Shown here one piece after another: positions 1-34,606 of a stretch of DNA of 34,606 nucleotides (its first letter is position 1; each line of letters begins with the position of its first letter). Location of the stretch: NCBI GenBank assembly GCA_038044245.1, contig JBBTAK010000032.1, positions 1 through 34,606 on the forward strand, given 5' to 3'. Origin of the DNA: Nanobdellota archaeon (GTDB taxonomy: Archaea; Nanobdellota; Nanobdellia; Pacearchaeales; GW2011-AR1). Below the pieces are notes generated by a model. It searched no databases, was not told the origin of the DNA, and worked only from the letters and a program-made list of their open reading frames with translations. The position numbers and the translations under genes are program-made.

Positions 1-2
1 AC

Positions 3-362
3 CAAACAACCAAACAGCTGTTTGATAAACAAACACCTGTTTATGCTGTTCAAACGGGTGTTCAAACGGGTGTTCAAACACCTAATTTTGACCAATTTTC
101 TGTAACTGAAAGGGCTATTCTTTGGATATTGTTGAATTCTGAAATGAAGCTTGGATATGATGATCTTGCGGCAATGCTTGGAAAAGAGAGATCAACAATA
201 AGGGGGCACCTGAACAGGATAAAACAAAAGAGCTGGGGAATAGTGGAGGAAGCTGTTGAAAAAAATGGAAAAAAGAGGGTTTTTGTGCCTGAGGAAGTCA
301 AAGAAAAGCTGATGAAAAGGGTAAAAGTGAGAGTAAAACCAGAGAAAAAGGACAAAAAATAG
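3..362 (+). CDS. winged-helix/HTH DNA-binding protein, 5'-truncated by the window edge (Q/T-rich linker, wHTH, Lys-rich tail)
   Basis: The frame of tracked ORF 129..362 stays open back to nt 3 (QTTKQLFDKQTPVYAVQTGVQTGVQTPNFDQFSVTERAILWILLNSE...). The upstream residues complete an HTH that aligns with the C-terminus of the 587..1363 protein (VTERAILWILLNS...LGKERSTIRGHLNRIKQK vs LTDQEILVFSTLY...LGLTESSIRDYMGRLLKK). Confidence 0.5.
   Translation, partial: QTTKQLFDKQTPVYAVQTGVQTGVQTPNFDQFSVTERAILWILLNSEMKLGYDDLAAMLGKERSTIRGHLNRIKQKSWGIVEEAVEKNGKKRVFVPEEVKEKLMKRVKVRVKPEKKDKK
48..80 (+). repeat. 12-bp in-frame tandem repeat GTTCAAACGGGT x2.75 (encodes VQTG VQTG VQT)
   Basis: Read directly: gttcaaacgggt gttcaaacgggt gttcaaaca. 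A perfect 14-bp palindrome CAAACAGCTGTTTG lies upstream at 11-24. Confidence 0.9.
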
Positions 363-586
363 CTATTTTAAGCGTTTTTCAAGAGAAAAAGTGCTTTCAA
401 AAATCAAAAAGTGAGAGTTAATAACAACCTATTTTTAACGAATTTGTAATGGGTAAAGTGCAAAAGAGAGGAAAAAAGTAGTGGGTAAAGCCTTTAAAAC
501 AATAAAAAACTGCATAAATTAGGAAGGGTTTAATAGAATTGTGGGGAAAAGAAAGTTATTCGGTGTGGGTACCTATTTATTGAGAA

Positions 587-1363
587 TTATATGTCTCTTA
601 GCCGAAGAATTGTTGGAAGAGAGGCTATTTTCTTAAGGCTTTGAGAAACACCCAGCTGTATCTGCTTGTTATTGATCTTCTTTTTCTCTATGGGTATACC
701 TTTTTTTAAGAGTCTTCCCATATAATCCCTTATGGAACTTTCTGTAAGACCTAGCTTGTTAGCCAGGGTTTTGTAGTCTACAGGGCCTCTTTCTTCCTCG
801 AGTTGGTAAAGGGTAGAAAAGACCAGAATCTCCTGGTCTGTAAGCTGCTTGAACTTCAGTCTTATCTCTTTCTTAAGACCATCGAGGGACTCCAAGATCT
901 CTGCCGCATCTTCTATAGGTGTTTTTGTTTGCTTTTGAAACTCTCTTACAGACCTATTTATAGGGGAAAATGATGTGTTGTCTGTCTGTTGGTCTGTCTG
1001 TCTGTCTGTTGGAACCCCTTCATTTCCAGTGGAAAATGGCTGTTTTTGCGTGTTATTGAGTTCTAAATACGTGTCTTTTACTTTATTTTGTGCTGGAAAT
1101 GCTGGATTTATGTGTCTATGTGTCGAAAAGATGGTTGGATGTGTTGGAGATGGTGTTGAGGCTTGTTTTTCCTCTTTTTCAGACAAATCCTGGATCTTTT
1201 GGGTTATTTGAGACAAAATTTCAGAGATTTGGGTTATCTCATGACGCATCTCCGATAGATTTCTTTTTAGAGAATTTATTTTAGAGTAAAGGGAGTAGAT
1301 ATCGTGCTTGGCTTTCTGGAATGCTAGCCTTATCTCTTCGTTTGTGTCTCTTTCTTCCGGCAT
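587..1363 (-). CDS. coiled-coil / low-complexity / C-terminal wHTH DNA-binding protein (paralog of 3..362)
   Basis: Tracked ORF 587..1378 begins at a TTG. The ATG at 1363 (MPEERD...) lies about 27-34 nt downstream of a TATA-like TTTTATA (minus strand, nt 1390-1397), which fits a leaderless start. The N-terminus has heptad-like repeats, the middle is S/T/P/Q-rich, and the C-terminus has an HTH (GPVDYKTLANKLGLTESSIRDYMGRLLKKG). Confidence 0.6.
   Translation of the reverse strand: MPEERDTNEEIRLAFQKAKHDIYSLYSKINSLKRNLSEMRHEITQISEILSQITQKIQDLSEKEEKQASTPSPTHPTIFSTHRHINPAFPAQNKVKDTYLELNNTQKQPFSTGNEGVPTDRQTDQQTDNTSFSPINRSVREFQKQTKTPIEDAAEILESLDGLKKEIRLKFKQLTDQEILVFSTLYQLEEERGPVDYKTLANKLGLTESSIRDYMGRLLKKGIPIEKKKINNKQIQLGVSQSLKKIASLPTILRLRDI
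980..1011. repeat. tetranucleotide microsatellite (GTCT)2-GTTG-(GTCT)4-GTTG inside the CDS
   Basis: Read directly. It encodes PTDRQTDQQTDN on the minus strand. Confidence 0.9.
1023..1035. promoter_or_regulatory. mini-ORB-like dyad TTTCCAGTGGAAA inside the CDS
   Basis: Arms TTTCCA and TGGAAA are exact reverse complements around a central G. The core matches the ORB-like boxes at 2691-2705, 2916-2928 and 3014-3027. Confidence 0.35.
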
Positions 1364-1409
1364 TTTTCCTTTTTTCAAAATCCTTCCTGTATAAAAGGTT
1401 TAGTTTGGT

Positions 1410-1733
1410 TTAATATATGCTTTGTCTGTATCTGCTTTTTTCAGGCTGGCCTTGGTTCTGGTCTCCTGGCAACACGCTTCTGTAAGCATCATAGGCCTTA
1501 CCGGTAAGCTTCCATCTGGATCGTCTGGCATATTGCTCACCCTTTGAGTTTTTCCTTATCTCTGCCACAAGTTCCTTTCTTTTTAGCTCAAGGAGAAGGC
1601 CTTTCACAAATTCCTCGTCTCTTGCTACTTCCCTGGCAATATGGGACGTAAAGGCGGGCTTTACAGAAAGGGGATAAAGAAACGCCAGTATCTGCTCGGA
1701 GATTTTGTCCCTTTTCCCATCAGAGATTTTCAT
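1410..1733 (-). CDS. small winged-helix transcriptional regulator
   Basis: 107 aa with the layout KISEQILAFL...FTSHIAREVARDEEFVKGLLLELKRKELVAEIRKNSKGEQYARRSRWKLT (helix-turn-helix plus beta wing). ATG start, with a TATA-like ATTTAAAAC about 22-27 nt upstream on the minus strand. Confidence 0.55.
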   Translation of the reverse strand: MKISDGKRDKISEQILAFLYPLSVKPAFTSHIAREVARDEEFVKGLLLELKRKELVAEIRKNSKGEQYARRSRWKLTGKAYDAYRSVLPGDQNQGQPEKSRYRQSIY

Positions 1734-1760
1734 AAAAAACCTTTGTTTCCTGGTTTTAAA

Positions 1761-2183
1761 TTATTTTTCCTTTTGGGGCTTTTGCTGATTCAGCGCAGGC
1801 ATCGGCATATGAAGGGGAAGATTCAGCTCATCCTCGAGGGAAAGAGCTCTGAGAGAAGACTTCCTTATCAGGACATTGAAGAGAAATATGCTGAATTCTT
1901 CAGGCATTTGCTTTTTTTTCCATTCTTTTGCCACTTCTTTGGCCTGCTTTTCATCCATTGAAATGATAGCTGTCCCTTTCAGGCCTATTTCAGCGTATTC
2001 TGGTTCATATTTAATCTTGTATGAAAACTTAACCTGCACCAGGCTTTCCTTAATTTTGAGAAGGTCTGACTCTATGGGATTTATCTCTGAGATGTCTATA
2101 TTTGTGTTTATCTTAATCTGCTGTGCCCTGTCTTTGAACTTTTCAACACTTATCTTATCAAAATTGAAACCAACGACCCTCAT
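1761..2183 (-). CDS. hypothetical protein (weak SecB-like resemblance)
   Basis: 140-aa ORF with an ATG start and TTTAAA about 24 nt upstream. The C-terminal segment FLFNVLIRKSSLRALSLEDELNLPLHMPMPAL loosely recalls the SecB C-terminal pattern. The coding call is solid; the function is not. Confidence 0.5.
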   Translation of the reverse strand: MRVVGFNFDKISVEKFKDRAQQIKINTNIDISEINPIESDLLKIKESLVQVKFSYKIKYEPEYAEIGLKGTAIISMDEKQAKEVAKEWKKKQMPEEFSIFLFNVLIRKSSLRALSLEDELNLPLHMPMPALNQQKPQKEK

Positions 2184-2300
2184 TGAATTAAAGAGAAATG
2201 CTGACTTTTAAAGTTTTATATTTTAAGAAATGAGACCAGAACAATCGGGGGTAAAGGCCTGTGCCTTATTGGGGGGTGCTGTCCTCTTTCGTAATAGGTC

Positions 2301-2561
2301 TTATACCAGGTCTTCTTCAGATACTATTACAAAATCCCCTATTGCTATGATAGAATTGTGGGGGATGAGCAGCTCGTTTCCTTGCGTTCTTTCCAAGTTT
2401 AGGTTTCTCGTGTAGGGTGTTGAATCCCTTACTACTACACTTATGAGCTCTCCGGATCTCGTCTCAAAGGTTACGTCCTTAACAAATCCCAGCCTTTTTC
2501 CCTCTTTGGTCACTATCATCTTTCCTACGACAGAGGTGAATGGGTTTTTTTCTCCTTGCAT
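2301..2561 (-). CDS. PRC-barrel domain protein
   Basis: 86 aa. VVGKMIVTKEGKRLGFVKDVTFETRSGELISVVV...LIPHNSIIAIGDFVIV is the typical stand-alone archaeal PRC-barrel pattern. BRE/TATA AAAAGTTTATATA sits about 25 nt upstream on the minus strand. Confidence 0.7.
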   Translation of the reverse strand: MQGEKNPFTSVVGKMIVTKEGKRLGFVKDVTFETRSGELISVVVRDSTPYTRNLNLERTQGNELLIPHNSIIAIGDFVIVSEEDLV

Positions 2562-2682
2562 AGAAAAGTGAGATAGAAATAATATATAAACTTTTCTGTA
2601 ACTCTAAATAGATTTCAGAGAATATGAAAGAGGGCCGGGTTGGGGGTTTGTTTCCTGGTTTGTTGGTCTCTCTGCCACACAC

Positions 2683-2705
2683 ACCCCCTCTTTTCCAGTA
2701 GAAAT
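2683..2705 (-). promoter_or_regulatory. ORB-like origin recognition box (left)
   Basis: ACCCCCTCTTTTCCAGTAGAAAT. The reverse complement ATTTCTACTGGAAAAGAGGGGGT has a TCCA/GGAA-type dyad followed by a G-string. Confidence 0.5.
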
Positions 2706-2723
2706 GTTTATAAATAAAAAATT

Positions 2724-2772
2724 AAATTTATATTATATATTATTATTTAAAAAAATTTATATTATATATTAT
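2724..2772. repeat. perfect 20-bp direct repeat AAATTTATATTATATATTAT (2724-2743 and 2753-2772) within the DUE
   Basis: Read directly; 29-bp period in the most AT-rich stretch. Confidence 0.9.
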
Positions 2773-2915
2773 ATATATCATCTTATTTTTAAGAAATTTT
2801 CACCATTTATTATCAAGAGACCCCCTCTGGAATATTTATACAAAAACCACCCCCTTATTTGGGCCTATATTTTCACAGCCGAACCAATAAAAAATTAAAA
2901 AACACTATTTTTTCC

Positions 2916-2928
2916 TTTCCACAGGAAA
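2916..2928. promoter_or_regulatory. mini-ORB-like dyad TTTCCACAGGAAA
   Basis: Arms TTTCC and GGAAA are reverse complements around ACA. It lacks a G-string. Confidence 0.4.
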
Positions 2929-3013
2929 TTAAGGTGTTCTTCTTGATTAGTGGTCATAAGTCTTTATATAAAAGAAAAAATTTTCGCCGTTGGTGTTTTT
3001 ATTTTTTAAACAT

Positions 3014-3041
3014 TCTCCACAAGAAATGAACGTGTGGGGGT
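3014..3041 (+). promoter_or_regulatory. ORB-like origin recognition box (right), in the orc1 5' leader
   Basis: TCTCCACAAGAAATGAACGTGTGGGGGT has the same order as the euryarchaeal ORB as I remember it (TCCAnnGGAAATGAAA..GGGGT). It lies between a TATA-like CTTTATATAAAAG (2962-2974) and the orc1 ATG at 3066. Confidence 0.55.
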
Positions 3042-3065
3042 AATGGGCAAGAAAGGAAAAGAACA

Positions 3066-4277
3066 ATGAAACAAGAACTGGATAAAATTTTTGAATCTTT
3101 TGATGGAAACAGGATTTTCAAAGACAAATCTGTTCTCCAATCCAACTATAGACCAGAAGAGATACTCCACAGAGAAGAGCAAATAAAACAGGTCGCCTCT
3201 GTCCTTGCTCCTGTTTTAAGGGGAGAAAAAACCAGCAACCTTTTTCTTTACGGAAAAACAGGGACAGGAAAAACCCTTTCCATACTTTATATGAAAGACC
3301 AGCTCTTAAAAAGGGCGAAAAAAGACCAGGACTTTAATCTCAGGATAGAATACTTAAATTGCAAACTAAAAAAAGTTTCAGATACAGAATACAGGATTCT
3401 TGCGGAAATAATAAAAAAACTCGGCGGACAAGTTCCAAACACAGGCCTTCCCACAGAGACCGTATACAACAAATTTATAGAGCTGATTGATAAAGAGAAA
3501 CAATTCCTTGTTCTCATACTTGATGAAATAGACCAGGCAGTTAAAAAAATTTCCAGCGACTTTCTTTATAATTTCACCAGGCTTAACTCCGAACTGTCAA
3601 AAACACAGATATGTCTGGTTGGAATAAGCAACGACCTGACTTTTCTCGATGGTCTTGATCCAAGAGTAAGGAGCAGCCTTTCAGAGGAAGAGATAGTATT
3701 TCCCCCGTATAATGCGGTTCAGCTCCAGGAAATACTAAACAAGAGGGCAGAAGAGGCATTTAAGGAAAAAGTTGTCCAGGAAGGGGTGATTGCAAAATGT
3801 GCAGCCTTTGCGGCGAGAGAACACGGGGACGCAAGAAGGGCGCTTGATCTTTTAAGAATAGCCGGGGAAATAGCAGAAAGGGACAACTCAAAAAAAATTC
3901 TGATGAGGCACTTAGACGAAGCAAACACAAAAATTGAAAGGGACAAAATTCTTGATGTGATAAAAACAGAACCAAAGCAGTTCCAATACATCCTTCATTC
4001 AATAATAACCCTTTCTGAAAAAAACAAAGACAGCCCGGTATTTACCGGAGACGTTTACAACATGTATGAGGAAATCTGCAGAAAAAACAAGGCAGAAGTT
4101 CTTACCCAAAGAAGAGTTTCCGATATCATACAAGAATTTGACATGCTTGGAATAATCAACGTAAGGGTTGTCTCAAAGGGCCGTGGCGGACGCATGAGGG
4201 AAATAAAGCTCGCAATAGCAAAACCCATAGTCGAGAAAGCAAAAGAAATACTCCAAGAAACCCTTGATTATAAATAA
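3066..4277 (+). CDS. cdc6: Orc1/Cdc6 replication initiator (AAA+ with C-terminal winged helix)
   Basis: Walker A LYGKTGTGKT, Walker B LILDEID, sensor regions (GISND, GDARRALDLLR) and a C-terminal wH (RRVSDIIQEFDMLGII). 403 aa is the typical length. Confidence 0.95.
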   Translation: MKQELDKIFESFDGNRIFKDKSVLQSNYRPEEILHREEQIKQVASVLAPVLRGEKTSNLFLYGKTGTGKTLSILYMKDQLLKRAKKDQDFNLRIEYLNCKLKKVSDTEYRILAEIIKKLGGQVPNTGLPTETVYNKFIELIDKEKQFLVLILDEIDQAVKKISSDFLYNFTRLNSELSKTQICLVGISNDLTFLDGLDPRVRSSLSEEEIVFPPYNAVQLQEILNKRAEEAFKEKVVQEGVIAKCAAFAAREHGDARRALDLLRIAGEIAERDNSKKILMRHLDEANTKIERDKILDVIKTEPKQFQYILHSIITLSEKNKDSPVFTGDVYNMYEEICRKNKAEVLTQRRVSDIIQEFDMLGIINVRVVSKGRGGRMREIKLAIAKPIVEKAKEILQETLDYK

Positions 4278-4340
4278 ACCAAAATCAAGAATGCCGCCAG
4301 CAAACCAAAAATATTAAAAAAGAAAAATTAAAAATAAAAA

Positions 4341-5975
4341 ATGGATCAGAAAGAAGTCCTAAAATTTTGCATTGAGAAGGGGCTGCTCTTAGATCCGGAA
4401 GTTCTGAATCTTTTCAGCGAGATAGCGGATGAAAATTCTGTAAAGCTTATCATAGAAAAGATAGGAAATTACACCCACAAGAAGATAATAACCAAAGAGC
4501 TCTTCGAGCAAAACAAGGAGCAGGTAAGCGAATTTTTTTTAGATCTTCCAAAAGAAGACCAGAGCAAGCTGGAGAGGCTGAAAATCAAACTCGGGCTCCA
4601 GATAGAAATCTCCAAGGAAAGCACAATTATCAATTCCGCAAAATCATCTTTAGAATTACCTGCGGAAAAAAAGGTTTACCTGGAATCTTATGGGGAACAG
4701 CAAGTGAGGGTCCTTTCAAAAGCTCCTAGTTACAGGAAGAAAATCCAGATAGAAGATTTTGTAAACAACTTCAGGAGCAGATTTCATGATATAAAAGAGA
4801 TCCTTCAGGAGCATCAGGAACTTGAAGGCCTTGTTTCAATAAACAAACTTTCAAAATCCAGGCAAAAAATATCAATCATAGGAATAATCTCCAGTAAAAA
4901 AATGACTAAAAATAAAAATCTCCTTTTGGATGTTGAAGATCCCACTGGAAAAATGAGAGTCATAATCAGCCAGAACAAACCAGAGATATTCAAAAAGGCC
5001 GAAGATCTTTCGTTGGACAGTGTGGTGGGATTTACAGGGTTCGGAGACAGAGAAATACTTTTTGCAAGCAACGTGATTTTCCCTGATATTATGATGCCCG
5101 AAAGAAAGAAATCTCCATTTGATGAGAGCGTTCTTTTCATAGGGGATATGCATTATGGAAGCAACCTTTTCATGGAAGAGGGTTTCCTTAAATTTATAGA
5201 TTATCTCAATGGAAAAACCGGAAAAACAGGAGAAGATGAAAGAATAAAATATCTCTTTATACTGGGAGATTTGGTTGCAGGCGTCGGTATATATCCCGGG
5301 CAAAAAAAACACCTGAAGGTAGACGATCTCGAAGCCCAATTCCAGGGCCTTGCAGAACTCCTCAGCAGGATAAAGAGGGGGATAAAGATAATAATCTCTC
5401 CGGGAAACCATGATGGAGTCCGCCTCATGGAACCACAGCCTGTCTTAGATGAAAAATATGCCTGGCCGCTTTACAACATGAAAAATGTGACTCTTACCGC
5501 AAATCCATCTTATGTTAACATAGGCTCAAGAAAAAATTTTTCAGGATTCGATATTCTCACCTATCATGGATTTTCCTATCCTTTTTATGCAAATACTGTT
5601 CCAAGCCTCACCGAAAAAGGACTGAACGAGCCGGACAAGGTAATGGCTTACCTTTTAAAAAACAGGCATCTCGCACCGACATACGCCTCTATCCAGACCT
5701 GTCCCTCTGAAAAGGATGAAATGGTGATAAAAAAAGTTCCCGATATTTTTGTTTCAGGGCATACCCATAAATGCGCTGTTTCTTATTACAACAATATTCT
5801 CCTAATCTCCGGCGCAGGATGGGAAGAAGAGACAGAATATCAGAAAAGGAAAGGAAATCAGCCAGATTTCTGCAAAGTACCAATGTTCAATCTAAAAAGC
5901 AGGGCATTGAAAATACTTGATTTTGACACTAAAGAAGAGCATGAAAGATTGATGCCGACGCACATTAAAAATTAA
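4341..5975 (+). CDS. polB: DNA polymerase II (PolD) small subunit DP1
   Basis: Calcineurin-like phosphoesterase motifs occur in order (GDMHYGS, GDLVAG, GNHD, GHTH) after an OB-fold region. It lies in an operon with DP2. Confidence 0.9.
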   Translation: MDQKEVLKFCIEKGLLLDPEVLNLFSEIADENSVKLIIEKIGNYTHKKIITKELFEQNKEQVSEFFLDLPKEDQSKLERLKIKLGLQIEISKESTIINSAKSSLELPAEKKVYLESYGEQQVRVLSKAPSYRKKIQIEDFVNNFRSRFHDIKEILQEHQELEGLVSINKLSKSRQKISIIGIISSKKMTKNKNLLLDVEDPTGKMRVIISQNKPEIFKKAEDLSLDSVVGFTGFGDREILFASNVIFPDIMMPERKKSPFDESVLFIGDMHYGSNLFMEEGFLKFIDYLNGKTGKTGEDERIKYLFILGDLVAGVGIYPGQKKHLKVDDLEAQFQGLAELLSRIKRGIKIIISPGNHDGVRLMEPQPVLDEKYAWPLYNMKNVTLTANPSYVNIGSRKNFSGFDILTYHGFSYPFYANTVPSLTEKGLNEPDKVMAYLLKNRHLAPTYASIQTCPSEKDEMVIKKVPDIFVSGHTHKCAVSYYNNILLISGAGWEEETEYQKRKGNQPDFCKVPMFNLKSRALKILDFDTKEEHERLMPTHIKN

Positions 5976-5976
5976 A

Positions 5977-6570
5977 ATGATAATAGGACTAAACTTAGAT
6001 GGGGTGTTAGCAGAAATGATGCCTCCTCTGAATGATTTTTATAACAGGAGAACCGGAAACAATTTCAGGGTGAGAGATTACAAATATCATGATTTAGAAA
6101 GAACTTGGGGCTGTTCCAAGCAAAAGGCTGTAAGAATTGTTGAAAACTTTTATCAAAGCCCTAATTTCCTAAAGATACGCCCAATGCCCCGCGCTCAGCA
6201 GGGAATTTGGTTTCTATCTGCAAATCACAGATTTTTTTCAATAACTTCCAGGCCAGAAAGTACGCGTGCAATAACTGAAGACTTTATAAAAAGAAATTTT
6301 GGTTCTATAATAAAAAAAGTAATCCATACGGGGCAGTATGCCAGCGCAGCCTCTTCAATAAATAAATTTGATATTTGTGTTCAAGAAAAAGCAGGCGCCT
6401 TGATAGAGGACTGCCTTGAAACAGCAATTGACTCTGCAAATAGGGGGCTTTTTACCTTCTTATTGGATTGCCCATACAACCAGTTTAATGGAGAAGTTTC
6501 TGCAGAAAGCATTCCTAAAAATCTTGTTCGCGTTGGCAGTTGGCAAAAAATAATGGAAATTCTAAAATGA
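5977..6570 (+). CDS. HAD-superfamily 5'(3')-deoxyribonucleotidase (NT5C)-like protein with motif I changed from DxD to NLD
   Basis: The N-terminus MIIGLNLDGVLAE resembles the NT5C motif DMDGVLAD, but Asn replaces the nucleophile Asp. A later ALIEDC resembles motif IV. The gene starts 1 nt after the DP1 stop, and its stop overlaps the DP2 ATG (ATGA at 6567-6570). Confidence 0.5.
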   Translation: MIIGLNLDGVLAEMMPPLNDFYNRRTGNNFRVRDYKYHDLERTWGCSKQKAVRIVENFYQSPNFLKIRPMPRAQQGIWFLSANHRFFSITSRPESTRAITEDFIKRNFGSIIKKVIHTGQYASAASSINKFDICVQEKAGALIEDCLETAIDSANRGLFTFLLDCPYNQFNGEVSAESIPKNLVRVGSWQKIMEILK

Positions 6571-9500
6571 ACACGCAGCAATATCTGAAGGAGATTGAGA
6601 AAAAAACAAAAGAAGTTTATGCTGTAGCAGAGGAAGCCAGGAGCAAGGGCTTTGATCCATCAGACAAGGTTGAAATTCCCCTCGCAAGAAGCCTGGCTGA
6701 AAAGGTTGTCGGTCTTGTATCAACGATTTATCCTCAGATGATAGACGCAAAGATAGAGGAAAGAATAATTGAGCTGGAAAAAAAGTTCGGAAAGCTTGAT
6801 CCTGCAATCTGCCTGCAAATCGCGGAAGAAGTTGCAAAACAAAAATTCTGCAAATTTCCAAGCCTCAAGGAAGCAATAGAGGCAGGAGCAAGGACAGGAA
6901 TAGCATACATAACTCTCGGAGTAGTTTCAAGCCCTATAGAGGGACTTACAGAAATAAAGGCGGTGAAAACCAGTGATGGAAAAGAATATCTCAGCCCTTA
7001 TTTTTCAGGACCCATAAGAAGCGCAGGAGGATCAAGCGCCGCATTTTCCCTCGTTATTGTTGACTATCTCAGGGAGCTTTTCGGATATGCAAAGTACGAT
7101 CCAAGAGAAGAGGAAGTAAAGAGGAGCGTTGTTGAGCTCCATGACTATCACGAGAGAGTTACCAACCTGCAGTACATGCCTACAGACGATGAAATAAGAT
7201 TTCTGGCAAGACATATTCCTGTTCAGATCAACGGGGATCCGTCTGAAACGCTGGAAGTTTCCAATCATAAAAATCTTGAGAGGATAGACACCAATCTCGT
7301 GAGAAGCGGATTCTGCCTTGTTTTTGGGGAGGGAATAGCGCAAAAGGCAAAAAAAATCTCCAAATACATATCTTCCCTGAGAAAAAAAGGATTCAAGCTT
7401 AGCGACTGGGGCTTTTTGTCAGAATATGTCTCTCTCCATGAAAAAAGAGACACGGGAAAAGCCGAAGATGCCCCGACTTACATCCAGGACATTGTTGCAG
7501 GGAGGCCTGTGTTTGGCCATCCTTCTGAATCAGGAGCATTCAGGTTCAGATACGGACGGGGAAGAGTATCCGGATTTAGCGCAGCTTCTGTGCACCCCGC
7601 GACAATGGAGATTACCGATGGATTTATTGCGATAGGGACCCAGCTCAAAATAGAAAAACCAACAAAAGGATGCGTGGTCACGGTATGTGATTCCATAGAC
7701 GGACCAATCGTCAAGCTGTTTAACGGAACAGTCAAAAAATTAGTGACGAGAGAAGAAGCAAAAGCCATTTACCCGGATGTCGAGGAAATCATTTACCTCG
7801 GAGACATTCTTTTTCCCTTCAGCGACGTCACGAACAGGAACTTCAATCTTCTGAAGCCAGGATATGTGGAAGAGATATGGGGGCTGGAATTAAGAGAGAA
7901 GAATCCAAAATTGGAAAAAACCCTGGATGCCAGGAACATAGGCTTTGAGAAAGCTGTTGAGATAAGCCTAAAGGAAAAAATCTCCCTTCATCCAAGATAT
8001 ATTTTTTACTGGACAGAAATCTCAAAAGAACAGTTTTTAGGGTTGCTGGAATGGCTGAAATCCGGAAAAGCCAGCCAAAAAATAATTCTTCCCTACACGA
8101 AGGCAGACCAGGAAAAATTCAAATCGGGAAAAAGAGCACTTGAGATTTTAGGAATTGAGCACGAGGTAACAACGGAAAATGTCGTCATAAACCTGGAGAA
8201 TAGCAGAGCATTATTCACGAATCTTGGAATTGAACCTGAAGTTTTAAGCTCTGATGCTGCCTTAAAAAATATTTTTGAAGAATATGAAAAAAGAGTAAAT
8301 AAAATTATATCTTCTGATAAAGCCGATGAGGGCGAGGATTCCATGGACAAAGATAACAATAGCTTTATTTTAAGACTAATAAACAGGTTCTCGGAATTCG
8401 ACATAAGAGACAAAGCTGGAGATTTCATAGGCGCAAGAATGGGCCGCCCAGAAAAAGCAAAATTAAGAAAACTGACCGGAAGCCCGAATGTCCTTTTTCC
8501 AGTCGGGGCAGAAGGCGGAAGGCTCAGGAGTTTTCAGTCGGCTCTTGAAAGCGGAAGAGTAACCAGTGCATTTTCCATCTTCTACTGCGGGAAATGTAAG
8601 ATGGAAACTATTTACAGGACCTGTGAAAACTGCGGGACTAAAACAGAAAAAATGTTTTATTGCAGGGAATGTGAAAAAACTTCCCTGGAAAGGTGCAAAG
8701 AACATAAATCATCTGTCCCCTATTCCAACAAGGCAATAGATATCAATCATTATTTTGAGAAAGCAAAGGAAAAACTGGGGCTTTCCAACGGAGAAGTTCC
8801 TCTTCTGATAAAAGGAGTAAGAGGGACGAGCTCTGAAGACCATGTTATAGAAAATCTTTCGAAAGGAATGCTGAGGGCGATGTTTGACCTTCAGGTGAAC
8901 AAAGACGGGACGATAAGGTTTGATGCAACCGAAATGCCCCTGGTATGCTTTAAGCCCAAGGAGATAAATGTCAGGATAGAAAAATTAAGGGAGATAGGAT
9001 ACGACAAGGATGTCTATGGAAAAGAGCTGGAAAATGAAAACCAGATCCTTGAGCTGATGCCCCACGATATAGTTCTTCCTAGCTCCCCGGAATCTCCGGA
9101 CGGAAGAGCCGACGATATTTTTATGAGAATATGCCATTTTGTGGATGACCTTCTTGTTAAATTTTATGACATGAAGCCAATATATAATGTCAGGAAAAGG
9201 GAGGATCTTGTCGGAAAGCTGGGGGTTTGCATAGCGCCCCATAACTGTGCAGGAGTCGTATGCAGAATCATCGGGTTTTCAAATACCCTTGGACTGTTTG
9301 CCAGTCCCTTCATGCATGCTGCAATAAGACGGGATTGCGACGGGGACGAGGCAGCGATAATGCTTCTCGGAGACGTTCTTTTAAATTTTTCCAGGGAATT
9401 TATTCCCCAGCACAGAGGAGGAACCCAGGACTGCCCGTTGGTTTTGAATGCAAGAATTGATGCCGGAGAGGTGGATGACCAGATAATGGACTTTGAGCTT

Positions 9501-10085
9501 GTAGAAGAATACCCTTTGGAATTATACAGGCTTGCAGAGAAAAGAAGACATTCCTCTGAAATTCAGATTAGGGACGTAAGATCTGTCTTGAAAGAAGGAA
9601 AAGACCCCTTCAAGGGACTTATGTTCACCCATGATACGGAAAACTTCAACGACGGGGTTGCGTGCTCCAGTTATAAACTTCTGGAAACCATGCAGGATAA
9701 AGTGAGGCACCAGATGGAATTAGTTGAGAAAATAAGGGCTGCAAACACGAGCGAGACAGCCAGGCTGATAATAGAAAGACATTTTCTCAAAGATCTGAGA
9801 GGAAATTTAAGGAAGTTTGCAATGCAGGAATTTCGCTGTGTTGCCTGCAACGAGATAATGAGGAGCCCTCCATTGTCGGGAGTATGCACAAAATGCGGAG
9901 GAAAAATAATCTTCACGACGAATGAAGGCGGAATCAAGAAATATCTCGAGCCAGCTTTGGAACTTGCAAAAAAATACCAGCTTTCACCATACATAAGGCA
10001 GAGCCTTGAGCTTACGAAGAGGCATATAGACTCCATATTCGGAAAAGAGATTGAAAAGCAGGAAGGCTTAGCAAGGTGGGTTTAG
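6567..10085 (+). CDS. polC: DNA polymerase II (PolD) large catalytic subunit DP2
   Basis: About 1170 aa. The N-terminus is conserved (EVYAVAEEARSKGFDPSDKVEIPLARSLAEKV). Internal Cys clusters are present (CGKCKMETIYRTCENCG, CRECEK) along with a C-terminal Zn motif (CVACNEIMRSPPLSGVCTKCGG). I chose the ATG at 6567 (MNTQQY) over the tracked TTG at 6540 because of the ATGA coupling. Confidence 0.95.
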   Translation: MNTQQYLKEIEKKTKEVYAVAEEARSKGFDPSDKVEIPLARSLAEKVVGLVSTIYPQMIDAKIEERIIELEKKFGKLDPAICLQIAEEVAKQKFCKFPSLKEAIEAGARTGIAYITLGVVSSPIEGLTEIKAVKTSDGKEYLSPYFSGPIRSAGGSSAAFSLVIVDYLRELFGYAKYDPREEEVKRSVVELHDYHERVTNLQYMPTDDEIRFLARHIPVQINGDPSETLEVSNHKNLERIDTNLVRSGFCLVFGEGIAQKAKKISKYISSLRKKGFKLSDWGFLSEYVSLHEKRDTGKAEDAPTYIQDIVAGRPVFGHPSESGAFRFRYGRGRVSGFSAASVHPATMEITDGFIAIGTQLKIEKPTKGCVVTVCDSIDGPIVKLFNGTVKKLVTREEAKAIYPDVEEIIYLGDILFPFSDVTNRNFNLLKPGYVEEIWGLELREKNPKLEKTLDARNIGFEKAVEISLKEKISLHPRYIFYWTEISKEQFLGLLEWLKSGKASQKIILPYTKADQEKFKSGKRALEILGIEHEVTTENVVINLENSRALFTNLGIEPEVLSSDAALKNIFEEYEKRVNKIISSDKADEGEDSMDKDNNSFILRLINRFSEFDIRDKAGDFIGARMGRPEKAKLRKLTGSPNVLFPVGAEGGRLRSFQSALESGRVTSAFSIFYCGKCKMETIYRTCENCGTKTEKMFYCRECEKTSLERCKEHKSSVPYSNKAIDINHYFEKAKEKLGLSNGEVPLLIKGVRGTSSEDHVIENLSKGMLRAMFDLQVNKDGTIRFDATEMPLVCFKPKEINVRIEKLREIGYDKDVYGKELENENQILELMPHDIVLPSSPESPDGRADDIFMRICHFVDDLLVKFYDMKPIYNVRKREDLVGKLGVCIAPHNCAGVVCRIIGFSNTLGLFASPFMHAAIRRDCDGDEAAIMLLGDVLLNFSREFIPQHRGGTQDCPLVLNARIDAGEVDDQIMDFELVEEYPLELYRLAEKRRHSSEIQIRDVRSVLKEGKDPFKGLMFTHDTENFNDGVACSSYKLLETMQDKVRHQMELVEKIRAANTSETARLIIERHFLKDLRGNLRKFAMQEFRCVACNEIMRSPPLSGVCTKCGGKIIFTTNEGGIKKYLEPALELAKKYQLSPYIRQSLELTKRHIDSIFGKEIEKQEGLARWV

Positions 10086-10100
10086 GGAGATTTTTTCTTT

Positions 10101-11297
10101 TCAAAATAAATAAAGAATTATTGTTGGAAGAATCAGACAGCCAATCATGTTTGTTCTTTTCACTCCTGACGAGATGCAGTATATTCCCGTAATTGTTGAT
10201 ACAGCCAGAACGAGCAATCCGAGAATGCCGGACACAAAGAAAGTGATTGCCGTTATTATGAATATTGTTGATATAGAAACTTTGGAATAGTCTATTTTTT
10301 CAAGAAGGAATAAGAATTTTTTTGAAACCTTATTCACAAGGAAAAAAGAGGCGAAACCGGAGATAATCATTACCAAAATTATTAAAATGAAAATTTTCCA
10401 ATCCAATACGCCAATTAGACTTTTTATTGCTGCTGCAGAGCCTGTCCTTGTTTTTGAGATAAGGAACAATCCGAGAAAAGAGAGGCACATTGTGAGCATT
10501 GTTATCATTCCCAACATGAACAAGAATCTTTTTTTGTCTGTTTTTGCAAACTGATTGCTTATGATTGCGATCTGTCCGCTGCTTAATGCCGGAAGAAACA
10601 AGGACAAGGGAGAGAATAATGCAGAGCCGATAATAGATTTTGATTCTTCTGAGATTTTTATCTTTTCTTTTTTTTCTGTATACTGCTTTCCTATTTTTGT
10701 TTTCTGCTTTATGCTTAAAAAGAGGCTTGCAGAACCAAACAATCCTGTTAAAAGAGGAAGCAAAGGCTCTTTCAATTCCATGTTAAAGACTATATATCCA
10801 AGAATTCCGGTAAGCAAGAAGACAAACAAAGCAGAAAATTTCTTTTCTTCAAGAATGATCATGTTTAAAGAAACAGCAATCAGCCCAAGGGCAACAACTG
10901 TGCCGGGAATATCCTTGAAAAAAGGAGCGATAAAATAAAGGGGAAAAATAAGAAAAAGAAAAATAAACAAGCCATAAAGACATCCCTGCGAAGTAAGATT
11001 CACGGCCTGAAATCCCTGGCCTTTTTTGAGCATTTCATGCCCGGGAAGGACAGAAAGCTCTGTTCCGTCTTCAGGCGCACCGAGAAAGATTGAAGGGATG
11101 AAATCAAGAAAGACATGAGAAATCGACATCGCAACTATGAAGACTACGAGATAAACAGGGTTTATTCCTGCGAGAATTGAAAAAGAGCCAGATACCAGCG
11201 CTGCACCAACAAGATTTATATGGATTCCTGGAAAAAGCCCGGTGAAAGTTCCGGTAAGAATCCCCAAAAGAAGAAAGAGGAGAATTTCTGCCAGCAT
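10101..11297 (-). CDS. polytopic membrane protein, DUF112/TctA-like
   Basis: 398 aa with at least 9 hydrophobic spans. The N-terminal GILTGTFTGLFPGIHINL resembles the TctA/DUF112 G-x-lPGlg motif. Confidence 0.45.
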   Translation of the reverse strand: MLAEILLFLLLGILTGTFTGLFPGIHINLVGAALVSGSFSILAGINPVYLVVFIVAMSISHVFLDFIPSIFLGAPEDGTELSVLPGHEMLKKGQGFQAVNLTSQGCLYGLFIFLFLIFPLYFIAPFFKDIPGTVVALGLIAVSLNMIILEEKKFSALFVFLLTGILGYIVFNMELKEPLLPLLTGLFGSASLFLSIKQKTKIGKQYTEKKEKIKISEESKSIIGSALFSPLSLFLPALSSGQIAIISNQFAKTDKKRFLFMLGMITMLTMCLSFLGLFLISKTRTGSAAAIKSLIGVLDWKIFILIILVMIISGFASFFLVNKVSKKFLFLLEKIDYSKVSISTIFIITAITFFVSGILGLLVLAVSTITGIYCISSGVKRTNMIGCLILPTIILYLF

Positions 11298-11335
11298 TTC
11301 AATAATTTTATAAACATCCTTTTATTAAAACATAT

Positions 11336-12979
11336 ATGTATGGAAAAAGTGGTTTAATCCTACCCTTATTCTTCTTGCTCATAGTTTCTCTTGGAATTGT
11401 TTATGCACAAACAGATATCCTTTCAGAAATAGAATCAGAATATCCTAATGCAGAGCTTGAAACAGAAGCAGGAATAGGTCCTGACAGCTTCTTTTATTTC
11501 TTTGACAGTTTTTTTGACAGATTTGGAGATGACTTGAAAGTTAGGGAAGAAAGAGTTGCAGAGATAAGGGAGATGATAAGAGAGGGAAAAACCGAGGAAG
11601 CCCTTGATGCCTTGAGAAGATACGAGGCTGTGGCAGATAAGCTTGAGGCTGAAATTGATCCTGAAAGAAGAGATGAAGCAAGAAAGGGAGCAGCTGCAAT
11701 AAGGAATGCAATAGACGAACTTGAATCAGACATTCCTGAAGAGTTCAGAGAGGAATTTTTAAGAATACTAGAAAGAGAAGAGGCAATTGTCACTGCTGCA
11801 GAGATTTCTTCCAGGATTAAAGAACTTTGCGAGACACTTTCTGAAATAGATCCTTTAGAATACTCCAGAGTATGCAAGACAGGAGAAGACGCTTCCGATT
11901 GGCAGAAGAAACTTGACAGGAAATTAACAGAAGAGCAGAGGCAAGAGGCGATAAAGTTCGGGGAGATAATGTCTGAATGCTTTAAGACATCAGGGCAAGA
12001 GTGTAGATGCGAGGAAATTCCATTCACAGAATTTGCAGAAACATGCTCAATAGCTGCACCGTTAGCAGTGCAATGTGATATAGAAGGAAATGAAACAGCC
12101 TGTGAAGAGCTGGACAACTTAGAAATGCCTGAATTGCCGCCGCACCTGCAGGATGTTTTTAATAAACTTGAAGGCGATATTTCAGAAGCGCAATTTGATT
12201 TGCATATGCCTCAGGAATGCAGGGAAGCCGGAGCAACAAATCCAAAAGAATGCATGAAGATTATGGTTCAGACACGTGCGCCTGAAGAATGCAGAGATGC
12301 TATTCTCGAAGCAGATGTTCAGAATGAAAGAGAAGCAAGAGAAATTTGCGAGAAAATCATGTTTGAGCTAAATGCTCCAGAGGAGTGCATAGAAGCTAAT
12401 GTAAGGAATCCAAAAGAATGCGGAAAATTAATGTTTCAGATGAATGCTCCCAAAGAATGTTTAGACGCCGGCTTGACAGGAGAAAACAGGGGGGATGAAA
12501 AAAAGTGCAGGACAATTATGGAAAGCAAAGGAGAGGGTCCCAGAGGATTTGGTCCGCCTGCTTTGGGAATCAGATGCAGGGAAATACAAAATCCTGAAGA
12601 GAGACTAAAATGCTATGATGCTGCATTATCCGGAGCAGAGGGAAGTTATGTTGAGCATAGAGGTGAATCTTCAAGAGGATGGCCGGAACAGTGTCAAAAG
12701 GAGCAGGCATTTACAAGGGAATCCTGCGAAAGAGTAATGAGGGAATGGGGAGAGCAACAAAGGCAGGAATTTGAGCAGTTTCAGCCAGGACAGGAATTTG
12801 TAGAGCCACAAACACCACAAGAATTTACAGAGCCATCACCAACTGAAACACCAACAGAACCATCTCCAACTACATCCAGCGGAGAAACAACAACGTCCTC
12901 ATCAGAAACTACAACTTCTTCGGTGACTGGTGCAGTAATAGATAGCAACAATGATTTCTTTAATTATTATTTTAGATAA
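11336..12979 (+). CDS. secreted acidic protein with Cys-containing repeats and a Thr/Ser-rich C-terminus
   Basis: Signal peptide MYGKSGLILPLFFLLIVSLGIVYA|QTD. Repeats of the form NPKEC-x-K[IL]M-x5-AP[EK]EC-x-[DE]A. Tail PTETPTEPSPTTSSGETTTSSSETTTSSVTGAVI. Confidence 0.75.
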   Translation: MYGKSGLILPLFFLLIVSLGIVYAQTDILSEIESEYPNAELETEAGIGPDSFFYFFDSFFDRFGDDLKVREERVAEIREMIREGKTEEALDALRRYEAVADKLEAEIDPERRDEARKGAAAIRNAIDELESDIPEEFREEFLRILEREEAIVTAAEISSRIKELCETLSEIDPLEYSRVCKTGEDASDWQKKLDRKLTEEQRQEAIKFGEIMSECFKTSGQECRCEEIPFTEFAETCSIAAPLAVQCDIEGNETACEELDNLEMPELPPHLQDVFNKLEGDISEAQFDLHMPQECREAGATNPKECMKIMVQTRAPEECRDAILEADVQNEREAREICEKIMFELNAPEECIEANVRNPKECGKLMFQMNAPKECLDAGLTGENRGDEKKCRTIMESKGEGPRGFGPPALGIRCREIQNPEERLKCYDAALSGAEGSYVEHRGESSRGWPEQCQKEQAFTRESCERVMREWGEQQRQEFEQFQPGQEFVEPQTPQEFTEPSPTETPTEPSPTTSSGETTTSSSETTTSSVTGAVIDSNNDFFNYYFR

Positions 12980-13013
12980 AAAGGTTTAATAATTCTTAAC
13001 TTTTTGTGTATTG

Positions 13014-13970
13014 ATGGATATAGATGAAAAAATCAGACTGATTAGGAGGAATACGGAAGAAATTGTTGGGGAGGATAAAATTAAGAAATTCTCAGAAAAA
13101 GGTGTCGTTTACTGCGGATATGAGGTTTCAGGAGAGATACATCTTGGGCATCTTGTTACAATACTCAAACTTCTGGATTTGCAAAAAGCCGGAATAAAAG
13201 TTAAGATTCTTCTTGCAGACTGGCACACCTGGCTTAACCAAAAAGGAAATTGGAAATTTGTCAATGACCAGATGAAGCAATGGGAAAAAGGGTTTAAGTC
13301 TGTAGGTTTAGAAGCAGAAATAGTCAAAGGAACCAGCTATGAGCTTAAGAAAGATTATTTTGAAGACCTTTTGAAATTAGCTTTGAAAATTACGGTGAAT
13401 CGCGGAGTGAGGGCAATGCAGCAGGTTGCAAGAGACATTGAAAATGCAAAAATAAGCCAGATGATATACCCCCTTATGCAAATTGTCGATGTAAAATATC
13501 TCGGAACAAACTTTGTCGTTGCAGGCATTGATCAAAGAAAGATTTACATGCTGGGTGTCGATGAGGGAAAAGAAATAGGACTGCAAGAAGCTATTTATCT
13601 TTATACGCCAATAATTCCAAGTTTAAGAGGGGCAGGAGGAAAGATGTCAAGTTCTGTGAAAGAAAGTTTTATTTCAATAAGGGACAGCAAAGAGAGCATT
13701 AAGGAAAAAATTAACAGAGCCTATTGCAAGCAAGGGGATGTTCTCAACAATCCAATCATAGCTATAGCAAGACTTATTATTTTTCCAATGTTTGACGCAA
13801 TTGTTATCAGGGGAGACAAAGACCGTGGCGAAGAGGAAAAAATCTTTAAGAGTTACCATGAACTGGAAGACGCCTTTGAAAGAGGGAATCTTCATCCGCT
13901 TAATTTGAAGAACGCTGTTGCAGAGTATCTCGAGACAGTCATTGCGCCAATAAGAAAAAACCGGAAGTAA
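13014..13970 (+). CDS. tyrS: tyrosine--tRNA ligase (archaeal type)
   Basis: HIGH motif GEIHLGH and KMSKS motif KMSSS. It aligns end to end with M. jannaschii TyrRS as I recall it (IRRNTEEI, LLADWH..LNQKG, YPLMQ, GIDQRKI, LHPLNLKNAVAE..IAPIRK). The ATG at 13014 is preferred over the TTG at 13011. Confidence 0.9.
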   Translation: MDIDEKIRLIRRNTEEIVGEDKIKKFSEKGVVYCGYEVSGEIHLGHLVTILKLLDLQKAGIKVKILLADWHTWLNQKGNWKFVNDQMKQWEKGFKSVGLEAEIVKGTSYELKKDYFEDLLKLALKITVNRGVRAMQQVARDIENAKISQMIYPLMQIVDVKYLGTNFVVAGIDQRKIYMLGVDEGKEIGLQEAIYLYTPIIPSLRGAGGKMSSSVKESFISIRDSKESIKEKINRAYCKQGDVLNNPIIAIARLIIFPMFDAIVIRGDKDRGEEEKIFKSYHELEDAFERGNLHPLNLKNAVAEYLETVIAPIRKNRK

Positions 13971-13976
13971 TTATCC

Positions 13977-14876
13977 TTAACGCGTCTTGAATTCAACAAC
14001 ATCCAGATCTTTTAGCCTGTGATTTAAACCAACTATCTGGCCTGGGAATTTTGAACTTGGGCCCCAGATTTTTGTTTCCCTGACTTTTGACACATCGTGA
14101 AAAATCTTACTTGCAACATCTTTAACAGTGGCATTAGGACCCAGTATCAATGGATTGTCCGATTTTTCTTTTCCAGGTTCTTTTGTGAAAACCCTTATCT
14201 TGTGGAATTCAAGAAAAATCTTTTCCTTTAACTCATCCAGGCCTTTTCCTGTTTCGGTGTTTATAACAATATAGTTTAACTTTTTGCTTCTTAAGGTCGC
14301 TTCAAGCTTTCTTTCATCGATACCATTTTTATTGTTAAACACTACTATTCTTTCTGCTCGTGTCCTGCTTAATTCCCAGAGCAATTTTTCCAGTTGCAGT
14401 AGTTCTGTCACTAAAACAAGTATAACATCTGCAGAGTTAACAAGACCTTTATCATAATATTCTGACCCAAAAGCGGGAATTTCTATAATCTGGATGCCTG
14501 TTCCCTGAAAGCCCATCATTCCAACTATTGGCTGTTTTGTTGTGAACTCGTGCTGTGCAATCTCTGGCCTGGCATTTGTTAACATGGAAAGAAGCTCTGA
14601 TCTTCCTGTGTTTGTAAATCCGACAATCACAGCCTGCATTTCCTCTTTTTTTATACCCTGTTTTGTCGTTTTTCCCTTCTTATTTCCAACCTCAATTTTT
14701 TTAAGGAGTTTTTTCCTTCTGGTTTTGAGCTGTGCAAGCATTTTTTCAGAGCTCTTATGCTTGGGACATTCGCGAATCATTTCTTCCAGATAAAAAAGCC
14801 TGTCCTTGTCTGTTTTTACGCTAAGAAAAAGAGACTCTGCTTTCTTGTATTGCGGCGATTGGTTGGTGGATGCCAT
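13977..14876 (-). CDS. DRG-family (Obg-like) GTPase homolog with a TGS domain and non-canonical G motifs
   Basis: The N-terminal basic helix, G-domain frame and C-terminal TGS (IRVFTKEPGK...IWGPSSKFPGQIVGLNHRLKDLDVVEF) match DRG. However, G1 is GFTNTGRS (Arg instead of Lys), G3 is EIPA (not DxxG) and G4 is NKNG (not NKxD). Confidence 0.7.
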   Translation of the reverse strand: MASTNQSPQYKKAESLFLSVKTDKDRLFYLEEMIRECPKHKSSEKMLAQLKTRRKKLLKKIEVGNKKGKTTKQGIKKEEMQAVIVGFTNTGRSELLSMLTNARPEIAQHEFTTKQPIVGMMGFQGTGIQIIEIPAFGSEYYDKGLVNSADVILVLVTELLQLEKLLWELSRTRAERIVVFNNKNGIDERKLEATLRSKKLNYIVINTETGKGLDELKEKIFLEFHKIRVFTKEPGKEKSDNPLILGPNATVKDVASKIFHDVSKVRETKIWGPSSKFPGQIVGLNHRLKDLDVVEFKTR

Positions 14877-14909
14877 ACACTTTTTAAACAGTTGGAGATT
14901 AAAAAATTA

Positions 14910-15695
14910 ATGGATAAAAAACAACTGATAGCAAAAATCATGGAAAAGCCGGAACTGAGAGAACTTCCTTTAGAAGATGTGAAAATGGCGTTTTCTAATT
15001 TTGAAAAGAAGCAGGCCGGTGATGAAGAGAAAGAGAGGCTGACACGGGAACTTTTACACAAAGTCTTTGGTGCTTTTGGAAGCAGGAAGTTGCTTGTTTC
15101 TTCGTTGAGGGAAAGAGAGCCCGAGTGGATATTAAGAAAACACTTTTCAACCAGAGAAAGGCTTCCTTATTATGCAGAGGTTTATGGAAGGATTCTTAAA
15201 GGAATTGGTGAAAAGGCAAGCATACTTGACCTTGGTGCAGGAGTCAATGGCTTTAGCTACAAATATTTCAAAGAAATCGGATTTGACGTTGAGTATACAG
15301 GAATAGAAGCTGTAGGGCAATTCGTTGAACTGATGAACCTTTATTTTAAGAAAAAAAAGATGAAAGCTAAAGCATTGCACCTAAGTCTTTTTCAATTAGA
15401 AGAAATAAAAAAAATCATCGGGAAAGTCAAGAAACCAATAGTGGTTTTTTTATTCAAAACTCTTGATTCTTTGGAAATGTTGGAAAGAGATTATTCCAAG
15501 GAACTCTTGTCTGCAATATCCCCCATAACAGACCGAATTGCAATAAGTTTTGCTACAGAGAGCATGACAAAAAGAAAAAGGTTTAAGGCAAAAAGAAACT
15601 GGATAACAAACTTTATCCGGGAGAAATTCAGGATTATTGATGACTTTGAGATTGCCGGCGAAAGGTATATTGTTTTGGAGAAAAATTTTGGTTAA
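14910..15695 (+). CDS. FmrO/ArmA/RmtB-family 16S rRNA (guanine-N7) methyltransferase-like protein
   Basis: 261 aa from the ATG at 14910; the tracked 14757 start would overlap the divergent DRG gene. It is colinear with RmtB as I recall it: LHKVFGAF/LHGICGAY, HFSTRERL/HASTKERL, ILDLGAGVNG/VLDIACGLNP (SAM motif I), FLFKTLDSLE/LIFKLLPLLE, IAISFAT/MAVSFPT, and the C-terminus ERYIVLEKNFG/ELIYLIKKNG. Confidence 0.6.
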   Translation: MDKKQLIAKIMEKPELRELPLEDVKMAFSNFEKKQAGDEEKERLTRELLHKVFGAFGSRKLLVSSLREREPEWILRKHFSTRERLPYYAEVYGRILKGIGEKASILDLGAGVNGFSYKYFKEIGFDVEYTGIEAVGQFVELMNLYFKKKKMKAKALHLSLFQLEEIKKIIGKVKKPIVVFLFKTLDSLEMLERDYSKELLSAISPITDRIAISFATESMTKRKRFKAKRNWITNFIREKFRIIDDFEIAGERYIVLEKNFG

Positions 15696-15726
15696 TCTTT
15701 AAATACCTGACTCTTTTATTTATCAA

Positions 15727-16926
15727 ATGCCTGGAAAATTTTATAGAAAAGTCCTGAAAAATGGGTTAACCATCCTTTTTGAGAAGAGAAACCTTCCCAT
15801 TGTAAGTATTGGAATTGCTTTTAGATATGGGGGAGTAAATGAATCTGCATCTGAAAGGGGAATTTCACACTTTATAGAGCACATGCTCTACAAAGGGACT
15901 AAAAATAGGACATCATCCCAGATTTCTCAAGAAATAGAAAAAAATGGGGGAGTCATGAATGGTTTTACAGATGAAGAAATAACTGCTTTCTGGTGCAAAA
16001 TGCCTTCAGACAAGTTGTACATAGCCCTAAATGTTTTAACAGATATGGTAAAAAACTCTCTTTTTTCTTCAAAAGAAATGGAAAAAGAAAGGAAAGTTAT
16101 CTTTGAAGAGATGAAAATGGATTATGACAATCCACAAAGATATGTTCTCGATCAGATACAGGGACTCCTATATGAAAAACCTTTAGGAATTCCTCTAATA
16201 GGCAATTATGAAACCATGAATCCTATTGACAGAACAAAACTTGTTAAAAGATTTCAAGATGCATACCATCCAGATAATACAATTCTTTGCATTGTTGGAA
16301 ATGCAGATTTCTCAGAAATCGTAAAATTTGCGGAAAGTAATTTTGGGAAGGGAAAATCGCGGATAAATAAACAAAAGATAATCCTAAAAAATAGGGAGAA
16401 AATAGAAAAAAGAAAAGGAATAGACCAGGCGAATCTGGTTTTCGCATTCCATTCCCCCCTCTCAACAGACAAGAAAGTGTATGCTTCAAAGGTATTGATG
16501 GCTATAATGGCTTATGGAATGTCATCCAGACTTTTTAGGGAAATAAGAGAAAAAAGAAACCTTGCCTATGCTATTTTTGGAGATACCAACGCAAACAAAG
16601 ATTTTTCATATAATTACATTTATGTTGGAACCACGAAGGAAAAAGTGGAAGAAAACAAAAAGATCATCCTTGATGAATTCAAAAAGGTGTCTAACGAATT
16701 AACAGAAGAAGAGTTGGACTCAACCAAAAATCAGCTTATAGGGAATTATAAAATATCCATGGAAAATTCGGAAACGCAGATGAATCATCTTCTTTTTTAT
16801 GAAATTGACAGAGATGTTAAGGAATTTTACGAATTTGAAAAGAAAATTAGAGAAGTAAGGCTAAAAGATGTCAGAAATCTTGCAAAAATAAAGAATTACA
16901 GCCTTTTTGCCCTTGTTCCGGAATAG
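15727..16926 (+). CDS. M16-family (pitrilysin/insulinase-like) zinc peptidase
   Basis: Inverted zinc motif HFIEHMLYKGT (HxxEH), a downstream EE..M acidic region, and a two-domain length of about 400 aa. Confidence 0.85.
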   Translation: MPGKFYRKVLKNGLTILFEKRNLPIVSIGIAFRYGGVNESASERGISHFIEHMLYKGTKNRTSSQISQEIEKNGGVMNGFTDEEITAFWCKMPSDKLYIALNVLTDMVKNSLFSSKEMEKERKVIFEEMKMDYDNPQRYVLDQIQGLLYEKPLGIPLIGNYETMNPIDRTKLVKRFQDAYHPDNTILCIVGNADFSEIVKFAESNFGKGKSRINKQKIILKNREKIEKRKGIDQANLVFAFHSPLSTDKKVYASKVLMAIMAYGMSSRLFREIREKRNLAYAIFGDTNANKDFSYNYIYVGTTKEKVEENKKIILDEFKKVSNELTEEELDSTKNQLIGNYKISMENSETQMNHLLFYEIDRDVKEFYEFEKKIREVRLKDVRNLAKIKNYSLFALVPE

Positions 16927-16970
16927 CCAGATATAATCAGATTTAAAAATATCCCATTCTGTTGGATTTC

Positions 16971-17783
16971 ATGCTCATAGTCAAGGTTCCCGGCATAAAT
17001 GGTTTGGGAAAAACAAAGGGATGCGAAAAAGCAGGAAATGCAGTTCTGGAGTCCCTCAAGGAAATTTTCAGCAATGAGCAGGGAAAACCCATTGATGTAA
17101 GATTGCTGGATCTTGAAGAGATTCATCTGGATAATTCTGATTTGGAAAGAGCAAATCATCTCATATATAAAAACGCCCTTGAAATTTTTGAAATTCAGCC
17201 AAAAACAATTTTCCTCGGTGGAGATCATTCAGTAAGCTACTCCTTGGGGAAGGCCTTTTTTGATTACTGCCGGGCTTCAGGAAAAAATCCCTGCCTGATT
17301 GTTTTTGATGCGCATCCCGACTGCATGCCTGCTGTTCCCGAGGATTCCAAAACACCCACACACGAAGAATGGCTTAGATCACTCGTTAAATATGGATTTC
17401 CTGCAGAAAATATTCTTCTTGTTGGAATAAGAAATTCAGACCCATCTGAAACAGAGTTCTTATCGAAGAACAGGATAAGAGTCATAGGAATGAATCAGCT
17501 TATGGAAGATATTGCAGACACGTGTGATACAATAATGGAGTTTTCCAATCAAAAAGAACTTTACCTTTCTTTAGACATAGATGTTGTTGATCCTGCATTT
17601 GCTCCGGCTACTGGATATTTGGAGCCCGGAGGACTGACTAGCAGACAGTTTTTATACCTGATTCAAAGACTGAATAGGGTAAAGAGCCTTAAGGCAATAG
17701 ACATTGTTGAGATAAATTCTGAAAAAACTGGAGCTGAAACAACGGTAAAGTTAGGGTCAAAGATTTTGTCAGAATTCACATAA
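16971..17783 (+). CDS. arginase-fold ureohydrolase (agmatinase/arginase family)
   Basis: Metal-binding motifs occur in order: GGDHSVSY, VFDAHPD, SLDIDVVDPAFAP. The ATG at 16971 is 20-29 nt downstream of ATTTAAAAAT. Confidence 0.8.
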   Translation: MLIVKVPGINGLGKTKGCEKAGNAVLESLKEIFSNEQGKPIDVRLLDLEEIHLDNSDLERANHLIYKNALEIFEIQPKTIFLGGDHSVSYSLGKAFFDYCRASGKNPCLIVFDAHPDCMPAVPEDSKTPTHEEWLRSLVKYGFPAENILLVGIRNSDPSETEFLSKNRIRVIGMNQLMEDIADTCDTIMEFSNQKELYLSLDIDVVDPAFAPATGYLEPGGLTSRQFLYLIQRLNRVKSLKAIDIVEINSEKTGAETTVKLGSKILSEFT

Positions 17784-17812
17784 TTTATAAATTACTTTTT
17801 TCTAAATAAAGT

Positions 17813-18391
17813 ATGAAACTCGTCCATAAAAAGCTGGCTTTGCTTATACTTTCAGACGTACTCATCTTGAGCAGTTTCGGGCTCATAGGCCCTATTTTTG
17901 CTGTTTTCATAACGGAAAATCTTGTTGGAGGAACCCTGATCACTGCAGGACTTTCTACGACAATCTTTTTAGTTGTAAAATCCGCTGTCCAATTGCCCTT
18001 ATCAAGATATTTTATCGATAAAGAAAAGCATAAGACCCGCTCTCTTTTGGCAGGAACTTTTTTGATAATCACTGTTCCATTCATCTATTTTTTCGCTCAT
18101 AGCGTTTATACTATTTTTATTGCCCAGGCTGTTTACGGGCTTGGAGCAGCGCTTGCCTATCCTGCATGGTTCACACTTTTTACAACATACATAGACAAAA
18201 AACATAAGGGCTTTGAATATACTTTATGGAGCACTGCCGTGGGTGCCGGAACAGCTCTCGCAGCCTTTCTTGGGGCAGAGGCAGCTCATGTCCTTGGATT
18301 CAGGGTTTTATTTTTCATCGTCGGATTCATAGCATTCCTGGGTTTTTTGAACCTTATCATTCTTGACAGAATAGAGTCCAGAAAAAAATGA
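17813..18391 (+). CDS. six-TM MFS-like half-transporter
   Basis: 192 aa with 6 hydrophobic spans. The loop LSRYFIDKEKHKTRSL sits where the MFS G-x-x-x-D-R-x-G-R-R motif lies. No partner half is adjacent. Confidence 0.4.
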   Translation: MKLVHKKLALLILSDVLILSSFGLIGPIFAVFITENLVGGTLITAGLSTTIFLVVKSAVQLPLSRYFIDKEKHKTRSLLAGTFLIITVPFIYFFAHSVYTIFIAQAVYGLGAALAYPAWFTLFTTYIDKKHKGFEYTLWSTAVGAGTALAAFLGAEAAHVLGFRVLFFIVGFIAFLGFLNLIILDRIESRKK

Positions 18392-18927
18392 ATGTTGTAA
18401 GGACCTTTATTTCTATAGATTTGCCGGAAAATATCAGAAAGGAAGTAGCAAGAATTCAGCAAACGCTTCCGGAATTCAAAGGGAAACTCACAGAAACAGA
18501 GAACCTTCATTTAACTCTTAAATTTCTGGGCAATATAGGTGAGAAGACCTTATCTGAAGTTAAAAACAGGCTTAAGGAAATTAATTTTGAGACTTTTAAA
18601 ACAAAAATCTCGGAGATAGGGGTTTTTTCCCCAGACAACATAAAGATAATATGGATAAAACTTGACAGCTGTGAAGAGCTGCAGAAATCTATCGATGAAG
18701 AACTTTCAGGCATTTTTGAAAAGGAAAAAAGATTCATGAGCCATCTGACCATTGCAAGGGCAAAAAAAATCAAGGGCAAAGAAAAATTTCTGAACGACCT
18801 TAAAAAAATGAAGATTCCCTCTGGATTGGGCTTTGAGGTAGAAAGTTTTAATCTTAAAAAATCAACTTTAACATCAAATGGGCCTGTTTATGAAACTCTT
18901 GGCACTTACTACCTAAAAAAACAATAA
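18388..18927 (+). CDS. thpR: RNA 2',3'-cyclic phosphodiesterase (2H phosphoesterase, LigT/ThpR)
   Basis: Two HxTx motifs (HLTLKFLG and HLTIAR) with the expected spacing in about 180 aa. ATGA overlap with the upstream gene. Confidence 0.85.
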   Translation: MNVVRTFISIDLPENIRKEVARIQQTLPEFKGKLTETENLHLTLKFLGNIGEKTLSEVKNRLKEINFETFKTKISEIGVFSPDNIKIIWIKLDSCEELQKSIDEELSGIFEKEKRFMSHLTIARAKKIKGKEKFLNDLKKMKIPSGLGFEVESFNLKKSTLTSNGPVYETLGTYYLKKQ

Positions 18928-18959
18928 ATGTTTAAATACATCTGAACTTTTTTTATAAA

Positions 18960-19235
18960 GTGGAAATCGCTGATAAACCTTCACAGCTCGAAAAAGAGGT
19001 TAAGGAAAAAATTAAAGGATTAGTCGCAATGCTCGCCGAAGACTTTCTGAGAGAAATGAAAGGAAATCATCATAAAAGAGTAATAGGGCTGCTAGGTTCT
19101 AACGAGACTATCCTAAATTTTACGAAAGAAGAATTTGTTGAATATTTTAAAAGAGTAGGGGAGAATGTAGATGTCTTTATAGGAAGAGGAAACTACCCTA
19201 TAAATGTTGACTATTTTCTTAAAAATTTCTCTTAA
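18960..19235 (+). CDS. hypothetical protein
   Basis: 91-aa ORF with a GTG start about 25 nt downstream of TGTTTAAATA. No motif recognised. Its stop overlaps the convergent nuclease gene's stop (TTAA). Confidence 0.4.
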   Translation: MEIADKPSQLEKEVKEKIKGLVAMLAEDFLREMKGNHHKRVIGLLGSNETILNFTKEEFVEYFKRVGENVDVFIGRGNYPINVDYFLKNFS

Positions 19236-19927
19236 TAATGCTTCTGCTCGATAATTCTTAAAATATTATCGGCCTTTTTTCCTATCTCTTTTTTTAAATC
19301 CTCGGCCGAGGCATTGATTACATTCTTTATTGTCCTGAACTTCTTTAGCAATTTTTTTGCGGTTTTCGGGCCTATTCCTGGAAACCCCTCAATAATATAC
19401 TGGGCTTGCTCTTCTATGCTGCGGACCTTTTTTGTGGCGTTTAATGGCGATTCTCTTGTCTCTTTTTTTGCCAGAACAGAAATAAATTTTGCCGTGTCTT
19501 CATGGTTTTTTGTGAAAATTATCGGAACGCGGTAATTAAGGAGAACAGACAGAAGGAAACCCCTTACCGAGTTTGGATGCATTCCAAAACCCTTTTCTGA
19601 AAAATCTTCAGAGTAAATCTCCTGCTCTTCTATTCCTTCAATTATTAGAAGCCTGCTTTCATATTGTTGCAATTCTTCGAGCTGCTTCAGAAGCCTTCTG
19701 TTTTTCATGGAGCTGATGAAATCAGAAACGGTTTTTCTTTCTATGGCTGTTCCCTTTACCAGATAATCAGCCACCTTTAATTCCTTTACTTCAACATCAA
19801 ACCCAAGGCTTATCAGTTCCGGAATTATCAGGGAATTCTTTTCCCTGTAGTCAACAACTATTTTTGGTTTTTCCTTCTCTTTTTCAGGAAACTTCTTTCT
19901 TGAAAAAATATTGAAAATTTCTTTCAT
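19232..19927 (-). CDS. ERCC4/XPF-type nuclease with C-terminal (HhH)2, the nuclease half of a split Hef
   Basis: VVDYRE...ADYLV..AIERKTVSDFISSM..RLLKQL is the ERCC4 signature. The C-terminus has GFPGIGPKTAKKLLKKF...ASAEDL. An AGGAG Shine-Dalgarno motif lies 4 nt upstream of the ATG. Confidence 0.85.
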   Translation of the reverse strand: MKEIFNIFSRKKFPEKEKEKPKIVVDYREKNSLIIPELISLGFDVEVKELKVADYLVKGTAIERKTVSDFISSMKNRRLLKQLEELQQYESRLLIIEGIEEQEIYSEDFSEKGFGMHPNSVRGFLLSVLLNYRVPIIFTKNHEDTAKFISVLAKKETRESPLNATKKVRSIEEQAQYIIEGFPGIGPKTAKKLLKKFRTIKNVINASAEDLKKEIGKKADNILRIIEQKHY

Positions 19928-19987
19928 TTGGCTCCTGGACGAATGAATGAAAATCTTTGATTTGCTTTCATTTGACTTTTAGGCTTT

Positions 19988-21565
19988 TTATTTCAGGGTT
20001 TTTTGAAAATCCTCCTCTTCCCCGTTTTTCAGTTTTTCCTTTATGGAATGTATTGCAGAATGCATTTTTTTCTCTTTTGCTCTTGAAGCATAGAAATAAG
20101 CCTCATCCCTTGTTTTTCTAGTTATAAGCATTATCAGTTTTCCCTTCATCAATCTTGCTGTTCTTCCTGCTCTTTGGATAGCCCTTATTGCAGAAGCAAC
20201 AGGCTCGTAAAAAACAACGACGTTGACCTCTGGTATATCAAGGCCTTCTTCACCTATGCTTGTTGCGCAGAGGACATTTATCTCTCCATTAGAAAATTCA
20301 TTGATTATCTTTTTTTGCTCTTTTTGGCTCAATCCTAAAATTTCTTTATCTTTGGAAACACTGTCTACAACAGCTTTTTTCGCCTGCCCTATAAAAATCT
20401 TAGCTTTTACACCATTCAGGCTGTTAAGAGTCTTGCAGATTATTCTTGCAGTTTCCCTGAATTGGGAAAAAACTATTATCTTTGCCTTTTCATTTTTTTG
20501 GAATTCTTTTTCTATTATTTTTCCGAGAGCTTCCAGTTTGGGATGCTCTTTTTCCTCCGCTAAAAGTTTTGAAGACAAGGAAAATGCAAAACTAAATTCA
20601 GGTTTTGAAACAAGGCGAACGACTCCTTTGTTTTGTTTTTTTGCAGCCTGGTTCATAAGCTCCTTAAGATACTTGTTAAACCCCTGAATAGTTTGTGTTT
20701 CCAGCAGTTCAAGGGCGTGCTGTAATTTTACAGCCTGTGCGCAGGCGCTCGAAGCCAGAAGATTATTGAAATTCTTATTTCCCCTTAGAATGCTGAGCAT
20801 CAGCCTTTTCTGTAAATTTATCAGCTCTGTTTTTGTCGGAATTCCAAAGAAAACTTTCCTGTTTCTCAGCTCGCCTACATAGGAATTAAAAAGCCTGAGA
20901 AGGGCGTCTCTTATTTTTTTATATTCCTCTGGAAGCTCAAGCATGACCTTTTCAAATTTTAGTTCCTGGAGATAAGGAGCAACGTCAGGGCTTTCTCTAG
21001 TACGCAGTTCGACCTCTTCTATTGAAAGATTTTCACAGATTTCCTTGATTTTTCCTATGTCTGCACCAGGAGAAGCAGTTAATCCTAAAATTCTTGAATG
21101 TTTTGATGTTTCTATATATTTCTTTGCAACATAGTTATAAGAGTAATTCCTGAAACACCTGTGGGCTTCGTCTTCTATGAGAAGGCATACATCTTCAACA
21201 TTGTAAAGGCCTTTTTCAATGTCATTGGCAACGCACTGGGGAGTTGAGAAAACTATGTCTGCAGTTTCCCAGATTTCCTGCCTTTTTTCCGAGGGAACAT
21301 CTCCAGTAAACAATTCCAGAGAACCGAAAAGCTCTGGAAGATTTTTATTAAAATAAGAAAGGTGCTGTTCTGCAAGCGGCCTTGTCGGAGCAAGGAAGAC
21401 AACTTTTTCCCCTGGAAATTTCTTCATTCTCTCAACAGCAAGCATAAGAGCTATCATTGTTTTCCCCAATCCTGTCGGGAGAACAACAAGGCAGTTTTTT
21501 CTCGTGCAGGTCTCAAAAATCTTTTGCTGATATTCCCTTGGCGAGATTTTTTCCAAAAATTCCAT
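19988..21565 (-). CDS. Hef/FANCM-type superfamily-2 helicase, the helicase half of a split Hef
   Basis: PREYQ, motif I PTGLGKT, motif II DEAH, TASPG, an inserted helical domain, and the C-terminal RecA domain (VFSQFR, SIGEEGLDIP, QRAGRTAR). Confidence 0.85.
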   Translation of the reverse strand: MEFLEKISPREYQQKIFETCTRKNCLVVLPTGLGKTMIALMLAVERMKKFPGEKVVFLAPTRPLAEQHLSYFNKNLPELFGSLELFTGDVPSEKRQEIWETADIVFSTPQCVANDIEKGLYNVEDVCLLIEDEAHRCFRNYSYNYVAKKYIETSKHSRILGLTASPGADIGKIKEICENLSIEEVELRTRESPDVAPYLQELKFEKVMLELPEEYKKIRDALLRLFNSYVGELRNRKVFFGIPTKTELINLQKRLMLSILRGNKNFNNLLASSACAQAVKLQHALELLETQTIQGFNKYLKELMNQAAKKQNKGVVRLVSKPEFSFAFSLSSKLLAEEKEHPKLEALGKIIEKEFQKNEKAKIIVFSQFRETARIICKTLNSLNGVKAKIFIGQAKKAVVDSVSKDKEILGLSQKEQKKIINEFSNGEINVLCATSIGEEGLDIPEVNVVVFYEPVASAIRAIQRAGRTARLMKGKLIMLITRKTRDEAYFYASRAKEKKMHSAIHSIKEKLKNGEEEDFQKTLK

Positions 21566-21579
21566 TTTTGATGTTTTCT
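21555..21579. repeat. direct repeat copy 1 (AAAAATTCCATTTTTGATGTTTTCT), includes the hef start codon
   Basis: 23 of 25 positions match 21820-21844. The reverse complement contains ATGGAATTTTTGGAA (MEFLE). Confidence 0.8.
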
Positions 21580-21625
21580 TTTAAAGAAGCATAATATTTT
21601 TAAACTCTCTCTCTTCATTTATAAG

Positions 21626-21802
21626 ATGGGAAGAGGAATTGGGATTGTTCTCTTGATTATAGGAGTAGGACTCACTTATGCAGGATTAAAAGGACTGGAA
21701 CCATTTGACGATATTGCCTTCACTGCTTTAGGAATCCTCTTTACTGTCCTTGGTTTAGGATATACTATCTTCTCAAGACCAAAATATCCTCCGCGATATT
21801 AA
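21626..21802 (+). CDS. 58-aa two-TM hairpin membrane protein (untracked small ORF; paralog of 32294..32470)
   Basis: My own translation: MGRGIGIVLLIIGVGLTYAGLKGLEPFDDIAFTALGILFTVLGLGYTIFSRPKYPPRY. It has the same length, MG[RK]GIG start and topology as the ORF at 32294. Confidence 0.55.
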   Translation: MGRGIGIVLLIIGVGLTYAGLKGLEPFDDIAFTALGILFTVLGLGYTIFSRPKYPPRY

Positions 21803-21819
21803 TAATCAATATTTCCTCT

Positions 21820-21844
21820 AAAAATTCCATTTTTAATGTTTTTT
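21820..21844. repeat. direct repeat copy 2 (AAAAATTCCATTTTTAATGTTTTTT), a pseudo-5' end of hef
   Basis: The reverse complement reads ATGGAATTTTTAGAGGAA (MEFLEE) and hits a stop after 21 codons. Confidence 0.8.
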
Positions 21845-21961
21845 ATATTCTTTATCTTAATAATCAAAGTTTTATCTAAAAATCTCTTAAGTTATAAATA
21901 TTTTATTAAAATAAATTATTATTCACTATTTCATCGGTTTATTTCTAAAAAATCAGAAAAA

Positions 21962-22168
21962 TCACTTACTTCTTATGGCAAATGCCCCAAGAATGATGGA
22001 GCAGATGACAAGAACAAGGCCTACCATGGAAACAGTGCTGACAGGGTAGCTTCCATCAAGTATCGTGTTTCCTGAAATCCCTCCCCTGTCAACAAAAAGA
22101 AAACCTGTAAAAAATGCAACAACAGCCAATATCAAGAATATGCCTTTCTCCTTAAATGAGTTTTCCAT
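21962..22168 (-). CDS. small two-TM membrane protein
   Basis: 68 aa with two hydrophobic spans separated by DRGGISGNTILDGS. Starts 1 nt after the stop of the upstream gene 22170..22622. Confidence 0.5.
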   Translation of the reverse strand: MENSFKEKGIFLILAVVAFFTGFLFVDRGGISGNTILDGSYPVSTVSMVGLVLVICSIILGAFAIRSK

Positions 22169-22169
22169 A

Positions 22170-22622
22170 TTATATTAACTCCTGAAGCGTCCTACAAGCA
22201 TTTCTGTATGTAGGGTGGGAAATTATTTTATCAGGAAGATTTGATAAAGGAATAATCCTTATGTCAAGCCTTTGCAATGTTTCCTGTAATGTGTCTACAT
22301 TTATTTCGTTTGCTTTTCCATTGGGCAATCTTTTGACACTCCCCCCAAACAAAATTCCAACCAAAATAAAAGGATGCATTAGCTTTTTCTGCGTGATAAC
22401 ATTATTTATTATTGTTGCTTCTTTTGGATTGATAAGAATACAATACTCTTCTTTCTTATCTCTTCTAATTCCCAAAAACGTTATATCTTCTCTCCCTGCA
22501 GAATGAAGTGTACTATAACCAGTCATATAAAGAAATCCTTCATATTCTATTATTGGTAAACTTGCTTTTATTGTGTTTCCAACTTCCAAATCTTCAAGCT
22601 TCTGAAATTCTTTTTGCTGCAT
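22170..22622 (-). CDS. hypothetical soluble protein
   Basis: 150-aa ORF in an operon position between two minus-strand genes. No motif recognised. Confidence 0.5.
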   Translation of the reverse strand: MQQKEFQKLEDLEVGNTIKASLPIIEYEGFLYMTGYSTLHSAGREDITFLGIRRDKKEEYCILINPKEATIINNVITQKKLMHPFILVGILFGGSVKRLPNGKANEINVDTLQETLQRLDIRIIPLSNLPDKIISHPTYRNACRTLQELI

Positions 22623-22661
22623 ATTATTTATTATATCTTTTATTGTTTTTGCCTTTTCTTT

Positions 22662-23288
22662 TTATACAAGGAAGAAGGCATATCCTATCCCTATCAAAAC
22701 TAAAGTAGCTAGGAAACTCCACATCACAATGTTCCCGGAGAAAATCTTGTTTCCGTCAAGATCTGAAATTGGAATCATATTAAAAAAAGCAAAATAGACT
22801 CCGAGCCTTGCAAAAGTCGGAAATCCGAGGAAATAAGCTATAACAGCTGCGGCAAGGGTTACAAAAACTCCTGTTGCTGCAATCAGGCCTATATGTGATT
22901 CAGTCATTTCTGAAAAAGAATAAAGGCCGTGTCGTTTTGGCGAGTTACCGTAAGCCTTTGGCTTCACGTCAAATACCATTGAGGCCATCCAGAACAATCT
23001 TCCAAGGGAAACCAAGGAAATTATTACGGGAAGGAATATTCCGATTTGAAAAGGATTTTTAAACTCGCCGCTGCTCTTGATGCCGTATCTTTCTATCTGC
23101 CATGGCTTAATTTCTATCTCTGAATCAAGATAAAAGGCAGCTATTTTTTTCCCAAGGATGTTTAATGCAAGAATCAGAAATACAGCCAAAAAAACTTTCT
23201 TGAAGGCATCTATTTTCAAAGCACTTATTGTCAGAGAAAGAACTAAGGTAAGAACAAGAAAAGTCCCTATTTCTTTTTTTTCAAGCAT
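22662..23288 (-). CDS. site-2-protease (M50)-like membrane protein without an obvious HExxH
   Basis: FNMIPISDLDGNKIF matches the M50 NxxPxxxLDG motif within a TM. Where HExxH is expected, only MTESHIGL is present. Confidence 0.4.
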   Translation of the reverse strand: MLEKKEIGTFLVLTLVLSLTISALKIDAFKKVFLAVFLILALNILGKKIAAFYLDSEIEIKPWQIERYGIKSSGEFKNPFQIGIFLPVIISLVSLGRLFWMASMVFDVKPKAYGNSPKRHGLYSFSEMTESHIGLIAATGVFVTLAAAVIAYFLGFPTFARLGVYFAFFNMIPISDLDGNKIFSGNIVMWSFLATLVLIGIGYAFFLV

Positions 23289-23453
23289 GTTTACTTAATG
23301 ACGGCATTTCTTATAAAGTTTATTATTTTATGCTTTATCATATTTTCTTCTCCTTTTCCTCTTTTTTTCTTGCTTTTTTTGATGCAAAAACTTTTTGTCT
23401 GGATTTATTCAAATTTGCCCAAATTTTTTAATATACATTAAATCATGGAAAAG

Positions 23454-23461
23454 TATTTAAA
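23454..23461 (+). promoter_or_regulatory. BRE/TATA promoter core (GGAAAAGTATTTAAAT) for the PRC-barrel gene
   Basis: TATTTAAA lies 29 nt upstream of the ATG at 23483. The same GAAAnnTATTTAA core recurs at 23941, 24604, 24664 and 24724. Confidence 0.6.
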
Positions 23462-23482
23462 TCGGTATGATTGATTTTTATT

Positions 23483-23767
23483 ATGAGGGTAAGGAAGATT
23501 ACTGACGTCATAGGATTGAAGGCTTTCACCGATTCCGGAGACTTTTTTGGGCAAGTGGAAGAAGCAAATCTTGTTGACAATAAAATTGACGGATGGAAGA
23601 TAAAAGTCGGAGGAAGCGTCATATCACTGATAGGCGGAGCAAGAGGAGTGATAATCCCGCACCAGTTCGTTAAGGCCATAAGCGACGTGTTCATAATAAA
23701 CAAGGCAGCACTTCCAAGCCCAATAGAAGCAGAGATAGAGGAAGCTGTTCCCGGAGATTTAGTTTAG
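23483..23767 (+). CDS. PRC-barrel domain protein
   Basis: MRVRKITDVIGLKAFTDSGDFFGQVEEANLVDNKIDGWKI...IIPHQFVKAISDVFII. The ATG at 23483 is preferred over the tracked TTG at 23471. Confidence 0.65.
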   Translation: MRVRKITDVIGLKAFTDSGDFFGQVEEANLVDNKIDGWKIKVGGSVISLIGGARGVIIPHQFVKAISDVFIINKAALPSPIEAEIEEAVPGDLV

Positions 23768-23944
23768 AAAGGCAATTGAAAATTGAAAAGAGAACGAAAC
23801 AGGCTGATTTTTGATAAATTTTAATGGAATAATCATAAACCATAAACAATTCATAAATTTAAGATGACTTTTCCATAAGATTTCCCCAATAACCCTGTTT
23901 TTAAAGCTGAAATACCCATCAAATATTTTTTCATAACATAAAAA

Positions 23945-23952
23945 TATTTAAA
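23945..23952 (+). promoter_or_regulatory. TATA box (AAAAATATTTAAAAGG) for 23976..24479
   Basis: TATTTAAA lies 31 nt upstream of the ATG. Confidence 0.55.
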
Positions 23953-23975
23953 AGGCTTGGCTCCCTATGATTTAA

Positions 23976-24479
23976 ATGCCTGAAACAATACTCCAGCACT
24001 GGGTTCTTGTGAATTTTGCCTATCCATTTCTATTGCTTTTTTTCATAGTTTTTGGAATTCTTGAGAAAACAGAAGTCTTTGGTTCTGGAAAAAAACAGCT
24101 GAATGCCCTCATAGCATTCATTATCGGCCTGATTTTTATAAGCTTCATTAATCCAAAGCTAGTTGTCGCAAATCTGATTTTGTTCCTCACTGTTGCCGTA
24201 GTTGTCATGTTTGTCGCTTTATTGTTATGGGGCTTCATTTCTGGAAAAGATGGTCTGCAATTTAAAGATGCCAATAAGGGGCTCAAATATTTTATAGGGA
24301 TAGTCATTGTTATTGCAGTCATTCTTGCAACTTTATGGGCATTGGGAGTTCAGGGATCTTTCTTTGATTTCCTGTTCAGATCAAGCTGGAGCGAGGAATT
24401 CATTACAAACATTGTTTTCATAGCTGTCGTTATAATAGCAATGGTTGCCATAATAAGAGGCGGAAAAAGCAGCAGTTAG
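23976..24479 (+). CDS. polytopic membrane protein, PFLLxF-VFGIL-K-VFG family (paralog A)
   Basis: 167 aa with about 4 TM spans. The block FAYPFLLLFFIVFGILEKTEVFGSGKKQLNALIAFIIGL aligns with the next gene. Confidence 0.6.
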   Translation: MPETILQHWVLVNFAYPFLLLFFIVFGILEKTEVFGSGKKQLNALIAFIIGLIFISFINPKLVVANLILFLTVAVVVMFVALLLWGFISGKDGLQFKDANKGLKYFIGIVIVIAVILATLWALGVQGSFFDFLFRSSWSEEFITNIVFIAVVIIAMVAIIRGGKSSS

Positions 24480-24600
24480 GAAGATTTTATTTCTATTGGA
24501 AACAAGATAAAGTGAAGTCAGATTTTTAAAAAAGAGGATAAATTCCAGTAATGATGGCTAAAAATGATAACCTGTCCTTTGTGAATAATATCTTTTTATT

Positions 24601-24743
24601 GTAGAAATGTATTTAATCAAGAATCCTCTTTTCTTCAAAAATAGTTTCCCATATTCTGTGCTGGAAAACTATTTAATCGGTAATCGCCGTTATCTCAAAA
24701 ACCTGTTTCTATACTGAATCAGAGAAACATATTTAAAGAATAT
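24601..24743 (+). repeat. about 60-bp tandem repeat (2.4 units), each unit carrying a GAAAnnTATTTAA promoter core
   Basis: Units begin at 24601, 24661 and 24721. Units A and B are about 60% identical, with exact blocks GAAA, TATTTAATC, AATC and TCAAAAA. Only the third unit precedes an ATG (24759). Confidence 0.7.
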
Positions 24744-24758
24744 TTGGTAAAATGTAAT

Positions 24759-25316
24759 ATGATAGAACACTTTTTGGGTTTGCAGTTCGGGGGATTCTAT
24801 GGTGGTGATTTTGGAAATCTTCTGGCATATTGGGAACAGCTTGGAGTCTTCAGTTATGTTCTTCCCTTTCTTCTGATTTTTGCGGTTGTTTTTGGAATTC
24901 TTTCAAAGATAAAAGTCTTTGGAGACAACAGAGGGCTGAATGGAGTAATTGCCCTTGTCATAGGCCTTCTTGCCCTGCAGTTCGACCTTGTCCCTGTTTT
25001 TTTCTCAGAAATTTTCCCAAGAGTGGGTGTTGCTCTCTCTATCTTGCTAACTCTTATAATACTCGTAGGACTTTTCTTTAGCTCAGAGAATAACAAAGTT
25101 GTTAATTACATTCTTTTGGGAGTATCAGTAATCGCCTTCTTGTCTGTTTTAATCAAGACATCAGGGTATCTCGGATGGTATTCTGCATATTGGTGGTATA
25201 CAAACTGGCCATCCATACTTCTAGGGATAGTGATAATAGTGATTTTCTTTACGGTAATAAGCTCTGCAGGGCCAAAAAAAGGATTTCCACCATTAGAGAG
25301 AAATTTTAGAGAATAG
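24759..25316 (+). CDS. polytopic membrane protein, PFLLxF-VFGIL-K-VFG family (paralog B)
   Basis: FSYVLPFLLIFAVVFGILSKIKVFGDNRGLNGVIALVIGL. The ATG at 24759 (MIEHFLG) is 29 nt downstream of TATTTAAA (24730-24737). Confidence 0.6.
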   Translation: MIEHFLGLQFGGFYGGDFGNLLAYWEQLGVFSYVLPFLLIFAVVFGILSKIKVFGDNRGLNGVIALVIGLLALQFDLVPVFFSEIFPRVGVALSILLTLIILVGLFFSSENNKVVNYILLGVSVIAFLSVLIKTSGYLGWYSAYWWYTNWPSILLGIVIIVIFFTVISSAGPKKGFPPLERNFRE

Positions 25317-25319
25317 AGA

Positions 25320-26165
25320 TTATTTTTTCCTGGAATGCTTTCTCGTTGTCGTTCTTTTTGATCTGTGGACAATGACGTGATGCTGCGGATGTGGAATATG
25401 GTGGTGTTTTTCCTCTGATTTTTTTGCCATATCCCCGACAATCTTCCCGAAGGAATCCTGCATCATATTCATTTCTTTTTTCATGGTCTCAAGCCCATGG
25501 CCATAGCCGCCGACTTTTTCAAGAATAGCTGCCTGGAGATTGTCTATTATTGATTCTATCTTTCTCAGCCTTTCTGAGATATGATCGAGCTTTGTCTGAG
25601 CAATTGCCCTGAATTCTTCGACATCATCGATCTTCTTCTGAAGAGGCTTATTTTTTTCCATAAATACCTGCTCAGATACCTCTATCATCGTGTCTGTGTC
25701 AATAGCCTGCGCTCCAGACATAGGAGAATATTGATAGGTTTCCTGAGGCATATTCTGATATTGCGCATATTGCCGGTATTGCTGGGGCTGATAGTAAGCC
25801 ATATTTTCCTGTTGGTCGTGCTGGTTGTACATTCCTCCATTTCCATTTGAAATCTCTTTTGTAACATTTCTCGGAATAGGAACAAATCCTCCTGGACTTG
25901 GAGGAGTCAGTTCAATGTCGCTGAGAGTTCCGCCTTCCAATCCTTCCAGAGGAAGTCTTTCTGGTTCTTCTTCAGAACTAAGGATAGAATGCTCCATTCC
26001 CTGCTCGATACCTGTAATACTCGATACTGCATTTTTTATCTGAGCTCTGCCTAGTGCATCGTTTATCTGAAGAGGAGAAAATCCCTGCTCCTGAAGAGCT
26101 CTTACGATATCCGAGTCAGAAGCCCCTCTTCTTCTTAGGTCCATCACCTGATCTAAAACACCCAT
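25320..26165 (-). CDS. protein with a small N-terminal helical domain, a Q/Y/P-rich low-complexity region, a coiled coil and a His/Arg/Lys-rich tail
   Basis: N-terminus VLDQVMDLRRRGASDSDIVRALQEQGFSPLQINDALGRAQ. Middle MYNQHDQQENMAYYQPQQYRQYAQYQNMPQETYQY. Coiled coil KKIDDVEEFRAIAQTKLDHISERLRKIESIIDNLQAAILEK (FlaC-like in character). Tail HHHIPHPQHHVIVHRSKRTTTRKHSRKK. Confidence 0.6.
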   Translation of the reverse strand: MGVLDQVMDLRRRGASDSDIVRALQEQGFSPLQINDALGRAQIKNAVSSITGIEQGMEHSILSSEEEPERLPLEGLEGGTLSDIELTPPSPGGFVPIPRNVTKEISNGNGGMYNQHDQQENMAYYQPQQYRQYAQYQNMPQETYQYSPMSGAQAIDTDTMIEVSEQVFMEKNKPLQKKIDDVEEFRAIAQTKLDHISERLRKIESIIDNLQAAILEKVGGYGHGLETMKKEMNMMQDSFGKIVGDMAKKSEEKHHHIPHPQHHVIVHRSKRTTTRKHSRKK

Positions 26166-26208
26166 TTTACTTTAAAATTTTTATAACCTGATTATTTAGC
26201 TAAATCTT

Positions 26209-26544
26209 TTATTTTTTTAAATCTTTTTTCCTTAAAATATCCAAAGGCCGGAACATCTTAGCCTGCCTTGAAAGTATTTCAAGATCCTCTTTTCTTGCAA
26301 ATTTTGAAAATTCAGAAGATGCTGTTTCAAGAAACGAAACAAGCCTTTCCATATTTTTCTTTATGACTTCCAGCTCTTGCTTTATCTCAAGAATGTCAGA
26401 GGTTGTTTTTTCCTTGGTTTCTATGAGATTCTGGCCTATGAGAAGAAGCCTGTCTCTCAACATCCTGTTTTTTTCTTCAAGGTCCCTGAATCTTGCAGCG
26501 ATATCCAATAAAAAGGGATCCATACCACCCTGAACTTCTTCCAT
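26209..26544 (-). CDS. small coiled-coil protein
   Basis: 111 aa, heptad-rich (RFRDLEEKNRMLRDRLLLIGQNLIETKEK...IKQELEVIKKNMERLVSFLE). First gene of the unit transcribed divergently from the pilus-type ATPase. Confidence 0.55.
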   Translation of the reverse strand: MEEVQGGMDPFLLDIAARFRDLEEKNRMLRDRLLLIGQNLIETKEKTTSDILEIKQELEVIKKNMERLVSFLETASSEFSKFARKEDLEILSRQAKMFRPLDILRKKDLKK

Positions 26545-26715
26545 GATAAAAATTAAAGGCTTTCAGAACCCCTCTTTTTTTATTCCCCCCATAAATAAAA
26601 AGAGCCCCTGCCGCTTTAAATTTGTTTGGATTTTCAGGGTTTAAACCAAAGAATTTTAAACTTCTCGTCTTTTTTACTTTAAAGAGAGACATAAGAACCA
26701 CAAATCCCAAGAAAA

Positions 26716-29001
26716 ATGCAGCCGCAACAGGAAAAAAAAGCCTATTCTTACGAAATAAAAAGGGAAGGAGGGGAAGATATACTTTACATAGATTACATGG
26801 GTGCCCCTTACATCCCAAGCATAGCTGAATCTGCAGACGTCATGGCAAGAACAATAGATGCGCTGATGGAGAACCCAAATGTCTCAAGAGTGATTTTTAT
26901 ACAGCAAAAAAATTATAACTATGACCTTGAAGAGACATCGATGCTTCTTGAGATTGCCCAGCTTTATACTTATCTTATGAGGCAGGAAAAAGTTCTTTAC
27001 AGGGAGAAAATAGGAAGCATAGAACAATTTTTTTCGCAGAGATATAATGAAATTTTTTCTTTCCTCCTCCTTCTAAAGAGAGATCCTCTGGCAGCTTATG
27101 CGGAAATAAAAAAAATAATCATAAATTCTAAAATCTTTACGGAAAAACTTGGCCCAGGATACAGCAGTGATCAGGCAGGCTATACCGGTTTTCTTGAAAG
27201 AATATCATCCCTGCTGGAAAATACGCTCATAATACAGAGGGCACTGCCTTATCTTTCTGATTACACCAAGGGAAACAGGGATGTCTATTCCAGAATTTTC
27301 AGGCCAGATGTTATCCCTAATTTTATATTTACAAGGCTTGTCTCTGACCTTCCCGAAGATGCAGAGATTGTGAATCAGTATGAAATATCAAACGGGGAGC
27401 ATGATGTTTCTCTCGTTACTATATTGAGAAAAAAAGAAGAGCCCAAACTTATATATCATCTCCTTCCACCGGAAAATAATTTAAGCGAAGATCATTCTGG
27501 ATTGCTGAACACCGCAAGAAAAGTCCTTATAGAGCATCAGCCAAAAGCAGAAGAGTTTACAGATACAGAAAGGACAAGGCAGGTTTTCTTTAACATCTCC
27601 AAAGATTTGCTGCAGGATTTGGCACAGAGCAAGGGAGTAAAGGTGACATATTCGGATTTGAACAGGCTTGCAACTATTCTCGTGCGGCACACCATAGGCT
27701 TTGGCCTTATAGAAGTATTATTGCAGGACAAAAAACTCCAGGACATTTCCCTTAATGCACCTATACCGATGATACCGATTTTTGTGAGGCATCAGGACTA
27801 TGACGAGTGCATTACTAACATAATCCCGAGCCAGGAAGATGCAGATTCATGGGCTGCAAAATTCAGGCTTATTTCTGGAAGGCCTTTGGACGAGGCAAAT
27901 CCAATCCTTGATACCCAGCTTGAAATAGGAACAATCAGAGCCAGAATAGCAATAATCCAGAGACCAATGAGTCCTGATGGTTTAGCATATGCAATAAGGA
28001 GGCATAGAGAAGAACCATGGACTTTACCATTATTCATCCAGAACAAGATGATAGATTCTTTTACGGCAGGACTTTTGAGTTTTTTGATAGATGGCAGCAG
28101 GACATTGCTCGTTGCAGGAACAAGAAGCTCTGGAAAAACAAGCCTTCTCGGAAGCCTGATGCTTGAAATAATCCCAAAATACAGAATAATTGTCATAGAA
28201 GATTCTCTGGAACTGCCTGTAGAATCGCTGAGAAACTTAAAGTATGACATTCTCAGAATGAAAGTGCGTTCTGCGCTGCTGAAAACAACAACCGAAGTTT
28301 CTGCCGACGATGGAATAAGGACAAGCCTGAGACTGGGGGACAGCTCTCTGATAATAGGGGAAGTAAGAAGCGTTGAAGCACAGGCTCTTTACGAAGCCAT
28401 GAGAGTTGGCGCTCTTGCGAATGTTGTTGCCGGAACAATCCATGGGGCAAGCCCTTATGCTGTTTTTGATAGGGTAGTGAATGACCTGGACGTTCCCATC
28501 ACAAGTTTCAAAGCCACAGACATAATTGCGGTTGCAAATCCAATAAAAACTCCTGATGGTCTGCATTCATGGAAAAGACTTGTAAGACTTTCAGAAGTGA
28601 GAAAGCACTGGAAAAAAGATCCCCTTGAAGAAAAAGGTTTTGTGGACCTTTTGCAGTACAATGTTGAAAAAGATACATTGGAACCGACAGAGGATTTAAT
28701 CAACGGAGACAGTGAAATAATCAAAGACATAGCCTCTACTGTGAAAGGATGGGCAGGAAACTGGGACGCTGTTTATGACAATATCCTTCTGAGACAAAGA
28801 ATAAAGCAGGAAGTAGTCAATGCAGCAGAAAAGACAAAGAATTTCAAGCTTTTGGAAGCGAAATTCAATATGAAGGCTAACCATGCCTTTCATAGGATAT
28901 CTGATGAAGTAAGGGAAGAGATAGGACTGCCTCTTGGAGAAAAGGTTTTTCCTGCCTGGCAGAAATGGCTTCAGCAGGAGATAAAAAAGAGGAAAATCTA
29001 A
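26716..29001 (+). CDS. type II/IV secretion-system ATPase (GspE/PilB/FlaI/VirB11 superfamily), pilus/archaellum-type assembly ATPase with a long N-terminal region
   Basis: Walker A AGTRSSGKTS (nt about 28117-28143), Asp box IVIEDSLEL, Walker B region SLIIGEVRSVEA and His box AGTIHGAS, in canonical order. About 470 aa precede the P-loop. Confidence 0.85.
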   Translation: MQPQQEKKAYSYEIKREGGEDILYIDYMGAPYIPSIAESADVMARTIDALMENPNVSRVIFIQQKNYNYDLEETSMLLEIAQLYTYLMRQEKVLYREKIGSIEQFFSQRYNEIFSFLLLLKRDPLAAYAEIKKIIINSKIFTEKLGPGYSSDQAGYTGFLERISSLLENTLIIQRALPYLSDYTKGNRDVYSRIFRPDVIPNFIFTRLVSDLPEDAEIVNQYEISNGEHDVSLVTILRKKEEPKLIYHLLPPENNLSEDHSGLLNTARKVLIEHQPKAEEFTDTERTRQVFFNISKDLLQDLAQSKGVKVTYSDLNRLATILVRHTIGFGLIEVLLQDKKLQDISLNAPIPMIPIFVRHQDYDECITNIIPSQEDADSWAAKFRLISGRPLDEANPILDTQLEIGTIRARIAIIQRPMSPDGLAYAIRRHREEPWTLPLFIQNKMIDSFTAGLLSFLIDGSRTLLVAGTRSSGKTSLLGSLMLEIIPKYRIIVIEDSLELPVESLRNLKYDILRMKVRSALLKTTTEVSADDGIRTSLRLGDSSLIIGEVRSVEAQALYEAMRVGALANVVAGTIHGASPYAVFDRVVNDLDVPITSFKATDIIAVANPIKTPDGLHSWKRLVRLSEVRKHWKKDPLEEKGFVDLLQYNVEKDTLEPTEDLINGDSEIIKDIASTVKGWAGNWDAVYDNILLRQRIKQEVVNAAEKTKNFKLLEAKFNMKANHAFHRISDEVREEIGLPLGEKVFPAWQKWLQQEIKKRKI

Positions 29002-30006
29002 ATGAAGATATGGATCAGGATTTTTTTTATTGCAGCAGTGCTGGGATTGGCTGCTTACATCGTTACAAGCATAGATCTGGGGGAAGCTTATGATTCTTTG
29101 AGCCAGGCAGATGGCCTTTATCTTTTTCTTGCATTTGCCTCATATTTCATAACTTTTTTTATATTTTCAATCAGGAATTTTTATTTTTTCCGCTGGCTTC
29201 TGAAGCCAGACTATATGTTTCTTATCGAAACTGTTTTTGCAGGCTTTTTTTTGAATACAGTCCTTCCCAGTGCCCAGATAGGCGGAGATCCACCAAAAGC
29301 CTATGCATTTGGGCTGAAGTACAATAAACCGGTTTCAAAAACTTTCGGAGTGATTTTTGCCGACAAGATAATCCACATCCTTTCTCTGTTACTTTTCATA
29401 TTTTTTTCAGTCATTTATCTCGTAACATTCATGCCTCTTCCCAGAGAATTCGAGGTTGTTCTTCAGGCTTTTCTCTTTTTCATTTTTATTGTTTCAATCA
29501 TAATCCCTATTTTTAGCATGAGAAAAACAAAAACAAGCCTTTATCTTGTGTTAAAAAAATCCAGGATGATTTCATGGTTAAATCCTTTTAAGAAGAATTC
29601 CAAACTTCAGGAAAGAATAGGAAAACATATAGGTGATTTTACAAGAGCATTTAAGAGAACTCTCAGGACAAAAAAGATACTCTTTCTGGGAATTGTTCTC
29701 TCTATAATTTACTGGATACTGAATTATTTTGTTTCCTATTTCCTGTTCTTGTCGCTTGGAATCAAGATAAATTTCTTATTAGTCATAGTTGTCTTTAGCC
29801 TTGTAAGTTTTGCAGGAGTGTTTTTTCCGACTCCAGGAGGAGTGGGTTTGATTGAAAGCCTTATGATATTTCTTTATTCACTGGCAGGAGTTGATCTTGA
29901 AACAGCAATAATTGTCTCCCTGCTGACAAGAGTTATTTTCTATTTCTATGCAATAGTCATAGGCGGCATTTCCCTTATTCACCTTGAAAATACGCTGAAA
30001 TCTTAA
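29002..30006 (+). CDS. UPF0104 / lysyl-phosphatidylglycerol-synthase-TM (flippase-like) family membrane protein
   Basis: About 8 TM spans. Contains LPSAQIGGDPPKAY and the family hallmark FFPTPGGVGLIESLM. Its ATG directly abuts the ATPase stop (TAAATG). Confidence 0.65.
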   Translation: MKIWIRIFFIAAVLGLAAYIVTSIDLGEAYDSLSQADGLYLFLAFASYFITFFIFSIRNFYFFRWLLKPDYMFLIETVFAGFFLNTVLPSAQIGGDPPKAYAFGLKYNKPVSKTFGVIFADKIIHILSLLLFIFFSVIYLVTFMPLPREFEVVLQAFLFFIFIVSIIIPIFSMRKTKTSLYLVLKKSRMISWLNPFKKNSKLQERIGKHIGDFTRAFKRTLRTKKILFLGIVLSIIYWILNYFVSYFLFLSLGIKINFLLVIVVFSLVSFAGVFFPTPGGVGLIESLMIFLYSLAGVDLETAIIVSLLTRVIFYFYAIVIGGISLIHLENTLKS

Positions 30007-30015
30007 CATTTATTA
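30006..30015 (+). promoter_or_regulatory. ACATTTATTA module, copy 1
   Basis: Exact 10-mer immediately after the stop of 29002..30006. It recurs at 32246 and 32498. Confidence 0.45.
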
Positions 30016-30091
30016 ATTAGATTTCATTCTTCACTTCATCGGTTAAAAGTGGCGACAAATATTGTGGTAAATATAAAAAGAGGTCGGCAAA

Positions 30092-32242
30092 ATGAGCGAT
30101 GATGTTGAGGAAATTCTGAAAAAATACGGCAGCAAGATAGAAGGTCAGTTGGGAATTCAGGAAAATAAACAGAGCGAGTCCTACTTAAAATTCAAGGACG
30201 AGATGTCGCCCCCAGTTTCAAAATACGAGCGCTGGGCAAAAAGTCTTGGAAATATAATAAAGCTGAAAGTCGCTGAAAAAGATGCCTTAAAGATAAAAAA
30301 ATCTTTAGACATAGCTCATCTTGACCTGGAGCCATGGCAGCCCTTGACTCTAAGCATCATGGCATTTCTTGGAACTCTCTTCCTCGGGCTTCTGATATCT
30401 TTGTCTGTTTTTTTCATAAGAGGATTCACGGGCTTTCCTGTTTTGTTTTTTTTCCTTGCAGTCATATTTTCTTTCTTTGTTTTTTATTTTGTTAGCGGAT
30501 ACCCCGCAAGGCTTGCGAATTCTTGGCGTTTGAAGGCCTCAAGCCAGATGGTTCCCTCGATACTTTACATCGTCGTTTACATGAGACATACGCCAAATCT
30601 TGAAAGAGCAGTAGCCTTTGCCTCAGAGCACTTGGAATATCCCCTTGCCCTTGATTTCAAAAAAGTTTTTTATGATGTTCAGGTAGGCAGATTTTCCAGC
30701 ATTAAAGACAGCCTTGATAATTATCTTGAAACATGGAGGGATTATTCTTCCGAGTTTATAGAATCATTCCACCTCATAGAAAGCAGTCTTTTTGAACCCG
30801 ACAACTCGCACAGGATTGCAACCCTGGAGAAAGCATTGAAAGTCGTCTTAGATGGAGTTTATGACAAAATGCTAAGATTCACGCATAATGTTAAAAGCCC
30901 GTTGACAAACGTTTACATGCTTGGCGTCGTATTACCAACTCTTGGGCTTGCGCTTCTTCCATTGGCAACGGCAATGTTGGGGGGATTGTTAAACTGGGTC
31001 CATATTTTCATACTCTTTAATCTTATAATTCCGTTTTTCGTTTTTTACCTGACTGACAAAGTTTTGTTTTTAAGGCCAGGAGGCCACGGAGAATCCTCTC
31101 TTCTCGAAAGAAATCCCCTTTATCCAAAATATAAGAGCAAGGCACCATACCTCAAGGCATTTATCCTTGTTCTGCCGCTTTTAGTAATAGGATTTTTACC
31201 ATTTATTTTTCAGTATACTTCTTTTCCCGAGATGCTTGGCTTGCAGAAAGATTATACATTTTCCCAGATAGGACTGGGATTTTTTGGAGATGATAAGATT
31301 TTTGGTTTTGTGGACATGGGCAATGGACAAAGCGCAGGACCTCTTGGAATTGGAGCATTGTTATTAAGCATGCTCATACCTTTGGGAATTGCCCTGTTTT
31401 TTTCACTTTCTTACAAAGAGAAAACAAAGGAGATGATAATTGAAAGGGAAAAAACCAATCAGCTTGAAACTGAGTTTAACAATTCTTTGTTCCAGCTTGG
31501 AAACAGGATAGGAAACGGAGTTCCCCCGGAAATAGCATTCGGAAAAATAGCAGAATCTTCCCGCGGTTTGCAAACAGAAGATTTCTTCATGAGGGTGAAT
31601 TACAACATACGGCAGATGGGAATGAGCGTGGAAAGGGCGATTTTTGACACAAAAAGGGGAGCAGTCGTCTATTATCCCTCTGATTTAATTTCCACGAGCA
31701 TGAAAATCCTTGTAGAAGCTTCGAAAAAAGGGCTGCAGATTGCAGCCTTAAGCCTCATGAGCATATCAGAGTATGTTAAAAATTTGCAGAAGATAACCTC
31801 CAGGCTCAAGGACCTTTTGGCAGAAGTCATCTCTGACATGAAATCCAACATGACTTTCCTTGCTCCTCTTCTTTCAGGAGTTGTCGTTGGCCTTGCGGCG
31901 ATGATAACTTCTATTCTTACAAGATTAAAATTAAGCGAATTGAGCGGCCAGGGAACAGAGGCTTTGGGAAATCTTGGAAACATAATAAATATCTTTGATG
32001 TGACTTCAATGATCCCACCTTACTTTTTGCAGATAATAATAGGATTGTACCTCATTGAGATAGTTTTCATACTCACACGGGCTTTGGTCACGATAGATTC
32101 CGGAGAAGACAAATTAGAAAGAACAAATAAAACAGGAAGAAACCTGACCAGCGCAATGATGCTTTATTTCATCACTGCATTTCTGGCAGTTGTAATGCTG
32201 TTTGTTCTGACATCCATAGTTGTCGGAGGATTGGTTCCTTAA
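30092..32242 (+). CDS. FlaJ/TadC/PilC-like (T2SS-F type) polytopic platform protein
   Basis: 716 aa. Two soluble helical modules are each followed by TM bundles (about aa 150-300 and 480-620, e.g. IAFGKIAESSRGLQTEDFF...RAIFDT...ISTSMKILVEASKKGLQ...). This is the architecture of secretion-system F proteins, and the gene lies next to the ATPase. An SD-like AGAGGT sits 7 nt upstream. Confidence 0.6.
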   Translation: MSDDVEEILKKYGSKIEGQLGIQENKQSESYLKFKDEMSPPVSKYERWAKSLGNIIKLKVAEKDALKIKKSLDIAHLDLEPWQPLTLSIMAFLGTLFLGLLISLSVFFIRGFTGFPVLFFFLAVIFSFFVFYFVSGYPARLANSWRLKASSQMVPSILYIVVYMRHTPNLERAVAFASEHLEYPLALDFKKVFYDVQVGRFSSIKDSLDNYLETWRDYSSEFIESFHLIESSLFEPDNSHRIATLEKALKVVLDGVYDKMLRFTHNVKSPLTNVYMLGVVLPTLGLALLPLATAMLGGLLNWVHIFILFNLIIPFFVFYLTDKVLFLRPGGHGESSLLERNPLYPKYKSKAPYLKAFILVLPLLVIGFLPFIFQYTSFPEMLGLQKDYTFSQIGLGFFGDDKIFGFVDMGNGQSAGPLGIGALLLSMLIPLGIALFFSLSYKEKTKEMIIEREKTNQLETEFNNSLFQLGNRIGNGVPPEIAFGKIAESSRGLQTEDFFMRVNYNIRQMGMSVERAIFDTKRGAVVYYPSDLISTSMKILVEASKKGLQIAALSLMSISEYVKNLQKITSRLKDLLAEVISDMKSNMTFLAPLLSGVVVGLAAMITSILTRLKLSELSGQGTEALGNLGNIINIFDVTSMIPPYFLQIIIGLYLIEIVFILTRALVTIDSGEDKLERTNKTGRNLTSAMMLYFITAFLAVVMLFVLTSIVVGGLVP

Positions 32243-32245
32243 TCC

Positions 32246-32255
32246 ACATTTATTA
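32246..32255 (+). promoter_or_regulatory. ACATTTATTA module, copy 2
   Basis: Exact 10-mer 4 nt after the stop of the FlaJ-like gene, upstream of small ORF 32294. Confidence 0.45.
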
Positions 32256-32293
32256 TTAGTTAACTTTATTAATTTGGATTTATACTGATTGAA

Positions 32294-32470
32294 ATGGGAA
32301 AAGGCATAGGTTTATTTTATCTTCTTATTGGTGCAGGAATTGTTTATATAAGATTTTTCAGTGATGCCTTTCCAACCAATGCGGGAGTCTTGTCCCAATA
32401 TTTCTTACCTATAATTGGAATAAGCTTCATCTTAATGGGATTATCTAGTCTTTTCAGAAAACAAAAATAA
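32294..32470 (+). CDS. 58-aa two-TM hairpin membrane protein (untracked small ORF; paralog of 21626..21802)
   Basis: My own translation: MGKGIGLFYLLIGAGIVYIRFFSDAFPTNAGVLSQYFLPIIGISFILMGLSSLFRKQK. Confidence 0.55.
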   Translation: MGKGIGLFYLLIGAGIVYIRFFSDAFPTNAGVLSQYFLPIIGISFILMGLSSLFRKQK

Positions 32471-32497
32471 TTCTCCCGTTGACTCTCCTCGCTAAAA

Positions 32498-32507
32498 ACA
32501 TTTATTA
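32498..32507 (+). promoter_or_regulatory. ACATTTATTA module, copy 3
   Basis: Exact 10-mer upstream of 32557. The following about 40 nt (..TGGATTT..TGAATATGAGAAAC..) loosely repeats the sequence after copy 2 (..TGGATTT..TGAAATGGGAAAAG..). Confidence 0.45.
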
Positions 32508-32556
32508 ACTATTATGGATTTTCTTTGAATATGAGAAACTATAGAGGTGAAGATGT

Positions 32557-32988
32557 ATGAAATTAAGTGAGTTACTCAAACCCACAAAATTCAAATTAAT
32601 ATTATTCGTGATAACCTTTGTTATACTTTACATCATTTTATTCACGATACCAATTACAATCCCGGCAAGAGTGCAGTGTTTTAAAAATCCCTGCCCACAA
32701 GAAATTACCACAAATCTTATTCATTTATTGCTACCTTATTCATTACTACCTGATTTAATTGGCGGATTGTTTCTACCCATAATTATCTTATTAGTAATAT
32801 CATATCTGATTGCATCACTGATTGGATACGAAAGTGGCAGTAAAAAAGACAAAAGAGGCCTTGTCACTGAAACTCTACCACTGTGGGCAATAGCCTTGGC
32901 TGTTCTTGTCGTGCTTATGATTACCATATTCATATTAAGGGAGAAGGGCATTTTACTCATAGAAAAAATCAAGGATATTTTTCGGTGA
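32557..32988 (+). CDS. membrane protein with an internal class-III-signal-like motif (KRG|LVTETL plus a hydrophobic helix)
   Basis: 143 aa. GAGGTGA Shine-Dalgarno motif 6 nt upstream of the ATG. Internal SGSKKDKRGLVTETLPLWAIALAVLVVLMITIFIL resembles a prepilin leader and helix. Confidence 0.6.
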   Translation: MKLSELLKPTKFKLILFVITFVILYIILFTIPITIPARVQCFKNPCPQEITTNLIHLLLPYSLLPDLIGGLFLPIIILLVISYLIASLIGYESGSKKDKRGLVTETLPLWAIALAVLVVLMITIFILREKGILLIEKIKDIFR

Positions 32989-33005
32989 AACAATAAAACG
33001 TTAAA

Positions 33006-33170
33006 ATGCTGATAGAAGAGAATCTGATAAAGTGGATTGTTGCAGTTGTCGTTATTGTCTTAGTTATCGGAGGAATTTCCCTGTTTTTCAAGGATTATGT
33101 CATAGACTTTTTTAGGGGCCTCGGAGGAGAGCCTGCAAAAGCCATCTTTGGAATTTTGAAATAAAATGAA
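33006..33170 (+). CDS. 54-aa pilin-helix-like peptide (untracked small ORF)
   Basis: My own translation: MLIEENLIKWIVAVVVIVLVIGGISLFFKDYVIDFFRGPRRRACKSHLWNFEIK. Its stop overlaps the next ATG (ATGA at 33166-33170). Confidence 0.45.
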
Positions 33171-33723
33171 AAATAAAAAAGGATTTCTACTGGCAGAAGA
33201 AACATTAAAACTGGTTGTAGCGGTGATTGCTCTTGGCTTTTTGGTTTATCTTTTGGTAGCATTGTATCTCTCTACCAACAAGTCACAGGAATTAGAGCAG
33301 GCAAAATCTTCCCTAAATTTTTTGGTGTCTGAAATAAATTCCGGAAAAGAAAGGGTTGATATCTACAATCCTAAAGGATGGTGGATTGGAGCATGGCCCC
33401 ACAATTTTAAGGCCACAGACCCTTTGAATCCCAACAAAATAGAAAGACGACTCCCTGGTTCATGCTCTAATCTTGGATGGGAGAACTGCATATGCATATG
33501 TGAGGAAGATAATGCAGATAGCTGCGATAAAAAGTGGGTATGCCTGGATAATGCTCAAAAATTTGAAACAGTTGGAGAATTAAGACTCCTGCCAGGAGGA
33601 ACCGAAGTTTTCCAGGAGGAGAGTATCCAGATAAAAAATCCTCCAATAACACTTAACATAGACCAAACAAATAAAAAAATAAGTCTTGTTACAGAACAAG
33701 CTGGCGGAGGCGGTGGATTTTAA
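33166..33723 (+). CDS. type IV pilin-like protein with a class III signal peptide and a Cys-rich globular domain
   Basis: MKNKKG|FLLAEETLKLVVAVIALGFLVYLLV has a basic leader, Gly at -1, Glu at +5 and a hydrophobic helix. The domain carries 7 Cys (CSNLGWENCICICEEDNADSCDKKWVC). The C-terminus is GGGGGF. Confidence 0.65.
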   Translation: MKNKKGFLLAEETLKLVVAVIALGFLVYLLVALYLSTNKSQELEQAKSSLNFLVSEINSGKERVDIYNPKGWWIGAWPHNFKATDPLNPNKIERRLPGSCSNLGWENCICICEEDNADSCDKKWVCLDNAQKFETVGELRLLPGGTEVFQEESIQIKNPPITLNIDQTNKKISLVTEQAGGGGGF

Positions 33724-33731
33724 AATTTAAA

Positions 33732-33833
33732 ATGGACTTAGAGGACTTTATAACATATGCGGTATGGATAATCTTCTTTGCAGTTGCCCTGTTGGGAGTA
33801 TATTTTCTGCTGAAAAAACTTGGAGTGATGTAA
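33732..33833 (+). CDS. 33-aa single-helix membrane peptide (untracked small ORF)
   Basis: My own translation: MDLEDFITYAVWIIFFAVALLGVYFLLKKLGVM. It fills the gap between neighbouring genes exactly (8 nt and 1 nt spacers). Confidence 0.4.
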   Translation: MDLEDFITYAVWIIFFAVALLGVYFLLKKLGVM

Positions 33834-33834
33834 A

Positions 33835-34557
33835 ATGGAAAGAAAAATGTTAATCGGGATGATAATTCTTATAGCGAGCTTTATCATAATCCTCCTTTTG
33901 ATTTTTAGGCTTAATCTTGGAGGAACGACCGATGCTGAAATCTGCAGAAATTCTCTTGTTTTAAGAGATAAGCCTCTTGGTGATTTTGTGTCTTCTATTG
34001 ATTGCAAAACTAGCTATCTGTGCGTTTCGGGCGGTGGAGATTGTGAAGTGACAGCATCAGAGAAATTTGTTGTTGATCCAAAAAATAAAGAAGAGATAAT
34101 GAAAATTTTAGCTGATGAAATGTCTTCATGCTGGTGGCAGTTTGGAGAAGGTAAGATTGACTTTAGGGCAAATCCAAGAGAGGGTGGAACCGCTATTACA
34201 TGTGCTGTTTGTTCCTTAGTTAATTTTAAAGATATCCCTCAAGAAGAAGAAACGATATCTTATGCAGAATTTTACAATTATCTGAGAACAACTCAAAAAA
34301 TAAAATCCCAGACTTACTTACAATATCTTTATTCAGAAAATAATCTTGACTTTCTTTCCGAAGATTATCTGAATAATAATCTTGAATTAAATAAACAATA
34401 CTTTATTTTGACAGCAATAACTAAGGATAGCATCTGGAGTTATACTCCCTTTGTCAGATTGTATATAAATCCAGACTATCAACCCCCGATAATATTGGAA
34501 CAAAACAAAGATAACTACGATCAACTTAAATGTGATGAATTTGTTAATAAAGCATAA
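33835..34557 (+). CDS. N-terminally anchored Cys-rich extracellular protein (pilus-locus associated)
   Basis: 240 aa. MERKMLIGMIILIASFIIILLLIF anchor, 9 Cys in the ectodomain, and an SD-like GGAGTGA upstream. Confidence 0.6.
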   Translation: MERKMLIGMIILIASFIIILLLIFRLNLGGTTDAEICRNSLVLRDKPLGDFVSSIDCKTSYLCVSGGGDCEVTASEKFVVDPKNKEEIMKILADEMSSCWWQFGEGKIDFRANPREGGTAITCAVCSLVNFKDIPQEEETISYAEFYNYLRTTQKIKSQTYLQYLYSENNLDFLSEDYLNNNLELNKQYFILTAITKDSIWSYTPFVRLYINPDYQPPIILEQNKDNYDQLKCDEFVNKA

Positions 34558-34558
34558 A

Positions 34559-34606
34559 ATGAGAAAGATAGGAAAAAGAGGAGACACAAATATTCTCACA
34601 GGAAAC
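34559..34606 (+). CDS. start of a further operon gene, 3'-truncated by the window edge
   Basis: The ATG lies 1 nt after the previous stop. MRKIGKRGDTNILTGN stays open to the window end. KRG|DT fits a class-III-signal cleavage pattern, but the hydrophobic segment is not visible. Confidence 0.35.
   Translation, partial: MRKIGKRGDTNILTGN

Follow-up and report, generated by a model that had tools for sequence, protein, structure and literature searches.

The window, i.e. the whole analysed stretch of 34,606 nucleotides from a Nanobdellota archaeon (contig JBBTAK010000032.1 of assembly GCA_038044245.1), ends within a gene cluster comprising the following features, whereby a slash following the leader of a pilin-like sequence marks the predicted cleavage site:

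25320..26165, minus strand: 281-aa cytoplasmic protein with a small N-terminal domain, a Q/Y-rich linker and a C-terminal coiled coil
26209..26544, minus strand: 111-aa coiled-coil protein, a conserved divergent neighbour
26716..29001, plus strand: 761-aa predicted assembly ATPase of the T2SS-E/TadA/FlaI superfamily (Pfam, PDB and NCBIfam profile matches)
29002..30006, plus strand: 334-aa flippase-like membrane protein, UPF0104 / LPG_synthase_TM (PF03706, 2.5e-38; TIGR00374, 1.3e-40)
30092..32242, plus strand: 716-aa polytopic, predicted platform protein of the diverged T2SSF/FlaJ/TadC family with two cytoplasmic helical domains
32294..32470, plus strand: 58-aa two-TM hairpin ORF (two hydrophobic segments), an organism-specific insert
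32557..32988, plus strand: 143-aa ORF (p143), a mini-pilin module behind a two-TM extension
33006..33164, plus strand: 52-aa single-TM mini-protein (p52), M(S)ELTIxQLIKIILG... in orthologs
33166..33723, plus strand: 185-aa pilin-like protein with a class III signal (p185), MKNKKG/FLLAEETLK..., Glu at +5
33732..33833, plus strand: 33-aa single-TM mini-protein (p33), MDLEDFIKYLIWIVFF..., conserved, not a class III substrate
33835..34557, plus strand: 240-aa N-terminally anchored Cys-rich protein (p240), 8 Cys
34559..34606, plus strand: next class III pilin-like gene (p133), cut by the window end, the ORF beginning MRKIGKRGDTNILTGN...

The genes exist as described in an earlier note on this DNA, including the UPF0104 flippase-like gene, which the two family matches confirm; minor errors concern the length of one gene product (52 instead of 54 aa), the spacers and the Cys content. 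Spacers of 1-8 nt or ATGA overlaps had been reported, which holds true for the four downstream junctions (p52 to p185, p33 to p240 and p240 to the next gene 1 nt each, p185 to p33 8 nt), whereas the remaining ones span 0 to 86 nt: ATPase to flippase-like gene 0 nt (TAAATG), flippase-like gene to platform 85 nt, platform to 58-aa ORF 51 nt, 58-aa ORF to p143 86 nt and p143 to p52 17 nt. None of the ORF junctions inside the window is an ATGA overlap; the first one is located just past it (p133/p169, positions 11123-11126 of the overlapping contig L001). Likewise, the pilin block is Cys-rich as regards p185 and p240, but within the window p52 and p33 contain no Cys and p143 contains two.

The 761-aa protein is, judged by its homologies, an archaeal-type, hexameric-type secretion ATPase. 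Pfam T2SSE matches residues 413-587 (2.2e-13), and the PDB search identified A. fulgidus GspE2 (2oap, 5.2e-31, residues 218-640) as the nearest solved relative, followed by CpaF (1.8e-21) and FlaI (1e-13), whereas VirB11 is far weaker (1.2e-5). The NCBIfam matches to FlaI (1.2e-34) and the TadA family (7e-34) both remain far below their cut-offs, the FlaI score being 120 bits as compared to the required 550 bits. Walker A (GTRSSGKT) locates to residues 468-475, so that ~467 aa precede the P-loop, in line with the ~470 aa stated earlier, and the Asp box (491-500), Walker B (~543-551) and His box (H576) were found to be intact in the alignment. The ATPase carries a family-specific N-terminal domain of ~200 aa: an AF2 model of residues 1-300 reached a pLDDT of 85-97 across residues 20-190, and a search with it revealed no PDB fold match (best E 0.39).

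The 716-aa protein possesses no direct Pfam or NCBIfam match, yet at E<=1e-3 its family amounts to 1042 representative clusters, almost all with a length of ~700 aa, and among 53 diverse full-length relatives 17 match Pfam T2SSF (best 3.2e-10) and three Spore_III_AB. Relatives P0249 (30.4 bits) and P0268 (32.8 bits) exceed the T2SSF gathering score of 25.2. The sole PDB match of the family profile was the EpsF/GspF cytoplasmic domain (E 0.21). An AF2 model of medium confidence (pLDDT 67.7) was found by Foldseek to resemble SpoIIIAB (6bs9, probability 0.97, TM-score 0.51) and PilC (3jc8_Ca, probability 0.44), whereby whole-model matches were not significant, and neither was an internal duplication assessed by hhalign (E 0.09). 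Transitive homology and these fold hints thus identify a putative single, very diverged double-domain T2SSF platform, and the FlaJ/TadC-like character proposed for it earlier was reached via its diverged relatives. Among Pacearchaeota species its identity amounts to 63-87%.

In 57 other loci the platform gene is directly followed by an ORF of 45-55 aa, whose counterpart in the window corresponds to residues 96-143 of the 143-aa ORF (window positions 32842-32988, KKDKRG/LVTETLPLWAIALAVLVVLMITIFILREKGILLIEKIKDIFR). Here, the module is fused in frame to a ~95-aa organism-specific two-TM extension, and from codon 71 up to the module the window sequence offers neither ATG, GTG nor TTG in frame; this extension is a lineage-specific insertion and not part of the machine. 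A [KR][GA] motif followed by a hydrophobic helix is present in 51 of the 57 orthologs, which have a median mature length of 43 aa, the consensus G/(I/V)(I/V)S(E/D)YLPW ("SEYLPW") and no globular domain. That the 143-aa ORF hides this conserved module had been overlooked in the earlier note.

A predicted class III N-terminus, i.e. a short basic leader, [KR]-[GA] and a hydrophobic helix of ~20 residues, was identified in eight ortholog groups, with the motif being present in 88-98% of the orthologs as compared to 4-10% for p52 and p33. For p185 it occurs in 59 of 64 orthologs (consensus F-L-L-A-E-E at +1 to +6, median 6 Cys), the six Cys of the window copy residing in the external domain. The p240 orthologs are likewise class III pilin-like (KKG/ELTTKQ...; motif in 58 of 62, consensus E-L-T-T-Q/K-Q at +1 to +6, median 8 Cys), whereas the window copy, read directly, begins with MERKMLIGMII... 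and has lost the cleavage motif. Complete p133 comprises 133 aa (MRKIGKRG/DTNILTGNIIFIVLNLAF...), and KRG/NILTEN was found in 53 of 56 orthologs. p52 resembles a pilin helix without the [KR]-G leader; at least 25 loci carry it in this place (class III-like motif in 1 of 25), and p33 likewise keeps its place in 52 of 82 loci (motif in 5 of 51). Since none of the pilin or class III models in Pfam and NCBIfam recognises a pilin gene of the operon, p185 included, the assignment of the eight groups as class III pilin-like proteins is based on motif, topology and context. The class III signals of these eight gene products had previously gone unnoticed.

Contig L001 matches the window without mismatch over an overlap of 10,772 nt and continues the operon with five more pilin-like genes. 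On L001, p133 is followed by p169, p142, p100, p136 and p39 and then by a Peptidase_A24 gene at window-equivalent positions 36967-37815, ~2.4 kb beyond the window end. Hence, a prepilin peptidase is indeed missing inside the window, as had been noted, but merely as a consequence of the cut, and the search for a PibD/FlaK peptidase recommended in the earlier note leads to the very end of the operon. The gene product, with ~7 hydrophobic segments, matches FlaK (3s0x, 2.3e-8) and the NCBIfam model FlaK_Arch (4.8e-12, far below the equivalog cut-off). VQDLKTREI and AGGDAKLL align with the catalytic Asp motifs of FlaK, identifying a putative FlaK-like A24 aspartyl prepilin peptidase with both motifs present.

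The gene order was found to be kept in ~60 of 82 compared loci, i.e. in those with enough flanking DNA: up281-up111-ATPase-[gap]-platform-mini-pilin-p52-p185-p33-p240-p133-p169-p142-p100-p136-(p39)-peptidase-HIT. By tblastn, the 281-aa gene was located upstream of the ATPase gene in 53 of 82 loci, without any change of orientation, and the 111-aa gene was likewise kept in 53 of 82 (48-84% identity), always between the two. The 281-aa protein, which may be an accessory or regulatory component, matched nothing significantly in Pfam, NCBIfam or the PDB, and no family match was obtained for the 111-aa protein. With the platform gene present in at least 584 species-representative genomes, the cluster is shared by hundreds of tiny groundwater archaea (Pacearchaeota) and is no chance arrangement. 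Taken together, the locus very probably represents the initial two-thirds of a type IV filament (TFF) operon that is complete and has been conserved vertically in DPANN archaea of the Pacearchaeota type.

The "unusual composition" by which the system had earlier been defined is not supported as a defining feature. Only 8 of 82 loci carry the flippase-like gene between those for ATPase and platform, one of them with the gene on the opposite strand, and the gap between both genes varies from 61 nt to 9.7 kb with unrelated cargo (UvrABC, RecQ, toxin-antitoxin-like genes, giant surface proteins, or nothing). The 58-aa ORF, which lacks a Pfam or NCBIfam family match and is possibly not functional, was recovered by tblastn among the 82 loci only in L001 and L002, both from the same organism. 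Both genes are lineage-specific inserts in variable spots and not parts of the pilus machine. Archaeal TFF ATPases, finally, are already known to feature a long N-terminal region (bioRxiv 10.64898/2026.04.22.720090). As unrelated genes often lie between those for ATPase and platform, the cluster is not necessarily co-transcribed as a whole, and the mini-pilin fusion together with the motif loss in p240 implies that in this organism the system could be altered or partly degenerate.

The suggested mechanism assumes that the peptidase cleaves class III leaders at the cytoplasmic membrane face, whereupon the platform-docked ATPase would pull the mature subunits from the membrane and polymerise them into a thin filament. 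The bulk subunit, and thus the major pilin, is probably the ~43-residue mini-pilin encoded directly after the platform gene; like Epd/Flp pilins, it consists of a bare hydrophobic helix and a short amphipathic tail. Of the seven larger pilin-like proteins, four possess conserved Cys-rich external domains; all seven may serve as minor pilins or tip pilins, priming assembly and providing adhesive specificity, with p52, p33 and the divergent coiled-coil pair probably being accessory parts. Attachment to surfaces or host cells would most likely be the role of such a filament, DNA or nutrient uptake being possible.

An improbable competitor is a short pseudopilus or secretion/anchoring TFF machine (T2SS-like or bindosome-like), exposing or releasing Cys-rich proteins instead of forming a long adhesive pilus. 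Such a machine would fit the ratio of as many as seven larger class III proteins, whose external domains are Cys-rich, to one tiny subunit, and TFF machines functionalised with SPIII binding proteins have been proposed (bioRxiv 10.64898/2026.04.22.720090). A weak NCBIfam match of the ATPase to the bindosome ATPase BasE (1.9e-15) fits as well. However, FlaI and TadA are matched far better, no class III protein of the operon matches a substrate-binding-protein family, and a mini-pilin without globular domain beside the platform gene corresponds to the pattern of Epd/Tad filaments. Moreover, cryo-TEM revealed pili-like filaments on ultrasmall groundwater cells, the taxon of which was not identified (PMC7906910). 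Somewhat less probable still is a ComG-like competence pilus, chiefly importing environmental DNA as nucleotide source for an organism with little biosynthesis. The Com system (comGA-GG/comC) is ordered as ATPase, platform, small major pilin, several minor pilins and peptidase, an arrangement which the operon parallels. Pilus-borne DNA uptake was proposed for ultrasmall groundwater organisms (PMC9938205), but neither ComEC, ComEA nor DprA homologs were found in the window, L001 or the syntenic loci, the locus encodes no retraction ATPase, and the ComGA match of the ATPase (NCBIfam, 3.1e-9) is many orders of magnitude weaker than the archaeal and Tad ATPase matches.

The gene content already contradicts an operon for an archaellum (motility) or for a conjugative T4SS of the VirB11 type, a reading that is extremely unlikely. 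FlaI does top the NCBIfam matches, and one source calls an ATPase ortholog FlaI, yet its score stays far under the cut-off and FlaB, FlaF, FlaG, FlaH and FlaC/D/E were undetected in the window or L001, as had been remarked for FlaB and FlaF/G/H. VirB11 and TrbB models also match the ATPase, but VirB11 is matched in the P-loop core only, GspE2 and CpaF being matched better by 16-25 orders of magnitude, and neither VirB4, VirD4 nor a relaxase is present. The prepilin peptidase and the predicted class III pilins speak against this reading as well. The earlier assignment as a type IV pilus/archaellum-superfamily locus distinct from the archaellum was therefore borne out by the ATPase, platform and peptidase homologies; of the findings named as arguing against it, none was made, the ATPase being archaeal/Tad-type and not VirB11, the 716-aa protein belonging to the diverged T2SSF family and the peptidase having been found.

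That no described archaeal pilus system matches was too strong a statement, as the TFF operon resembles System 2 and Epd/Tad in different parts. System 2, as classified by Makarova et al. 2016 (PMC4858521) and Sivabalasarma & Albers 2026 (bioRxiv 10.64898/2026.04.22.720090), is exemplified by the Haloferax volcanii PilB3/PilC3 loci and uncharacterised Archaeoglobus fulgidus loci. It shares with the operon an ATPase with extended N-terminal region, a single-gene platform and, via A. fulgidus GspE2, the nearest solved ATPase relative. Different from System 2, the platform has diverged beyond the reach of the Pfam and NCBIfam T2SSF models, a ~43-residue mini-pilin without globular domain takes the place of the first pilin, and the peptidase is encoded within the operon, which lacks a MinD-like ATPase. 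With the archaellum (FlaI/FlaJ/FlaK) it shares the three superfamilies of ATPase, platform and peptidase, FlaK being the best solved match of the latter, but not archaellins, the FlaF/G stator, FlaH or FlaC/D/E/X, and both equivalog scores, FlaI and FlaK, fall far short of their cut-offs. Aap/Ups pili of Sulfolobales are likewise TFFs not serving motility and share the core logic of ATPase, platform and class III pilins; however, the operon lacks an Fe-S protein (AapX) or UpsX-like component, Aap/Ups pilins have globular domains, the N-terminal domain of the operon's ATPase has no PDB structural match and the organisms are unrelated (Thermoproteota versus DPANN).

Epd of Methanococcus maripaludis (System 1) and its bacterial derivative Tad/Flp also possess a main pilin without C-terminal globular domain and a cluster of ~11 or more genes with its own dedicated class III peptidase, and the operon's ATPase strongly matches CpaF and the TadA-family model. 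The mini-pilin G/xxx(E/D)Y recalls the Flp pilin motif 'G/XXXXEY', with E/D-Y at +4/+5 instead of +5/+6, but matches neither Pfam Flp_Fap nor any other model. Further differences are the platform, split into two genes there and one 716-aa protein here, and the FlaK-like peptidase with ~7 hydrophobic segments as opposed to the 9-TM EpdA type. The core of a TFF is defined, and the Epd pilin described as lacking a globular domain and having its own peptidase, in bioRxiv 10.64898/2026.04.22.720090. The operon thus unites an extended ATPase and a single platform, as in System 2, with a mini-pilin and a peptidase of its own, as in Epd/Tad; its parts are standard for TFFs, but the pilin is unusually small and the core proteins have diverged strongly.

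The locus at the 3' end of the window was identified as very probably encoding a type IV filament (TFF) assembly system: the four parts defining such systems, i.e., ATPase, platform protein, A24 peptidase and class III subunits, are present and conserved. All ORFs listed in the earlier note were indeed found to locate to the + strand, with the small pilin-block proteins being named here by their length in aa (e.g., p185):

26716-29001, + strand: ATPase, 761 aa
29002-30006, + strand: flippase-like protein, 334 aa
30092-32242, + strand: large membrane (platform) protein, 716 aa
32294-32470, + strand: two-segment hairpin ORF, 58 aa
32557-32988, + strand: 143-aa ORF with the mini-pilin module (module at 32842-32988)
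33006-33164, + strand: p52, 52 aa
33166-33723, + strand: p185, 185 aa
33732-33833, + strand: p33, 33 aa
33835-34557, + strand: p240, 240 aa
from 34559, + strand: truncated ORF at the window end

The remainder of the window holds archaeal housekeeping genes (Cdc6, PolD DP1/DP2, a class I tRNA synthetase and a Hef/XPF helicase-nuclease). Some details of the arrangement reported earlier required correction: spacers of 1-8 nt are a property of the distal pilin block only, while the first five junctions measure 0, 85, 51, 86 and 17 nt, ATGA overlaps do not occur inside the window, the gene given as 54 aa codes for 52 aa (33006-33164) and, among the small proteins described as Cys-rich, the description suits p185 (6 Cys) and p240 (8 Cys) but not the remaining ones in the window.

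The prepilin peptidase had been missed as the window cuts the operon. Its reported absence is true within the window, but the gene starts ~2.4 kb 3' of the window end and belongs to the same run of genes, as seen on L001, a contig of the window's own organism which matches the window with 0 mismatches across 10,772 nt (window position = L001 position + 23834). Beyond the window end, L001 codes for five further N-terminally anchored proteins (133, 169, 142, 100 and 136 aa), followed by a basic 39-aa ORF, a 282-aa Peptidase_A24 protein and a convergent HIT-family gene. The peptidase gene (L001 13133-13981) yields a Pfam Peptidase_A24 match of 3.5e-13, and its product aligns with FlaK from M. maripaludis (3s0x, 2.3e-8) and scores 4.8e-12 with the NCBIfam model FlaK_Arch, under the equivalog cut-off. 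Both catalytic Asp motifs are kept (VQDLKTREI and AGGDAKLL, matched to the FlaK motifs), meaning that the operon on L001 includes an A24 class III signal peptidase with two catalytic Asp residues, the second of which resides in GxGD. Besides, the p240 gene is carried by two groundwater contigs in ENA, of 23.4 kb and 107.8 kb, whose names start with 'Hain_H43_01um'.

For comparison, 82 related loci were taken from species-representative genomes, whereby the locus search used the platform alignment A1. Among loci with sufficient flank the gene order is kept, namely up281(-), up111(-), ATPase, a variable site, platform, a second variable site, mini-pilin, p52, p185, p33 and p240 in the 5' part, followed by p133, p169, p142, p100, p136, (p39), the A24 peptidase and HIT(-). 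The optional member p39, a strongly basic 39-aa ORF (MDYGFSEKRTKRKDKRREKKKHPYRKGG...) located just 5' of the peptidase gene (L001 12914-13033, window-equivalent 36748-36867), was found in 15 of the 82 loci by tblastn. The divergent genes up281 and up111 (281 and 111 aa; window 25320-26544, - strand) adjoin the ATPase gene in 53/82 loci and code for coiled-coil proteins for which Pfam, NCBIfam and PDB searches gave chance-level coiled-coil matches only and no family; possibly, they belong to the pilus system as accessory or regulatory components that have gone unrecognised. Two locus-carrying records, L064 ('bacterium') and L070 (Omnitrophota), and the protein records P0095 (Bacillota), P0292 (Patescibacteria) and P0331 (Paceibacterota) bear bacterial labels, which probably are binning or taxonomy errors in public records. 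A bacterial promoter and terminator scan was uninformative, the organism being archaeal.

The ATPase matches Pfam T2SSE at residues 413-587 (2.2e-13, over the gathering score) and its best PDB match is the archaeal GspE2 from A. fulgidus (2oap, 5.2e-31, residues 218-640), followed by CpaF (1.8e-21), FlaI (1e-13) and, within the P-loop core only, VirB11 (1.2e-5). Based on the alignment to PDB sequences, the four motifs of the hexameric secretion-superfamily ATPases (T2SS-E/PilB/FlaI/TadA) were assigned to Walker A (GTRSSGKT, 468-475), the Asp box (IIVIEDSLEL, 491-500), Walker B (LIIGEVR, 545-551) and the His box (H576). Top ranks in NCBIfam are FlaI (1.2e-34) and a TadA-family model (7e-34), both far under their cut-offs. 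Relative to GspE2, residues 1 to ~215 are additional. The AF2 model of residues 1-300, built from 48 homologs, reaches pLDDT values of 85-97 over residues 20-190 and places a beta-beta-alpha-beta-beta unit together with a helical bundle into the family-specific N-terminal domain (residues 1-200, window 26716-27315), for which a Foldseek search of residues 1-300 against the PDB revealed no analogue (best E 0.39). One precomputed record puts Pfam PF27254 on a fragment of an ATPase ortholog, which a Pfam scan of that fragment did not report. Subsystem-specific N-terminal domains have already been described for archaeal TFF ATPases (bioRxiv 10.64898/2026.04.22.720090).

The platform assignment was derived from its family. 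The 716-aa protein has no direct match in Pfam, NCBIfam or PDB sequences. Its conservation is extreme: close homologs number >3300 (the best 120 being 68-87% identical), and the MAGs they come from bear the labels Nanoarchaeota, Pacearchaeota or Woesearchaeota. In one JGI record such a homolog is called TadB. An exhaustive search yielded 1042 representative clusters, nearly all of ~700 aa, and among 53 diverse full-length members 17 match Pfam T2SSF (best 3.2e-10) and three match Spore_III_AB. Among the full-length members matched at E 1e-59 to 1e-64, the scores of P0249 (30.4 bits) and P0268 (32.8 bits) lie over the T2SSF gathering score of 25.2. P0249 and P0266 each hold two T2SSF stretches. 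When compared with PDB sequences, profile A1 gave nothing and the sole match of the diverse profile A2 was the EpsF/GspF cytoplasmic domain (E 0.21). The AF2 model (pLDDT 67.7) is all-helical, and its TM blocks enclose two soluble domains of helices; a whole-model Foldseek search returned nothing significant, and local or low-ranked matches were obtained with SpoIIIAB (prob 0.97, TMt 0.51), which shares the GspF cytoplasmic-domain fold, and with a PilC model (prob 0.44). Alignment of the N-half with the C-half by hhalign gave a sensible register without significance (E 0.09), and BLASTP self-comparison was also weak. The 716-aa protein was concluded to be a diverged double-domain T2SSF platform encoded by a single gene, as it is in the window and in 82/82 loci. 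As family members, and not the window protein itself, match T2SSF, the platform component of the TFF is documented indirectly; a lack of T2SS-F homology, considered earlier as a finding that would speak against a pilus, does not hold for a family of which some members pass the Pfam gathering score.

Eight ortholog groups were identified in which a short, basic leader has [KR]-[GA] at its end and precedes a strongly hydrophobic helix of ~20 residues, with the motif being present in 88-98% of the loci. Pilins were assigned by this motif, whereby leader cleavage itself is predicted.

Class III motifs of the eight pilin groups (loci with motif; sequence around the predicted cleavage site, marked by an arrow)
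mini-pilin (p143 orthologs): 51/57; G↓(I/V)(I/V)S(E/D)YLPW
p185: 59/64; G↓FLLAEE
p240: 58/62; G↓ELTTKQ
p133: 53/56; G↓NILTEN
p169: 49/54; G↓xDKIISVYWF
p142: 28/32; (A/G)↓QIGETITW
p100: 43/45; G↓DIPITILV
p136: 43/44; G↓QGLSTNAIIL

Among the pilin-like proteins none is matched by a curated pilin model in Pfam or NCBIfam (Flp_Fap, class III signal, archaeal pilin N-terminal, GFxxxE), and p185, which possesses Glu at +5 (G↓FLLAE), gave no Pfam or NCBIfam pilin model at E<=0.1, TIGR02532-type models included. The median Cys counts of p185, p240, p169 and p136 (6, 8, 4 and 6) point to external domains that would be disulfide-bonded. The mini-pilin normally is a 45-55 aa ORF directly 3' of the platform gene (consensus M..KK[KR]G↓IISEYLPWILIAVAVLVILMITIFILKGKGVSLIDKIKDLFR), which in its mature form comprises ~43 aa without a globular domain and presumably represents the major subunit; to our knowledge, a pilin of this size would rank among the shortest pilins. 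Two conserved single-TM mini-proteins, p52 and p33, are interleaved with the pilin genes and carry the class III motif in 1/25 and 5/51 cases, respectively; p52 has no leader, and its N-terminal sequence (M(S)ELTIxQLIK...) is similar to how a mature p240-type pilin begins (ELTTKQL...).

For the function of these components it is suggested that the peptidase would strip the leaders and that the ATPase, docked on the platform, would polymerise the mini-pilin as bulk subunit, with the larger, partly Cys-rich pilins possibly serving as minor or tip subunits. The filament may function in attachment or host contact, which would be in line with pili-like filaments seen on ultrasmall groundwater cells in images whose taxon was not identified (PMC7906910). 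Such an adhesion role is much less certain than the TFF identity itself.

Other assignments were weighed against the TFF components found. An archaellum was rejected: archaellins (FlaA/B), FlaF/FlaG, FlaH, FlaC/D/E and FlaX are absent from the window and from L001 by Pfam and NCBIfam, and the ATPase obtains 120 bits with the FlaI equivalog against a cut-off of 550, thus corroborating the earlier view that the locus is not a classical archaellum. The possibility that the ATPase clusters with VirB11 was raised as well, but in the PDB ranking VirB11 (1.2e-5) lies far behind GspE2 (5.2e-31); a VirB11-type conjugative T4SS is contradicted by this hit ranking and by the absence of VirB4, VirD4 and relaxase genes from the neighbourhood. 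With the NCBIfam TrbB/VirB11 models the ATPase reaches 55-59 bits against cut-offs of 250-300, and ComGA also scores much lower than FlaI and TadA. That the conserved parts build a secretion- or anchoring-type pseudopilus appears unlikely, and a competence pilus is regarded as more improbable still.

The 'unusual composition' emphasised in the earlier note was traced mostly to lineage-specific insertion, the flippase-like gene, the 58-aa ORF and the fused extension occurring in few loci. The flippase-like protein is a full-length match to its family (PF03706, 2.5e-38, residues 4-321 on profile positions 2-302; TIGR00374, 1.3e-40, over its cut-off) and its gene locates between ATPase and platform in 8/82 loci only, once inverted; given this and the variable hot spot it resides in, a role as a conserved glycolipid- or pilin-modifying component of the system was rejected. 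In the 59 loci holding both the ATPase and the platform gene, the two lie 61 nt to 9.7 kb apart (<=215 nt in 20), and examples of the insertion hot spot between them are L039 3141-10001, L007 268-10001, L079 5252-10001 and L012 7221-10001. Its cargo elsewhere is unrelated and includes UvrA/C/B-like and RecQ-like genes (recognised by eye from sequence), small tail-anchored proteins, a gene resembling methyltransferases and nucleotidyltransferase-like pairs. Often the gap holds giant secreted proteins of 411-1859 aa built from repeated Cys-rich modules with the pattern 'C.DSDGG.NY..KG ... EYYC ... C.NGC..G.C' (L007 4303-9883, L079 5314-9922, L057 5968-9766, L075 427-3055, L050 8402-9914 and L008 6495-7731), that of L079 combining a PQQ-type beta-propeller with a weak S-layer-like C-terminal domain. 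Residing beside pilus genes, these proteins are candidate adhesins or surface proteins.

The second variable site is the platform-to-mini-pilin junction. In the organism of the window, the mini-pilin module occupies residues 96-143 of the 143-aa ORF and follows in frame on a fused two-TM extension of ~95 aa, with no in-frame ATG, GTG or TTG after codon 71 up to the module and no second, normal mini-pilin copy in the window. Within the 82 loci, the 58-aa ORF and the two-TM extension are restricted to L001 and L002, i.e., to contigs of this same organism. If functional, the 143-aa ORF would have to yield a polytopic precursor that is cut internally at the class III site, a processing mode of which we know no earlier description; otherwise, the candidate major pilin would be impaired in this organism. 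If the N-terminus lies inside, KKDKRG would face the cytoplasm according to the predicted topology, so that cleavage is conceivable. Likewise, p240 of the window lacks the leader and the cleavage site (33835-33900, MERKMLIGMII... versus KKG↓ELTTKQ in the orthologs).

Groundwater is rich in DPANN archaea such as Pacearchaeota, which are thought to depend on host cells; we know of no cultured member of the group and of no account of how contact with the host is made. The locus is among the best-conserved surface-structure gene sets of the group, as hundreds of species have platform proteins of 63-87% identity, which makes it a concrete candidate for encoding the filaments that cryo-TEM has shown. 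As the platform and all pilins escape standard Pfam and NCBIfam models, censuses relying on models of this kind may under-count the system; as search motifs for its pilins G↓IISEYLPW, G↓FLLAEE, G↓ELTTKQ, G↓NILTEN, G↓QIGETITW, G↓DIPITILV and G↓QGLSTN can be used. That DPANN archaea have T4P-like genes is known in a general way (PMC6142677), and no published description was found of the cluster in Pacearchaeota, of its mini-pilin or of its set of pilins. A tentative joint reading, which we consider rather doubtful as a whole, would see here a distinct, unclassified TFF lineage of Pacearchaeota and the wider ~1000-cluster platform family, possessing a ~43-residue pilin without globular domain, a platform fused into one protein and an ATPase whose N-terminal domain would be new in structure. 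Such a lineage could stand as sister to the Epd system or be ancestral to it, and could form the host-piercing 'pili-like appendages' of ultrasmall groundwater cells, with the mini-pilin of the window's organism being released from its two-TM precursor by internal class III cleavage.

For comparison with known systems the archaeal TFF classification of Makarova 2016 (PMC4858521) and of Sivabalasarma & Albers 2026 (bioRxiv 10.64898/2026.04.22.720090) was used. With System 2 the locus shares an ATPase with an extended N-terminus (an additional domain of ~200 aa, confidently folded in the model), a single platform gene, the co-occurrence of SPIII (class III signal peptide) and non-SPIII pilin-like proteins (here eight SPIII groups together with p52 and p33) and a nearest solved ATPase from A. 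fulgidus, a likeness defined by the preprint's feature list and by the PDB and NCBIfam hit ranking. In common with the Epd/Tad systems, the locus has a predicted pilin without globular domain and a dedicated peptidase, its genes form a long cluster read in one direction, and its ATPase is strongly similar to CpaF and TadA. However, in the Epd/Tad type the platform is split into EpdJ/K or TadB/TadC, the trait by which System 1/Epd is defined, whereas the locus has one platform gene; a candidate counterpart of the Epd/Tad-Flp major pilin lacking a globular domain would be the ~43-aa mini-pilin, which matches neither Flp_Fap nor any other model. The Epd system is regarded as the source of the bacterial Tad/Flp pilus, and the combination of a mini-pilin with a single fused platform ties Epd/Tad-type features to System 2 and bears on the archaeal origin of the bacterial Tad pilus.
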